This document shows positions 1 to 54,644 of a stretch of DNA of 54,644 nt, piece after piece; the stretch's first letter is position 1, and every line of letters starts with the position of its first letter. The notes under the pieces were generated by a model. The model was not told where the DNA came from, did no database searches, and saw only the letters and a list, made by a program, of their open reading frames with translations. The position numbers and the translations under genes were made by a program. This DNA comes from Candidatus Rokuibacteriota bacterium. Its GTDB lineage: Bacteria; JAUVQV01; DATDCY01. The stretch covers positions 1 through 54,644 of the forward strand of contig JANOHV010000076.1 in NCBI GenBank assembly GCA_031406795.1, in the 5' to 3' direction.

Positions 1-416
1 CAGAGCGCGTCGGTTTCCCGGCGGGTCAGGTGATGTTTCCGTCGCAGGGAATTGAGATCGAACCTGCTCGAGACGGTTTCATCGGTGAAGAAGACGGCAA
101 CCAGCGGCTGATCGCCTTCGCGGAAGGAGACTCTGAAGACCCAGTGTCGCTCGGCGATCTCCGCCTGGAAACAGATCTGTCCGGGAAACAGCTCGCCGGC
201 GTTCCCGTGTGCGATTGCCGCGAAGATCTTCCGCGCCAACGCACTGATCTCCTCGGGGAGAGCGTAACTGTCGAGAAACCTAGCGGCTCTTTCGCTCTGA
301 TAAACCAGTGTCAGGCCGGCGTCGAGAACCATGATCCGTTCGCTGGACCTCTCCACCACGAACTGAAGCACGTCCTGCCGCGTTGGACGGGGCGCCTGGT
401 TTGCGGCTGGACACAT
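1..416 (-). CDS. LuxR-type HTH transcriptional regulator with N-terminal PAS-like domain (partial, runs off window start)
   Basis: Not in ORF track because the stop lies outside the window. ATG at 416 follows a GAGG RBS; the open frame reads MCPAANQ...QDVLQFVVERSSERIMVLD...RFDLNSLRRKHHLTRRETDAL, and LTxRE marks the start of a LuxR HTH. Confidence 0.7.
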   Translation of the reverse strand, partial: MCPAANQAPRPTRQDVLQFVVERSSERIMVLDAGLTLVYQSERAARFLDSYALPEEISALARKIFAAIAHGNAGELFPGQICFQAEIAERHWVFRVSFREGDQPLVAVFFTDETVSSRFDLNSLRRKHHLTRRETDAL

Positions 417-429
417 GTCGGCCGCCACC

Positions 430-807
430 TCAGATCGTCCCGGCGGACAGCACACGGTGCACGGCCTCGACGAGCATCTCCGGCCTGAACGGTTTGACGA
501 TCCAGGCCTGAACGCCGAGTTCCCGCCCCTCCCGGATCTGCGCCTCCCGTGACTCCGTCGTCAGCATGATGATCGGGGTGTCGCGCAGATCGGGGCGCTG
601 CTTGACCTCGCGGACGAAGCTGATTCCGTCCATGACCGGCATGATGCAGTCACTGACGATGAGATCAACGGCGGCGGCGGCGAGCTTTCCCAGCGCCTCC
701 CTGCCGTCCCGGGCCTCCACGACCGTAAATCCCGCCGCGCGCAGCGCGACGCCGAGGAGCGCGCGCATCGCGGAGGAATCGTCGACAACCAGAACGGTCC
801 GACTCAT
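430..807 (-). CDS. cheY: CheY-like single-domain response regulator
   Basis: VLVVDDS, DLIVSDCIMP, IIMLTTES and WIVKPF receiver motifs; adjacent to cheD. Confidence 0.9.
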   Translation of the reverse strand: MSRTVLVVDDSSAMRALLGVALRAAGFTVVEARDGREALGKLAAAAVDLIVSDCIMPVMDGISFVREVKQRPDLRDTPIIMLTTESREAQIREGRELGVQAWIVKPFRPEMLVEAVHRVLSAGTI

Positions 808-810
808 CGC

Positions 811-1344
811 TTACTCCCGGGTTGCGGCGCCGGACTCCTGCGCCTTGAGTCTGCGCACGAAGGCCTCGCCCGTGTGCACGTGAAAGATCACCTTGCGGGT
901 GTACCCCTCGCCCACGTCGCGCGCGACGACCGGGATCCCCGCCTCGGCCAGATAGTGTTCCGCGAACTGGATGTTGCGTTCGCCCACCCCGAACAACCCG
1001 CCGACCTTCTGGAACACGGCGCCGCCGCCGAAAAGCTTGGCCCGCAGGTGTTGTCGGCGGCACCCCAGCTCGAGCACCCGCTCGATCAGCTTCGGGAGCG
1101 CGATGTTCGCATACTTGGGTGAAGCGAGCCCCTCGCCGTTCCAGTAGGGCAGCAGGTAGTGGTTGATCCCCCCCGCCCCGGCGGCCGGGTCGTGGAGACA
1201 GACCGCAACGCAGGAACCCAGCACGGTCGTCACCGCCGCGGGACCCGCTGCGGCGTAGAGCAGCCCCGGCGGCAGGTAGACGGCGACGGTTTCATGCGTC
1301 GAAGAAGAATTCGTTGCCCGCGTCGGCAAACACATCCCCGCCAT
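811..1344 (-). CDS. cheD: Chemoreceptor glutamine deamidase CheD (start uncertain)
   Basis: TTVLGSCVAVCLHD, GGINHYLLP, AKLFGG, VGERN and DVG motifs. The only in-frame ATGs (1344, 1335) lie inside the upstream kinase gene. Confidence 0.9.
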   Translation of the reverse strand: MAGMCLPTRATNSSSTHETVAVYLPPGLLYAAAGPAAVTTVLGSCVAVCLHDPAAGAGGINHYLLPYWNGEGLASPKYANIALPKLIERVLELGCRRQHLRAKLFGGGAVFQKVGGLFGVGERNIQFAEHYLAEAGIPVVARDVGEGYTRKVIFHVHTGEAFVRRLKAQESGAATRE

Positions 1345-2176
1345 CCGCCCCCCTGAGTTCCGGCAACGTCACCGTGAAGCGGCAGCCCCGCCCAGGGGCG
1401 CTTTCGACGGTGAGGGCTCCGCCGAGCAGCTCGAGCAGCGCCTTGACGATGCTCAGACCGAGCCCGTGGCCGGCGAAGCCTTTGGCCTGGCCCTCCTCGA
1501 GCTGGCGAAAGCGCTCGAAGATAGCGGCCTGGTCGGCGGGGTCGATGCCGATCCCCCGGTCCTCGATGCTCAACCGCAGTTCGTCGGCGCCGCGGCGGAC
1601 AATCACCGCGATCGCCGCACCATTGCCGCTGAATTTCACCGCGTTGGACAGCAGATTCGCCAGAATCAGCTGGAGCTTCGCCGGGTCGGTGGTGAAGAGC
1701 GGCTCGACTTCCGGATCCTCCTCCCAATTCGTCCGCAGCTCCAGACCCTGCGCGGCGGCGGCAGGACCGAACGACGAAACGGTCGATTCGACGAGTGCGC
1801 GCAGATCGACTTGCGCCGCCATCGGGAGAGACTCGCCGGCTTCGATCTCCGCCGCGCAGAAGATGTTGCGCATCTGGAAGTCCAGGCCGAACGCCTCGCT
1901 CTGGATGGCGGCCGCAAGCGAGCGACACTCGACCGGATCCCGGGCGATCCCGGCGCTGATCTCGCCGGCCATCGCGCTGATGACGGTGAGCGGGTTGTTG
2001 ATCTCATTGCGGATGTTCGACAGAAAATGCCCTTTAAGGGCCTCGGACTCGACCAGACGGCGGTTGACCTCTTCGAGCCGCCGGGTGGTCATCCGCAAAT
2101 CGAAAAGCGCGCGGTTCTTCTCCTCGACGCGCGCGGCCAGCTCCCTGAGGAGGTCCTCGTCGCTCAGCAGCGGCAT
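1292..2176 (-). CDS. Soluble histidine kinase-like protein (coiled coil + HisKA + HATPase), canonical H-box His replaced by Asn
   Basis: H-box region reads FLSNIRNEINNPL. N box NLLSNAVKF, G1 DRGIGI, F box IFERF and G2 GHGLGL are intact. Confidence 0.9.
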   Translation of the reverse strand: MPLLSDEDLLRELAARVEEKNRALFDLRMTTRRLEEVNRRLVESEALKGHFLSNIRNEINNPLTVISAMAGEISAGIARDPVECRSLAAAIQSEAFGLDFQMRNIFCAAEIEAGESLPMAAQVDLRALVESTVSSFGPAAAAQGLELRTNWEEDPEVEPLFTTDPAKLQLILANLLSNAVKFSGNGAAIAVIVRRGADELRLSIEDRGIGIDPADQAAIFERFRQLEEGQAKGFAGHGLGLSIVKALLELLGGALTVESAPGRGCRFTVTLPELRGADGGDVFADAGNEFFFDA

Positions 2177-2180
2177 CGGA

Positions 2181-2555
2181 TCAGGCGAGGAGCTCGCTCA
2201 CCGTCTTGATAACCTGGACGCCGTTGATGGGTTTGGTGAGGTAGGCGTTCGCGCCGAGTTTGAGCCCCAGGTCGCGATCCGCCTCGCCCCCCTTGGTGGT
2301 CACGATGATGATCGGCACGACCGACTTGAGCGCTTCACGCACCGCCCGCACTAGGCCGAGTCCGTCCATGCGGGGCATGTTCACGTCGGTGACGATCAGA
2401 TCGAAGGTGTCGGCCTTGAGTTTTTCCAGCGCGTCCAGGCCGTCCTGCGCCTCGGTGATCTGGCAGGGAAGGTGCTTCAGGAGCACCATCTTCATCAGCT
2501 GACGCATGGTTCCCGAGTCGTCGACCACAAGGATCTTCTTCACGCTACCCTCCAT
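2181..2555 (-). CDS. Single-domain response regulator (CheY-like)
   Basis: ILVVDDS, DLIVTDVNMP and YLTKP motifs. Confidence 0.9.
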   Translation of the reverse strand: MEGSVKKILVVDDSGTMRQLMKMVLLKHLPCQITEAQDGLDALEKLKADTFDLIVTDVNMPRMDGLGLVRAVREALKSVVPIIIVTTKGGEADRDLGLKLGANAYLTKPINGVQVIKTVSELLA

Positions 2556-2711
2556 CAGCCAGCGACCTCACTTGCCGGCGGCCCCATCAATCCGGCGCAA
2601 CGCGGCTTCCGCCAATGCGTGCGGCCGAACCGACCTCCCACAAATCGCTGGTAGGTATATCACTATTCCGATGAGCGGACAACGGAGCGCGTGTCCTGGC
2701 GCGCCAACTCA

Positions 2712-2919
2712 AATCCGCGCGTAACGCGCGGATCAGTGGAGGCAGGCTTGTTGGCTGGTAATGTTTTTCGGGTCTCGTGACTCATACCGGACCGTGCTGC
2801 TCGCTCCAAGCGTCGCTTGACCGCTGCCGCCCCTGCTCTTCGTGAGCGAAATCAGGCGATTCCCGGTGAGTCGAGATGCCTGCTGTTCTGCTGGATCCGC
2901 GCGTACACGCGGATCTAGG
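2712..2919. repeat. Repeat family A copy 1: MITE-like element bounded by imperfect inverted ends, each with a GATCCGC...GCGGATC-type hairpin
   Basis: 2789-2919 is nearly identical to 11038-11167. 2713-2747 is an imperfect inverted copy of the right end (hairpin plus GCAGGC). Confidence 0.8.
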
Positions 2920-2981
2920 CGCCGAGGACTTCTCCTTATGTCGCCGCTATGCTATATATCCAGCCACAGGGAGGAACGACC

Positions 2982-4754
2982 ATGAGCGATTTTCTCAACG
3001 CCGGACGTCTGGAGGACCACCCTTTCGCCGAGCTTTGCGGCCTGATCTTTCAGGAGAGCCGCACCGGGGAGCTGGTCCTCGAGAGCGGCAATCGCCGCCG
3101 CTCCGTCTGGTTTCTCGGTGGCAACCCCGTCGCGGTCGTTTCGAACGACCCTCAGGATCATCTCGCCCAGTTCCTGCTCGAGCACGGGAAGATCGGCGCC
3201 GAGGACGCACGCCGCCTCGCCGACCTGCCCGAGACGCGCGAGGCGCTCGTCGGCGCGGATTTCCTGCCCAAGGAAACGCTCAACTGGGGCGTGAAGTCCC
3301 GCTTCGTCAGCCTCTGCTACGACCTGTTCCGCTGGGAGGAAGGCGACTACGGCTTTCGCGACGGCGAGCCGCCGCGCGAGCAGTTCCTGCTCAAGGTGCC
3401 GGCGCACTCGTTGATCTTCAAGGGTGTGGGGCTGCTCGGGCAGGCCGCGGTGTTCGACGCGGTGCCCGACGATGCCGTCTGCGGCGCCGGCCCCGTGAGT
3501 TCCGCCGACGCCCGGTACCTCAACCCCGAGGCGCGCCAGCTTCTGGAGCAGTGCCGGCCGGGAAACACGGTGGCCGACGCGCTCGGCGGCGGTTCGACCG
3601 ACCCCGACCAGGCCCGCCGGCTGCTGTACGCACTCGCCAGCCTCGGGTTGGTGGCAATCGCACGAGGAGGCGCAGCGGCCCCGCCCGCCTCGCCGCAGCT
3701 CGAGGACGCCCCCGGCTTCAGCCTCGATGACGACGTCGCGGACGAACTCCCCGCGGCGTTTCCCGACGAGGACGCAACCGCGGGGTTTGCGCTTGACGAC
3801 AGGTCCGCCAGCGGTGAATCGCCTCTCGACCTGCCGCCGCTCGACACCGATTTCGGTTCCCCTTTCAACCCGACGGCGGAATTCGCGCCTGGCGCAGGCC
3901 TCCACGCGGCCGACAATCTTCCCTTCGAAGAGGAATCCGGTTCGGAGTCGTTCGGGGCTTTCGGGACGTTCACCCCGGACACGGCGCTCGACCAGCAGAA
4001 CGTTCAGCCGCTTCCCGACGAGACGCGCAAGGTCGTCGCCGGCGCGAACATCAAGCGCTCCGCTCGCCGGTTTCACCTGCCCCGCCTCGTCGGCATCGCC
4101 CTCGGCGGGATCGCGGCGGTCGGGATCATCGGTTTCGCCGGGTGGTGGTGGATGAACGAGAGCGAACCGCCTCCGCCGCCGGTCCAGCCGCCGATCAAAC
4201 GACCGGCCCCTCCGAAGCCGGCGCCGGCCGCAGGGACACCCGCGGTCGCGCCGTCGACGCAGCCGACTCTCCCGACGCCCGCTCCGACGCCGACGGCTGC
4301 GCCTTCCGCCGCCCCTGCGTCCCCTGCCGCCGCAACGCCTCCTGCGCCGGCGCCCGCGGTCGTGGCTCCAACCCGTCCGACTGAGCCCCCGCCCCCCAGG
4401 AGCGCCTCGGATCGCTACCGTAATGCGCTCGAGATTTTCCGCGCCGGCGATCTCGACGGGGCGGCCGCCATCTGGGAGGCGCTGCTGGCCGAGGAGCACC
4501 GCGGCGCGTTCACCGTGCAGGTGTTGACGGCCTGCCAGCCCGACACGGTTCGGGAGGCGCAGCGTTCACTCCCGGGACACGAATTCTACCTGGTCACCAA
4601 GAAGGTGAACGCACGGGTCTGCTACCGCATCTGCCTCGGGGCCTTCGATTCACGCGAGAATGCCGGCCGCGCGCTGGCCGGCCTGCCCGGTGAGTACCGC
4701 ACCGGCGGGGCGGCGGTCCGCCCCGTTGCCGACGTCCTCAACCGGGATCGCTAG
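2982..4754 (+). CDS. Membrane protein: DUF4388/PATAN-like N-terminus, acidic linker, TM helix, Pro-rich linker, C-terminal SPOR-like domain
   Basis: GGAGG RBS before ATG 2982. GRLED..ESRTGELVL..WFLGG...LFRWEEGDYGF is a DUF4388-like pattern; TM VGIALGGIAAVGIIGFAGWWW; FTVQV...YRICLGAFDSRENA is SPOR-like. Confidence 0.75.
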   Translation: MSDFLNAGRLEDHPFAELCGLIFQESRTGELVLESGNRRRSVWFLGGNPVAVVSNDPQDHLAQFLLEHGKIGAEDARRLADLPETREALVGADFLPKETLNWGVKSRFVSLCYDLFRWEEGDYGFRDGEPPREQFLLKVPAHSLIFKGVGLLGQAAVFDAVPDDAVCGAGPVSSADARYLNPEARQLLEQCRPGNTVADALGGGSTDPDQARRLLYALASLGLVAIARGGAAAPPASPQLEDAPGFSLDDDVADELPAAFPDEDATAGFALDDRSASGESPLDLPPLDTDFGSPFNPTAEFAPGAGLHAADNLPFEEESGSESFGAFGTFTPDTALDQQNVQPLPDETRKVVAGANIKRSARRFHLPRLVGIALGGIAAVGIIGFAGWWWMNESEPPPPPVQPPIKRPAPPKPAPAAGTPAVAPSTQPTLPTPAPTPTAAPSAAPASPAAATPPAPAPAVVAPTRPTEPPPPRSASDRYRNALEIFRAGDLDGAAAIWEALLAEEHRGAFTVQVLTACQPDTVREAQRSLPGHEFYLVTKKVNARVCYRICLGAFDSRENAGRALAGLPGEYRTGGAAVRPVADVLNRDR

Positions 4755-4859
4755 TCGGTGGCAAACCGCTGAAGCGCCCCTGACCGACGGACCGTTCAAG
4801 AACGCCCCCCGGATCAAGACGCGCCCGGGCGCAGGCTGGGGGGCCCGCACCGCGGGCCG

Positions 4860-5843
4860 TCAACGAATTTCGGCCGCGCTGCGCTCGCGCCAGTACTCGA
4901 GCAGGTCGTTCAGCGTGGACTCCATCGCGCGCCGCGGCTCCCAGTTCGTCGCACGGACGAGCCGGCCGGGGTCGCCATGCAAAACGGGGATGTCGACCGG
5001 GCGGTGCCGTGCAACCTCGACTTCGACCTTGATCTTGATGACCGCGTGCCCCAGCAGAATCTGCAGCAGGTCGGAGATGCTCCAGACCCGTCCCGAGCAG
5101 ACGTTGTAGGCCGCTCCGGCCGCGCCGCGCTCGAGGACCAGCCGGTAGGCGGCGACCACGTCGCGGACGTCGAGAAAGTCGCGGGCCGCCGCAAGATTGC
5201 CCACCCGCAGCACCGGTTCGACGAGCCGCAGTTCGATGCGGGCGATCTGCCGCGCGAAGTCGGCGCAAACGAAATCCGCGCCCTGCCTCGGCCCCGTGTG
5301 ATTGAAAGTGCGCGTCATCACGATCGGCCAGCGCTCGGTGCGACGGTAGTAACAACCCAGCGCCTCCTGCCAGACCTTGCTCAAAGCGTACGGACTCACC
5401 GGCTGCTGGGGCGCATCTTCCGTGATCCCCGTCCCCCCGCCGGCAACCGCGCCGTACTGTTCCGCCGAACCCACGAGCAACAATCGCGGCGGCGTCCCCT
5501 GGCGCAGCAGCGCCCCGAGGAGGTTGATGGTGGCCAGAGCATTCACCTCGAGCGTGCGGCGCAGATCGCCGAAGGAGCGGCGCACGCTCGCGAGCCCGGC
5601 CAGATGGTAGACCTCCTTGAACTCCCGCCCGCCGAGGTTCGACCTGACCTCCTCGGCGTCGCCGCAGGCCAGGTCGCAGGCGAGATATTCGATTCGGTCG
5701 CGGACCGCGTCGAGATGCTCCGGGCGCACCTGAGGGTGGTCGAGGGCCACGACGTGCTCGCCGTGTTCGAGCAGATGCTCGACGAGGTGGCTGCCGCCGA
5801 AACCGGCGGCCCCCGTCACGAGCACCGATTCGCTTCGCTTCAT
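4860..5843 (-). CDS. NDP-sugar epimerase/dehydratase (GDP-mannose dehydratase / RMD-like extended SDR)
   Basis: VLVTGAAGFGG Rossmann motif, YALSK catalytic motif, FNHTGPRQ, VGNL..RDFLDVRD. Confidence 0.9.
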   Translation of the reverse strand: MKRSESVLVTGAAGFGGSHLVEHLLEHGEHVVALDHPQVRPEHLDAVRDRIEYLACDLACGDAEEVRSNLGGREFKEVYHLAGLASVRRSFGDLRRTLEVNALATINLLGALLRQGTPPRLLLVGSAEQYGAVAGGGTGITEDAPQQPVSPYALSKVWQEALGCYYRRTERWPIVMTRTFNHTGPRQGADFVCADFARQIARIELRLVEPVLRVGNLAAARDFLDVRDVVAAYRLVLERGAAGAAYNVCSGRVWSISDLLQILLGHAVIKIKVEVEVARHRPVDIPVLHGDPGRLVRATNWEPRRAMESTLNDLLEYWRERSAAEIR

Positions 5844-5897
5844 CGGTTCAGTGTAGGGAATGCCGGTCGATTGTCAACGAACCCGCCGGCCACCCGT

Positions 5898-6875
5898 TCA
5901 ACGCGGGGACTGCTCGGCCGGTTCGGCGGAGAGCCCCCCGAGAACGAGCCCGGTTGCCGCGTCGATGAAGATGCTCTGGAGACCCGGGGCAGCCCCGCCC
6001 TCGATCCGGAAGGGGACGACCCAGGCCACCCGTGCCCGGGCTTCGGCGTCCATCCGCGAGAGACCCAGCCAGTCGTTGGCGCGAACCGTCAGCATCTCGG
6101 CGGCGGCGAAGGCCCCGAGTACGGCGCCCGTCCCGAAGGCCGGCGCGAGGTCGTGATTCCGCAGGACCACGGCCGCGATCTTCTCAGCCGCTTTGCGCGA
6201 AATCCTGACCGTCGGCTGCTCGCCGGGATCAAGCCAGTCGGGGTCGACGTCCAGCCGGAACAGCGTGCCCGTGGTCGCGTTGAGCAGAAGCCGCACGGGG
6301 GGTGCGTGGAACGGGACCGGGCCGTTCGCCGAGAGATAGCGCGCCTCGTAGTAGATGTGCTCGACGGTGCCGGCGCTGTGCCGCCTGACACTTTCGAGCT
6401 CGAGCTTCGCGCCGGGGAGAAGCGCGCGCACGAATCGGTCGGCGAGGCCCGAGGCATCGGCGAGCGAAAAAATCGCCTCCCCGTGCTTGCGCGTGCTGGC
6501 GTTCGTGAAGCAGATGCTGGAGACGATCCGGCCGGCGGACAGGTCGAAGACCGCGAGATCGCTCAAGGCGCCGGGCGACTCGCCGCCGCGCGCCCGCCCC
6601 TTGATCTCGATCGCCGCGCGCCCGCGGTGGGCGATCTCCCGCCCGCCGTCGTCGGTCGGCGACTCGGCGCACCCCGTGAGACGGCGCGTCTCGGCGTGCG
6701 CCTTCGACGCCGCGGCCGGTACGCCCGCCGCGCTCGCCGGCCGATCGTCCGCGCCCCGCAGCGGGCCGGCCACCAAAACGACCGAACTCAGCGCAGCGAC
6801 GAGCGAGCACCCCCAGCGCCGGCGGGTCGCCGCGGCGGACCTGCCGGTTGACGTGCGGGGCAGGTCGCCAACCAC
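5898..6875 (-). CDS. Hypothetical exported protein with PepSY-like C-terminal segment (start uncertain)
   Basis: Signal-like hydrophobic stretch LVAALSSVVLVAG; ISRKAAEKIA...RVAWVV...IFIDAATGLVL pattern. Confidence 0.55.
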   Translation of the reverse strand: MVGDLPRTSTGRSAAATRRRWGCSLVAALSSVVLVAGPLRGADDRPASAAGVPAAASKAHAETRRLTGCAESPTDDGGREIAHRGRAAIEIKGRARGGESPGALSDLAVFDLSAGRIVSSICFTNASTRKHGEAIFSLADASGLADRFVRALLPGAKLELESVRRHSAGTVEHIYYEARYLSANGPVPFHAPPVRLLLNATTGTLFRLDVDPDWLDPGEQPTVRISRKAAEKIAAVVLRNHDLAPAFGTGAVLGAFAAAEMLTVRANDWLGLSRMDAEARARVAWVVPFRIEGGAAPGLQSIFIDAATGLVLGGLSAEPAEQSPR

Positions 6876-6905
6876 GGCTGCACCTGCCCCGCAGCGGAAG
6901 CGGAG

Positions 6906-7100
6906 CTACTCCTCGTACTTGATGATCTCGACGGGGCAGTTGCGCGCCGCGTCGATGATCGCATCGGAATTCGCGGCCAGGTTCGCGCCGGCGATCACCG
7001 AACTGCTGTCGTCACCCATCACAAAAACATCGGGCGCCAGATCCGAGCAGACGCCGCACACCGTGCACCCATCCTCGATCCAAACCTTCGTCACCGCCAT
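6906..7100 (-). CDS. Single-cluster [4Fe-4S] ferredoxin
   Basis: CTVCGVC...APDVF...CPVEII, 64 aa, AAGGAGG RBS. Confidence 0.92.
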   Translation of the reverse strand: MAVTKVWIEDGCTVCGVCSDLAPDVFVMGDDSSSVIAGANLAANSDAIIDAARNCPVEIIKYEE

Positions 7101-7235
7101 GTCCGTTCCTCCTTGCCTGTGCCCACCGCCGTCGCAGCCGCCGCCGGAGCGCCTCCGCCGGCCCTGCGATGAAAACGCGCGCTACCGTAGCCGAGCGATG
7201 CTGAAAATGCAAGAGGATGATGCTAGGATGAATTC

Positions 7236-8159
7236 GTGAGCGGCAACCAACATGTCGAACGGGTGCTCGGGGCCGTCAACGCCATCGTGCGGGGGAAGGA
7301 GGACGTCGTGCGCCTCGCGCTCGGCTGCCTGCTCGCCCGGGGGAACCTGCTGCTCGAGGACCTCCCCGGGGTCGGCAAGACGACGCTCGCCCTCGCGCTT
7401 GCACGCGTGCTCGGGCTGGATTTCGGCCGCATCCAGTTCACCTCCGACCTGGTGCCGGCGGATATCGTCGGCGTCTCGGTGATCGATGTCGCCGCCTGTT
7501 CGCTGACCTTTCGGCCGGGACCGATCTTTCACCAGGTGGTCCTCGCCGACGAGATCAACCGGGCCACCCCCCGCACGCAGAGCGCGCTGCTCGAAGCGAT
7601 GGCCGAGGGGCAGGTCTCGATCGAGGGACGGACCCATCCGCTGCCGGTGCCGTTTTTCGTCATCGCCACGCAGAACCCGATCGAGCACTACGGCACGTTC
7701 CCGCTCCCGGAGTCCCAGATGGACCGCTTCATGATGACGCTCCGCATGGGGTATCCGGACCGCAACGCCGAGCGCTCGCTGCTCGCCGACCTGGACACCC
7801 GCGCCCGGCTCGAGCGCACCGTGGCGGTGATCGAGTTGCGCGATCTGGCGGCGCTCCAGGAGCAGGTTGCCGGCGTGCGGGTCGCACCGGCCATCATCGA
7901 ATACATCCTGGACCTCACTGCCGCCTCCCGCCAGTCGGAGCGCCTCCTCGTCGGGGTCTCGCCGCGCGGGGCGGAGCACTGGGTCAGCGCCGCCAAGGCC
8001 ATCGCGCTGCTAGGCGGCCGCGACTACTGTCTGCCCGAGGACGTGCAGGAAGTGGCCGCAGCGGTCGTCGCCCACCGCATTCTGCCGCGCGGCGATTTCG
8101 AGAAAGTCGACCGTGCCTCGCTCGTCAGGGATCTCATCCACGCCACCCCCGTCCGCTGA
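7236..8159 (+). CDS. moxR: MoxR-family AAA+ ATPase
   Basis: Walker A PGVGKT, RIQFTSDLVPAD, LADEINRATPRTQSALLEAM, ATQNP, GVSPR. Confidence 0.93.
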   Translation: MSGNQHVERVLGAVNAIVRGKEDVVRLALGCLLARGNLLLEDLPGVGKTTLALALARVLGLDFGRIQFTSDLVPADIVGVSVIDVAACSLTFRPGPIFHQVVLADEINRATPRTQSALLEAMAEGQVSIEGRTHPLPVPFFVIATQNPIEHYGTFPLPESQMDRFMMTLRMGYPDRNAERSLLADLDTRARLERTVAVIELRDLAALQEQVAGVRVAPAIIEYILDLTAASRQSERLLVGVSPRGAEHWVSAAKAIALLGGRDYCLPEDVQEVAAAVVAHRILPRGDFEKVDRASLVRDLIHATPVR

Positions 8160-9096
8160 ATCCAGCCCCGGCCAACCCGCGATCGCCCCGCACACGGCGG
8201 TCACGGAAGGAACACTGCACATCCGCCTGACCGCCACCGGCGCAATTGCGATTGCCCTGCTGCTCGGCGCCGGGATCGTCGCCGTCAATTCCGGCAACAA
8301 TCTGCTGTTCCTGGTCGTCGCCGCTCTGCTCGCCGCGCTCGCGCTCTCGGGGCTGCTCGGGCACCACAATCTGCGGCGGGTCGCCGTGCGGCTGATCGAA
8401 CCCGACGAGGCCTGGGCCGGGCGGCCCGTCTCGGTCCGCGCCGAGATCGTCAACCCCCGCCGTCGCCTGCCGGCGTTTCTGCTGGCCCTCGGCGAGCGAC
8501 CGGGGCGCCCCGCCGGCACGGTGCTCGAGGTCCCCGCCGGCGGGCGCGCCGAAATCCCGCTGACCCTGACCTTCCCGACGCGCGGCGTCCAGCCCTGGCC
8601 GGTGCACGCGGTGACCTCCGAGTTTCCCTTCGGCCTGATCCGTCGCGGCGGCCTGGTGCGCTCGCCCGGCCGCTGCCTGGTCTACCCGGCCCCGCTCGTC
8701 GTGCCATGGGAGATCGTCGAAGCGGCCGAGCGCGAGGGGACGATGGTCTCGCGGCGAGGCCTGGGCGCCGGCGGCGACTATCGGGGTCAGCGCGACTATG
8801 CGCCGGGCGACAGCCTCTCCCGGGTCCAGTGGTCGAGCTGGCTGCGGCTCCGGCGGCTGCAGACCAAGGAGTTCGAATCCGAGGGCGAGCCGCCGGCCGT
8901 CTACCGGTTCGACGCCGTGCCCGGCCCCGGAACCGAAGAGCGGCTCTCGCAGCTGGCGTGGCTGGTGCGCGCAGGCCTGCGGCGGGGCCGGAGCGTCGGC
9001 CTGGTGCTGCCCGGCCTGGCGATCCCCCCGGGGACGGGCGCGAGCCAGCGCCGCAGGCTGCTCGGGGCGTTGGCTCGTTTCGGGGAGTCGGCGTGA
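8113..9096 (+). CDS. DUF58 domain protein (start uncertain)
   Basis: AVNSGNNLL, FPFGL, LVYP and RDYAPGD..RVQW..KEFE motifs; lies between moxR and a transglutaminase gene. Confidence 0.85.
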   Translation: MPRSSGISSTPPPSAESSPGQPAIAPHTAVTEGTLHIRLTATGAIAIALLLGAGIVAVNSGNNLLFLVVAALLAALALSGLLGHHNLRRVAVRLIEPDEAWAGRPVSVRAEIVNPRRRLPAFLLALGERPGRPAGTVLEVPAGGRAEIPLTLTFPTRGVQPWPVHAVTSEFPFGLIRRGGLVRSPGRCLVYPAPLVVPWEIVEAAEREGTMVSRRGLGAGGDYRGQRDYAPGDSLSRVQWSSWLRLRRLQTKEFESEGEPPAVYRFDAVPGPGTEERLSQLAWLVRAGLRRGRSVGLVLPGLAIPPGTGASQRRRLLGALARFGESA

Positions 9097-11036
9097 GAGC
9101 GCGGACGCTGAGCCTGGCGTTCGCATACGCGCTGTGCGCGCTCACGACGGCGGCCGCCGCGCTCGCGCCCCTGCCGCGCACCGCCTGGATTCTGCTCGCG
9201 GTGGCCGGGGCAGGCGGGGCACTCTGGGATCTCCGCAGACTCGTCCGCGTCCCGAACGCGGTGCTGACACTCCTCGGGCTCGCCGGCTTTTTCGGCAGCT
9301 TGCTGCCCTTGCACCGCGAGACGCTCGCCGAGCAGTCGCTCACCGCGCTGACTTTTCTGCTCGCCATCAAGATCTTCGGCAACAAGACGCGCCGCGATCA
9401 CCTGCAGATCCTCGCGGTCGCGCTGCTGGTGATCGCCGGCGCGGCCTCGCTCGAGCCCGAAGTGGTGTTCGGCGCGCTGCTCGCCTCCGCACTGGTCATC
9501 GGGGTGCTGCTGCTGCTCTGGCTGCCCTTCTCCGAGCTGACCGAAAGAGTCGACGCGGGCCTGCTGCGCCGCCTGACGCTCATCGGGCTGGGCCTGGTGG
9601 GCGCCTCCGCGCCGATCACGGTGCTGCTCTTCATCCTGCTGCCCCGCTCGGTGAACCCGTTCTGGGCCGGCCTGGGCGGCCGCCCCCGCCAGGGGGTGTC
9701 CGGCATCTCCGATCACCTGCAGCTCGGCGAGGTCGGGCGCGTCGCGCTCAGCGGCGAGGTGGCCTTTCGCGCCGAGATCGAGGGCGGCGGTCCGCTGCCG
9801 CTCACCCCCTACTGGCGCGGCGCCGTCCTCGAGGTGACGGACGGACGGCGCTGGGAGATTTCCGGACGTAGCCGCCCGGCGACCGTCCTCGCCGCCGGGG
9901 GGACTCGCATCGTCTACTACGTCGAACCGCACGGCAATCGCCAGCTCTTCCTGCTGGAGACCCCGTCCGGGGCGAGCATCGGCACCCGGACGCAAACCAT
10001 CGGCGCCGCACGAGTGCTGCAGTTGCCGTTGCCGCTGGCGCGCCGCATCCGCTATGTCGGCAACTCCCGCCCCGCCGACCGCTTCACCGAGCGACTGGCG
10101 CCCGAGGAGCGCGCGCTCAATCTGAGGCTGCCGGCCACGCTTCCCGTCTCCATCCGTGCCCTGGCCGCGAGGCTCGCCGGCGAGGAGCGCGACCCGGGCG
10201 TTGTCGCCGCCCGGCTGCTGGCGCATTTTTCGCGCGACTTCACCTATTCGCTGCAAGTGCCCGACGGCTCGGGCGATCAGCTGGAATCGTTCCTCTTCGG
10301 CCATCGGACCGGTTACTGCGAGTACTTTGCGGCGGCGTTCGCCGTGATGCTGCGGACGCAGGGCATCCCCGCCCGGGTGGTCAGCGGCTATCTCGGCGGC
10401 GACTACATTCCCGCCGGATCGTACTACCGCGTCACCCAGGCTTCCGCCCACGCCTGGGTCGAGGCCCACCTTGGCGGCGACTGGGTGCGCTTCGACCCGA
10501 CACCGGCCGCCGCCGAACTGGGGAGCACGTTCGCGTCGCGCCGGGGGGGGCGCCCGAGGCTCTGGCTGGACACGCTGCGCATGCGCTGGAACAGCTGGGT
10601 GGTGCAGTACGATGCGGAATCCCAGCTCGCGCTGGCTCAGGCCGGCGCGGCGCGGATGCGCGGGCTCCGCGGCGGTCTGAGCGGCGATTTTCGCAGCGCG
10701 GTCCGGGCCGTCGCTGCCGCACTCGGCGTCGCCGCGTTGATCTTCGGGACGCGAGCCCTCGTTCGCCGCCGCGCGGGCGACCCGCTCGCCCGACGCCTCG
10801 CGCTTTTCGAAAGCCTCGCCGCCATCCACGGCGCCGCACGCGAACCGCACGAGGGACCGCTCGCCCATGCCGAGCGGTTCGCGCAGCTCGTCCCCGGAGG
10901 CGAAGCAGCGGTACGCGGCTTCGGGGCGCTGTCCGCCGCCTGCCGCTACGGGCGACGGCCGGCCGATGGCCGCGCGCTGGCGGAACTCGACGGACACCTC
11001 GAGCGTATCCGCAAGGTCATCCGCAGCGGCGGATAA
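9093..11036 (+). CDS. TgpA-like membrane transglutaminase-domain protein (DUF3488 + transglutaminase core)
   Basis: GTG overlaps the DUF58 stop. N-terminal TM helices, YWRG, catalytic triad motifs GYCEYF / HAW / FDPT. Confidence 0.9.
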   Translation: MRARTLSLAFAYALCALTTAAAALAPLPRTAWILLAVAGAGGALWDLRRLVRVPNAVLTLLGLAGFFGSLLPLHRETLAEQSLTALTFLLAIKIFGNKTRRDHLQILAVALLVIAGAASLEPEVVFGALLASALVIGVLLLLWLPFSELTERVDAGLLRRLTLIGLGLVGASAPITVLLFILLPRSVNPFWAGLGGRPRQGVSGISDHLQLGEVGRVALSGEVAFRAEIEGGGPLPLTPYWRGAVLEVTDGRRWEISGRSRPATVLAAGGTRIVYYVEPHGNRQLFLLETPSGASIGTRTQTIGAARVLQLPLPLARRIRYVGNSRPADRFTERLAPEERALNLRLPATLPVSIRALAARLAGEERDPGVVAARLLAHFSRDFTYSLQVPDGSGDQLESFLFGHRTGYCEYFAAAFAVMLRTQGIPARVVSGYLGGDYIPAGSYYRVTQASAHAWVEAHLGGDWVRFDPTPAAAELGSTFASRRGGRPRLWLDTLRMRWNSWVVQYDAESQLALAQAGAARMRGLRGGLSGDFRSAVRAVAAALGVAALIFGTRALVRRRAGDPLARRLALFESLAAIHGAAREPHEGPLAHAERFAQLVPGGEAAVRGFGALSAACRYGRRPADGRALAELDGHLERIRKVIRSGG

Positions 11037-11037
11037 A

Positions 11038-11167
11038 GGACCGCGCTGCTCGCGACAAGCGTTGCTTGACCGCTGCCCCCCTGCTCTTCGTGAGCGAAAT
11101 CAGGCTTTTCCCGGTGAGTTGAAATGCCTGCTGTTCTGCCGGATCCGCACGTACGTGCGGATCGAGG
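11038..11167. repeat. Repeat family A copy 2
   Basis: About 130 bp direct repeat of 2789-2919 with scattered substitutions, including a compensatory pair in the terminal hairpin. Confidence 0.85.
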
Positions 11168-11170
11168 AGG

Positions 11171-11227
11171 CTGCCGCGGACGCGTACTCCCGTACGCCGC
11201 ACCGGCAAAGCGCGGGTCAACGCCGCC
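11171..11227 (-). repeat. Partial copy (central hairpin) of repeat family B
   Basis: Reverse complement GGCGGCGTTG...GTGCGGCGTACGGGAGTACGCGTCCGC matches the core GGCGGCGTTG...GTGCGGCG-hairpin-CGCCTCCGC of 50182-50323. Confidence 0.55.
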
Positions 11228-11276
11228 GGGGCGGAAAGGCGCGCGGGAGCGGTAGGGTCGATACACGGTCCGCCCC

Positions 11277-11305
11277 TTGCAGACCGGGGGACGTGACCGT
11301 ACTAT
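11277..11305 (+). promoter_or_regulatory. Putative sigma70 promoter of purH-purD-purE
   Basis: TTGCAG-17 bp-TACTAT, 35 bp upstream of the ATG. Confidence 0.55.
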
Positions 11306-11339
11306 GATGGTCGGCCATCAACACGGAGGACGCACAACC

Positions 11340-12905
11340 ATGCCGAAGATTCACCGCGCCCTGATCAGCGTTTCCGACAAGACCGGACTGCTCGGGCTGG
11401 CAGCCGCCCTGCGGCGCCACGGCGTCGAGATCCTCTCCACCGGCGGGACCGCGAAAACGCTCGCCGACGCCGGCATACCCGTCGTCCAGGTTTCGGACTA
11501 CACCGGCCAGCCCGAGATCCTCGAGGGACGGGTGAAGACCCTGGTGCCCCGCATCCACGGCGGGATCCTCGCCCGCCGCGGCTCGGCGAGCCACAAGCGC
11601 GAGATGAAGGCCCACAACATCCTGCCGATCGACCTGGTGGTGGTGAACCTCTACCCGTTCGAGTCGGCAGCCTTCCGCGCCGGCGCCGGTTTCCAGCACG
11701 TCATCGAGAACATCGACATCGGCGGGCCGACCATGGTGCGCGCCGCGGCGAAGAATTTCGCGGACGTCACGGTCGTTGTCGACCCCGGGGACTACCCGGC
11801 GATCGTCGCGGAACTCGACGCTCACCGCGGCGGGGTGTTGCCGGCGACGAATTTCGCGCTCGCCCGCAAGGCCTTTGCGCACACGGCGTACTACGACTCG
11901 GTGATCGCCGGCTGGCTGGCGACGGCGCAGCCGGACGCGAAGCAGCCCGTCGCGCTGCCGCCGGCCTACCCGCCGACGCTCGCGCTGCCCCTCGTCAAGG
12001 TCCAGGATCTGCGCTACGGGGAGAACCCGCACCAGAGCGCCGCGCTCTACCGCGAGCCCGGGCCGCCCGTCGGCGTGGCCGGCGCGACGCAGCTGGGCGG
12101 CAAGGAGCTGTCCTTCAACAATCTTCTCGACCTCGAGGCGGCCTGGGCCGCCGCGCGGGACTTCGCCGGCCGGCCCTTCGCCGTCATCGTCAAACACAAC
12201 AACCCCTGCGGCGCCGGAGCGGCCACCGACCTGACGCAGGCCTTTGAAATGGCGCTGGCCGGCGACCCGATCTCGGCCTTCGGCGGCGTGATCGGCCTCA
12301 GCCGTCCGGTGACACCGGCGTTGGCGCGCAAGATCACCGAGACCTTCTTCGAGGCGGTCATCGCCCCCGGTTACGCCCCCAAAGCCCTCGAAATCCTGCA
12401 TCTGCGGAAGGATCTGCGCATTCTCCAGGCGGCGCCCGGCGCAAGCCGCGGCGACCTCAAGCGCATCGCGGGGGGGTATCTGGTCCAGGAATTCGACGCC
12501 GCGCAGATCCGCGACGTGCGCAAGCTGCCGATCGTCACGAAGCGCAAGCCGGGCGCCGCGGAGTACCGCGCGCTCGATTTCGCCTGGCGGCTGGTGCGCC
12601 ATGTCAAGTCGAACGCCATCGTCTTCGCCACCGACCGCCAGTTGGCCGGGGTCGGCGCCGGTCAGACGAGCCGCGTGGACTCCTGCCGGATCGCCGCGAT
12701 GAAGGCCGTGACGCCCCTGAAGGGAACCGTGGTCGGCTCCGACGCCTTTTTCCCCTTCCGCGACGGCATCGACCAGATCGCGGCGGCGGGGGCGACCGCG
12801 GTGATCCAGCCCGGGGGTTCGCTTCGCGACAAGGAGGTCATCGAGGCTGCCGACCGCCACGGTTTGGCGATGGTCTTCACCGGCATCCGGCACTTCAAAC
12901 ACTAG
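11340..12905 (+). CDS. purH: Bifunctional AICAR transformylase / IMP cyclohydrolase
   Basis: [64 protein letters not shown]. Confidence 0.98.
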
Positions 12906-12927
12906 CAACGGGGAGCGAGAGAGCGTC

Positions 12928-14205
12928 ATGCGGATACTCGTTGTCGGCAGCGGCGGGCGCGAACACGCCCTGGCCTGGAAACTGCGTCAGAGCCCCCGGG
13001 TGCGCGAGGTCTTTTGCGCTCCCGGGAACGGCGGGATGGGTTCGGTCGCCACCTGCGTGCCGATCGAATCCGGTGATCTGCGCGGGTTGCTCGCGTTCGC
13101 CAAGGAGCACGCGATCGGCCTGACGGTCGTCGGCCCCGAATCGCCGCTGTCCGCCGGCATCGTCGATCTGTTCGAGGAGCACGGCCTGCGAGCCTTCGGC
13201 GCCAGCCGCGCCGCCGCCGAACTCGAAGGCAGCAAGGCCTTCGCCAAGGAGATCATGCGCCGCCACGGCATCCCGACCGCCACCGCGCGGGCTTTCAGCG
13301 ACGCCGGCGCGGCGCGCGCCTACATCCGCACGGTCGGGGCGCCGATCGTCGTCAAGGCCGACGGTCTCGCCGCCGGCAAGGGGGTGGTCATCTGCCGCAC
13401 CCTTGCGGAGGCCGATGCCGCTGTCGCCTCGATCATGGAGCAGCGAGTGCACGGCGCCGCCGGCGATCGGGTGCTGATCGAGGAGTTCCTCGTCGGGGAG
13501 GAGGCTTCGTTCCTCGCCTTCACCGACGGCCGGACCGTGGTGGCGATGCCGGCTTCACAGGACCACAAGGCCGCCTTCGACGGCGATCTCGGCCCGAACA
13601 CCGGCGGCATGGGCGCCTATTCGCCGGCGCCGGTCGTCACGGCGGCTCTGCACGAGGAGGTCATGCGGACGGTCATGGAGCCGACGGTCCGCGCCATGGC
13701 CGCCGAAGGCCGCCCCTATCGCGGGGTGCTGTACGCCGGGCTGATGATCACGAGCGCCGGCATCAAGGTCCTCGAATACAACGCCCGTTTCGGCGACCCC
13801 GAGGCCCAGCCGATCCTGCTGAGGATGAAGAGCGACCTGCTGCCGGTGCTCGAGGCCTGCCTCGAAGGCCGCCTCGACGCGGCCACGGTGGAATGGCACG
13901 AGGATGCGGCGGTGTGCGTCGTGCTCGCCTCGGGCGGCTACCCGGGCGCCTACCGGACGGGGCTGCCGGTCAGCGGGCTCGAGGAGGCCGGCCGCGAGGA
14001 GGGGGTGGTCGTCTTCCACGCCGGCACCGCCTTGCGCGACGGCCAGGTCGTAACCAGCGGCGGCCGGGTGCTCGGCGTGACCGCCCGCGGCGCGACGATC
14101 AAGCAGGCGATCGACCGCAGCTATCGCGCCGTCGGGAAGATCCGCTTCGACGGGATGCAGTATCGCAATGACATCGGGCACAAGGCCCTGACGAAAGGAA
14201 CCTGA
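12928..14205 (+). CDS. purD: Phosphoribosylamine--glycine ligase
   Basis: GSGGREHAL, KADGLAAGKGV, GPNTGGMG, EYNARFGDPE. Confidence 0.98.
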   Translation: MRILVVGSGGREHALAWKLRQSPRVREVFCAPGNGGMGSVATCVPIESGDLRGLLAFAKEHAIGLTVVGPESPLSAGIVDLFEEHGLRAFGASRAAAELEGSKAFAKEIMRRHGIPTATARAFSDAGAARAYIRTVGAPIVVKADGLAAGKGVVICRTLAEADAAVASIMEQRVHGAAGDRVLIEEFLVGEEASFLAFTDGRTVVAMPASQDHKAAFDGDLGPNTGGMGAYSPAPVVTAALHEEVMRTVMEPTVRAMAAEGRPYRGVLYAGLMITSAGIKVLEYNARFGDPEAQPILLRMKSDLLPVLEACLEGRLDAATVEWHEDAAVCVVLASGGYPGAYRTGLPVSGLEEAGREEGVVVFHAGTALRDGQVVTSGGRVLGVTARGATIKQAIDRSYRAVGKIRFDGMQYRNDIGHKALTKGT

Positions 14206-14207
14206 GC

Positions 14208-14672
14208 GTGAAGACACCGAAGATCGCGATCGTCCTCGGCAGCAAGAGCGACCTGCCCTACCTCGCCGACGTCGAGCCGCTTCTCGGCCGGTTCGGCATC
14301 GCCCATCGCGTCGTGGTCGCCAGCGCCCACCGCCAGCCGGCGAAAGTCGCCGCCTTCGCGCGCGGCGCCGAGAAGCAGGGCTGCGAGGTGATCGTCGCCT
14401 GCGCGGGATTCGCGGCCCATCTGCCCGGCGTGATCGCGTCGCTGACCGCGCTGCCGGTCATCGGCGTGCCGCTCGACACCTCCCCGCTGCGAGGCGAGGA
14501 CGCGCTGTTGTCGATCGTCCAGATGCCGGGCGGCATCCCCGTCGCCGCCGTCACGATCGGCAAGGCGGGTGTCAAGAACGCCGTGGTCTTCGCCGCGGAA
14601 ATCCTCGCGCTCAAGTACCCCGCGGTGAAATCCGCGCTTCTCGGCTACCGGAAGGAACTGTCCCGCGGCTAG
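14208..14672 (+). CDS. purE: N5-carboxyaminoimidazole ribonucleotide mutase
   Basis: GSKSD, SAHR, AAHLPG, VQMPGGIPVA. Confidence 0.97.
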   Translation: MKTPKIAIVLGSKSDLPYLADVEPLLGRFGIAHRVVVASAHRQPAKVAAFARGAEKQGCEVIVACAGFAAHLPGVIASLTALPVIGVPLDTSPLRGEDALLSIVQMPGGIPVAAVTIGKAGVKNAVVFAAEILALKYPAVKSALLGYRKELSRG

Positions 14673-14706
14673 AGAAGCGGTCCGGGGCCGCGCGGGAGGT
14701 GCCGCG

Positions 14707-16701
14707 CTACTTGATCTTGAAGCGGGCCAGTTCCGTCTTCAGCAGGTCCGCTTGTGCGGCGAGGATGTTCACCATCTGATCGAGGCGCTTGACCCCCGCG
14801 GCGTTGGTGTTCGAAATCTCCTGGATCGACCCGATCGACCTGACGACCAGATCGCTGCCCCGCGCCTCTTCGCGCGCGGCGTCGAGCACCTGCTGCGACA
14901 GGCGGGCGGACTCTTCGCTGGCGCGGCTGGTGAGCCGGATCCCCTTCGCCTGCTCCGCCATCGCCTTCTTCACCTGGTGCGCGAGTTCGCGCATCGACTC
15001 GGCCGCCTTCACGATCTGGGCGCCGCCGGCCGACTGCTCGCGCGTGGCGCGGGCGATCTCCTGGGACATCTCGCTGATGTTCTGCGAAGAGGCGGCGATC
15101 TGACGGATCCCCTTGTACTGCTCGGTCGTCGCCTGGGCGATCCCCCGCGAGGCGGCCGACGCCTTCTCCGAGTTCTCCGCCGCGCGCCGGATGGTTTCCC
15201 CGAGTTCCTCCACCGTGCGCACGCCTTCCTCGACCTTGAGGGTGCCGTTGTCCATCGCCTCGACCGCGTTCGTCGATTCCTTCTTGACGCTCGCGATCAG
15301 CTTGGTGATCTCCTTCGTCGACGAGGCGGTGCGCGCCGAGAGTTCGCGGATCTCCTCCGCGACCACGGCGAAACCGCGCCCGTGCTCGCCGGCCTGGGCG
15401 GCGAGAATGGCGGCATTGAGCGCCAGCAGATTGGTCTGGTCGTTGACCTCGTTGATCACCCCGAGGATGCTGCCGATTTCGTGCGACCGCGCCTCGAGAC
15501 TGCGGACCACCGTCGCGGCCTGGCCGACCGAGGAGCGAATCGCGACCATTCCCTCCGCCGTGCGTCGCAGAGCGGTCAATCCCTCCTCGCCCATCATGCG
15601 CGCGACCTCCCGGGTCAGCTCGTGCCCCTGGCCGGCATTGCGCTCGATTTCGCGGACGACGGAGTCGATTTCGGTGATCGAGGAGGAGGTGTTCGTGACC
15701 AGGTCGGCCAGCCGCCCGACGTTCTCGGCGACGTTGCGGACCGACAGGGTCATCTCGGTGACCGAGGAGGAGGTGCTTTCCACGGCCGCCGAGAGCCCCT
15801 CGGCGTTGCCCGCGACCTGCTCGACCGAGGCCGACATCTCGAGCATCGAGGAGGAGCTCTCGCCGGCGAGCGAGAAGAGATTCTCGACGCTCTGGACGAC
15901 GGACTTGATGCTGGCGTTCATCTGCTCGATCGACGAGGAGACCGTGGCGACGGCGTCGGTCTGTCCGGAGCCGCCCTCGGCGATCCGGTGCGAGACTTCG
16001 GCGATGTCGCGCGAGACGACCTCGAGGTCGCCGAACGCGGTGCGCACCTTTTCGAACATCGCCCGCAGGTTCGCCGTCATCAGGTCCAGCGCCCGCGCCA
16101 GGGTGCCGAATTCGTCATTCGAGGTGATCGCGATCGCGGCGGTCAGATCGCCGGCGGCGGTGACTTCGGCGTGGCGCACCAACTGGCCGAGCGGCCGGCT
16201 CACGAAGCGCACGACGAAGATGGACAGCATCGCCACGAGCCCGACCAGGGTCAGACACGAGCCGATCAGGAGGCGCGAGGTCAGCGCCGCGAGTTTGCCT
16301 TCGACACCGGCGGTGGCATAGTGGATAGTCACCTTGGCGATGGGTTTGGCCTCGTCCTTGATCTCGACGGTGTACGGGCGCATCGGCCGGGCGCCGGACG
16401 CCCCGGAGTCGCGCCGGTCCTTGAGACCCTCGCCGAACGCGACGCTGGCGTACAGCAGATTGGGGTCCTCGGACAGCCGCTTCTGCAGGGCGCCCTCGAT
16501 GGCCTTGTAGTCGAAATAAGCGATGGACTCCTTCGCCTCGTTGCCGATCGTGAACGCGAGGTTCTTCGCGCTGGCGTCGAACCAGCGGTAGGTCTCGGCG
16601 CGCAGGTCGCGGAAAGAGGCGACGAAGAACGCCCCGACGAGCAGGGCGCTCACCGTGAGCAGCCCGATGACCGCCAGGTTGATCTTGTAGATGAGCCTCA
16701 T
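14707..16701 (-). CDS. Methyl-accepting chemotaxis protein (2 TM, small periplasmic domain, HAMP, long signalling domain)
   Basis: [31 protein letters not shown] hairpin tip; [14 protein letters not shown]. Confidence 0.95.
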
Positions 16702-16750
16702 GCCTTCCCCTCTTTCAACCGTTCGCTGCGCGCCCGTCCGTCCACGGAAA

Positions 16751-17617
16751 CTAGAACTTGAAGTCGAACGTCCTGGCGTTGATGCCCGCCTTTTCGAAAA
16801 TCTCGAACGTGTGGGCGAAATCCGCGCTCGTCGTCGCGATGAAGGCCTTGATCCCGAAGAGCTTCTTCACTTCCATGGCCTGGGCGCCGTTGTCGGACTC
16901 GATCTTGAGCAGCAGGCGCCTGATCTCCTCGCCGTGCTTGTCCGCGGCGGCGTTCGACATGATCAGCGTGTTGTTCGGGTTCTCGCCCTTGTCCTCGCCC
17001 ACGAGGGCGAGGCCCGGGAACTTGGCCGGGTCCCAGACCATGTTCTTCACGACGGCGTAATCGGCCGCGCCGCTCTGCACCGCGTTGATCGCGATCAGAT
17101 GGCTCGCCGCCGGGACCGGGGTGAAGACGTTCTCCGGCTTCTCGCCGGCGGGCAGCAAGCCGCGCACGAACGCCTCGCCCGAGGAGGCCAGCAGCGTGTA
17201 GGCGACCTTCTTGCCGCGGAAATCGCCGATCCCCGCGAACTGCTTGGTCCCCTCTTTCGCGATGATGAACGCCTTGTAGGTCGTCGCGCCGTTGGCGAGC
17301 ACCGGCCGCGCGATCGGCCTGGCGACTTCCTTCTTGATGAAGATCCCGGCGACGAACGAGCCCGAGAACATCCCCTCGACCTCGCCGCCCTGGAAGAGTT
17401 TGGCGGCTTCAGGGTAGTCCTTGGCCACGCGCAGCTGAATGTCGGCGATCCCGGGACTGCCGGCGCTGAGGTAGGCGGCGAGCGCGGCGTACTTCGGGCC
17501 TTCCTTCTTCGGGTCCTCGGAGGACATGATCACGAAATGCAGGGTGTCGGCGGCCAGCGTGGTCGACGCCAGGCCCAAGGTGAGAGCGAGGCAGAGCAGT
17601 GAGACAACCCTCTTCAT
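16751..17617 (-). CDS. PhnD/SsuA-like periplasmic substrate-binding protein (no ABC permease nearby)
   Basis: Signal peptide; [18 protein letters not shown] and [15 protein letters not shown] patterns. Confidence 0.75.
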
Positions 17618-17757
17618 GCGAGCACCTTTCTTTCCCGCCGCCCCTGCGGCGAATGTCGCACCGCACCTGTGATGATTCTAACATACTTTTTCCGCGGCCT
17701 GAGCGCAGCGCCTGCGAGGACCGGTCTGCCGCGCCCGCGATTCCCGCGGACAACCCG

Positions 17758-18858
17758 CTAGGGAATCTGCGGGTACCCGACCGGGATCTCGGGCCCGGTG
17801 AGCCCCTCCACGAGGAACGTCCGCAGCGCCTCCTTCTCCTCAGCGGTCAGACCGAGCGGCCTGAGTTCGGTGTTCCCCTCGCCGCCGCCGCGGTCGACGA
17901 AGGCGATGACCTCCTCGAGCGTCGAGAAGATCCCGTTGTGCATGTAGGGCGCCGTGCGTCCGATTTCGCGCAGCGTCGGCGTGCGAAAGGCCTTCCAGTC
18001 CTTCCGCTCCTTGGTGACGAGAAATCTCCCGGGATCTTCGGCGAGGGTGCGGAAGTCCTCATAGCCGGAGACCTTGGCCACGAAACGCCGCGTCGCTGCC
18101 ACACGAGGGTCCCGCTCGAATTCCTGGCTCTCGGGGACATTCAGCGCGTGAAACCCGTCGTCGGCGAGGTTTCCCCCGGCGTGGCAGGTGCTGCACCGGG
18201 CCTTCCCGGTGAAGACCGCCAGGCCGGCGCGCGCGGCGCTCGAAAGCGCACTCTCGTCGCCGCCGAGATAGCGGTCCAGCGGCGCAGCGCGGCTGACGAT
18301 GGTGCGCTCGAATGCCGCGATCGCCATCGCGATCCGCTCACGCGTGATGTCCGGCGAACCAAACACGCTGGTGAACGCTGCGACGTATTCGGGAACCGAG
18401 CGCAGCTCCTCCTCGACGAAATCGAGGTTCTGGTTCATTTCAAAAGCCGACATCAGCGGGAACAGCGCCTGCTCCTCGAGGCTGGCCGCGCGCCCGTCGT
18501 GAAAGAGCCGCTTCTGATAAGCGACATTGACCAGCGTCTGAGAGTTCCGCCAGTTGCGGGTGGTCGGGTAGTTCAACGCGATCGCCTGGCCGTCGGCGAA
18601 TCCCTGTTCGGGAATGTGGCAGCTCGCGCAGCTCATCGTGCCGTCACCCGAGAGGCGCCGGTCGAAGAAGAGCGTCCGGCCGAGGTCGATCTTCTCGGGC
18701 GACTGCGGGTTGGACGCCGGGATCGGCACCTCCGGCAGCGGCTCGAGCCCGCCCGCGCCGGCAAATCCGGCGAGAAGCCCGAGCACGACACTCGACACTG
18801 CCAGGAGCCTGAGCCCGTGCAGTAGCTGGGCCGTTTTCGGCGCGATGCTACTTCGCAC
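17758..18858 (-). CDS. Diheme cytochrome c peroxidase / MauG superfamily protein (atypical)
   Basis: Signal peptide; LGRTLFFDRRLS, CASCH, CSTCH, DGRA..LEEQA, FRTPTLR..TAPYMHNG. Start overlaps the stop of the upstream DsbA-like gene. Confidence 0.92.
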   Translation of the reverse strand: MRSSIAPKTAQLLHGLRLLAVSSVVLGLLAGFAGAGGLEPLPEVPIPASNPQSPEKIDLGRTLFFDRRLSGDGTMSCASCHIPEQGFADGQAIALNYPTTRNWRNSQTLVNVAYQKRLFHDGRAASLEEQALFPLMSAFEMNQNLDFVEEELRSVPEYVAAFTSVFGSPDITRERIAMAIAAFERTIVSRAAPLDRYLGGDESALSSAARAGLAVFTGKARCSTCHAGGNLADDGFHALNVPESQEFERDPRVAATRRFVAKVSGYEDFRTLAEDPGRFLVTKERKDWKAFRTPTLREIGRTAPYMHNGIFSTLEEVIAFVDRGGGEGNTELRPLGLTAEEKEALRTFLVEGLTGPEIPVGYPQIP

Positions 18859-19450
18859 GGGCCAGTTCCTCCTCGATCACGACCTTGAGGTAGTCGAACT
18901 CGCGGTTGCCGACCACCTTGCGGCCGTTGATGAAGTACGTCGGGGTCTCGTACAGGTTAATCGACACCGCGAGCGCCTTGTCGCGTTCGAGCAGATCGTT
19001 GTGCTTCATGGCGTCGAGATCGGCCGCGAACCGCTTGATGTCCAGTCCGAGCTTCGCGGCCATCTGCACCAGGCCGGCCCGGTCGAGCTTCGCGCCGCGC
19101 TCCAGCAGCAGTTCGTGCATCTCCCAGTACCGGCCCTGATCGCCGGCGGCGAGGCTGGCTTCCGCGGCCAGGTGCGAGTAATCGCGGTATTTGTACGGCA
19201 TGTTCTTGATCACGAGGCGGATCCTCCCCTGGTAGGCCTCCAGCAGCTTCCTGACGGTCGGACCGGCCGCCTGGCAGTGCGGTCACTGGAAGTCGAGAAA
19301 CTCGAAGACCGTGACCGGGGCGTCGGCCGGCCCGGTGCTCGGCGAGTTCTCGAGCGGGATCTGGTAGCGCTTCTCCTCGCTCCCCTGCGCGAGCACCGCG
19401 CCGGGCAACGCGAGTGCAGCCACGAGTATTGTCCACGTGAACCATTTCAT
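18848..19450 (-). CDS. Periplasmic DsbA/DsbG-like thioredoxin-fold selenoprotein (Sec56, UPHC), 200 aa
   Basis: The ORF track splits it at an in-frame TGA (19283-19285). Read-through gives GPADAPVTVFEFLDFQ-U-PHC...TPTYFING, with a signal peptide and a GGGAG RBS. Confidence 0.92.
19253..19285 (-). promoter_or_regulatory. Sec UGA codon and SECIS-like hairpin of the DsbA-like gene
   Basis: TGA, then 11 nt, then a GGCGGCCGGTCCGACCGTC stem-loop with a GGUC apex, similar in spacing to the E. coli fdhF SECIS. Confidence 0.7.
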
Positions 19451-19568
19451 GGGGCTTCTCCCTTGATCGGGTTGGTTCCAACATGCCTCCGCCAATGTAC
19501 CACGAACGAAAACGGCGGGACGCCTGATACGGCGCCCCGCCGACTCTTTTCCGGCAGTAATATCAGCT

Positions 19569-19709
19569 GCCCGAGTCAGTCAGGAGCGTCCTGGTGCGCT
19601 CCAGCAAGGCAGCGTCGAGCGTGCGCGGAGGCGGGCTCGTGCCCGCCGCACAAGCAACGCGAGACACAACGCGGCTGGTGTGCATCAGGGCCTCCTGAAT
19701 GACCCGGGC
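19569..19709 (-). repeat. Repeat family B copy 1: 141-bp long-hairpin (MITE/REP-like) element
   Basis: Terminal inverted repeats GCCCGAGTCAGTCAGGAG / CTCCTGAATGACCCGGGC; reverse complement aligns end to end with 50182-50323. Confidence 0.85.
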
Positions 19710-19718
19710 AAATCTGCC

Positions 19719-20858
19719 TTAGTGCGCCTCGTCGTGGGACATGATGGGCAGGTACAGCACCGCCGCGCGGTAGGCAAACACGGCGAGCGAGACGAGCCCG
19801 ACGCTCAGCGCGATCTCGCTCAGCGCCGGGAAGTACCCGCCGGTGGCGCCGGTGGCCTGCGTCAGAAACGCCACGTTGAACCGGTTCAGGATCACGCCCG
19901 AGATCACGAGCACCTGCGACCAGAGGATCCCGTCCACGGACTTGCGCACCCCGGGGCTGAAGAGCAGGAGCATCGGGACGATGCCGAGGCCGACGACCTC
20001 GATCAGGAAGAGCGCGCTCGCCTTCCCCGACGAGGCGATCAAACCGAGGTTGCCGCGCGCCGCCAGGTCGATGAACCGCGCCCCGAGGTAGACCGCGAGC
20101 GCGATTGCGGTGCCGCGGGCCAGACCGTCGAGCAGCGGCAGCGGCTGCTCCATCTTGAAAGTCCGGTGGCTGACGATTGTCTCGAACGAGACCATCGCCA
20201 GGCCGACCGCGAACGCGCTGAGGTAGAACCAGTAGTTCATCAGCGGCGACCACCAGAGGTGCGAGAGCTTGTGCGGCATCAGCAGGAAGAGCCCGCCGAG
20301 CGAGTTCTGGTGCCCGAAGGAGAGGATGATGCCCGCGATGACCAGCGGCCAGAGCACCACCGGGTGGCGCATGAATTTCGCCGCCCCCGGCATTCCCAGC
20401 CCCTCGAAGAGGTTCGGGGAGAACTCCAGGAAGAGCACCGTCAGGTAGAGCATCACGCAGATCGCGACCTCGAAGAGCATCGAGTGCGGCTGCCACATGA
20501 TCATCGCGTGCCAGATCGTCCAGGGCTTGCCGATGTCGAGGAAGACCCCGGCGGTTACCAGGGCATAGCCGAGGAACGCCGTCAGAATCGCCGGACGGAC
20601 CACCGGCTTGTACTTTTTCCAGCCAAGGACGTAGGCCGCGAGCGTCGTCGTGAACCCCCCGGCGGCCAGCGCGACCCCGATCATGACGTCGAACGTGATC
20701 CACAGCCCCCAGGGGTACTCGTCGGAGAGGTTCGTGGTCGCACTCAGGCCGAACACGAGCCGGTAGATGGCCACCCCGATCCCGAGGATCGCGAGGAGCA
20801 GCGCGAGCGTACCGCCCCCGGACAACAGCTTCGCATCCCGCTTCCGTTCTCCGGCCAT
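19719..20858 (-). CDS. NrfD/HybB-family integral membrane subunit of formate dehydrogenase
   Basis: TNLSDEYPWGLWI.FD, AAGGF, DIGKPW, FEVAIC, HQNSLG, NRFNV; about 10 hydrophobic segments. Confidence 0.93.
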   Translation of the reverse strand: MAGERKRDAKLLSGGGTLALLLAILGIGVAIYRLVFGLSATTNLSDEYPWGLWITFDVMIGVALAAGGFTTTLAAYVLGWKKYKPVVRPAILTAFLGYALVTAGVFLDIGKPWTIWHAMIMWQPHSMLFEVAICVMLYLTVLFLEFSPNLFEGLGMPGAAKFMRHPVVLWPLVIAGIILSFGHQNSLGGLFLLMPHKLSHLWWSPLMNYWFYLSAFAVGLAMVSFETIVSHRTFKMEQPLPLLDGLARGTAIALAVYLGARFIDLAARGNLGLIASSGKASALFLIEVVGLGIVPMLLLFSPGVRKSVDGILWSQVLVISGVILNRFNVAFLTQATGATGGYFPALSEIALSVGLVSLAVFAYRAAVLYLPIMSHDEAH

Positions 20859-20859
20859 G

Positions 20860-21624
20860 CTACTCCCCTCCCTTCGGCCCGCGGTTGCGGACCCACGCCA
20901 GACCGCCGAGCACCGCCACGAAGCCCACGATCTCCATCGGGATCTTCGAGAGCGATGCCCACGTGTTGGGCGGCAGCGCCTGCATCGGCACCTTCGTGTT
21001 GAACCCCAGTTCGGCGAACGGCCGGTCGGCGATGTAGATCCACGCCGTGCCTCCGGCTTCGTTCTCGCCGTAGATGTGCTGCACGTACTTGCCGCCGGTC
21101 AGCCGCTTCTTCGCGACGGCCAGCAGCTCCTCGGCCTCCCCGAAGAGCAGCGCGCCGGTCGGGCAGGTCTTGACGCAGGCCGGCGGCAGGCCGTCCGCCT
21201 GCCGCTCGGCGCAGAAGGTGCACTTCCTGACCCACGGCTGCTGCGCCTTGCTCCACTCGTACTTCGGGATCTCGAAGGGGCAGGCCACCATGCAATAGCG
21301 GCAGCCGATGCACTTGTCGAAATCGTACGACACCGCGCCGCTCTCGGTCTTGACCAGGGCCCCGACCGGACAGGCCGAGGCGCACGCCGGGTCCTTGCAG
21401 TGCAGGCACTGCTCCTTGACGAAGTTCCAGACCGGCATGCCGCCCGCCTCGCCCTCCTGGAAGCGGATCTTGGTGTAGCAGGTCTCGCTCATCGACGGCG
21501 GGTTCTCCAACGACCCCGAAATGACGGTCCTGACGACCGACATCTCGTTCCAGGACTTGCACGCCACCTGGCAGCCGCGGCAGCCGATGCAGCGCGTCAG
21601 ATCGACCAGTACGCTCTTTGGCAT
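20860..21624 (-). CDS. fdnH: Formate dehydrogenase iron-sulfur subunit (4x[4Fe-4S], C-terminal TM anchor)
   Basis: CIGCRGCQVAC, CLHCKDPACASAC, CIGCRYCMVAC, KCTFC...PACVKTC. Confidence 0.93.
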   Translation of the reverse strand: MPKSVLVDLTRCIGCRGCQVACKSWNEMSVVRTVISGSLENPPSMSETCYTKIRFQEGEAGGMPVWNFVKEQCLHCKDPACASACPVGALVKTESGAVSYDFDKCIGCRYCMVACPFEIPKYEWSKAQQPWVRKCTFCAERQADGLPPACVKTCPTGALLFGEAEELLAVAKKRLTGGKYVQHIYGENEAGGTAWIYIADRPFAELGFNTKVPMQALPPNTWASLSKIPMEIVGFVAVLGGLAWVRNRGPKGGE

Positions 21625-21637
21625 CTCGCTGCCCCCC

Positions 21638-24600
21638 CTAAACCTTCTCGACGTTGCACATGAAGGCCTTCGTCTCGGGAATCATCGTGTTGGCGTCGCC
21701 GATGGTCGGCGTCAGCAGGTTGGTGGTGTCGCCGCCGCTGCCGTCCGCCGGCATGTGCCAGCCGAAGCACCACGGCATGCCGACCTGGTGCACGGTCGCG
21801 CCCATCGCCTTGAACGGCCTGAACCGCCCGGTCACGACGGCCCTGCACATCACCTCGCCGCGGGCCGAGGAGACCTTGAGCTTGTCGCCGCTCTTGATCC
21901 CCTTCTCGGCCGCCAGTTCGCGGCTGAGCTCGAGGAAGTTGGACGGCACGGCCTCGAGCAGCCAGGGCGTGTTGCGCGTCATCACCCCGGTCTGCCAGTG
22001 CTCGGTCACGCGGTAGGTCGTGGCGACGAACGGGAAGCGCGTGCTGCAGGACTCGAAGACGTCCTCGGCGTTGCTCTTGGACGCGTCGGTGAAGAAGAGC
22101 TTCGCGGTCGGGTTGATCCGGTGGGACTTCGACATCGGGTTTTCCTGGAACGGGCACTCGAGCGGCTCGTAGTGCTCGGGGAACGGCCCGTCGGCGAGCG
22201 AGTCGTTGCCGAAGATGTTCGCGACGCCGTTCTTCTTCATGATGAACGGCAGGCGCCCGTCAGGGTTGACCTTCCCGTCGGGTGTCTTCAGCGGCGGGTA
22301 GCCGCCGTCGACGACGTCGCCGGCCCACTTGAACAGCGGCGCCCCGGTGGTCGGGTTCTTCTTCTGCTCCTTGGTGGCCGGGTCCACGTCCGGCACCCAC
22401 TTGAGCAGCGCCCGCTTGGCGTCCCAGGGCTTGCCGTACTCGTCGACCGAGGCGCGGTTATAGACGATGCGGCGGTTCACCGGCCAGCTCCACGACCAGT
22501 TCGGGTACAGCCCGAGACCGGTCGGATCCTCCTTGCCGCGGCGGGCCATCCGGTTGCCGGTCTTCGGGTCGAGCGCCACGCCGTCCTTCAGCGCCGGGCC
22601 GCCGTAGGAGCCGCAGTAGATCCACGCGCCGCAGGAGGTCGTGCCGTCGGCCTGCAGCGTCGGGAACGAGGCGACCAGCTGCCCCTTCTTCCAGGTGCTG
22701 GTCACGGCCTTGGTCTTCGGGTCGAGGATCTCCTTGTCGGCGAGCCAGTAGCCGTTGATCTCGCGCGCCACGACGTGCATGTCCACCTTCGCGCCGTAGT
22801 TCCAGGTGGTCTTGAGGACCGGGTCCGGGAAGGCCCCGCCCTCCTTCGCGTACAGCTCGCGGACCTTCAACGCCAGTTCGTTGATGATCTCGCCGTCGGG
22901 GCGCGCCTCCCCGGGGGCCTCGACCGCCTTGTAGCGCCACTGGGCCCAGCGCCCCGAGTTCGAGATGCTCCCCTCCTTCTCGACCGACGAGGCGCAGGGG
23001 AGCAGGAAAACCTCGGTCTTCACGTCGGCCGGGATCACGCCCGGGCCGCGCCAGAACGAGCCGGTCTCGTTGTCGAAGAGGTTGACGTTGACCATCCAGT
23101 CCAGCTTCGCGAGCGCCTTGCGGACCTTGCCGGCGTTCGCCCCGGAGCAGGCCGGGTTCTGCCCCCAGGCGAAGAAGCCCTGGTATGTGCCCTTGAGCAT
23201 CTCGTTGAACAGCACGAGCCAGGAGGCGTTCTGCCCGTCGTTGAGCTTCGGCAGCCACTGGTAGCCGAACTCGTTGTCCGGCGTCGCGTTGTCGCCGAAG
23301 ATCGCCTTGAGGTAGCTGACGAAGTATTTGTTCGAGTTCGAGGGCCAGTTCGCGCTCTGCGGCTCTTTGATCTCGGCCGCGTACCCCTTCACGTAGGCCT
23401 CGAGCGTGTCCTTCGCGGCGACGGGAACCGGCAGGTAGCTCGGCAGGATGTGGAAGAGCAGCCCGTAGTCGGTCGAGCCCTGCACGTTGCTCTCGCCGCG
23501 CAGCGCGTTGATGCCGCCGCCGGCCATGCCCATGTTGCCCAGCAGCTGCTGGATGATCGACATCGCGAGTATGTTCTGGGTCCCGACCGTGTGCTGCGTC
23601 CAGCCCATCGCGTACATCGAGGTGCCGACCTTGTCCGGCGCGTGCGTCGAGGAGTAGGTCTCGTAGACCTTCAGCAGGTCCGCCTTCGGCGTGCCGGTGA
23701 TCGAGGACACGGTGTCCAGGTCGTAGCGGCTGTAGTGCTTCTTCAGCAGCTGCATGACGCACATCGGGTGCTGGAACGTCGGGTCTTTCTTGATCACCCC
23801 GTCCGCCCCGACCTCGAACGCCCAGGCCGCCTTGTCGTACTTGCGCGCCGCCGCATCGTAGCCGGAGAAGATGCCGTCGAGCTCGCCGGGCATCTTGAAG
23901 TCCTTGTTCACGATGAACGACGCGTTCGTGTAGAGCCGGACGTAGTCCTTCTGGATCAGGTCCTTCTGCAGGATGTAGTTGATCATCCCGCCGAGGAAGG
24001 GGATGTCGGAGCCCGAGCGCAGCGACGCGTAGACGTCCGCCATCTTCGAGGTCTTCGTGTAGCGCGGGTCCACGTGGATCAGCTTCGCGCCCTTATCCTT
24101 GGCCTCCATTACCCACTTGAAGGAGATCGGATGGTTTTCCGCCGCGTTGCTCCCCATGATCAGGATGACGTCGGCGTTCTTCAGGTCGATCCAGTGGTTC
24201 GTCATGCACCCGCGACCGTACGACTCTGCCAGAGCCGCCACCGTTGCGGAGTGTCATATCCTGGCCTGGTGTTCGATGGCGACCAGGCCGAGCGAACGCA
24301 GCCACTTCTGGTAGAGGTGGCACTCCTCGTTGTCCAGCGCCGCGGAGCCGAGGCTCGCGAGCGCGTTGGTGCGGTTCACCGTCTGCCCCTTGTCGTTCTT
24401 CTCGACGAACGAGGCGTCGCGGGCCTTCTTGACGCGCTTGGCGATCTCGTCGAGCGCCCACGACCACTCGACGTCCTTCCACTCGGACGCGCCCGGGGCG
24501 CGGTACCTGGGCTTCATCAGGCGCGTCGGGTTGTTGACCAGGCCCATCACCGAGGCGCCCTTGGGGCAGAGGGACCCCTGGTTGATCGGGTGCTCCGGAT

Positions 24601-24808
24601 CGCCCTCGATCTGGATGACCTTGCCGTCCTTCTGGTAGACGAGCATGCCGCAGCCGACCGCGCAGTACGGGCAGATGCTGGTCGTCTTCGTCGCACCGTT
24701 GAGACGGTTCTCGCGTTCGAGAGCCTGCGCCTCTCCCGCGCCGCCGACCGCACCCGCCACCGCGGTGGCGCCGGTCAGTTTGAGGAAGTCTCTCCTCGAT
24801 ACACCCAT
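21638..24808 (-). CDS. fdnG: Selenocysteine-containing Mo/W formate dehydrogenase alpha subunit (Sec185), Tat-exported, 1056 aa
   Basis: Two ORFs joined by an in-frame TGA at 24254-24256 give EHQARI-U-HSATV. Tat motif SRRDFLK, CPYCAVGC..LCPKG, RGESNVQG, PEHYEP, TTYRVTEHW. Confidence 0.96.
24218..24256 (-). promoter_or_regulatory. Sec UGA codon and SECIS-like hairpin of FDH
   Basis: TGA is followed after 12-15 nt by a GCGGCTCT-GGC-AGAGTCGT hairpin. Confidence 0.75.
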
Positions 24809-24849
24809 TGCTGCACCTCCCCTTCCCGCTTCCCGCGGGCACCGCGCAG

Positions 24850-24890
24850 AAAAAAAAGCCGCAGCGGGCGCGCGACTCCCGCTGCGGCTT
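24850..24890 (-). terminator. Intrinsic terminator inside the FDH 5' leader (riboswitch expression platform)
   Basis: AAGCCGCAGCGGG-9 nt loop-CCCGCTGCGGC followed by T8, about 40 nt before the fdnG start. Confidence 0.85.
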
Positions 24891-24974
24891 CCTTTGCAAA
24901 CTGGGCAGGACCGGCGATCGCTCCCCGGACCCTATCGTCCCGCGCGGCCACGAGGGTCGGGCGGAATCGGAAGC
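24887..24974 (-). ncRNA. Moco/Tuco (molybdenum/tungsten cofactor) riboswitch-like aptamer, P3-less variant
   Basis: P1 GCTTCC/GGAAGC; P2 TTCCGC/GCGGGA; AGGG junction; P4 capped by a GCGA (GNRA) loop; 3' signature CCTGC-CCAGTTT-GCAAAGG. Located in the leader of a Mo/W enzyme. Confidence 0.75.
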
Positions 24975-24991
24975 TCGAATTTTCTGCACAT

Positions 24992-25020
24992 CTTGTAGAA
25001 GGGCGCCGCGGAACTGTCAA
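24992..25020 (-). promoter_or_regulatory. Putative sigma70 promoter of the FDH operon
   Basis: Perfect TTGACA, 17 bp spacer, TACAAG; predicted start is about 10 nt upstream of the aptamer. Confidence 0.55.
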
Positions 25021-25080
25021 GCCAAACAATCTATTCCTGACAAGCACTTACCCGTATATACAGATAATGGTTATGAGGGT

Positions 25081-27471
25081 TCACCATCCCGCTACGAGCC
25101 ATCGGGCGCGCTCGATCCAGGTGCGATGAGTTGAAAGCTCCCGCCACGTGCGGACCTCCCAGCCGCGACCGACGCTGCGGAGCAGGATGGCGCCATCGCG
25201 GTCGGTGCGGAAGACGTGACCGACGCTCGCGAGCGCCTGCACGGCGCCCGGTTTCGGATGTCCGTACGTATTTCTCCCGACGGAAATCGCCGACACCTCG
25301 GGCCGCAGCTGCTCGGCGAGTTGCCGGCACGTTTCAGGGGAACCGCCGTGGTGGGGCGCCTGCAGCGCGATGTGCGCGGGCAGCTTTGCGGCAGCAGCGG
25401 CAACTCCCCCGCTCAGCAGCGCTCCGGCGTCCCCGGTGAGGACAACGCCGGTGCTCCGCCAGGACAGCAGCAGCGCGAGCGAATAATCGTTCACGTCCGG
25501 AATCCCCGCGGGGCCGCCGGCCACCGACGGGGGGTTCAGGACCAGGACCTCGACCCCGCCCCCCAGCGTCCTCGTCATCCCGCGAACCAGCGGCTGCGCA
25601 CCCTCACCGCGCCAGGTTTCGCCGACTGCCATACCCCGGCGCACCGCCCCGACCCCGCCGTCATGATCCGGGTGCGGGTGGCTGATCACCAGCGTTTCGA
25701 GTTTCGTCACCCCCAGACGCCGCAGCGCCGGGACCACGATTCGCGCCCCGGCGTCGTAGTCCCGCCAGCGCGGACCGGCATCATAGAGAAGGGCGCCGCC
25801 CGCGGGCAGGAGCACGGCGGTGGACAGACCCTGCCCGACATCGAGCACCGCCACGAGCACCCGCTGCCCGTGTGTGGCGATCGACCATCCGGCGGCCGCA
25901 ATAGTCGCCGCGGCACAACCGCCGACGCACCACTCCTGCAAGCGGCGCGTCGCCCGGGGCAGCAGCGTGCCCGCCAGGACCAGCAGGCAGAGCGTCAACA
26001 GCAACGGCGGTCGCGCAGTCTCGAGGATCGCCCATGAGGGTCGGGCGAACCACGCGGCGATCTCCACCAGACACCCCGACGACCAGAGCGCCACCGCGGC
26101 GAAATGCGAACCGGCGGGTGCCCAACACGCAGTCGCCACGATGGCCAGCCAACCGGCCGGCAGCACGACGAAGCCGGTGAACGGCACGGCAATCAGGTTG
26201 GCCAGAGGCCCGACGAGAGACACCTGCTGGAAATGAAAGGCGACCAGCGGGGCGGTCACCGCGGAGGCGGCGAGCGAAATGATCATCAGCGAGCGGGAGG
26301 CGCCATAGAGCCGCCGCACCCTTCCCTCAGCAGCGGCTGTCGGCGCCCGCACCAGCTGCACCCGGGAGGCCACGAGCATCAGCGCGGCCACCGCCGCGAA
26401 CGAGAGTTGAAAGGACGCCGAGAACAGCGAGCGCGGATCCCAGGCGACGATGGCGAGCGCAGCCAGCGCCCAAGCGTCCGCCGCGTCGACGCGCCTCCAG
26501 AGCACCACGGCGACCAGCCCGGCGGCGCTCGATATCACCGCTCGCCCGACGGGGATCTGACTCCCCGAGAAGAGCATGAAGAACCAGAGCGAGGGCAAGG
26601 TGAGCAGCGCGGCGACCGGTTGGACCGGGAATCGCAGCGCCAGCGGCTCCAGCAGCGAGACTCCCCGCCGCAACAGCACGAACACGAGCGCCGCGAGAAA
26701 GCCGACGTTCATGCCGGAGATCGCCAGCAGGTGGGTCAGCCCGGAGCGCAGGAAGTCCTGCTGGATCTGCGCTGGGATTCCCGCGCGCTCCCCGGTCGTC
26801 AACGAATTGAGAATCTGCGCCGCCGGCCCGGGGTGCGCTTTCCAGAAGCCGTCCGCGGCGGCGCGCCAACGCAGCACCGCGGAGGCCGGACCACGCCCCG
26901 GGTCATTCCCGTTGCGCCTGATCCAGGCCGCGGAGGGCACGATGAGCCTCGCCGCGTAACGCCTGCCGCGCGTCGAGATCGGTCCCGGAAACCACCCGAG
27001 ATTGCGGTCGCCGCGGATCAGCCGCACCTTGCCCCGCGCCGTGAGCAGATCGCCGACGGCGTACGCCGCGCCTCCGCCGACGACGATCTGGAGCGGCAAT
27101 TCCAGGTGGCTGGTCATCCCTTGCCGGCGCAGAATCGGGTCTTCAAGGTGGAGTACCGTCTCGCCGTCGCGAAACTCCGCCGGCCGTCCGACTCGCCCGC
27201 AGGCAACCGCGTCGCCCTCGACGAGGGAGGGCGCCCCGGCGTAGAGCGGGGCAAGATCACTCTGGAGGCGGAAGACGCCGACGACCGCGAAGGCCGCCAG
27301 GGCCAGCCTCCTCCCGGCGGCGAGAGACCCCGCTGCCCAACTCGCCCCCCCGAGCGCGAGAGTCGCCGCGGCCGCCCAGCCCCAGGCCGCAGGCTCCTGC
27401 GGCAGCCAGGCCCCGAGGGCGACGCCGACCACGAACGCGAGCGACGCCGCAAGCACGGGCCGGCCGAACAT
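25081..27471 (-). CDS. comEC: DNA internalization competence protein ComEC/Rec2
   Basis: SGLTHLLAISGMNV, SFQLSF, LDVGQG, ISHPHPDH, LTGD, PHHGGS, YGHP, RTDRDG. Confidence 0.96.
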   Translation of the reverse strand: MFGRPVLAASLAFVVGVALGAWLPQEPAAWGWAAAATLALGGASWAAGSLAAGRRLALAAFAVVGVFRLQSDLAPLYAGAPSLVEGDAVACGRVGRPAEFRDGETVLHLEDPILRRQGMTSHLELPLQIVVGGGAAYAVGDLLTARGKVRLIRGDRNLGWFPGPISTRGRRYAARLIVPSAAWIRRNGNDPGRGPASAVLRWRAAADGFWKAHPGPAAQILNSLTTGERAGIPAQIQQDFLRSGLTHLLAISGMNVGFLAALVFVLLRRGVSLLEPLALRFPVQPVAALLTLPSLWFFMLFSGSQIPVGRAVISSAAGLVAVVLWRRVDAADAWALAALAIVAWDPRSLFSASFQLSFAAVAALMLVASRVQLVRAPTAAAEGRVRRLYGASRSLMIISLAASAVTAPLVAFHFQQVSLVGPLANLIAVPFTGFVVLPAGWLAIVATACWAPAGSHFAAVALWSSGCLVEIAAWFARPSWAILETARPPLLLTLCLLVLAGTLLPRATRRLQEWCVGGCAAATIAAAGWSIATHGQRVLVAVLDVGQGLSTAVLLPAGGALLYDAGPRWRDYDAGARIVVPALRRLGVTKLETLVISHPHPDHDGGVGAVRRGMAVGETWRGEGAQPLVRGMTRTLGGGVEVLVLNPPSVAGGPAGIPDVNDYSLALLLSWRSTGVVLTGDAGALLSGGVAAAAAKLPAHIALQAPHHGGSPETCRQLAEQLRPEVSAISVGRNTYGHPKPGAVQALASVGHVFRTDRDGAILLRSVGRGWEVRTWRELSTHRTWIERARWLVAGW

Positions 27472-27545
27472 CCTCCTCCTTCAGCTTGAGACGGTCATAA
27501 TGCCCGGGGCGAAGACTTGCGCCACCTCGCGATCGACGGAGCCGA

Positions 27546-27836
27546 TCAGCGGGGCGGCAACTCGTTGCCGAGCAGATCGAAGCGCCGTTCGCCGGTGACA
27601 TTGAACAGCTCGCGCGCCGCGGCCTTCGCGACGCTCCTCCCCGCGGGCAGGGCGAGGATTTCAACGGTGAGTTCACGCGTAGGCAGCAGCAGCGCGATCC
27701 GGTCTCCCGGGCTGACCTCGCGCCCGGCCTTCGCCGTCTGGCCGTTCACGGTCACCTCGCCGGCGTCGCAAAGTTCCTTGGCACCGCTCCGCCGCGGCAC
27801 GAGCCGCGACAGCTTCAGGTACAGGTCGAGCCGCAT
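27546..27836 (-). CDS. S4-domain RNA-binding protein (Hsp15/YabO-like)
   Basis: MRLDLYLKLSRLVPRRSGAKELCDAGEVTVNG..AK..V.PGD; GGAGG RBS. Confidence 0.92.
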   Translation of the reverse strand: MRLDLYLKLSRLVPRRSGAKELCDAGEVTVNGQTAKAGREVSPGDRIALLLPTRELTVEILALPAGRSVAKAAARELFNVTGERRFDLLGNELPPR

Positions 27837-27877
27837 GTGCCGGTCCTCCGTTCTGACGGTTACTGAGTGCAGCAAGA

Positions 27878-27906
27878 ACCATACCGCCCGTCGGCAGCAG
27901 CCGCAA
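27878..27906 (-). promoter_or_regulatory. Putative sigma70 promoter for the S4 protein gene and comEC
   Basis: TTGCGG-17 bp-TATGGT. Confidence 0.4.
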
Positions 27907-28126
27907 GAGTCCGCTACTTCTCGCCTGGTGCGACCCGGAGCGCCGACAGCGCGGTTGAGTTTTCCGCCGCGGTGTGTCCGTCGGGAACAGATGCCGGGGG
28001 ACGAACGCTCCCGGCGCGCTCAGGATAATCGCCCGCCTTGCCTCCCGGCATGATTGCAACGGCTAACCCCGCACCCGGCAGGGCAGGCCCTGCGAACTCC
28101 CCGAGCCGTCCGACAAGCGCCCGGAA

Positions 28127-29980
28127 TCAGCCGGTCCCGAGCAATTGCCGCCGTCCTTCGCCAACTGCGGCATTCCCGCCCCCCTCCCCGGGCTGCACCG
28201 TGAACATCCCGACGATCTGCCGGAACTCCTCGGCCTGGTCGCGCAGTTTGCCGACGGCGTCTGCCAGGTCCGTGTCGCTGGTGCGGTGCAGCACCTCCGA
28301 GGCCTGCGCCAGCGTCGCGCTCTGGGCCGCCCCCTGATGCAGCTGGCCGCGCATGCGCTCCATGGTTCTGACGATCTGTTCGGCCGCCTTCGCCTGTTCC
28401 TCGGCGGCGGAACTGATCTCGTGGGTGATCTCCCGCAGGTTCTCCGCGGCCTTGGCGATCTGACTGCTGCCGCGCGACTGCTCCTGGGTCGCCGCGCCGA
28501 TCTCGCGGGCGTGCTTGTCGACCTCGACGACGTGTCCCTCGATCGTGCGCAGCGACTCGCCGACGCGGCGACTCAGCTCGACCCCGTTCTGCACGAACTG
28601 CGTCGAGCGCTCCATCAGCTTCACGGCGGACTGGGATTCCTTCTGGATGCCGGAGATCAGCTCGGCGATCTCCCGCGTCGAGCGCGCCGAGCGCTCCGCG
28701 AGCTTGCGCACCTCGTCCGCGACCACGGCGAACCCCAGTCCGTGCTCGCCGGCGCGCGCCGCCTCGATGGCGGCGTTGAGCGCCAGCAGGTTGGTCTGGT
28801 CGGCGATCTCGTCGATGACGTCAACGATGCGCCCGATGTCCTCGACCCGGCCGCCGAGCGCGGCGATGGTTTCGGCGGAGCGCGAGATGGCCGTGCTGAT
28901 CTCCTCGGTGCCGCGCGCCGACTTCTCCACCGCCTCCAGACCGTTGCTGACCGCCCCCCTGGCCTCCTGCGATATTTCGACGAACTGGCTCACGGTGGCG
29001 GCGATGCGTCCGATTGAAGCCGCCATCTGCTCCACCGAGGCCGAGGTCTGCGTGACCGACGCGGCCTGGCTCTGCGTGTTCCGGGCGACATTCTGGATGT
29101 TCGCCGACATCTCGTGCATCGTGGCGGTCGTCTCTTCGACCGCGGTTGCCGAGGATTCGTTGAGGGTCGCGGCCTGGTGCGAGGTGACCGCCGACTCGCT
29201 GGCCGCGGCGGCGACGCGCTGAGCGGTGTCCGCAATGCGGTCCGTGGCGTCGGTGATCCGGCCGGAGGAGACCTTGACCCTGCCGATCAGAACCGCCAGC
29301 GAGTCGATCATCCGATTGACGTCCCGCGACAGATCGCCGATCTCGTCACGGCTTCCGGCCTCGGCCCGGGTGGTGAGGTCGCCGGCCGCGACGGCACCCA
29401 GGATGCGCGCCAGCCGCGCCAGCGGCCGGTTCACGACCCAGCGGGCGAGCGCGAACATGCCGGCGACGAACAGCGCAACGGTGACCAGAACGCCCACCGC
29501 CACGGTGAGGTACCCGCGGCGCAAACTGGCCTGCAGCGCGCCCTGGTCGTAGTAAAGCTTGAGGTGACCGAGCGGCTGTCCCTCGTCGTTCTTGATCTCC
29601 CGGTCGAAGGAGAGCAGGGCCGCGGTCAGCGGCGGCTCCGTGAAGCTCTCCGGGTCCTGCGTGAGCGGCTTGCGCTTGTCGTCGTAGTAGGCCGCGAACT
29701 TGATCTCCGGGTCCTTCATCGCCTGCTGCGAGAAGGTGTCGAGCGCGGCGATGTTGTAGAGGCTGATGTAGGTCTGGCCGATCTTCTGCATGAAATTCGT
29801 CATCGCCTCTCCGCGGGCCAGCAGCATGTCGCGGGCGAGGCTGTTGTTGCTGCGGACGACGTAGATTCCCTGGGCGCCGAGCAGGATCACGGTCAGGATC
29901 ACCGTGAAGACCATGAACTTGGCGGTGATGGTGCGCAGACCGGATGCGTGCGACTGCATGACGCTGCCTCCCGTTTCCAT
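28127..29980 (-). CDS. Methyl-accepting chemotaxis protein (small periplasmic domain, HAMP)
   Basis: 2 TM helices, [47 protein letters not shown]. Confidence 0.95.
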   Translation of the reverse strand: METGGSVMQSHASGLRTITAKFMVFTVILTVILLGAQGIYVVRSNNSLARDMLLARGEAMTNFMQKIGQTYISLYNIAALDTFSQQAMKDPEIKFAAYYDDKRKPLTQDPESFTEPPLTAALLSFDREIKNDEGQPLGHLKLYYDQGALQASLRRGYLTVAVGVLVTVALFVAGMFALARWVVNRPLARLARILGAVAAGDLTTRAEAGSRDEIGDLSRDVNRMIDSLAVLIGRVKVSSGRITDATDRIADTAQRVAAAASESAVTSHQAATLNESSATAVEETTATMHEMSANIQNVARNTQSQAASVTQTSASVEQMAASIGRIAATVSQFVEISQEARGAVSNGLEAVEKSARGTEEISTAISRSAETIAALGGRVEDIGRIVDVIDEIADQTNLLALNAAIEAARAGEHGLGFAVVADEVRKLAERSARSTREIAELISGIQKESQSAVKLMERSTQFVQNGVELSRRVGESLRTIEGHVVEVDKHAREIGAATQEQSRGSSQIAKAAENLREITHEISSAAEEQAKAAEQIVRTMERMRGQLHQGAAQSATLAQASEVLHRTSDTDLADAVGKLRDQAEEFRQIVGMFTVQPGEGGGNAAVGEGRRQLLGTG

Positions 29981-29990
29981 GTCCCGTCCC

Positions 29991-31280
29991 CTATTCGCCG
30001 GGCAGCTTCTCGAGCGCCGGCGGCTTGCCCGCCGCCACGCGCAGCGCCTTCCACTCCTCGCTGGTCACGGCCGCCTCTGCGCCGGGAAGCGCGTCGATGA
30101 TCTCGAAGTAGTCCTGCTTGAATTTGTCGCGCTCGACTTCGCTCGCGCTCTTGCAGCGGACGGCGTAGACGGTCTGCACCGACTGGTGGTCGAAGGCCCG
30201 CCAGGTCTGCGCGTCCTTGAGCCGCGTGTAGGTGTGCCCCTCGAGCGCGCGGACGACGGCGGCGCCCTCGAAGGACCTGGCGCGCTCGACCGCCGCCTTG
30301 TACTCGTGCACGATCACGTAGGCCGAAGCCCCGGAGGTGCACGGGTAGCGCTTGTAGCGCTCGCCAAAGCGTTCGACAAAACTTTTGCCTGCGGGGAAAT
30401 TGTACTTGTAGGGAATGTTCCAGGCCCACGGCAGCGCCCCGAGTACGCCCTCCATCGACCGCGGGCCGGCGTCGGCCGCCATGCCGAGCGTCAGGTTCGG
30501 CACAACGAGCTGCATGCTCTTCTTCAGGCCCATGCCATTGGCCATGTTGATGGTGTTGACCATGTCGGTGCCGAAGAGCACGAGCACGAGAACGTCGGGC
30601 TTCGCGGCGACGGCCTGGTCCAGCGCGGCCTTGAAATCCTTCGCCGCCGCGGTCGGGAACGGGGTCTTCACGCCACGGTGGACGGAGGCGTCCGCGGTGC
30701 CGGTGAGCCGGCGCAGCGCGTCCTCGGTCGTCCAGCCCCAGGTGTAGTCTGCGGTGATGTAGAAGTACTTCTTCCCGGCGAAATCGCGCTTGAGGACCTT
30801 CGCGAGGACCTTGGCGCCCATCCACGAGTCGTAGCACTCCCGGAAGGTGAAGCGGTGCCCGTCCTTGCCCGTGGTGTCGGTCGAGTAGGTCAGCGTGCCG
30901 AAAAAGGGCACGCCCTTCTGCTGGGCGATCTCTCCGGCGGCGATGGCGACGCTGCTCGCCGACCCGCCGAAGAGCATCGAGACGTTCTCCTTCTCGATGA
31001 GTTCGAGCACATTGCGCTTCGTCACGTCAACCTTGGACTGGGAGTCGCGCCAGACCAGCTCCGCCTGCCGGCCGAGAATGCCACCGGCGGCGTTGATCTC
31101 CTCGATCGCCATCTCGGCCGCGCGGTACTGGTCGAGCCCCTGAGTGAAATAGGGCCCGGTGCGCGGGTAGTTCAGACCCAGCTTGACGACCCCCTGCGCG
31201 GCAAGCGGCGCGGGGAGCGCCGCCGCCAGCGCGACGAGCGCGACGATCTTCAAAAAGCGCGTTCCTGTTCTCATGAACAC
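29991..31280 (-). CDS. LivK-type (branched-chain amino acid family) periplasmic binding protein, no permease nearby
   Basis: Signal peptide; VKLGLNYPRTGPY, AIEEINAAGGILGR, GGSASSV, DYTWG. Confidence 0.88.
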   Translation of the reverse strand: MFMRTGTRFLKIVALVALAAALPAPLAAQGVVKLGLNYPRTGPYFTQGLDQYRAAEMAIEEINAAGGILGRQAELVWRDSQSKVDVTKRNVLELIEKENVSMLFGGSASSVAIAAGEIAQQKGVPFFGTLTYSTDTTGKDGHRFTFRECYDSWMGAKVLAKVLKRDFAGKKYFYITADYTWGWTTEDALRRLTGTADASVHRGVKTPFPTAAAKDFKAALDQAVAAKPDVLVLVLFGTDMVNTINMANGMGLKKSMQLVVPNLTLGMAADAGPRSMEGVLGALPWAWNIPYKYNFPAGKSFVERFGERYKRYPCTSGASAYVIVHEYKAAVERARSFEGAAVVRALEGHTYTRLKDAQTWRAFDHQSVQTVYAVRCKSASEVERDKFKQDYFEIIDALPGAEAAVTSEEWKALRVAAGKPPALEKLPGE

Positions 31281-31296
31281 ATCCTCCTCCTTCGAC

Positions 31297-31770
31297 CTAA
31301 CTGTTCGCCGGAACCCGGGCCGCCGAAACGGCCTTCTTCATGTCCTCAAGACCAAGGACCTTGGTGAAATTCAGCAGGGAGATCAGCCGGTCGCCCACCT
31401 TGGCCACCGCGCTGAGATATTCCACCCCGATCGAGCTGATCATCTCCGGCGGCGGCTCGAGCGCGTCTTCGGGAACCCGGATCACCTCCGAGACGGCGTC
31501 GACGAGCAACCCCACGAGCCGCCCCCCGTCTTCCGTGATCAGGACCCGCGTGTGCTTGTCACGCTGCACCTCGGCGAGTTTGAGACGGCGGCGCAGATCG
31601 ATGACCGGCAGGATTTTGCCCCGCAGGTTGATCATCCCCTCGAGAAACGGCGGTGCGTCCGGGACCGCCGTGATCTCGGGAACGCGCACGATCTCATGCA
31701 CCGCCTCGATCGACACGCCGAACAGTTCCTTGCCGATGACGAACACCACGATCTGCATCCCTTTGGCCAT
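31297..31770 (-). CDS. cheW: Chemotaxis coupling protein CheW
   Basis: VVFVIGKELFGV, VPDAPPFLEGMINLRGKILPVIDL, GLLVDAVSEV; AAGGAG RBS. Confidence 0.95.
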   Translation of the reverse strand: MAKGMQIVVFVIGKELFGVSIEAVHEIVRVPEITAVPDAPPFLEGMINLRGKILPVIDLRRRLKLAEVQRDKHTRVLITEDGGRLVGLLVDAVSEVIRVPEDALEPPPEMISSIGVEYLSAVAKVGDRLISLLNFTKVLGLEDMKKAVSAARVPANS

Positions 31771-31859
31771 GAACCACTCCTTTGCCCGCAGGTGAACCCG
31801 GTTCCCCGCGCGTTTCCCCGCTGTCTTCACCGCAGCCGGGGGTTTCCCGTCCCGCCCGA

Positions 31860-32321
31860 CTAGGCCGTCGTCAGCGTGACATTCACCGCCATGCTGCCGA
31901 ACTCCGAAAAGATCGGGATCTGGCAGGCCTCGTGCTGCAGCAGAGCCGCAGCGGCTGCGGCGGCTGCCGGCGCGAGCGGCGGCGCCACCGTCACCACGAA
32001 ACCCTGATCGTTCAGATCGCTCGCGGCGGCGCCCGCGATCATGTTCCCCAACTCCCTGAGGTAGTCCAGGCCCAGCGGCGGGAGGCTCCCGGCCGCCCCC
32101 CCCGTGACGTGGTTGAACAGCCTGAGCGCGGTATCCGGGCCGAGATCGAGCGTGACGGCGCCCTCCAACTCCCCGCCGAGCGGGATGGTGACGCTGATCT
32201 CGCCCTGCGCCTGCCGTCCGGCAACGAGGCACACCTCGCCCCGCCCGAAGCCTTTCCCGAGCGCCTGCTCCAGCACGCGCACCGTAGCGTCCACGAACTT
32301 CTCGACGTATTCCAGCTTCAT
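31860..32321 (-). CDS. cheX: CheX/CheC-family phosphatase
   Basis: ELGNMIAG (ExxN) motif, VAPP; position within a che operon. Confidence 0.85.
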   Translation of the reverse strand: MKLEYVEKFVDATVRVLEQALGKGFGRGEVCLVAGRQAQGEISVTIPLGGELEGAVTLDLGPDTALRLFNHVTGGAAGSLPPLGLDYLRELGNMIAGAAASDLNDQGFVVTVAPPLAPAAAAAAAALLQHEACQIPIFSEFGSMAVNVTLTTA

Positions 32322-32731
32322 GAGCCGGCTCGGGACGCGCCGGCGAGGACGCTGTTGATCACCAGACCGGCGTATTCGGGCGTGAACGGTTTCGTGATGA
32401 AGTGCCGCGCGCCGAGGCGTATCGCCCGCCAGACCATCTCCTTGTGGCCAAGCGAGCTGACCATGATCACCTTCGCGGAGCCGTCCTGGTCGCGGATCCG
32501 GCGCAGCGCCTCGACACCGTCGAGTTCCGGCATCGTGATGTCCAGCAGTACGAGATCCGGCCGCAGGCGGGCGAACTGCGCGACCGCCGCCTCCCCGCTT
32601 CCGGCCTCCCCAACTACCGTACCCCCGAGTTTTTCGATCACCCGGGCGATGTTCCCCCGGGCGAACTCGGAATCGTCCGCGATCAGGCAGCGGAAGGCCT
32701 CGCCGGATTTCCGGGCATCACCCATCGACAC
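32318..32731 (-). CDS. cheY: CheY-like response regulator
   Basis: LIADDS, DLVLLDITMP, VSSLG, FITKPF; AAGGAGG RBS before GTG 32731. Confidence 0.9.
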   Translation of the reverse strand: MSMGDARKSGEAFRCLIADDSEFARGNIARVIEKLGGTVVGEAGSGEAAVAQFARLRPDLVLLDITMPELDGVEALRRIRDQDGSAKVIMVSSLGHKEMVWRAIRLGARHFITKPFTPEYAGLVINSVLAGASRAGS

Positions 32732-33800
32732 GTGGTACCTCCTTCGCTCCGTAGTGTTCGCACAGGAACGGCCCGATCTCTTCAAGAGCCAGGACTCGCT
32801 TGATCATGTTCATTTCGATCGCCGCCTTCGGCATGCCGAAAACGGCGCAGCTGGCCTCGTCCTGTGCCAGCGTCAAGCCACCGACGGCGCTGATCTCCCC
32901 GATGCCTTGCGCGCCGTCGGTGCCCATGCCGGTCATGATCAGCCCGACCACCGCCGCGCCGTATTCCATCGCCACCGAGTGGAACAGCACGTCGGCGGAG
33001 GGCCGGTGTCCGTTGACGATCGGGGAGTCGCTGAGGACGGCGATGGTTCCCAACGGCAGGCGTTTGATTCTGAGATGCCGGTTGCCCGGGGCGATCAGCG
33101 CCCGCCCCGGCAGCACCAGGTCCCCGTCGCGCGCCTCCTTGACCTCGATCTGCGAGATGGCGTGCAGCCGTTCGGCGAACATCTGCGTGAACCCCGCCGG
33201 CATGTGCTGGACGATCAGGATCGCGGCCTGGAAATCTTTCGGGAACTGCGGCAGCAGGTAGCTGAGCGCATTCGGCCCGCCGGTGGAGATCCCGATGGCG
33301 AGGATCTTCTCGGCTCGGGTCCGCGGCAGCGCCTCCGCCGTCTTCTTCAGCAGCGGCGCGGCGGGCGGCCGGAATCGGGAGACGCGCTCCCGCGAAGCGC
33401 CGCTGCCGGCCGCCGCGCGGACTTTCGCCACGAGCTCCTCGCCGATCTCGTTGATGTGAACGGAAATCGCGTCGCGCGGTTTGGCGACGAAATCGAAGGC
33501 GCCCGCGCTCAGCGCGCGAAAGGTCAGATCGGCGTCCTTCCGCGTCAGGGAACTCACCATGATCGTGGGAATGCCGAAATCCCCGACGATGTGACGCAGG
33601 GTCTCGATCCCGTCCATCCGCGGCATATCCAGGTCGAGCGTGATGACGTCCGGCTTCAATTCGGCGATCTTCTTCAGCGCGAAGATGCCGTCCATCGCCG
33701 TGCCGACGACCTCGATCCCGGGGTCTGCGTTCAGGATCTGCGGGATCATCTTGCGCATCAGCGCAGAGTCGTCCACGACGAAGACACGCACGCGGCTCAT
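32718..33800 (-). CDS. cheB: Protein-glutamate methylesterase CheB (REC + esterase)
   Basis: REC domain plus GISTGGP, VQHMP, HRPSAD, MTGMGTDG, FGMP. Confidence 0.97.
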   Translation of the reverse strand: MSRVRVFVVDDSALMRKMIPQILNADPGIEVVGTAMDGIFALKKIAELKPDVITLDLDMPRMDGIETLRHIVGDFGIPTIMVSSLTRKDADLTFRALSAGAFDFVAKPRDAISVHINEIGEELVAKVRAAAGSGASRERVSRFRPPAAPLLKKTAEALPRTRAEKILAIGISTGGPNALSYLLPQFPKDFQAAILIVQHMPAGFTQMFAERLHAISQIEVKEARDGDLVLPGRALIAPGNRHLRIKRLPLGTIAVLSDSPIVNGHRPSADVLFHSVAMEYGAAVVGLIMTGMGTDGAQGIGEISAVGGLTLAQDEASCAVFGMPKAAIEMNMIKRVLALEEIGPFLCEHYGAKEVPRVDG

Positions 33801-35821
33801 GAGGTGACCAGTCGGCCTTTCTCGACTTCGACCGCCTTGGCAACCAGCGCGTGGGCGTCGAGTATGAGCACCACTTTCCCGTCGCCGAGAATCGAGGCCC
33901 CGGCCACGATGTCCGAATCCAGATAGCGGTCGTCGAGGGCCTTGACGACCAGCTCCTGCTGCCAGAGCAGACGGTCGATCAGCAGGCCGACGCGGCGGCG
34001 ACCGAGGCTGAGGACCAGCACGAATTTCTTCCCGGCGCGGTCGCCCGGGATCTGGAAGAGGGCCCGGACGTCGACCACGGAAATCACCCCGCCCCGCCAC
34101 TCGAGCACCGGCCGGCCGTCGATGGTTTTCAGTTCCTCCGCCGCGACGCGCGCGACTTCGGCGATTGCGGCGACGGGAATCGCATACAGCCGCGGACCGG
34201 CCTCGAACAGGAGCGACTTGATCACGGCCAGCGTGATCGGCAGCCGCAGCCGGAATGACGCGCCCCGTCCCGGGACGGACTGGATCTCGATGGTGCCCTT
34301 CATCGCCTCCACGGCCGTCTTCACCGCGTCCATGCCGACGCCGCGCCCGGAGGTCTCGGTCACGGTTTCCGCGGTGCTCAGCCCGGGCAGGAACAGCAGG
34401 CGCCCGGCGTCGGCCGCGGAAATCTTCTCGGCTTCCGCCGGCGCGAGCAGCCCCAGCGCCACCGCTTTCCTCGTGAGTTTACCGGTGTCGATGCCCCGCC
34501 CGTCGTCGGCGGCCTCGATCACGATCTGCGCCGCCTCGTGGTAGGCCCTGAGGGTGACCGTCCCCTCCTCGGCCTTGCCGGCCCTGCGGCGCTCCTCCGG
34601 CGGTTCGATGCCGTGATCGACGAGGTTCCTGATCAGGTGCGTCAGCGGCTCGCCGAGGGCGTCCACGATGCCCTTGTCGAGTTCGGTCTCCTCACCATGC
34701 ATTTCCAGGCGGATCGACTTGCCGCGCGTGTTCGCCAGGTCGCGGATCATGCGGGGAAACTTCCGGAAGAGGCTCCGGACCGGAACCATGCGCATCTTCC
34801 TGACACCCTTGTGCAGGTCCGAGACCGTCCGCTCGAGATAGGAATTCACCGCGAGCAATCGGTCGGCCAATTTCTCGCTGGCCACGCCGCTCTCGGCCTC
34901 CCGCGCGACCTGGTCGAGCATGGACCGGCCGATGATCAGCTCGCCCACCAGATCCAGGATGCGGTCCACCTTGGCGGATTCCACCCGCAGGATCTCGCTC
35001 CTGACCGTCTCGCCCCGTGCGCTCTGAGCGGGGGACGCCGCCGGCTGCGTCGCAGCGGGCGCTTCGACGACGCCGGCGGCGGGCCAGGCGCGGACTGCCG
35101 CCGCCACGGTGATTCCCGCGACGACTGCTTCGTGCCGCAGCTCCTCGCCCTCCAGCCAGGTCGCGAGCAGCAACGTCATGTTCTCGGTCCCCTCCCCCGG
35201 CTGGCTCCCGATCTCGGGGACGCTGCGGACCAGCTGGGAGACCGGGGCCAGCCGGTCGAGGAGCATCAGCGCCGCCACCCCCTTCTCCCCGCACTCCGGG
35301 TGGAACCGCACCGTGACCTCGAACACGTGCTGGCCCTGCTGCCTGGCCTCCCTGATCTGCAGCTCCTGGTATTCGGTCAGTTCCGGCCCGGCACCCGGCG
35401 GCGCCACGCCGGCGGCGCCGCTCTCGAAGCGGTTAATGAACAGGATCAGCCCGTCGGCCGGTGCGACATCCCCCCCGGCCTCGCACGCGGCCAGCAGGCG
35501 CTTGATCTCATCGATCCCGGAAAACAGCAGGCCCGTGCCTTCCCGCTGCCGCTCAGCATCCTGCCCGCGGAACGACGCGAGGACATCCTCCAGCCGGTGG
35601 CACAGATGCCCCAGCGCGGTGTAGCCCATCGAATTGGCGTCGCCCTTGAGCGTGTGGAGAAAGCGCTTGAGCACTTTGAGTTCGTCGTCCCCGCCCGGCT
35701 CGGCCTCGACGCGCATCAGCACGTCCTGGAGCTCCTCCGCGATCTCGTGGGCCTGGGCGAAGAAGATCCGCTTCAGGTCCTGGCTCTCCGACTCGCTCAG
35801 ATCGCAGATGTTGTCGTCCAT
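33797..35821 (-). CDS. cheA: Chemotaxis histidine kinase CheA
   Basis: Hpt LHTLKG, LVGELII, HLIRNLVDHGIE, DDGRG, SGRGVGMD, C-terminal CheW domain. Start MDDNI at 35821. Confidence 0.97.
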   Translation of the reverse strand: MDDNICDLSESESQDLKRIFFAQAHEIAEELQDVLMRVEAEPGGDDELKVLKRFLHTLKGDANSMGYTALGHLCHRLEDVLASFRGQDAERQREGTGLLFSGIDEIKRLLAACEAGGDVAPADGLILFINRFESGAAGVAPPGAGPELTEYQELQIREARQQGQHVFEVTVRFHPECGEKGVAALMLLDRLAPVSQLVRSVPEIGSQPGEGTENMTLLLATWLEGEELRHEAVVAGITVAAAVRAWPAAGVVEAPAATQPAASPAQSARGETVRSEILRVESAKVDRILDLVGELIIGRSMLDQVAREAESGVASEKLADRLLAVNSYLERTVSDLHKGVRKMRMVPVRSLFRKFPRMIRDLANTRGKSIRLEMHGEETELDKGIVDALGEPLTHLIRNLVDHGIEPPEERRRAGKAEEGTVTLRAYHEAAQIVIEAADDGRGIDTGKLTRKAVALGLLAPAEAEKISAADAGRLLFLPGLSTAETVTETSGRGVGMDAVKTAVEAMKGTIEIQSVPGRGASFRLRLPITLAVIKSLLFEAGPRLYAIPVAAIAEVARVAAEELKTIDGRPVLEWRGGVISVVDVRALFQIPGDRAGKKFVLVLSLGRRRVGLLIDRLLWQQELVVKALDDRYLDSDIVAGASILGDGKVVLILDAHALVAKAVEVEKGRLVTS

Positions 35822-35822
35822 G

Positions 35823-36191
35823 TCACGCTCCGGCGGTGCGACCGAGGTGGCGCACGATCTCTTCCTTGAGTTGCCCGATGCTGAACGGCTTGACGAAACA
35901 GCGGACGGCCCCCGCCCGCAGGGATTCGGCCATCTCGCCGCTCCCGGCGTTGCCGGAGTAGGTGACCGCGGGCAGCTCCGGCCGCAGCTTCTTGATGATC
36001 CGCAGCGCATTGATGCCGTCGAGCCTCGGCATCTTGATGTCGAGCAGCACGAAATCGAAGCGCTGCTCGATGCAGCGCAGCACCCCCTCGACCCCGTCGA
36101 CGGCGTGCTCCACGGTGTACCCGGCATCCTCCAGTTCCTGGCGCAACACGATGCTGAAGTTCTTGTCGTCCTCCACGATCAGGATCCTCAT
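35823..36191 (-). CDS. Single-domain response regulator
   Basis: ILIVEDD, VLLDIKMP, FVKPF. Confidence 0.9.
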   Translation of the reverse strand: MRILIVEDDKNFSIVLRQELEDAGYTVEHAVDGVEGVLRCIEQRFDFVLLDIKMPRLDGINALRIIKKLRPELPAVTYSGNAGSGEMAESLRAGAVRCFVKPFSIGQLKEEIVRHLGRTAGA

Positions 36192-37021
36192 CGCTCTTCC
36201 CCTCCCGGCTTTTTGTACGCCGTTCCTTTGTCCGCGAAGACGAATTCGAACCGTGCGTCGACCCCCTGCAGGCTCTCGGAATGTCCGAGGAAGAGGTAGC
36301 CGCCGGGGTTGAGGTTGCGGTGGAACTTGTCGATCACGCGCTTGCGCTCTTCTTCGTCGAAGTAGATCATCACATTGCGGCAGAAGATGATGTCCAGGTC
36401 GCCCAGCCCGTTCTCGTGCTTGAGATTGTGGAAATCGAAGGTCACCTGGCGTCGCACGTACTCCTTGACCTGGTATTCCCCGCCGCTGGCGTCGAAGTAC
36501 TTCCGCAGCAACTCCGGCGGCACGGTGTCCCGGAGCTTGTCGGCTTCATACCGACCCTGCTGGGCCTGCTTCAGGACCGACAAGCTCAGGTCGGAGGCGA
36601 AGAGCCTGACATCCCACCGGGGGGAGTTGCCGAGCAGCTCGAGCACGATGATGGCGATCGTGTACGGTTCGGCCCCGGTCGAACACCCCGCCGACCAGAT
36701 TCTGAGCCGCCGCAGTACGCTCTCCTGCTTTTGCGCCACCAGTTCCGGCAACACGCGGCGCCGAAGCAGTTCGAACTGGGGCATGTTGCGGAAGAAGGAG
36801 GTCTCGTTGATCGTCATCGACTCCAGCAGCACGGGCAGCTCGGCCTGGCGGTGTTCGGCGACGAAGCGGTAATACCAGTAGGGGGTCGCCGTCGCGGTCG
36901 CCTTCATCCGCTTGATGATCCGGTATTCCAGGAATTCTTTCCTGGCGTCCGCGAAATACATGCCGGACTCCTGGTAGATGAGGTTCCGGAACAGACTGAA
37001 TTCTTCCGCGGTCAGCATCAC
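36188..37021 (-). CDS. cheR: Chemotaxis methyltransferase CheR
   Basis: [37 protein letters not shown]. Confidence 0.97.
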
Positions 37022-39021
37022 GCTACTGCTTGCAGCTCCCGACCGCTGCTCTTCGTCGTCTCAGCGGCACCCACCGCAGACCGGAGCGCCTTATTCCTGG
37101 CAGCCGCCAGACTGCCTTGATCCCCGCCACCGTTGTCCCCGAGCTGGAACTGGCTGACGATCGCCAGGAAGCGGTCGGCCTGGCTGCGCATCTGTTCGGC
37201 AGAGGAGGCCAGCTCAGCGGTGCCGGAGGCGTTCTGATGCACCATGTTCCGCATCTTCTCCATCGTCTTCACGATCAGTTCGGCCGCAGCAGCCTGCTCG
37301 TCGGCAGCCGCGGATATCTCGTGGGTCACCTCGCGCAGGTTCTCGGTGGCCTTGGCGATCTGCGTGCTGCCGCTGGACTGCTCCTGGGTGGCAGCGCTGA
37401 TCTCACGCGAGTATTTGTCCACCTCCATGACCTGACCCTCGATCGTGGCGAGAGCAGTGCCGACCTGCTTGCCCTTCTCGACACCTCTCTGGACAAGCTG
37501 CGTCGACTTCTCCATCAGCTTGACCGCCGCAAGCGCCTCTTTCTGAATCCCGCCGATCAGTTCAGCGATCTCCTTGGTGGACTTGCCGGAGCGCTCCGCC
37601 AGCTTGCGGACCTCATCGGCGACAACCGCGAAACCCAACCCGTGCTCTCCCGCTCGAGCGGCCTCGATCGCGGCATTCAGCGCAAGCAGGTTAGTCTGCT
37701 CGGCGATCTCGTCGATGACATCGACGATCCGGCCGATGTCCTCCACGCGGCCCCCGAGCGCCGCGATCGTGACCGCTGAACGTTCGATAGCGCTATTGAT
37801 CTCGTCCATGCCCTTCTCCGAATTGTCGACGGCCTCCAGCCCCCCGGCGACAGCCGTGCGCGAGTCTTGCGAAAGTGCGGCGAACTTCTGCACGGTGTTG
37901 GCGATGCGAAGTATCGAGGCGGCCATCTGCTCCACCGACGCGGAGGTCTGGGTCACGGAGCTGGCCTGGCTCTGGCTGTTCTTGGCAACATTCTGGATGT
38001 TGGCGGACATCTCATGCATCGTGGAGGTCGTCTCCTCAACGGCAGCCGCCGTGGTCTCGTTGTTGCGCGCCGTCTGCTCCGAAGTCGCGGCGATCTGCGC
38101 CGAGGCCGAGGCCATCTGCTCGGCGCCGCCGTGGATGCTGGTGACGATGCCCCTCAGGTTCGCCAGCATCATCTTGAAAGCGTTGCCGAGCACATCCTTC
38201 TCGGACTTCGGTCGCACCGTGGCTCGCAGATCGCCCTGCGCGATCTGCTCGGCGACGACCGCCGTCTCGCGCAGGTACGCCGACATCTTCCGGAAGGAAT
38301 CCGCCAGACTGCCGATCTCATCCCCCCTGCTGATATCGACTTCGACCGAGAGATCCCCGCCCGCTACCCGTTCGGCGACCCGGGCGATTTTGTTCACCGG
38401 CACCGAGATGGAGCGCGCCAGGAGGACGCCGAGCAGGATGCCGGCGATCACGGCGCCGACCGCAACCGTAATGATCACGATCCCGGCCCGGGACTGGGAG
38501 CGGCGCATCTGCTCGCGGGTCTGGACCATCATTGTCTCGTTGTGCTTCTCCAGTTCGGCTATCATCTGGCCGACGGCCTCGGTCGTGCGGTCGAAGGAGT
38601 CCATGGCGGCCTGCGCCTCGCTCTTGTTGCCGTGCAGATAGAGCGCCGCCATCCTCTCCCCTTGGGACTGGAAGCCGTCGTGGATCTTCCCGATCTCCCT
38701 GACGATCCCGGCCATCTTCGGGTCGTCGGTCACCTTGGCGATGGTCGCCTCCTGGCGGTTGGCCAGCGTCTCGAGTTCCTGCGCGCTCTTCCGGCTCGAG
38801 TCCTCGCCGGTCAGCGCGTAGTCGGTCAAGGCATCCTGCTGCCGGACCAGCAGCAGACCGAAGGCATCGCTTTCGTGCCGCGCCTGTGCCGCAGTCTGGA
38901 GTTCCGCTGCCTTCTCCCCCACCTGCTGCAGGCTGCGGTACCCGACAACGCTGACGACGACCAGCAGTCCAACGAGGAATAGAAAACCGCTGATCAATTT
39001 CGCCCCGATGCTCATTCTCAT
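37018..39021 (-). CDS. Methyl-accepting chemotaxis protein (helical periplasmic domain, two HAMP)
   Basis: 2 TM helices, [30 protein letters not shown]. Confidence 0.95.
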
Positions 39022-39119
39022 CCAACTCTCCTTCTTTTCTGCCCTGGCAATGGTTCTCTTCCATTCCCCTCTTCATCGTCCTCACCACTGCTTTGCTGCT
39101 CGCTGCCCCACGAGGTGGA

Positions 39120-39224
39120 TACACGATTCGTGCCAACTCCCAACATGCCGCCAACGTTGATGTTTATGCGGTTCAGCAGCCGCGGACGCCGGGCACATTG
39201 CCCGAAGGCCGGGCAGACTGCCCG
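39120..39224 (-). promoter_or_regulatory. Putative sigma54 promoter with tandem palindromic enhancer sites for the che operon
   Basis: TGGCACG-AATC-GTGTA (39135-39120; -12 element deviates). Two perfect CGGGCA-N3-TGCCCG palindromes at 39190-39204 and 39210-39224. Confidence 0.6.
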
Positions 39225-39233
39225 ACGTGAGAT

Positions 39234-40035
39234 TCAACTGCGCGTCCTGAGAAATCGGGTGGTGCAGGTGACATCTGGACGCGGGGACGGGCCGTCATCG
39301 TCGGCTCGGGTCCCGGCGTCATCGAGTTGAAACTGTTTCACGATCTCGAGGAAACGGTCGGCCTGGCCGCGCATTTGCTCCGCGGAGGCCGCCAGTTCCG
39401 CCGTGCCCGACGCATTCCGATGGACCATGGTCCGCATCCTTTCCATGGTCTTGACGATCTGCTCCGCCGCCGACGCCTGCTCCTCCGTCGCGGAGGAGAT
39501 TTCGCGCGTCACCTCCCGCAGATTGCCCGTCACCCGGGCGATGTGCGAACTCCCGGCCGACTGCTCCTGGGTGGCCGCGCTGATTTCCCGGGCATTGCGG
39601 TCGACCTCCATGACATTCGCCTTGATCTCCTGGAGCGACTTGCCGACCTGCCGGTTGATGTCCGCGGATTCGCTGACGATCATCATCGATTTCCCCATCT
39701 GTTCCACCGCGTCCCGTGTCTTGGACTGGATGCCCGAGACCAGTTCCGCGATCTCCTTCGTGGATCTGCCCGAGCGCTCGGCGAGCTTTCTCACCTCATC
39801 GGCCACGACGGCGAAGCCCAGCCCGTGTTCACCGGCCCTGGCGGCCTCGATCGCGGCATTCAGCGCCAGCAGGGCGACAAGGACGATGAGAAGCGGGAGC
39901 CCCGTCAGCAGGACGGTGCGGATGTGCCGATACCGCCGCTGTGCCGCCTGGTACGCGTCGGCGCTTTCCCTGACCTGAAAGTCGATGAGCGACGAGCGCG
40001 ACGAGTTTTCTGCCGATCCTCACATTGTCGAACAC
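39234..40035 (-). pseudogene. MCP pseudogene with two internal deletions and a frameshift
   Basis: [14 protein letters not shown] (N-terminus) shifts frame into SLIDFQ...TM2 LLIVLVALL, which is fused directly to the tip motif [17 protein letters not shown]1/ligand domain and HAMP/N-arm are missing. Confidence 0.85.
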
Positions 40036-40212
40036 CGTGATCTCCGCTCCGGGGGCGCGGTACGCACTACCGGCACTGCAGGCCCCGCAGCCCCGTTTCG
40101 TCGAGTGCCTCGTTCATCGTCTCATCTCCTCGCCAGCACGCGCCTGTCTCGCCCGGGGTGACCGCGCTTCACCGTGGCGCTGCATTCTCCGGCGGTCATC
40201 GTCAATCGGACT

Positions 40213-40297
40213 TGCATGATGCGTGCCGTTCGTTAACCTATTGATAATGAAGATGAAGCTTCACAGTTCGATCACGTTGACTCGGGCAGGACGCCCG
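40213..40297 (-). promoter_or_regulatory. Putative sigma54 promoter with IHF site and enhancer palindrome
   Basis: CGGCACG-CATC-ATGCA (40228-40213); TATCAATAGGTTA matches IHF consensus WATCAANNNNTTR (40246-40234); CGGGCAGGACGCCCG at 40283-40297. Confidence 0.65.
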
Positions 40298-40343
40298 ATG
40301 CGATGGCGAGAGGGATCCGCACGGAAACCGATCTCTTACCCGC

Positions 40344-41663
40344 TCATTCCTTCCCCTGAATTTCCGCCAATTTTCGATACAGCGTCTTGGGATCGATCCC
40401 CAGGATTTCGGCGGCCTTGCCCCGCTGACCCCCGCACTCCCGCAGGACTCTGAGCAGGTGCTCCCGCTCGACGTCGGCCAGGCGTCGGGAGGAGCTGCCC
40501 TCGACCATGCCGAGATCGGCCGGGAGGTTCTCCACGTCGATCACCTCGCTTCCGGTCAGCAGCAGGGTGCGGTAGACGACGTTCTGCAACTCCCGGACGT
40601 TGCCCGGCCACCGATACGCCGCCAACACGTTCATCGCCCGCGGCGTGAAACGCACCTTGCGGTAGCGCGGGTTGATCTCGATGAAGTGCTCGACCAGAGC
40701 AGGGATGTCCTCGCGCCGTTCCCGCAGGGGCGGCACCAGGATCGTGAAGGTGCTGATCCGATAGTAGAGATCGGCGCGGAATCCCCCGTTCGCAACCTCG
40801 GCCTTGATCTCCTTGTTGGAGGCGGAGACGAGCCGCACGTCCACCTTGACCTCCTTGACGCCGCCGACCCGGAAGAACGTGCCGCTCTCGAGCACCCGCA
40901 GGAACTTCACCTGCAGCGCGGCGGGCAGCTCGCCGACTTCGTCGAGAAAGAGCGTGCCGTGATCGGCGATCTCGAGCAGTCCGGCTTTGCGGGCCTGCGC
41001 GCCGGTGTAGGCGCCCCGCTCGTAGCCGAAGAGTTCGCTCTCGATGAGGTTTTCGGGGATCGCCCCGCAGTTCAGCGGGATGAACGGCCCTTCGGCCCGC
41101 GGCGAGGATCGGTGCAGCGCCCGGGCGATCAATTCCTTGCCGACGCCGCTCTCCCCCTCGACGAGAAGGGGGAAGTCGGACGCCGCAATCTTCCCGACGG
41201 TGGCGAGGATGGCGTGCATGGCCGGGCTGCGGCTGACCATCTCCACGGTGCCGTCCTGCCGCTGGATCCGGGTCCGCAGCAGGATGTTTTCGCTGCGCAG
41301 CCGTTTCTTCTCGACGGCTTTCTCGAGGACGGCGAGCAATTCCGCCAGCGTGAACGGCTTGGTCAGGAAATCGTAGGCGCCGAGCTTCATGGCCGCCACC
41401 GCCAGGGGGACGGTGCCGTGTCCGGTGAGAACAATGACCTCGGAGGTGCCTTCGCTCTGCTTGAGCCGCTCCAGAACGTCCATGCCGCCCATCCTCGGCA
41501 TGTTGAGATCGAGGAGCAGCACGTCGAACTCCCCCGACTCGAGAACCTCGAGCGCCTCGGACCCACTCTGCGCCTCGGCGACCTCGTGGCCCGCCTCGGA
41601 AAGCTCGCCGAGAATCACCCTTCTGAAGTTCCTGTCGTCATCGGCGATGAGGATTTTCGACAT
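40344..41663 (-). CDS. Sigma54-dependent response regulator (NtrC/AtoC family: REC-AAA+-Fis HTH)
   Basis: GESGVGKE, ESELFG, GAYTGA, LFLDEVGE, WPGNVREL, AAEILGI..KTLYRK. Confidence 0.96.
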   Translation of the reverse strand: MSKILIADDDRNFRRVILGELSEAGHEVAEAQSGSEALEVLESGEFDVLLLDLNMPRMGGMDVLERLKQSEGTSEVIVLTGHGTVPLAVAAMKLGAYDFLTKPFTLAELLAVLEKAVEKKRLRSENILLRTRIQRQDGTVEMVSRSPAMHAILATVGKIAASDFPLLVEGESGVGKELIARALHRSSPRAEGPFIPLNCGAIPENLIESELFGYERGAYTGAQARKAGLLEIADHGTLFLDEVGELPAALQVKFLRVLESGTFFRVGGVKEVKVDVRLVSASNKEIKAEVANGGFRADLYYRISTFTILVPPLRERREDIPALVEHFIEINPRYRKVRFTPRAMNVLAAYRWPGNVRELQNVVYRTLLLTGSEVIDVENLPADLGMVEGSSSRRLADVEREHLLRVLRECGGQRGKAAEILGIDPKTLYRKLAEIQGKE

Positions 41664-41679
41664 CAGGGCACCCGCGCGG

Positions 41680-44478
41680 TCACGCTTCCGCGAACTCCGG
41701 CGCCGCGGGCAGCCGGATCAGTACGGTCGTGCCCCGGCCCGGCTGCGAATCGACGGTAATCTCCCCGCCGAAGTCCTCGACGATCCGCTTGGCGATCGAG
41801 AGCCCGAGCCCGGTTCCCCCCTGCGCGGCCTTCGTGGTCAGGAAGGGGGTGAAGATGCTGCTCATCACCTCCTGCGAAATGCCCGGCCCCTCGTCGGTTA
41901 TCGAGACCGTGACCATGCCGTCCGCGGCGGCCAGCCCGCAGCGCAACGTCCCCTCGTCCCGCATGGCGTCCAGCGCGTTGCTGAGCACAATCAGCAGCAC
42001 CTGACGCAACTCCCCCTCGCTGGCCACGACCGCCGGCAGGTCGGGCGGGGACTCCCGCACCACGGTCACCGAGCGCAGACGGCCCTGGAACCCGACCAGT
42101 TCGAGTGCGCGGTCAAGCGCTTCGTCGAGACGGACCACAGCCGTTTCGTAGCTGCCCTGGCGGACGAAGGAGAGCATCGCCGTGGTGATCTTCTTGCAAC
42201 GGAACACCTCCTCGTGAACGATGCCGAGGTACTCCCGGAAGAGGACCGGGTCGATGCGCTCGCGCTCGATCCGGCTCAGCAGGGCCTCGGCGCAACCGGC
42301 AATCGAGGCCAGCGGGTTGTTGATCTCGTGGGCGATTCCGGAGGCCATCTGCCCGAGCGCGGCGAGTCGTTCGCCCGTCATCATCCGCCGGGTGCGCTCG
42401 CGCTCGTCGGTCACGTCCTCCGCGAGCCGCACGTAGCGGTCCACTTCTCCGCCCGTGGAGGAGGCATAGGGGAAGTAGGAGACGCGGAAGACCCGGCCGG
42501 TGCGCGGGTCGAGCACCTCCTGGATCCCTGTGCCGATGCAGCGGGCGGTCGCGAGCAGCGGGCACTCGGCCGCAAGCTCGTGCCCGCCGATGCAGAACTC
42601 GCGGCAGCTATGGTCGACGACATCGCGCGGATGCACGTCGAAATAGGCGGCGTAGGCCTTGTTGACCTTGAGAATGCGGTTGTTGCCGTCGAGAATGGAC
42701 ACCATGTCGGTGATCCCGTCGAAGGTGTTCTGCCATTCCCTGTGGGACTGGGTGACCACCTCGATCAGGGCCTGCAGTTCGCCGATCAGGCGTTCGCGCT
42801 CGGCCTGGGCCTGACGCTGAGGCGTGATGTCGCGCGAGATGCCGAAGACGCCGGCCGGACCATCCCCGCCCCCCGGAAGGGCGACAAGCGTGGTGCCGAG
42901 CCAGCGTTCCGCCTCCGGGAAGGAAAAGCGATCTTCGCGGTACCGGGCTTCGCCCGTGGCGAGAACCTGCGCGATGCTCTCGCCCATGTGCTCGAGCGCC
43001 TCGGGGGGGAAGATATCGGCGATCCCCCTGCCGATCAGCGCCGCGGGTGCGAGGTGGAAGAGCCGGGCGCCCGTGCCGTTGACGAACACGATACGCCGCT
43101 CCCGATCGAGGACGAAGATCGTGTCGCTCGCCGCCTCCGCCAGCGTCCGGAAGCGCTGCTCGCTGACCCGCAACCGCTCTTCGGCACCGCGGCGGATGAT
43201 CACGCCGGCGAGGGTGTTGGCGACCGCGCTGAGAAAAGTGATCTCCTCGATGTTCGCGACATGTCCGGGTCGCAAGTAGAGATTGAGCACCCCGACCGGC
43301 TCCTGACCCGAGAGAATCGGCACGCAGTAGTGCCCGTGCGGGGTCATGCCCGCGTAGCGGTTCTCGTGGTCGTCCCCGACGGCGGCCGCGTGCACGACCC
43401 GGCGATCGGCGGCGGCGCGGCCGCACAGACAGCGTCCGAACGCCACGCGCCGGCACGTCTCCAGCAGCGCCGGGTCCAGCCCGCTCTGCGCTCGCATCGC
43501 GAGCTCCTCCCCTTCGGCGACGAAGATGCTCCCCTTGGACTCCACGGACAGCCACGGGATGCCGAGGACCAGGTCGAGGCTGCGCCGGAGCACGGCGTCG
43601 AGCGGCTGCTCGCCCAGAGAGAACCGCAGCAGATCGTTCAGCACCCGCTGGCCGTCGTACGCGCGGCGGGTGCGCTCCTCGCCGCGCTGCAACTCCTCGT
43701 TCGCCGCCCGCACTTTCGCGAGGAGACTGTCGCGCTCGTGTTCCCGGAAGCTCAGCGCGTCGGCCATCCGGTTGAATCCCGCTTCGACCCGCGTGATCTC
43801 GTCCTGTCCCCGGACGGCGGCGCGCGCCGAGAGCTCCCCCCCCTCGAACCGCTGCATGACCGCGTCGAGGGCGTCCAGCCGCCGCGAGATCCAGCGGCGC
43901 GCGAGAGCGAGCGTGACCCAGCCGATGCCGAGGAACATGCCCAGCAGCAGCAGCAGGCCGACGCCGATTTCCGCGACGACGTCCTTGCGGTAGTTCGTGA
44001 GATCGAGATCGACGACAAGGCAGCCCAGGAACCGCCCCGCCGGCACGTGGCAGCCGCGGCACGAGGCCTCGGCCGGCAACGGCCGCGCCCAGCGCAGGAC
44101 ACCGTCGAGAGCGACGCTGCGGCGGCTGGCATCGGCATGGCATTCGCGGCAGCCCGCGGTTTCTCGGGACAGCGTCCGTCCCTGCAGCGACGGGTCGTTC
44201 GTCACGCGCACCACGCCGGCGGTGTTGACGAGAAAGGCGCGCCGCACCGGCTGCGGGAGCGGGCGATCCCCGAAGGAGTTCTCCGCCAGGGGCTCCCGGT
44301 GCTCGCGCATCCGGGCTTCGAGGCGGCCGAAGATCTGGTCGGCGACCATCCCCCCGACCAGTTCGAGCCGCCGGCGCTCGTGGCCCGTCGAGAGCAGATA
44401 GTAGACGGCGCCGGCCAGAACTCCGGAAAGCAGACAAATCGCGAACAGCCCGAACAGCAGCCGATGCGCGATCTTCAC
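41680..44478 (-). CDS. Membrane sensor histidine kinase: periplasmic diheme c domain, HAMP, GAF, 2 PAS, HisKA, HATPase
   Basis: CRECH and CRGCH between two TM helices; DEITRV HAMP; AHEINNPL, NALDA, DEGPGI, FTPFLTTK, GTGLGL. Confidence 0.93.
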   Translation of the reverse strand: MKIAHRLLFGLFAICLLSGVLAGAVYYLLSTGHERRRLELVGGMVADQIFGRLEARMREHREPLAENSFGDRPLPQPVRRAFLVNTAGVVRVTNDPSLQGRTLSRETAGCRECHADASRRSVALDGVLRWARPLPAEASCRGCHVPAGRFLGCLVVDLDLTNYRKDVVAEIGVGLLLLLGMFLGIGWVTLALARRWISRRLDALDAVMQRFEGGELSARAAVRGQDEITRVEAGFNRMADALSFREHERDSLLAKVRAANEELQRGEERTRRAYDGQRVLNDLLRFSLGEQPLDAVLRRSLDLVLGIPWLSVESKGSIFVAEGEELAMRAQSGLDPALLETCRRVAFGRCLCGRAAADRRVVHAAAVGDDHENRYAGMTPHGHYCVPILSGQEPVGVLNLYLRPGHVANIEEITFLSAVANTLAGVIIRRGAEERLRVSEQRFRTLAEAASDTIFVLDRERRIVFVNGTGARLFHLAPAALIGRGIADIFPPEALEHMGESIAQVLATGEARYREDRFSFPEAERWLGTTLVALPGGGDGPAGVFGISRDITPQRQAQAERERLIGELQALIEVVTQSHREWQNTFDGITDMVSILDGNNRILKVNKAYAAYFDVHPRDVVDHSCREFCIGGHELAAECPLLATARCIGTGIQEVLDPRTGRVFRVSYFPYASSTGGEVDRYVRLAEDVTDERERTRRMMTGERLAALGQMASGIAHEINNPLASIAGCAEALLSRIERERIDPVLFREYLGIVHEEVFRCKKITTAMLSFVRQGSYETAVVRLDEALDRALELVGFQGRLRSVTVVRESPPDLPAVVASEGELRQVLLIVLSNALDAMRDEGTLRCGLAAADGMVTVSITDEGPGISQEVMSSIFTPFLTTKAAQGGTGLGLSIAKRIVEDFGGEITVDSQPGRGTTVLIRLPAAPEFAEA

Positions 44479-44485
44479 GCCAGGC

Positions 44486-46288
<1,803 letters not shown>

Positions 46289-46341
46289 GTTTTCCTCGTT
46301 TCTCGTGCAATGTTGTCCGGCGCCGCTCGCCGGGATGCGGG

Positions 46342-47118
46342 TCAGACCGCGAGTTTCCCGTCGCCGAAATCCAGCAGCACCCGCAGCAGACTGAAGATCG
46401 TCGCGAAGAAGATCACCCCGACGAGGCACATCACGATCATCAGCGGCAGGAACCAGGCCAGGAAGGCCCGCGCCGTCGAAGTCCGGTGCAGCTCGCGCAT
46501 CCCGATCACCTGGACGACGACCTGCCAGATGCCGCCGACGAGCACGCCGCAGAGCGGGAAGACGTTGAAAGCCAGCGCCGATGTCGAGTAGCAGACGGCC
46601 TTGAGCGTCGTCCGGTAGGTGCCGTTTGCGCCGCCGAGCACGGCCAGCGTGACGTGCTCCAGCGCGGCGGTGACGAGACACTGCAGGGCGACCATGGCCG
46701 GGACGACGATCAGAAAGGCCGCCAGCGCGGCCCAATTCCCGAAGTTGAACAGGAAACGACCGCCGCGCTCGACCGAGAACTGGTTGGCGAGTGCGCTCTG
46801 CCAGAGGAAGAACACCGCGATCGAGAGGGTGCCGACGATCACCGCATAGAGCAGCGCGGCACCGCCGCCGTGATCCGGAGCGGTCCCGCGGAAAAACGCG
46901 GCCGGGTGAAAGAGCGTCTGCTGCAGGGTCTCCGCGAATGCCGCCACGGGACCGCGGCCGGCGCGTTCCTCCCACGGGTTGTCCCCGGGTCCCCTGTCAG
47001 GCACCGTGGCCGTGGCCGGCGCCACGGGCGCCGGCTCGACGGCGGCCACCCGCGCGCCGCAATAACGACAAAAAGCCCCCCCGGACGGAATCTCATGGTA
47101 ACAGCTGGGGCAAATCAC
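46342..47118 (-). CDS. Zinc-ribbon + YIP1-family membrane protein
   Basis: CPSC..FCRYCG, PWEER, LFHPAAFF, about five hydrophobic segments. Confidence 0.8.
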   Translation of the reverse strand: MICPSCYHEIPSGGAFCRYCGARVAAVEPAPVAPATATVPDRGPGDNPWEERAGRGPVAAFAETLQQTLFHPAAFFRGTAPDHGGGAALLYAVIVGTLSIAVFFLWQSALANQFSVERGGRFLFNFGNWAALAAFLIVVPAMVALQCLVTAALEHVTLAVLGGANGTYRTTLKAVCYSTSALAFNVFPLCGVLVGGIWQVVVQVIGMRELHRTSTARAFLAWFLPLMIVMCLVGVIFFATIFSLLRVLLDFGDGKLAV

Positions 47119-47217
47119 GCGCTTTTCAACCGATCGTCGAGGCCCATGGCGGTCGTCATGGTACCAGAATCGCCGGCGGCGTGAATAGCGCGAACCTGCC
47201 GGCTGCCGAAAATGGTC

Positions 47218-47245
47218 TTGTCAGGCCGCGCGGTTGCCCTACAAT
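47218..47245 (+). promoter_or_regulatory. Putative sigma70 promoter
   Basis: TTGTCA-16 bp-TACAAT upstream of the GGAGG RBS and ATG 47268. Confidence 0.5.
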
Positions 47246-47267
47246 GGCCCCCATTTGGAGGGAGATC

Positions 47268-48980
47268 ATGAACCGGAACCAGACCGCGGGTGAACCCGGC
47301 CTCGGCAGCGACGCCCTGCTGGCAGCGTACCAGCTGCTGATCGAGACCACCGTCGAGACCGGGGACGACGATGTCATGCTGCAGCGTGCTCTGGTGGTAC
47401 TGGGGTCGATCCGCTGGCCGGGGCAGCAGCAGTCGTTCTCGGCCCTGCTGCCCGCCGCGGACGCCGCCTCCCTGCGTCTGGCGGCAAGCGTCGGCGGCCC
47501 CGCCGCATCGCCCCCGCCGTGCAACGACTACAAAGCCGCAGCCTGCCTCTGCGGGCGCGCGCTGGTCCGTCCGGGACGTCTGCTCAGTTTCGACGCAACG
47601 GCCGAGACGGAGCGTCTGCCCTGCGACCCCCGGGGCCGGGGACTGCACCTGGTCCTGCCGCTGCCGGCGCGCGGCCGCGTTCTGGGGATACTGCACGTCC
47701 TGGTCCTCTCGGGATCCCCGCCCGGGGACCAGGAGCAGTCCTTCCTGGTCCAGGTCGCCTCCCTTCTCGGCGCCGAACTGCACCGGCGTCTCGGCGAGCG
47801 GGAGCACGACCGGCTCGAGATGCAGTTTCTGCAGGCGCAGAAGATGGAGGCGGTCGGCAGGCTGGCCGGCGGCGTGGCGCACGATTTCAACAACATCCTC
47901 ACGGCGATCACCAACTACGCCGACCTCGGCCTGCTCAAACTGCCGGCGGAGAGCCCGCTGCGGCGCAACTTCGAGGAGATCATCGCCGCCTCCGACCGTG
48001 CCGCGCTGCTGACGCAACAGCTCCTGGCCTTTTCGCGGCGCCAGGTGCTCGCGCCGCGCATTCTCGATGTCGCCGCCCTCATCGCCGAACTGTGCAAGAC
48101 GCTGCGCCGGCTGCTGGGAGTCGACATCGAGCTTTCGATCGACACCGAACGGGGGCTCGCGCGCATCCTGGCGGACCCGGCGCTGATCGAGCAATTGATC
48201 ATCAACCTCGTGGTGAGCGCGCGGGACGCCATGCCGCGGGGGGGGGCGATCACCCTTGCCACCGCCAACACCGAGTTCGACGCGAGCTACACCCTCGATC
48301 ATCCCGCGGTGGCGCCGGGGGCCTACCTCTGCCTCGCGGTCAGCGCCAACGGTCCCGGGATGTCCGCGGATTTCGGCGGGGCGCTCGGCGGGATGGGCGG
48401 CACGGCGCCCGATCAGCGCACCGGTGTCGCCCTGGGGCCGATCGCCGTCAACGACATCATCCAGCAGGGCGGCGGGCATGCGCAGATCGTGAGTTCCCCG
48501 GACGCCGGGACGACCGTGCGTGTCTGCTTCCCGGCCGTGAGCGCCGCCGCGGCGGGCACGGCTGCGCCGGAGAGCGCCTTTCACCTGCCGCGCGGCAGCG
48601 AGACGATCCTGATTGCCGAGGATGACGACTCGGTGCGTGTCGTGATGGCGGAAGTGCTGCGCGATCTCGGCTACCAGGTGCTCGAGGCCCGCGAGGGACG
48701 CGAGGCGCTCGACCTCGCCGCCGCACACGCGGGACACATCGATGTCTTGCTGACCGATGCGGTCATGCCCGGCTTTGGCGGCAGCGAATTGCTGCAGCGG
48801 CTCTCCGCAACGCGGCCGGAACTGCGCGTGCTTTACATCTTCGGCGTCATGGACGACGTGCCGGCACATGACGGACGCGCCGGCTCCGGCGCCGTGTTTC
48901 TCCAGAAGCCCTTCAGTCCCTGGTCGCTGGCCTCCCGGATCCGCCAGGTTCTCGACGCGCCGTCACGGGCGCAGCGGTGA
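47268..48980 (+). CDS. Hybrid histidine kinase-like protein (GAF-HisKA-degenerate HATPase-REC)
   Basis: QAQKMEAVGRLAGGVAHDFNN H-box; REC LIAEDD / LLTDAVMP / QKPF; ATP-binding boxes are degenerate. Confidence 0.9.
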   Translation: MNRNQTAGEPGLGSDALLAAYQLLIETTVETGDDDVMLQRALVVLGSIRWPGQQQSFSALLPAADAASLRLAASVGGPAASPPPCNDYKAAACLCGRALVRPGRLLSFDATAETERLPCDPRGRGLHLVLPLPARGRVLGILHVLVLSGSPPGDQEQSFLVQVASLLGAELHRRLGEREHDRLEMQFLQAQKMEAVGRLAGGVAHDFNNILTAITNYADLGLLKLPAESPLRRNFEEIIAASDRAALLTQQLLAFSRRQVLAPRILDVAALIAELCKTLRRLLGVDIELSIDTERGLARILADPALIEQLIINLVVSARDAMPRGGAITLATANTEFDASYTLDHPAVAPGAYLCLAVSANGPGMSADFGGALGGMGGTAPDQRTGVALGPIAVNDIIQQGGGHAQIVSSPDAGTTVRVCFPAVSAAAAGTAAPESAFHLPRGSETILIAEDDDSVRVVMAEVLRDLGYQVLEAREGREALDLAAAHAGHIDVLLTDAVMPGFGGSELLQRLSATRPELRVLYIFGVMDDVPAHDGRAGSGAVFLQKPFSPWSLASRIRQVLDAPSRAQR

Positions 48981-50182
48981 GGCTCGCCGGCCGGGCGCCC
49001 GCCCAGGTTTCCGGCCCGCGATTCGACCGCCTCGAGATCGCCGGCTCCTTCGGTGATCTGGGAACGTTTCTCCCGATCGTCGTCGCGATGATTCTGATCA
49101 ACGGGCTGAGCCCGTCCGCCGTGCTGCTCGCCTTCGGACTCTTCTACATCTTCACCGGCCTCTTCTACGGGCTGCCGGTGCCCGTCCAGCCGCTGAAGGC
49201 CGTCGCCGCCATCGCTATCGCCAGCCCGGCGCTCGTCACCGTGCCGGTCATCGCCGCCGCCGGCATCCTCTTCGGCGCGGTGATGTTCCTGCTCTGGGCC
49301 GGCCACCTCGTCGAACTCGCCGCCCGGCTCTTCACCCCGGCGGTCGTCCGCGGCATCCAGTTTTCCCTCGGGCTGATCTTCCTGCGCAAGGGGTTCGAAC
49401 TCATCGTCAGCGGCCGGATGTTCGTCGATGGACGGGAAGGACCGCTTGCCGCCCACCACGCCAACCTCTGGCTCGGCATCCTGGTCTTCGTCCTCGTGCT
49501 CGTGCTGCTCGACAACCGGCGTTTTCCGGCGGCCCTGGTCGCGCTCGCCGTCGGCATCGTGGTCGGCATTTTCGGCGGCGGCCTGGATGGGGTGCCCCTC
49601 GCGCTCGGCCCCACCGAGGTGAGCCTGATCATCCCGAAGGCCGGGGACTTCTGGACCGCCGCGGTCCTGCTGGTCCTGCCGCAGATCCCGCTGACCATCG
49701 GCAACGCCTGCATCGGGACCGCCGCGACCGCCGCCAGCCTCTTCCCCGAGGACCGGCGACTCGGCCGGGCTCAGGCCGCCACCTTCGCTTTCACGATGGG
49801 CCTGGCCAACATCCCGGCCGGGCTCCTCGGGGCCATACCGATGTGCCACGGCACCGGCGGGCTCGTCGCGCATCACCGCTTCGGGGCGCGCACCGGCGGC
49901 GCGCCGATCTTCCTCGGCCTGATTCTTGTCGTCATGGCCCTGGTCTTCGGGCGTTTCGGCTTCGCGCTGCTGGCTTCGATCCCGAACGGCGTGCTCGGCG
50001 TGCTGCTGGTCTTCTCCGGCCTCGAACTCTGCCCGCTCGTGCGCAGCCTGAAGACCAACGAGGAGTACTTCGTGGCGCTGGTCATCGCGGGAATCGCGTT
50101 GGCCGTGCCGAACATGGCGTGGGCGTTCGGGGCGGGAATCGTCATCGACCAAATCATCCGCCGCACCCGCGTGACCGTGTAG
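48977..50182 (+). CDS. MOT1-family molybdate/sulfate transporter
   Basis: GSFGDLGTFLP, PVPVQPLKA, PQIPLTIGNA, PMCHGTGGL..RFGARTG; GTGA overlap with the upstream gene. Confidence 0.88.
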   Translation: MRLAGRAPAQVSGPRFDRLEIAGSFGDLGTFLPIVVAMILINGLSPSAVLLAFGLFYIFTGLFYGLPVPVQPLKAVAAIAIASPALVTVPVIAAAGILFGAVMFLLWAGHLVELAARLFTPAVVRGIQFSLGLIFLRKGFELIVSGRMFVDGREGPLAAHHANLWLGILVFVLVLVLLDNRRFPAALVALAVGIVVGIFGGGLDGVPLALGPTEVSLIIPKAGDFWTAAVLLVLPQIPLTIGNACIGTAATAASLFPEDRRLGRAQAATFAFTMGLANIPAGLLGAIPMCHGTGGLVAHHRFGARTGGAPIFLGLILVVMALVFGRFGFALLASIPNGVLGVLLVFSGLELCPLVRSLKTNEEYFVALVIAGIALAVPNMAWAFGAGIVIDQIIRRTRVTV

Positions 50183-50323
50183 CCCGGGTCATTCAGGAGG
50201 GCTTTTCGCGCCCCGGCGGCGTTGCGGGTCGGGCTGCTTGTGCGGCGGGCAGCAGCCCGCCTCCGCGCGCCCTTCCCCGCTGCCTTGCCGGGACGCGAAA
50301 ATCCGCTCCTGACTGACCTGGGC
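50182..50323 (+). repeat. Repeat family B copy 2: 142-bp long-hairpin element
   Basis: GCCCGGGTCATTCAGGAG ... CTCCTGACTGACCTGGGC termini; homologous to 19569-19709. Confidence 0.85.
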
Positions 50324-50445
50324 AGCACGTGCACTTCAAGGACGTTCCAAGTCTCGTCGGGTTTGTTGCCCTCGCTTCGCTGGGCTATGAACCGGTGTCT
50401 TGTGCTTGACTTGCCTGATCTGCAGTTGGACAATCCATGGCATTC

Positions 50446-51570
50446 ATGCCGGCGCTGACCGATCTGAAAGATTTCACCCAGCCTCAACTGGCGGAGTTCC
50501 TGACGAGCTTGGGCCTGCCCGCTTCGCGGGTTCGGCAGATCTTTGCACTCATCCACCGACCCGGTACCCGCGAACTTGCCGGCCTGGGCACGCTCAAGCG
50601 GGAGATCAGGAACCGGTTGGCGGAGCATGCCCGCATCAGCTGGCTCGAACCCGCGAAGGTGGAGCAGTCGCGGGATGGCACCGTCAAGTTCGCGTTCCCG
50701 CTGGATGATGGCGCCGTCATCGAGAGCGTGTTGATCCCCACCAACGGCCGCCACACCCTGTGCGTATCCTCGCAGGCCGGCTGCGCGATGGGCTGCCGCT
50801 TCTGCCTCACCGCGGGCCTCGGTTTCCGCAGAAACCTCACTCCCGCCGAGATGGTCAACCAGGTCGTCGCGGCGCAGGAGTACCTGATCCGCTTCGGCGT
50901 CGTTCGGGCGACCAGCCGGCAGTTGATCGACAATCTCGTGTTCATGGGGATGGGCGAGCCGCTCGCGAATTACGACAACCTGATCACCGCGCTGGCCATT
51001 CTGATGGATGGTCAGGCCCAGGGGTATTCCGAACGGCGGGTCACCGTGTCGACCTGCGGCCTGCCATCGAGAATCAGGAGCCTGGCACGGGACGTCCGGG
51101 TCAACCTCGCGGTCTCGCTCCATTCGGTGGACGACGCGACCCGCAGCGCTTTGATGCCGGTGAACGCTGCCCATGGCGTTGATGATCTGCTGGCGGCATG
51201 TCGCGAGTATGCCGCGGTCGCGCAGCAGGTGGTCTTCATCGAATATGTCATGATCGCGGGAGTCAACGATGCGGTGAGCGATGCGCGGCGACTGGCCGGG
51301 AAGCTGCGGGATCTGCCCTGCCGCATCAACCTGCTTCCCTACAACGAGGTCCCGGATCTGCCGTATCGGTGCTCGCCGGAGACCACAATCCAGGTCTTCA
51401 AGAGCATCCTCGCCGAAGCCGGTTTCAGGACGCTGGTCAGAAGCAGCCGCGGCGCCGACATTTCCGCCGCCTGCGGGCAGTTGGCGGCGACGGAGCCGCC
51501 CGGCACCAATCCGCCGCAACCCATCGACTCGCAGCAGTATCGACTTGCGCCCCCCGACCCCGCATGCTAA
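50446..51570 (+). CDS. rlmN: 23S rRNA/tRNA adenine C2-methyltransferase RlmN (radical SAM)
   Basis: CVSSQAGCAMGCRFC, FMGMGEP, DISAACGQL. A TTGACT-17-GACAAT promoter at 50406-50434 favours ATG 50446 over 50437. Confidence 0.95.
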   Translation: MPALTDLKDFTQPQLAEFLTSLGLPASRVRQIFALIHRPGTRELAGLGTLKREIRNRLAEHARISWLEPAKVEQSRDGTVKFAFPLDDGAVIESVLIPTNGRHTLCVSSQAGCAMGCRFCLTAGLGFRRNLTPAEMVNQVVAAQEYLIRFGVVRATSRQLIDNLVFMGMGEPLANYDNLITALAILMDGQAQGYSERRVTVSTCGLPSRIRSLARDVRVNLAVSLHSVDDATRSALMPVNAAHGVDDLLAACREYAAVAQQVVFIEYVMIAGVNDAVSDARRLAGKLRDLPCRINLLPYNEVPDLPYRCSPETTIQVFKSILAEAGFRTLVRSSRGADISAACGQLAATEPPGTNPPQPIDSQQYRLAPPDPAC

Positions 51571-51591
51571 TAGAATGGCACGATTTCACGG

Positions 51592-51668
<77 letters not shown>

Positions 51669-51693
51669 ATGACCCCCCCCGGGGCGGCGCATG

Positions 51694-54237
51694 CTAGCGC
51701 AGCGTGCCGCCGAGCGGGATCGTGCCTTCGTAGCCGAATTGTGTCTGCCAGAAGCCTTCCGTGCTCTTGAAGACGTACCAGTTGCCGCCGGCCGGGTAGT
51801 AGCAGCCCAGGTCGCTTTTGTCGTCGCCGTCGAAATCGCCCACCACGGGTTCGGTGCCGGCGTAGCCGAAGGTCGTCTGCCAGAAACCGTCGGTGCTCTT
51901 GAAGACATACCAGTTCCCGCCGGGCGGGTAATAGCAGCCGATGTCGCTCCTGCCGTCGCCGTCGAAGTCCCCGATCACCGGGATCGTTCCGCCGTAGCCG
52001 AACGTCGTCTGCCAGAAGCCGTCCCGGCTCTGGAAGATGTACCAGTTGCCCCCCGGCGGGTAGTAACAGCCGATGTCGTCCCGGCCGTCGCCGTCGAAAT
52101 CCCCGACGACCGGAATCGTCCCGGCGTACCCGAACTGGGTCTGCCAGAAGCCCTCCGTGCTCTTGAAGACGTACCAGTTGCCGCCGGTCGGGTAGTAGCA
52201 GCCGATGTCGTCCCGCACGTCGCCGTCGAAGTCGCCGACGACCGGTGTCGTCCCGGCAAAGCCGAAGGTCGTTTCCCAGAAGCCGTCCGTGCTCATGGTC
52301 AACTGCCATTTCCCGGTGGCTGGTGAGTAATGGCCGAAGTCGGCCTTCCCGTCACCGTCGAAATCGCCGGTGACAGGGAGGGTACCGGCGTTGCCGAACT
52401 GCGTCTGCCAGAACCCGTCCGTGCTCCTGAACTCGTACCAGTTGCCGTCAGTCGGATAATAGCAGCCGATGTCCGAGCGACCATCACCGTCAAAGTCGTT
52501 CTTCATCTCCGGCAGGTCGGTCACGAAGATGGGGAATGTTTTTTCCGTCGACAAAAGCCCCTGGTCGGTCGTGCTGACCCGGATACTCAAGAGATTCTTC
52601 TTCCTGAAATTGAGATTGGCACTCGTCTGGAGCGAATCGCCAACGATTTGGAATGAACCGTTGTCCGTGCTCCCCGCCCCGCTCACCAGCGTGTAGATGA
52701 ACGTGCTCCCGGTATCTGGATCGCTGGAACTCAGAGAGCCGACCACCGTACCGTTGATCTGCCGCTCCGGGACAATGCTGCCGGCGAGGGCAATGTCCGT
52801 CGGCGCGTCGTTCACCGCGTTCACCGTCACCGGGAAGGTCCGCACAATGGAGTTATTCGCCGCCTGTCCGTCTTCTACGGTCACCGTGATCGTCGCGGTA
52901 CCGTTGACATTCGCGACCGGCGTGAAGCCGAGGGTGTCCGTCGCGCGTGGACTCGTGTAGGTCACCGTCGGATTCGGGATCAAGCCGGTGTTCGAGGAAG
53001 TTGCCGTTACCGTCAGCGACTGGGTCTCGCCGCCGCCCGCGGAAATGCCGGCCAGGTTCAACGTCTGCGGGCCGGCATCCTCGTCGATGGTCAGGGGCGA
53101 GATCGCGGCGAGGGTCGGCGCGTCGTTCACCGCGTTCACCGTCACATTCAAGGTCCGCACAGCAAGTATATTTGAACCGTACCCGGAGAGTACGATCACC
53201 TGGATGAGCGCGTTACCATTGGCATTGGCTACCGGTGTGAGTTCCAGGCTGCCCGTCGTGCTCGGACTCGTGTAGGTCACCGTCGGAGACGGGATCAGGT
53301 CGGTGTTCGTGGACAACGCCGACACCGTCACCCAATCGTTCTCCCCGCCGCCCGCTGAAATGCCGGCCAGGTTCACCGTCTGAGGGCCGGCGTCCTCGTC
53401 GATGGTCAGGGGCGAGACCGCGTCGATGGTCGGCGGATCGTTCACCGGGTTCACCGCCACCCAGAAGCTCCGCACAGCAGTGTTGTTCGCCGACTGCCCG
53501 TCGTTTACGGTCACCGTGATGAGCGCGGCACCGTTGGCATTCGCAAACGGCGTGAAGACCAGGCTGCCCGTCGTGCTCGGACTCGTGTACGTCACCGTCA
53601 TATTTGGGATGAGGCCGGGGTTCGAGGAAGTCGCCGTCACCGTCAGCGACTGGATCTCCCCCCCGCCCGCGGAAATGCCGGCCAGGGTCACCGTCTGCGG
53701 CCCGGCATCCTCGTTGATCGTCAGGTACGAGATCGGGTTGAGCGTCGGCTCGAGGTTCACCGCGGAAAGCCGATGTGCTACCTCAAAGTTAAAACGCGAG
53801 TAAGCACCCGCGCTGAAGAGCAATGCTCCCTGGGCTAAGTCGGCGGTCGATGTTCCGGACCAGGATAGGGTTTCTCCTACAGAGGTTGGTTGCCAAGGCT
53901 CGGGCGGGAAGGCTGTTCCATTGTGATAACCAGACGCCATGGTGAAAGATGCCCATGGCCCAACGGGAAGATCTGTGGTGTCACCAATAAAATCTGTCAG
54001 GGGGGAGGCCGAACTTTGGCTGTCACCAAATATTATGAAACCCCAACGCTGCCCTGGTGCCCAAGTGTTGTCATGGTTATCGAGTACAAGGTGAAACTCA
54101 TAGTTGTATGAACCACCATCAAGAGCGGTAACGAGATAGTCCAGCCTAAGCGGCGTCGTTGCCTTGGCTAAACCTGCCACCCCAATCAGAAACAATCCCG
54201 CTGCCAATCCCGCTGCCAATTTCGTTTTCATTGCCAC
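51694..54237 (-). CDS. Secreted/surface protein: variable N-terminal domain, three 105-aa Ig/cadherin-like repeats, cadherin domain, six 44-aa FG-GAP/VCBS-like repeats
   Basis: Signal peptide; VND(A/P)PT repeats at a 315-bp period; (G/N)DFDGD..DIGCYYP..GNWY..S.(D/E)GFWQT.FG repeats. Confidence 0.9.
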   Translation of the reverse strand: MAMKTKLAAGLAAGLFLIGVAGLAKATTPLRLDYLVTALDGGSYNYEFHLVLDNHDNTWAPGQRWGFIIFGDSQSSASPLTDFIGDTTDLPVGPWASFTMASGYHNGTAFPPEPWQPTSVGETLSWSGTSTADLAQGALLFSAGAYSRFNFEVAHRLSAVNLEPTLNPISYLTINEDAGPQTVTLAGISAGGGEIQSLTVTATSSNPGLIPNMTVTYTSPSTTGSLVFTPFANANGAALITVTVNDGQSANNTAVRSFWVAVNPVNDPPTIDAVSPLTIDEDAGPQTVNLAGISAGGGENDWVTVSALSTNTDLIPSPTVTYTSPSTTGSLELTPVANANGNALIQVIVLSGYGSNILAVRTLNVTVNAVNDAPTLAAISPLTIDEDAGPQTLNLAGISAGGGETQSLTVTATSSNTGLIPNPTVTYTSPRATDTLGFTPVANVNGTATITVTVEDGQAANNSIVRTFPVTVNAVNDAPTDIALAGSIVPERQINGTVVGSLSSSDPDTGSTFIYTLVSGAGSTDNGSFQIVGDSLQTSANLNFRKKNLLSIRVSTTDQGLLSTEKTFPIFVTDLPEMKNDFDGDGRSDIGCYYPTDGNWYEFRSTDGFWQTQFGNAGTLPVTGDFDGDGKADFGHYSPATGKWQLTMSTDGFWETTFGFAGTTPVVGDFDGDVRDDIGCYYPTGGNWYVFKSTEGFWQTQFGYAGTIPVVGDFDGDGRDDIGCYYPPGGNWYIFQSRDGFWQTTFGYGGTIPVIGDFDGDGRSDIGCYYPPGGNWYVFKSTDGFWQTTFGYAGTEPVVGDFDGDDKSDLGCYYPAGGNWYVFKSTEGFWQTQFGYEGTIPLGGTLR
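51708..52500 (-). repeat. Six tandem 132-bp intragenic repeats (FG-GAP-like)
   Basis: Visible at both DNA and protein level. Confidence 0.9.
52810..53760 (-). repeat. Three tandem 315-bp intragenic repeats (Ig/cadherin-like)
   Basis: LTI.EDAGPQT..LAGISAGGGE...TVTYTSP occurs three times. Confidence 0.9.
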
Positions 54238-54355
54238 TCTTCCCTGTTATCACATCTGCATCTTAGCCAGTCTGGCCGATGCGCCACACTCTGGACCACC
54301 ACAGCACGCTGCGTACCCTTCCCGAAGCCTTGCCCACCCCCGGGGCGCGCGCATG

Positions 54356-54644
<289 letters not shown>

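What the first reader, a model, noticed from the sequence alone, without database searches (positions are those of the whole stretch)
17758..19450. Hidden periplasmic Sec-DsbA (U-P-H-C) gene overlapping a diheme peroxidase/MauG-like gene: candidate selenium-heme redox module
Seen: the 70-aa and 121-aa ORFs share a frame and are separated only by a TGA at the first-Cys position of the DsbA CPHC motif (DFQ-U-PHC). A SECIS-like hairpin starts 11 nt later, and the protein has a signal peptide and the cis-Pro loop (TPTY). Its stop overlaps the start of an exported CxxCH x2 protein. Known: DsbA/DsbG-like UxxC selenoproteins occur in some anaerobes, whereas CcpA-type peroxidases normally take electrons from cytochromes or azurin. 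Inference: the two form a dedicated periplasmic pair, either a selenol/thiol-fed peroxidase or an enzyme that oxidises or modifies the Sec protein. It may draw electrons from the Sec-FDH encoded just upstream on the same strand. I know of no characterised system with this pairing.
Basis: partly seen in the sequence, partly recalled or inferred. Interest (0 to 1): 0.82.

Follow-up and report, generated by a model that had tools for sequence, protein, structure and literature searches.

The report
Selenocysteine DsbA with dihaem peroxidase partner
A gene that looks broken by a stop codon really encodes a selenium-containing periplasmic thiol-redox protein that is always found next to an unusual two-haem peroxidase-like enzyme, usually inside formate dehydrogenase gene clusters, which points to an undescribed peroxide-linked redox module.

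Summary
Window 18848-19450 (-) is one 200-codon gene for an exported DsbA-fold protein with UGA at codon 56 (U-P-H-C). The genome has selA, selB, selD and tRNA-Sec. TGA sits at this codon in every assessable orthologue (19 of 19 genome loci, 68 of 68 metagenome loci); distant homologues carry Cys. A hairpin starting 11 nt after UGA has a GUC loop, near-zero synonymous variation and covarying pairs.

The pairing is also real. The dihaem gene follows the Sec-DsbA gene in 18 of 19 genome loci, and a Sec-DsbA gene precedes 73 of 80 metagenomic orthologues of the dihaem gene, across several phyla.

New here: the pair usually sits inside periplasmic Sec-formate dehydrogenase clusters (fdhA-fdhB-cytb/nrfD-[pair]-fdhE/fdhD/moeA; 34 of 41 loci with both flanks). 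The dihaem protein is neither a canonical bCcP nor MauG-type: it has no Met or Tyr at the E-haem ligand position, and the inter-haem Trp is replaced.

FDH is not obligatory. Three of five genomes with a stand-alone pair gave no FdhA match.

DsbA-like selenoproteins were already catalogued. The module and its FDH linkage were not found in the papers searched. The mechanism is inferred, not shown: peroxide-driven oxidation of the selenol/thiol pair by the dihaem enzyme.

The parts
18848..19450 (-). Sec-DsbA gene: 200 codons plus TAG stop; signal peptide residues 1-22; redox motif U56-P-H-C59; PYKYRD loop (residues 85-90); cis-Pro loop T169-P170
19283..19285 (-). UGA selenocysteine codon (codon 56)
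   Evidence: TGA at the aligned codon in 19 of 19 genome loci and 68 of 68 assessable metagenome loci; Cys in distant homologues
19253..19271 (-). SECIS hairpin GGCGG-C-CG-[GUC]-CG-A-CCGUC, starting 11 nt after the UGA
   Evidence: synonymous-site conservation and covariation in 87 distinct sequences
17758..18858 (-). Atypical dihaem bCcP/MauG-family gene: 366 aa, signal peptide, CASCH at 77-81, CSTCH at 222-226; GTG start overlaps the DsbA stop
19513..19542 (-). Terminator-like hairpin (12 pairs, 11 G-C, then TTTTCGTT) between the nrfD-like gene and the Sec-DsbA gene
   Evidence: z -5.24; 0 of 200 shuffles fold as well
19719..20858 (-). NrfD-like membrane subunit of the FDH
   Evidence: PF03916, 3.3e-17
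20860..21624 (-). FdhB, 4Fe-4S subunit
   Evidence: Fer4_11, 4.7e-25
21638..24808 (-). FdhA: Tat-exported Sec (U185) formate dehydrogenase alpha subunit, 1056 aa. It keeps both Cys of the D. vulgaris FdhAB allosteric disulfide
16751..17617 (-). Periplasmic binding protein (Phosphonate-bd). It follows the pair, with the MCP gene 14707-16701, only in close relatives; probably not part of the module

Best explanation
Shown: the locus encodes an exported DsbA-fold selenoprotein (U-P-H-C), made by SECIS-directed UGA read-through. It is tightly coupled to the gene of an exported dihaem protein that forms a distinct branch of the bCcP/MauG family. The two genes are a co-inherited module found in several phyla. 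The module is most often inserted between the structural genes (fdhA-fdhB-cytb or nrfD) and the maturation genes (fdhE, fdhD, moeA, mobB) of a periplasmic Sec formate dehydrogenase.

Inferred mechanism: H2O2 oxidises the peroxidatic haem, whose Gln/Pro/Glu pocket is intact. The enzyme regains its two electrons from the selenol/thiol pair of Sec-DsbA rather than from a cytochrome or cupredoxin, leaving a selenenylsulfide. Selenium tolerates one-electron steps and resists over-oxidation.

Oxidised Sec-DsbA then has one of two fates. (a) It is re-reduced by the periplasmic reducing pathway; CcdA/DsbD homologues are present. The net effect is a selenol-fed peroxidase guarding the periplasm and the oxygen-sensitive FDH. 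(b) It passes the disulfide to a client. The obvious candidate is the conserved surface Cys pair of FdhA, which in D. vulgaris FdhAB switches the enzyme into an O2-protected state.
For: Sec and SECIS.

Pairing seen from the DsbA side: all 19 closest genome loci have TGA, and 18 have the dihaem orthologue (59-70% identity) directly downstream; the 19th contig ends there.

Pairing seen from the dihaem side: of 80 metagenome loci, 73 have the DsbA orthologue upstream, and all 68 that cover codon 56 have TGA. None has Cys or Ser. The median gap between the aligned genes is 66 nt.

The module stays together across different contexts: a cytb-type FDH, an nrfD-type FDH, acs...fdhE, or stand-alone.

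FDH linkage: 40 of 58 loci upstream, 29 of 59 downstream, 34 of 41 on either side.

All 13 FdhA proteins next to the module keep both Cys equivalent to C845 and C872 of D. vulgaris FdhAB. That switch is described in PMC13397495 section 4.3 and in bioRxiv 10.1101/2024.01.10.571421 (passages read).

The peroxidatic residues Q130, P134 and E140 are invariant.

The position of the E-haem Met (bCcP) or Tyr (MauG, MbnH) holds V, F, L or Y. The inter-haem Trp position holds H in most members. This fits an altered electron-entry route.

The genome has a separate DsbB next to a CxxC DsbA paralogue for general disulfide formation and four CcdA/DsbD-type genes. It has only one CCP_MauG gene and one FdhA of this type.
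Against: No result here shows contact or electron transfer between the two proteins.

Three of five genomes with a stand-alone pair gave no FdhA match (their completeness is unknown). FDH therefore cannot be the only client.

The FdhA Cys pair is also present in D. vulgaris and D. gigas enzymes, which are not known to me to have this module (recalled). Its conservation is permissive, not specific.

In this window a terminator-like hairpin separates the FDH genes from the pair.

An E-haem without Met or Tyr might mean chemistry other than peroxide reduction.

MauG-type relatives act on a partner protein encoded nearby, which favours the modification rival.
Confidence: 0.42

Rival explanations
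1. MauG-type maturation. The dihaem enzyme uses H2O2 to install a post-translational modification (a cross-link or an oxidised residue) on Sec-DsbA, or on a third protein such as FDH, as MauG does on pre-methylamine dehydrogenase and MbnH on MbnP.
For: The best NCBIfam hits are MauG (TIGR03791, 241.8 bits) and MbnH (TIGR04039, 217.5 bits), both below their cut-offs. MbnH (6e1c) is the best solved match for the C-terminal 82 residues. MauG-type enzymes are described as using H2O2 as an oxidant on a partner protein (PMC11892367, passages). Sec-DsbA has an invariant Tyr-rich PYKYRD loop that the Ser-variant relatives have lost. The module sits among FDH maturation genes.
Against: The His-Tyr E-haem ligation that defines MauG-type enzymes is not conserved: V321 in the window, and F, V, L or Y in the family. 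The inter-haem Trp is replaced. Over the whole length the canonical bCcPs score higher (172 bits) than MbnH (137) or MauG (61-63). Strict retention of Sec (87 of 87 orthologous loci that cover the codon) argues that the redox centre itself is what is used.
Confidence: 0.2
2. Biogenesis helper. Sec-DsbA is a dedicated thiol-disulfide oxidoreductase for folding or assembly of the dihaem protein or of exported FDH. Examples would be keeping CxxCH thiols reduced or setting a structural disulfide. There is no peroxide-driven cycle between the two.
For: The genes are tightly coupled. The mau cluster offers a precedent: a thioredoxin-like MauD beside MauG (recalled, not checked here). fdhE and fdhD are neighbours.
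Against: The haem motifs are ordinary CxxCH, served by the general system. The known apocytochrome reductases are TlpA/ResA-like rather than DsbA-like (recalled). The genome already has a DsbB-DsbA pair and CcdA homologues. Sec is costly for a housekeeping chaperone role, yet it is never replaced by Cys in the module.
Confidence: 0.12
3. The two genes are merely neighbours with unrelated functions.
For: Among more distant DsbA homologues (44% identity or less), no dihaem gene lies within the loci (0 of 59; only same-genus loci among the 21).
Against: Adjacency survives across phyla and across four different genomic contexts, with short or overlapping junctions. Toxin-antitoxin insertions between the two genes (L134, L138, L140) did not break up the pair.
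Confidence: 0.04
4. The TGA is a true stop, a pseudogene lesion or an assembly error.
For: Public gene calls truncate the family. Of the 120 best database hits, 115 are 118-170 aa long, and all 7 of those that I fetched begin after the Sec position.
Against: There are 87 distinct sequences with TGA at the same codon. Both flanks are conserved in frame, a SECIS hairpin is conserved, the Sec machinery is complete, and contigs from two further runs are identical.
Confidence: 0.01

Closest known systems
DsbA-like (UxxC) predicted selenoprotein family of bacteria (Zhang and Gladyshev catalogues; 'DsbA-like protein form 1', PF01323)
   Same: DsbA fold, exported, Sec in the first position of the CxxC motif, SECIS directly downstream. 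Listed since 2005-2006 and in a 2026 review (PMC1088965, PMC1794560, PMC13188914; passages and tables read).
   Different: Those papers give no function and no partner. 'MauG' occurs 0 times in the 2026 review, and 'peroxidase' 3 times, none about a dihaem enzyme in the passages shown. 'Cytochrome c peroxidase' occurs 0 times in the 2006 paper. This clade has a fixed U-P-H-C motif, a PYKYRD loop and an obligate dihaem neighbour. Whether the catalogued members belong to this clade was not tested.
Rcas_1661 family thioredoxin-like (seleno)lipoprotein, NF041057 ('DsbG-like')
   Same: It is the best NCBIfam hit (2e-24) and is a Sec or Cys thioredoxin-fold family.
   Different: The score of 86.5 bits is far below the cut-off of 190. 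There is no lipobox Cys in the signal peptide.
Canonical bacterial dihaem cytochrome c peroxidases (e.g. G. sulfurreducens CcpA 3hq6, N. europaea 1iqc)
   Same: Best solved-structure matches (172 bits). Two CxxCH motifs, and the Gln/Pro/Glu peroxidatic pocket and the RN motif are conserved.
   Different: The E-haem Met position holds V, F, L or Y. The inter-haem Trp position holds H, W, Y, R or S. There is no distal His loop. The gene partner is a selenoprotein, not a cytochrome or cupredoxin.
MauG / MbnH (MauG-type bCcPs acting on a partner protein encoded nearby)
   Same: Dihaem family. The gene sits next to a candidate protein substrate. The C-terminal region is most like MbnH.
   Different: The defining His-Tyr E-haem ligand is not conserved, and scores are below both NCBIfam cut-offs. 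The partner is a redox-active thioredoxin-fold selenoprotein, not a quinoprotein precursor or a copper protein.
DsbA-DsbB oxidative folding pair
   Same: A periplasmic DsbA-fold protein with a dedicated redox partner encoded beside it.
   Different: The partner here is a soluble haem enzyme rather than a quinone-linked membrane protein. The genome has a separate DsbB next to a CxxC DsbA paralogue.
Allosteric disulfide switch of D. vulgaris FdhAB (C845-C872)
   Same: The linked FdhA is a close homologue (1216.7 bits to 6sdr) and keeps both Cys residues. So do 12 of 12 other module-linked FdhA proteins.
   Different: No enzyme that writes or erases that disulfide in vivo is named in the passages I read. 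A link to this module is my inference only.

Membership tests
Bacterial selenoprotein (SelB/SECIS-dependent) | In-frame UGA aligned with Cys in homologues, with conserved coding sequence on both sides | tested here: met
Bacterial selenoprotein (SelB/SECIS-dependent) | Stem-loop just downstream of the UGA, with G/U in the apical loop, conserved as RNA | tested here: met
   The hairpin starts 11 nt after UGA and has a GUC loop. Third-position entropy is 0-0.16 bit. Covariation was seen. No Rfam family matched.
Bacterial selenoprotein (SelB/SECIS-dependent) | selA, selB, selD and tRNA-Sec in the genome | tested here: met
Bacterial selenoprotein (SelB/SECIS-dependent) | Selenium actually incorporated | not testable with these tools
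   Needs 75Se labelling or MS.
DsbA family (PF01323 / PF13462) | Thioredoxin fold with helical insertion, a CxxC-type motif, a cis-Pro loop, and export | tested here: met
   Pfam hits are above their cut-offs. U-P-H-C, T169-P170 and a signal peptide are present. The fold itself was not modelled.
Rcas_1661 (seleno)lipoprotein NF041057 | Score above the curated cut-off (190 bits); lipoprotein signal | tested here: not met
   86.5 bits; no lipobox
Canonical bCcP | PF03150 domain with two CxxCH motifs | tested here: met
Canonical bCcP | His-Met ligation of the E haem (definition from PMC11892367) | tested here: not met
   The residue aligned with the Met of 3hq6 (AVAVMG) is V321. The family has V, F, L or Y there. 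A ligand from elsewhere in the protein is not excluded.
Canonical bCcP and MauG-type | Conserved inter-haem Trp (PMC11892367) | tested here: not met
   H120 aligns with the W of FWDGR. The position holds H, W, Y, R or S in alignment A3 and H in at least 90% of A5 and A7.
MauG-type bCcP (MauG, MbnH) | His-Tyr ligation of the E haem (PMC11892367) | tested here: not met
   V321 aligns with the Y of MbnH DIYSEGG and, from the ungapped coordinates, with MauG residue 294. That Tyr294 is the MauG ligand is recalled, not checked. Only 2 of 20 family members have Y there.
MauG (TIGR03791) / MbnH (TIGR04039) | Score above the curated cut-off | tested here: not met
   241.8 bits against 443.85, and 217.5 against 362.85
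Periplasmic W/Mo-Sec FDH of the FdhAB/FdnG type (the neighbour) | Tat signal, Sec in the active site, close similarity to solved FdhA structures | tested here: met

The most novel reading that the evidence does not exclude
The module is a peroxide sensor-actuator for the periplasmic CO2 reductase / formate dehydrogenase. The dihaem enzyme has an E haem left open, with no Met or Tyr ligand. It is met directly by the selenolate of Sec-DsbA (a transient His/Sec-ligated haem, inner-sphere electron transfer) and is oxidised by H2O2. The resulting selenenylsulfide then writes the allosteric disulfide on FdhA, switching the enzyme into its O2-protected state. This would name the unknown in vivo partner of that switch and give a first physiological role to a DsbA-like selenoprotein.
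Probability: 0.12. Interest if true: 0.9.

Novelty: new variant of a known kind. Interest (0 to 1): 0.72.

Why it matters
DsbA-like selenoproteins have been listed for twenty years without a function or a partner. This analysis gives one clade a fixed partner and a preferred genomic home, so its function can now be tested.

The partner adds a third ligand type to the dihaem peroxidase family, beside His-Met bCcPs and His-Tyr MauG-type enzymes. That bears on how these enzymes tune high-valent haem chemistry.

The home, periplasmic W/Mo-Sec formate dehydrogenases, includes the best biological CO2-reduction catalysts. Their oxygen tolerance depends on a surface disulfide, and no in vivo redox partner for it is named in the passages I read. 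A dedicated, peroxide-linked selenol oxidoreductase encoded inside these operons is a concrete candidate.

Practically, the whole family is mis-annotated as truncated 118-144-residue proteins in public databases.

Tried and rejected
- Single-sequence fold of the 86 nt after the UGA: no better than shuffles (z +1.29). It was superseded by the comparative analysis.
- Rfam, permissive threshold, window 19100-19400: no family matched.
- First neighbourhood test on 40 'relatives': the dihaem gene was adjacent only within the genus, which looked like refutation. It was misleading, because the other hits (38% identity or less) are not orthologues. The wider scans reversed it.
- Partner of the Ser-variant relatives (P0002-P0005, P0009): a phylum-wide search held only 6 genomes and found only Sec forms. 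Their contigs could not be fetched, so this stays open.
- The primary redox-switch paper (Nat Chem Biol 2024) is not held. The switch is cited from passages in a review and a preprint by the same group.
- Reads: RNA-library contigs from a roughly 95%-identical relative cover the dihaem gene and the 3' part of the DsbA gene, but not the UGA. No transcription claim is made, since contigs from an RNA library may include DNA.
- tRNA-Sec is not in the window.
- The small CMD-family gene that follows the pair in 8 same-strand loci has no signal peptide and no Cys. It was rejected as a periplasmic third component.
- Literature searches for the pairing returned nothing relevant. Supplements were not consulted.
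Full report
**1. What is in the sequence**

On the - strand the ORF list and the sequence show a 70-aa ORF ending in TGA at 19283-19285. The same frame stays open through to TAG at 18848-18850. Reading TGA as U from ATG 19450 gives a 200-residue protein. It has a Sec-type signal peptide, the motif EFLDFQ-U-PHC, and the cis-Pro loop ETPTYFING. Pfam places it in Thioredoxin_4 and DSBA, above their cut-offs. The best NCBIfam hit is the Rcas_1661 (seleno)lipoprotein family, but far below its cut-off.

The next gene (17758-18858) starts at a GTG that overlaps the DsbA end by 11 nt and is preceded by GAGGAGG. It has a signal peptide and two CxxCH motifs, and it matches PF03150 CCP_MauG.

Upstream on the same strand lie three FDH genes: an NrfD-like membrane protein, a 4Fe-4S protein, and a 1056-residue Tat-exported formate dehydrogenase alpha subunit with U185.

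**2. Is it a selenoprotein?**

The genome (99.9% complete) has selA, selB, a selD that itself carries an in-frame TGA, and a tRNA-Sec.

In 40 related genomes, the same-genus orthologues G003 and G001 and more distant homologues in G011 (two copies), G004 and G005 have TGA at the aligned codon. Other homologues have C-P-x-C.

A scan of one genome per species returned 78 loci.
- The 19 best (50-61% identity) all have Q-U-P-H-C. Their record titles name Nitrospirota/Thermodesulfovibrionia, Desulfobulbaceae, Ca. Deferrimicrobium and others.
- Of the 59 more distant loci, 56 have Cys and 3 have TGA.

A metagenome scan seeded with the dihaem protein returned 80 loci. Of these, 68 cover codon 56 of the upstream DsbA gene, and all 68 have TGA.

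The nucleotides downstream of the UGA are the strongest evidence. I compared 87 distinct sequences.
- The stretch GGCGGCCGGUCCGACCGUC is almost invariant, while neighbouring synonymous sites vary freely.
- Third-position entropy is 0-0.16 bit from +17 to +29, against 0.7-1.8 bit elsewhere.
- The stretch folds into a 9-pair hairpin with a GUC loop. In the window it begins 11 nt after the UGA.
- 86.5% of cells pair, against 21-50% with slid partners.
- Pairs 27-45 (GC/UA), 30-42 (GC/AU) and 32-40 (CG/UA) change on both sides.

The single-sequence fold was unremarkable, and no Rfam family matched. Contigs from two further runs of one study reproduce the region, TGA included.

Public gene calls miss the gene.
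- Of the 120 best database hits, 115 are 118-170 residues long. All 7 of those that I fetched start after the Sec position.
- The 5 full-length hits carry Ser in place of Sec and have lost the PYKYRD loop.

**3. Is the pairing real?**

My first test suggested it was not. Within 1.5 kb of 21 DsbA-like loci from relatives, only the same-genus loci held the dihaem gene. Those other hits are not orthologues.

Among true orthologues the result reverses.
- 18 of 19 genome loci have the dihaem orthologue (59-70% identity) immediately downstream. The 19th contig ends there.
- From the other side, 73 of 80 metagenomic dihaem orthologues have the DsbA orthologue upstream.
- Of the 7 without one, 5 have under 250 nt of upstream sequence. 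One is cut inside a MazEF insertion that, in two sister loci, lies between the two genes. One (L129) is a real exception or a chimeric contig.
- Junctions are short or overlapping: the median gap between aligned ends is 66 nt.
- Two loci carry a tandem second Sec-DsbA with U-P-L-C.

**4. Context**

Clustering all ORFs of the 99 loci and annotating the clusters gave recurrent architectures:
- fdhA(Sec)-fdhB-cytochrome b-[pair]-fdhE(-mobB-moeA-moeA)
- fdhA-fdhB-nrfD-[pair], followed by CMD/fdhD/moeA or by unrelated genes
- acetyl-CoA synthetase-[pair]-fdhE
- a stand-alone pair among unrelated genes (Deferrimicrobium-type)

The FDH association counts are:

| Loci examined | n | With FDH-related gene |
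|---|---|---|
| At least 1 kb upstream available | 58 | 40 (FDH subunit gene directly upstream) |
| At least 1 kb downstream available | 59 | 29 (fdhE, fdhD, moeA or mobB) |
| Both flanks available | 41 | 34 (at least one FDH-related neighbour) |

These loci are related to one another, so the counts are descriptive. The association does hold with two different membrane subunits and in several phyla.

The window's FdhA is closest to the D. vulgaris and D. gigas tungsten FdhAB enzymes (1216-1222 bits). It keeps both cysteines of the D. vulgaris allosteric disulfide C845-C872, as do all 12 other module-linked FdhA proteins. That disulfide switches the enzyme between an active state and an O2-protected state (PMC13397495 section 4.3; bioRxiv 10.1101/2024.01.10.571421; passages read).

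Two results argue against an exclusive tie to FDH.
- In the window, a 12-pair terminator-like hairpin lies between the nrfD-like gene and the DsbA gene.
- In 5 genomes with a stand-alone pair, an FdhA-like gene was found in only 2 (completeness unknown).

**5. The dihaem protein**

By sequence it is closest to canonical bCcPs (172 bits), then MbnH (137), then MauG (61-63).

In 20 module-linked orthologues, both CxxCH motifs and the peroxidatic Gln/Pro/Glu residues are invariant.

It differs from both known types in two places.
- The position of the E-haem Met of bCcPs, which is also the Tyr of MbnH and, by ungapped coordinates, residue 294 of MauG, holds V in the window and F, V, L or Y in the family.
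- The inter-haem Trp position holds H in most members, and otherwise W, Y, R or S.

PMC11892367 (passages) defines canonical enzymes by His-Met ligation and MauG-type enzymes by His-Tyr, and calls the Trp highly conserved in both. By those criteria this clade is neither.

Family-specific invariant residues are W103, W288 and the motif PYMHNG. Position 237 alternates between His and Tyr. It is a candidate ligand, but this is only a guess.

**6. Mechanism**

Shown: a genuine Sec-DsbA, an obligate dihaem partner, and frequent residence in Sec-FDH clusters.

Inferred: H2O2 oxidises the dihaem enzyme, which is re-reduced by the selenol/thiol pair of Sec-DsbA. Oxidised Sec-DsbA is then either recycled or passes its disulfide to clients such as the FdhA surface Cys pair.

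The genome's separate DsbB-DsbA pair and its CcdA/DsbD homologues make a specialised role plausible. It has a single CCP_MauG gene and a single FdhA of this type.

The rivals are MauG-type modification of the DsbA or of FDH, a biogenesis-helper role, and chance adjacency. None of these can be excluded by computation.

**7. Novelty**

DsbA-like UxxC selenoproteins are catalogued (PMC1088965, PMC1794560, PMC13188914), so the selenoprotein itself is a new member of a known kind.

I found no mention of three things: the pairing with a dihaem enzyme, its residence in FDH operons, or a bCcP clade lacking both Met and Tyr ligands. This rests on searches and on the passages read. The library lacks most subscription journals, and I consulted no supplements, so prior description elsewhere is possible.

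I rate the module a new variant of known kinds, with interest 0.72.

Noticed in passing
window 19513-19542 (-): A strong terminator-like hairpin (12 pairs, 11 G-C, then a T-run; z -5.24) lies between the FDH membrane-subunit gene and the Sec-DsbA gene. The pair may therefore be transcribed separately from the FDH genes in this organism.
   Followed up: partly
P0002-P0005, P0009 (database relatives, 56-61% identical): Full-length relatives carry Ser instead of Sec (DFQ-S-P-x-C) and have also lost the PYKYRD loop. Their signal peptides resemble the window's. Their gene neighbours could not be examined.
   Followed up: partly
L009/L021 (G001, same genus): The orthologous Sec-DsbA gene shows a frameshift near residue 124/125 (two tblastn segments in different frames). 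This is either an assembly indel or a decaying copy.
   Followed up: no
L134, L138, L139, L140: Toxin-antitoxin genes (MazE/MazF or PIN) are inserted between the Sec-DsbA gene and the dihaem gene, and the pair is still retained.
   Followed up: partly
L041 and L183 (tandem); L166, L176: A second Sec-DsbA paralogue with U-P-L-C occurs, either in tandem with the U-P-H-C copy or alone next to the dihaem gene. Its hairpin has AGUUCG in place of GGUCCG.
   Followed up: no
G000 contig C234:8400-9320 (L003): The selD gene itself has an in-frame TGA, so selenophosphate synthetase is a selenoprotein here.
   Followed up: no
G000 contig C103:109718-110697 (L027, L197): A DsbB gene lies directly upstream of a CxxC (P-A-C-E-T-C) DsbA-like paralogue. 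This is the likely general disulfide-forming pair of the organism.
   Followed up: partly
window 14707-17617 (-): A phosphonate-type periplasmic binding protein and a methyl-accepting chemotaxis protein follow the pair. The same two genes follow it in close relatives (L117, L118, L120, L121, L127; binding-protein gene alone in L126) but not in other clades.
   Followed up: partly
L131, L143, L146, L181, L182, L185, L187, L190: A small (about 105 aa) cytoplasmic CMD-family protein without Cys is encoded between the dihaem gene and fdhD in nrfD-type FDH clusters.
   Followed up: partly
window 17778-19230, run X4: Contigs from a metatranscriptome library of another study, about 95% identical, cover most of the dihaem gene and the 3' part of the DsbA gene. 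This is a weak hint that a close relative expresses the pair.
   Followed up: partly
window FdhA residues ~810-860 (about 22230-22380, -): Relative to D. vulgaris and D. gigas FdhA, the window's enzyme has an insertion of roughly 40 residues shortly before the first Cys of the disulfide pair. The module-linked Desulfobulbaceae-type FdhA genes are shorter and probably lack it.
   Followed up: no

What the first reader, a model, noticed from the sequence alone, without database searches (positions are those of the whole stretch)
24850..25020. Moco/Tuco riboswitch-like RNA overlapping a terminator in the FDH leader: possible cofactor-activated ON switch
Seen: a TTGACA promoter, then an 88-nt structure (P1 GCUUCC/GGAAGC, P2 UUCCGC/GCGGGA, AGGG, GNRA-capped P4, CCU-GC-CCAGUUU-GC-AAAGG), then a strong U8 terminator before the fdnG RBS. 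Known: the Moco RNA motif ends in CCU-CC-N7-GG-AAAGG in the E. coli moaA leader (recalled), so the C-G to G-C swap here is compensatory. Motif members lacking P3 are associated with tungsten-cofactor genes. The 3' strand of P1 (AAGC, 24887-24890) is also the base of the terminator stem. Inference: ligand-stabilised P1 weakens termination, so FDH is made only when cofactor is present, opposite to the OFF logic of moaA, and the enzyme is probably a W-Se FDH. The overlap is only 4 nt, so the polarity is uncertain.
Basis: partly seen in the sequence, partly recalled or inferred. Interest (0 to 1): 0.78.

Follow-up and report, generated by a model that had tools for sequence, protein, structure and literature searches.

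The report
Cofactor riboswitch gating formate dehydrogenase
The leader of this bacterium's selenium-containing formate dehydrogenase operon holds a molybdenum/tungsten-cofactor riboswitch of a known class, wired to a terminator so that it probably lets the enzyme genes be transcribed only when the cofactor is available.

Summary
A conserved promoter (25020-24992) is followed by an 88-nt aptamer (24974-24887), a 13-bp hairpin plus U8 (24890-24850), and then a Tat/selenocysteine fdnG.

The aptamer is a P3-less member of the Moco/Tuco(Wco) riboswitch family, RF01055. Rfam scores it 28.1 bits, below its cut-off of 36. A model built from 55 other P3-less copies scores it 67.3 bits. It is the only hit in the 4.1-Mb genome. 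Orthologous FDH leaders pass Rfam's cut-off.

ON polarity is inferred, not shown.
- Before the terminator is made, the lowest-energy fold is the aptamer.
- Afterwards the terminator wins by about 4 kcal/mol.
- No antiterminator exists.
- P1 and the terminator share AAGC.

Across 94 aptamers of this subtype, the terminator overlaps the P1 3' strand in 46 of 59 enzyme-gene leaders (AOR, 4Fe-4S, FdnG). It does so in only 1 of 15 transport/biosynthesis/CMD leaders, which use RBS-in-aptamer or antiterminator designs instead.

Tungsten use by this FDH is only indirectly supported. I found no ON-type Moco/Wco switch in print. Earlier notes of this scan reached the same reading on other genomes.

Verdict: a real member of a known family with a probably new (ON) platform variant, of moderate interest.

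The parts
24992..25020 (-). Promoter: -35 TTGACA (25020-25015), 17-nt spacer, -10-like TACAAG (24997-24992). The inferred transcription start is near 24985.
   Evidence: Sequence. CTTGAC and ACAA are invariant in 11 of 11 orthologous leaders at fixed spacing, with variable flanks. The consensus scan did not call it. RNA contigs of relatives give no cover beyond about 24975-25001, which is weak evidence.
24887..24974 (-). Aptamer of the P3-less Moco/Tuco(Wco) riboswitch. P1 is 24974-24969 with 24892-24887. P2 is 24966-24938. The CGAUAGGG junction is 24937-24930. P4 is 24929-24910 with a GCGA loop. CCU is followed by P5 (GC/GC) at 24909-24896, then AAA at 24895-24893.
   Evidence: RF01055 scores 28.1 bits over model positions 1-135 with the P3 positions deleted. 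Model R1 scores 67.3 bits, E 1.1e-16. Covariation is shown. The aptamer-only transcript folds into this structure as its lowest-energy fold.
24850..24890 (-). Intrinsic terminator: a 13-bp stem (5' arm 24890-24878, loop 24877-24869, 3' arm 24868-24856) and a U8 run (24857-24850). The first 4 nt of the 5' arm (AAGC, 24890-24887) are also the last 4 nt of the P1 3' strand.
   Evidence: The terminator scan is. The hairpin energy is -28.3 kcal/mol, or -19.1 without AAGC/GCUU. It is conserved in 11 leaders of the lineage, and 4 of its 17 pairs show compensatory changes.
24809..24849 (-). Spacer between terminator and start codon, holding the Shine-Dalgarno GGAGG (24820-24816). A small hairpin (CCCGC GGGAA GCGGG) carries a second GGAAGC.
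   Evidence: Sequence. The hairpin is conserved in part of the lineage only.
21638..24808 (-). fdnG-type formate dehydrogenase alpha subunit, 1056 aa, with a Tat signal and selenocysteine (TGA) at codon 185 (24256-24254).
   Evidence: Translation. Pfam finds Molybdop_Fe4S4, Molybdopterin, Molydop_binding and TAT_signal. TIGR01553 scores 1379.9 bits against a cut-off of 814.2. It is the only FdnG over the cut-off in the genome, with one TGA inside the match.
20860..21624 (-). 4Fe-4S electron-transfer subunit (HybA/HmcB/FDH-beta-like).
   Evidence: Pfam Fer4_11. NCBIfam matches HmcB, HybA and FDH-beta, all below their cut-offs.
19719..20858 (-). NrfD/HybB-like integral membrane subunit.
   Evidence: Pfam NrfD. 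NCBIfam matches HmcC and HybB, below their cut-offs.

Best explanation
The 5' leader of the fdnG operon is a transcriptional riboswitch of the Moco RNA family (RF01055), of the subclass that lacks P3 and has been linked to the tungsten cofactor.

Transcription starts near 24985. The 88-nt aptamer (24974-24887) folds first.
- Without ligand, the nascent terminator hairpin zips down through AAGC. It displaces four of the six P1 pairs, reaches the U8 run, and stops transcription about 40 nt before the start codon.
- With the pterin cofactor bound (tungsten cofactor more likely than molybdenum cofactor), P1 is held. The hairpin stops four pairs short, leaving GC unpaired between stem and U run. 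Termination is weakened, so fdnG, the Fe-S subunit gene and the membrane subunit gene are transcribed.

The switch would therefore be ON with cofactor, and the selenoprotein apo-enzyme would be made only when it can be matured.

What is shown: the aptamer identity, the terminator, their overlap, the lack of an antiterminator, and conservation of this design in orthologous and unrelated enzyme-gene leaders.

What is inferred: ligand identity, polarity in vivo, and the size of the effect.
For: Aptamer
- RF01055 gives a full-length match of 28.1 bits.
- Model R1, built from 55 other P3-less copies without the window or its three close relatives, gives 67.3 bits. It is the only hit in the window and in the genome.
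- On 60 copies, 87.3% of cells are paired against 69.2% in shuffles. The covariation score is 0.583 against 0.232 (0 of 500 shuffles reach it), and at most 0.227 when the partners are slid.
- Orthologous FDH leaders score 37.6, 34.2 and 39.3 bits. 17 of 20 further FDH-linked copies pass Rfam's cut-off.

Link to FDH
- An FdnG N-terminus follows the aptamer in L008, L009, L010 and L004.
- It also follows in 26 of 34 metagenome copies that end in GCAAAGGAAGC. The other 8 have at most 208 nt of sequence left after the aptamer.

Polarity
- The aptamer-only transcript folds as the aptamer.
- In the full leader the terminator pairs have probability 0.95 or more, except the outermost A-U at 0.64. The P1 pairs have probability at most 0.016.
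- Holding P1 costs +4.3 kcal/mol.
- Blocking the terminator 5' arm costs +14.9 kcal/mol and reveals no competing antiterminator.

Terminator conservation
- It is conserved in 11 leaders of the lineage, always starting inside the P1 3' strand, and 4 of its 17 pairs show compensatory changes.

Class-wide pattern
- The terminator overlaps the P1 3' strand in 46 of 59 leaders of AOR, 4Fe-4S or FdnG genes, and in 1 of 15 leaders of CMD, transport or biosynthesis genes.
- In 5 of the 6 transport/biosynthesis leaders the start codon lies 3-6 nt after P1.
- CMD leaders have a separate terminator whose 5' arm is complementary to the P1 3' strand.

Sequence specificity of the overlap
- In native leaders, 3.63 of the 4 variable P1 3' nucleotides pair with the base of the terminator 3' arm (all four in 45 of 62).
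- In 620 aptamer/platform chimeras the mean is 2.0 (all four in 63).

Weak support
- Metatranscriptome contigs of relatives bridge the terminator (24696-24960 and 24765-24899).
Against: - The overlap is only 4 nt (two A-U and two G-C pairs). With P1 held, a 9-bp G+C-rich stem (-19.1 kcal/mol) remains 2 nt from a U8 run and may still terminate appreciably.
- FDH leaders in other lineages overlap by 8-9 nt, so this lineage has the weakest version of the design.
- L009 has a degenerate U run. The order-level relatives (L010, L166, L168) have no terminator at all.
- The only published expression data I saw for terminator-type Tuco riboswitches show OFF behaviour. In Eubacterium limosum, fetABC1 and focA went up when tungsten was limited (PMC11725836, passages). 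Their structures are in supplements that I could not open.
- Rfam's gathering score is not reached by the window copy.
- The comparative set was collected with a pattern taken from the window's own core motifs, and its members are related to each other, so the counts overstate independence.
- No ligand binding, 3'-end mapping or reporter data exist.
Confidence: 0.65

Rival explanations
1. The aptamer is real, but the terminator is not controlled by it. The 4-nt overlap would be too small to matter, so the hairpin acts as a constitutive, partly leaky attenuator (or as the comEC terminator). The aptamer would then act in another way, such as on mRNA stability or translation, or be a relic.
For: With P1 enforced, a 9-bp stem of -19.1 kcal/mol still stands 2 nt from the U8 run. 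Order-level relatives keep the aptamer without any terminator (L010, L166, L168). No other terminator follows comEC in 24500-25400.
Against: The terminator 5' boundary lies inside the P1 3' strand in all 11 leaders of the lineage, although the upper stem varies. The same overlap, co-varying with P1, is seen in 62 leaders. The energy gap between the two states is small (2.6-4.4 kcal/mol), as expected of a poised switch. The aptamer core is fully conserved.
Confidence: 0.2
2. It is an OFF switch like E. coli moaA: cofactor binding promotes termination or blocks translation of fdnG.
For: The only experimentally tested Moco riboswitch is OFF (PMC2408646, sections 5 and 8, passages). Terminator-type Tuco riboswitches of E. 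limosum behaved as OFF (PMC11725836, passages).
Against: No antiterminator exists. The ligand-free fold already has the complete terminator, and blocking it costs 14.9 kcal/mol, so ligand binding has nothing to switch off. The Shine-Dalgarno lies 67 nt beyond P1 and is not part of the aptamer. OFF-type copies of the same subtype look different: they have either the RBS inside AAAGGAGG or a separate terminator with an antiterminator.
Confidence: 0.1
3. The resemblance to RF01055 is chance in G+C-rich DNA, and the element is only a promoter plus a terminator.
For: The Rfam score is below the gathering threshold. The z-score of the fold is modest at -2.54.
Against: The independent model scores 67.3 bits with a unique hit in 4.1 Mb. 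Orthologous leaders exceed the Rfam cut-off. Compensatory changes occur within the genus and across 60 copies.
Confidence: 0.02

Closest known systems
Moco RNA motif / molybdenum-tungsten cofactor riboswitch, Rfam RF01055, P3-lacking ('Tuco'/'Wco') subclass (Regulski et al. 2008, PMC2408646; sections 5 and 11 read)
   Same: It has P1, P2, P4 and P5 around a multi-stem junction. The CCGA, AGGG and CCU...AAAGG junction nucleotides are conserved. P4 carries a GNRA loop, here GCGA with no receptor in P2, matching the paper's remark that GCAA-loop copies lack the receptor. It lies in the 5' leader of a gene for a cofactor-using enzyme, followed by an intrinsic terminator.
   Different: The window copy scores 28.1 bits, below the cut-off of 36. 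The first P5 pair is G-C, not C-G. The gene controlled is a Sec-containing FdnG-type FDH. The word 'formate' occurs only in the reference list of the 2008 main text, and I could not see its supplements or Table 1 contents. The platform reads as ON, whereas the paper's tested case (E. coli moaA) is OFF.
E. coli moaA Moco riboswitch
   Same: Same aptamer family, and the same presumed kind of ligand (metal-bound pterin).
   Different: moaA has P3, holds the ribosome-binding site inside P1, and represses a biosynthesis operon (PMC2408646, passages). Here there is no P3, the platform is a terminator, an enzyme operon is controlled, and the predicted polarity is the opposite.
pbuE (ydhL) adenine riboswitch and other ON switches in which the aptamer itself is the antiterminator (Mandal and Breaker 2004, seen only as a citation in the reference list of PMC9481103; the mechanism is recalled)
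   Same: The 3' strand of P1 doubles as part of the terminator 5' arm. There is no separate antiterminator, and ligand binding is expected to disrupt the terminator.
   Different: The aptamer family and ligand are unrelated. The overlap here is 4 nt, far less than I recall for pbuE.
Tuco riboswitches of Eubacterium limosum (PMC11725836, passages)
   Same: These are P3-less RF01055 copies in leaders of W-enzyme (WOR1), transporter and other operons, some of them with terminators.
   Different: There, FDH has no riboswitch. The terminator-type copies (fetABC1, focA) rose under tungsten limitation, which is OFF behaviour. Their structures are in supplements that I could not read.

Membership tests
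Moco RNA motif (RF01055) | Score at or above Rfam's gathering threshold (36 bits) | tested here: not met
   The window copy scores 28.1 bits and is not listed at the gathering threshold. Orthologous and related FDH leaders do pass: 37.6 and 39.3 bits, and 17 of 20 loci at 37.4-48.1 bits. The three misses are the window's closest relatives.
Moco RNA motif (RF01055) | P1-P2-P4-P5 helices around a multi-stem junction, full-length match | tested here: met
   The Rfam alignment covers model positions 1-135 with only the P3 hairpin deleted. The R1 alignment covers positions 1-87.
Moco RNA motif (RF01055) | Conserved junction nucleotides (CCGA after P1, AGGG before P4, CCU-P5-AAAGG before the P1 3' strand) | tested here: met
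   All are present. The first P5 pair is G-C in place of C-G, which is a standard pair.
Moco RNA motif (RF01055) | Helices supported by covariation | tested here: met
   Both-side changes are seen in 4 of 6 P1 pairs, 5 of 5 P2a pairs and 7 of 8 P4 pairs. The covariation score is 0.583 against 0.232 in shuffles (0 of 500 reach it). GAUAGGG, CCUGCC and GCAAAGG are invariant by construction of the search pattern and do not count as evidence.
Moco RNA motif (RF01055) | 5' leader of a gene of Mo/W cofactor synthesis, transport or use | tested here: met
   It lies 78 nt upstream of fdnG.
Moco RNA motif (RF01055) | Binds the cofactor or responds to it | not testable with these tools
   No binding or expression data are available.
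P3-lacking ('Tuco'/'Wco') subclass | No P3 hairpin between P2 and AGGG | tested here: met
   Only CGAU lies between P2 and AGGG.
P3-lacking ('Tuco'/'Wco') subclass | Association with tungsten metabolism | tested here: inconclusive
   Of the 94 aptamers of the subtype, 29 precede AOR-family genes. A further 17 precede a 4Fe-4S gene that is followed by an AOR gene. The genome has one AOR gene and a TupA-like gene (220.5 bits against a cut-off of 400), but also ModA. The metal of this FDH is unknown.
Transcriptional ON riboswitch with the aptamer acting as antiterminator | Intrinsic terminator whose 5' arm shares nucleotides with the aptamer's closing helix, and no separate antiterminator | tested here: met
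   AAGC (24890-24887) is shared. Blocking the 5' arm costs 14.9 kcal/mol and no alternative partner appears.
Transcriptional ON riboswitch with the aptamer acting as antiterminator | Ligand raises read-through | not testable with these tools
   RNA contigs of relatives bridge the terminator, but they cannot show ligand dependence.

The most novel reading that the evidence does not exclude
The P3-less GAUAGGG...CCUGCC...GCAAAGG form of the Moco family is a tungsten-cofactor sensor that cells wire in two directions according to gene function.
- It is ON, with the aptamer acting as antiterminator, for apo-enzyme operons (AOR/WOR and Sec-FDH).
- It is OFF, through RBS-in-aptamer or a separate antiterminator, for transport, biosynthesis and CMD-family genes.

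In this genome its single copy makes synthesis of the only FdnG-type selenoprotein FDH conditional on cofactor supply. That would be a maturation checkpoint at the RNA level which, as far as my searches reach, has not been described for this riboswitch class.
Probability: 0.5. Interest if true: 0.62.

Novelty: new variant of a known kind. Interest (0 to 1): 0.5.

Why it matters
Metal-dependent formate dehydrogenases are costly selenoproteins that are useless without their pterin cofactor. How bacteria match apo-enzyme synthesis to Mo/W cofactor supply is known mainly from protein regulators.

An RNA switch that turns FDH and AOR operons on when cofactor is present would add a direct checkpoint. 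It would give the Moco/Wco class a second polarity. It would also offer a genomic marker for tungsten-dependent isoenzymes and a natural cofactor-inducible part for expressing W/Mo enzymes.

On the practical side, Rfam's threshold misses the high-G+C copies of this lineage (the window and 3 of 20 related loci), so standard annotation leaves this operon's control unexplained.

Tried and rejected
1. My own idea that the P2 3' strand (GCCGCGCGGG) acts as an antiterminator by pairing with the terminator 3' arm. The complementarity is not kept in L008, by inspection of the sequences. Blocking the terminator 5' arm yields no such structure.

2. A second platform classifier that took the most stable structure enclosing the P1 3' strand. 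It also counted antiterminator hairpins and large enclosing folds, so it did not discriminate, and I did not use it.

3. First energetics script. It had wrong coordinates and a mis-registered constraint string, and was replaced.

4. Consensus promoter scan. It found no site, so the promoter rests on conservation.

5. Sequencing runs. Only assembled contigs of relatives were served (85-99% alike). They cannot show starts, ends or levels, so the absence of cover beyond about 24975 is no more than a weak hint.

6. Literature searches for an ON-type Moco/Wco riboswitch or an FDH-linked one. Passages were read in PMC2408646, PMC1950547, PMC11725836, PMC11477304, PMC3766115, PMC7653027, PMC9481103, PMC9971707, PMC5317091, PMC13390414 and bioRxiv 2024.10.15.618519. 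None states it. Supplements were closed and subscription papers are not held.

7. A search for more copies in the genome that might control moa, tup or AOR genes. None was found with RF01055 or with R1.

8. Earlier scan notes on this genome or on this sequence. There were none.

Full report
What is there. The feature lies on the minus strand. Read 5' to 3', the elements are:
- a TTGACA hexamer (25020-25015), a 17-nt spacer and TACAAG (24997-24992);
- an 88-nt structured RNA (24974-24887);
- a 13-bp G+C-rich hairpin (24890-24856) running into eight U (24857-24850);
- a 41-nt spacer holding GGAGG (24820-24816);
- the ATG (24808) of a 1056-codon gene.

That gene has a twin-arginine signal, the Fe4S4, molybdopterin and dinucleotide-binding domains, and an in-frame TGA at codon 185. 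It matches the FDH-N alpha equivalog TIGR01553 at 1379.9 bits against a cut-off of 814.2. It is the only such gene over the cut-off in the genome, and the match reads through one TGA. Genes for a 4Fe-4S subunit and an NrfD/HybB-like membrane subunit follow it. comEC ends upstream at 25081.

Is the RNA a Moco-family aptamer?

Rfam's default scan of the window lists only a tRNA. With permissive thresholds, RF01055 matches 24984-24873 end to end at 28.1 bits (cut-off 36), E 1.1e-4. Only the P3 hairpin is deleted, and CCGA, AGGG and CCU-P5-AAAGG are in place. The first P5 pair is G-C where the consensus has C-G, a standard pair. The genome-wide E-value is 2.3e-4, and there is no other candidate in the genome.

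Relatives settle the matter.
- In two genomes of the same genus and one of the same order, the same element scores 37.6, 34.2 and 39.3 bits. Each is followed by an FdnG orthologue.
- A same-class genome has a P3-less copy with the consensus CC/GG form of P5 before its FdnG (67.2 bits).

The regex matches in these loci, in the relatives' loci and in the window gave 95 parsed aptamers. I dropped one chance match inside a coding region (L016), which left 94, the window and its relatives included.

On an alignment of the 60 short ones:
- 87.3% of cells are paired, against 69.2% in shuffles;
- the covariation score is 0.583 against 0.232 (0 of 500 shuffles reach it), and at most 0.227 when the partners are slid;
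- both-side changes occur in 4 of 6 P1 pairs, 5 of 5 P2a pairs and 7 of 8 P4 pairs.

The three core motifs are invariant by construction and carry no weight here.

A covariance model built from 55 of these copies, leaving out the window and its three close relatives (and L113, which aligned badly), scores the window at 67.3 bits, E about 1e-16. It is the only hit in the 54.6-kb window and in the 4.1-Mb genome.

A second pattern that ends in the window's own P1 3' strand found 34 metagenome stretches.
- An FdnG N-terminus follows in 26 of them. The other 8 have at most 208 nt left after the aptamer.
- Of 20 FDH-linked loci given to Rfam (18 of these and 2 from the first set), 17 pass the gathering score. 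The three misses are the window's nearest relatives.

So this is a genuine, slightly sub-threshold member of a known family. Its link to Sec-FDH genes recurs in several lineages.

Promoter. The consensus scan calls nothing, because the -10 lacks the final T. In 11 leaders of the lineage, however, CTTGAC and the ACAA of the -10 are invariant at fixed spacing, while the 20 nt between the -10 and P1 vary freely. Metatranscriptome contigs of relatives cover the leader up to 24960-24975 and not beyond. That is only a weak hint, because contigs cannot show ends.

How it most likely works. I folded the leader from the inferred start.
- Up to the end of P1, the lowest-energy structure is the aptamer itself (-34.8 kcal/mol).
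- Once the terminator is included, its pairs have probability 0.95 or more (the outermost A-U 0.64), and the P1 pairs have at most 0.016.
- Enforcing P1, or the whole aptamer, costs 4.3-4.4 kcal/mol. It leaves a 9-bp stem with GCUU unpaired in front of the remaining U's. The hairpin falls from -28.3 to -19.1 kcal/mol.
- Forbidding the terminator 5' arm costs 14.9 kcal/mol and uncovers no alternative partner for the 3' arm.

There is thus no antiterminator. The ligand-free state is 'terminate', so the only thing a ligand-stabilised P1 can do to this terminator is weaken it. That fixes the polarity as ON, provided the aptamer acts through the terminator at all.

The gap of a few kcal/mol is what a poised switch would need. 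The same figure is 2.6-2.7 for the window and L008 when counted from P1.

My understanding is that the bottom pairs of a terminator stem and their adjacency to the U run are the critical part of intrinsic termination. That is recalled knowledge and comes from no call. The size of the effect with a 2-nt GC spacer therefore remains uncertain.

Comparative support. In 11 leaders of the window's lineage the terminator is kept. Four of its 17 pairs show compensatory changes, and its 5' arm always begins inside the P1 3' strand.

FDH leaders of other lineages have the same design in stronger form. Their 5' arm is AAAGGAAGCC..., covering the whole P1 3' strand with an overlap of 8-9 nt (L068, L077, L088, L145, L161, L164 and others). 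In all, 26 of 35 copies including the window have a terminator overlapping P1 by 2-8 nt. Of the other nine:
- six have the same hairpin with a poorer U tail;
- one is cut off by the end of its contig;
- one has no terminator;
- one was mis-called by a later T run.

Across the 94 aptamers I scored the first hairpin-plus-U-run after the aptamer and the first downstream gene. The terminator overlaps the P1 3' strand as follows.
- AOR-family leaders: 20 of 29.
- 4Fe-4S-protein leaders: 21 of 22. In 17 of these 22 an AOR gene comes next.
- FdnG leaders: 5 of 8.
- Together: 46 of 59 enzyme-gene leaders.

Inspection of the AOR misses shows the same overlapping hairpin with a weak U tail in most of them.

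By contrast, only 1 of 15 leaders of other function scored as overlapping, and that one (L106) is a T run inside the loop of a separate terminator.
- In 5 of 6 transport/biosynthesis leaders, the start codon lies 3-6 nt after P1, so the Shine-Dalgarno is the aptamer's own AAAGGAGG. That is the moaA-like OFF design. The genes are a ModA/WtpA-like binding protein, MoaA, two TonB receptors and a periplasmic binding protein. The sixth leader, before a ThiF/MoeB-like gene (L011), has its start codon 59 nt after P1 and fits neither design.
- The nine CMD-family leaders of Ignavibacteria and Kapabacteria have a separate terminator whose 5' arm is complementary to the P1 3' strand. That is a classical OFF antiterminator.

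The overlap is sequence-specific. In native leaders, 3.63 of the 4 variable P1 3' nucleotides pair with the base of the terminator 3' arm (all four in 45 of 62). In 620 chimeras of one locus's aptamer with another's platform, the mean is 2.0 (all four in 63).

Three caveats apply.
- The set was gathered with motifs taken from the window.
- Its members are related to each other.
- The 62 leaders were chosen by the same folding rule.

The counts therefore describe a pattern and are not a statistical test.

Against the ON reading.
- The overlap in this lineage is the smallest seen.
- L009's U run is degenerate, and the order-level relatives have no terminator.
- The only expression data in print that I could find for terminator-type Tuco riboswitches show OFF behaviour. 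In E. limosum, fetABC1 and focA rose under tungsten limitation (PMC11725836, passages). Whether those leaders are of the antiterminator type is in supplements that I could not open.

Tungsten or molybdenum? Regulski et al. tie P3-less copies to tungsten metabolism (PMC2408646, section 11). In my set, 46 of 94 copies lead AOR-family operons, and I take AOR-family enzymes to be tungsten enzymes from established knowledge. That makes a tungsten-pterin ligand the likelier one, and it indirectly suggests a W-FDH. The genome has one AOR gene with no riboswitch, a TupA-like gene (220.5 bits, below the cut-off of 400) and a ModA (169.3 bits). Sequence cannot decide the metal of this enzyme.

Comparison with what is known, and novelty. 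The aptamer belongs to RF01055, P3-less subclass, and that part is known. What I did not find in print is either a Moco/Wco riboswitch read as an ON switch or its link to FDH genes. This rests on searches and on passages of eleven papers. In the 2008 main text, 'formate' occurs only in the reference list. Supplements and subscription journals were not searchable, so the claim is limited to that reach.

Earlier notes of this scan on other genomes describe P3-less Moco-type riboswitches before Sec-FDH operons and also suspect ON logic. They are unchecked AI notes and not independent evidence. They do show that the arrangement recurs.

Verdict. The riboswitch identity is close to certain. ON polarity is likely (about 0.65) but unmeasured. 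Tungsten is plausible but open. This is a known family with a probably new platform variant, and the interest is moderate.

Noticed in passing
window 25034-25060 (minus strand), upstream of the -35: A semi-conserved element lies about 15-40 nt upstream of the -35 in the lineage's FDH promoters. It reads TATACATGTAAGT in several relatives and tatatacgggtaagtg followed by cttgtcaggaa in the window. The core TACATGTA is palindromic, so it may be a regulator binding site.
   Followed up: partly
window 24824-24839 (minus strand): A small hairpin (CCCGC GGGAA GCGGG) sits between the terminator and the Shine-Dalgarno. It carries a second GGAAGC that could pair with the P1 5' strand. It is kept in L008, L139, L165 and L170 but not in L009, L141, L148 or L172. 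Its role is unknown.
   Followed up: partly
L033, L041, L072, L075, L091, L092, L094, L101, L106 (Ignavibacteria/Kapabacteria and others): A ~104-aa carboxymuconolactone-decarboxylase-family (CMD/AhpD-like) gene is the first gene behind P3-less riboswitches of the GAAA-loop/receptor type. These have a separate terminator and antiterminator (OFF design). A link between this protein family and Mo/W cofactor metabolism is not something I know of.
   Followed up: partly
L010, L166, L168, L157 (order-level relatives): The same aptamer precedes an FdnG orthologue, but with a leader of about 200 nt and no intrinsic terminator. A long-range hairpin still starts inside the P1 3' strand, so the platform there works in some other way.
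   Followed up: no
own genome, G000:C42:51654-52394 (+) (L174): A second molybdopterin oxidoreductase reading frame with one in-frame TGA (TIGR01553 140.9 bits, below the cut-off) may be another selenoprotein. No riboswitch hit lies near it.
   Followed up: no
own genome, G000:C198:41051-41665 (+): The genome's single AOR-family gene (660-codon frame) has no Moco-family aptamer, although AOR operons are the commonest partners of this aptamer subtype elsewhere.
   Followed up: partly
L139, L165, L170 and the window: Rfam's RF01055 gathering score misses the high-G+C copies of this one lineage (3 of 20 loci tested, plus the window). Their orthologues elsewhere pass. This is a sensitivity gap for annotation.
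   Followed up: yes
window 16751-17617 (minus strand): A periplasmic binding protein of the phosphonate-binding family (Pfam PF12974) lies 2 kb beyond the FDH operon. It has weak NCBIfam matches to phosphonate and putative selenate binding proteins, all far below their cut-offs. Its substrate is unknown.
   Followed up: partly
window 51592-51665 (+): A tRNA gene (Rfam RF00005, 70.9 bits) is the only Rfam family reaching its gathering score in the window.
   Followed up: no
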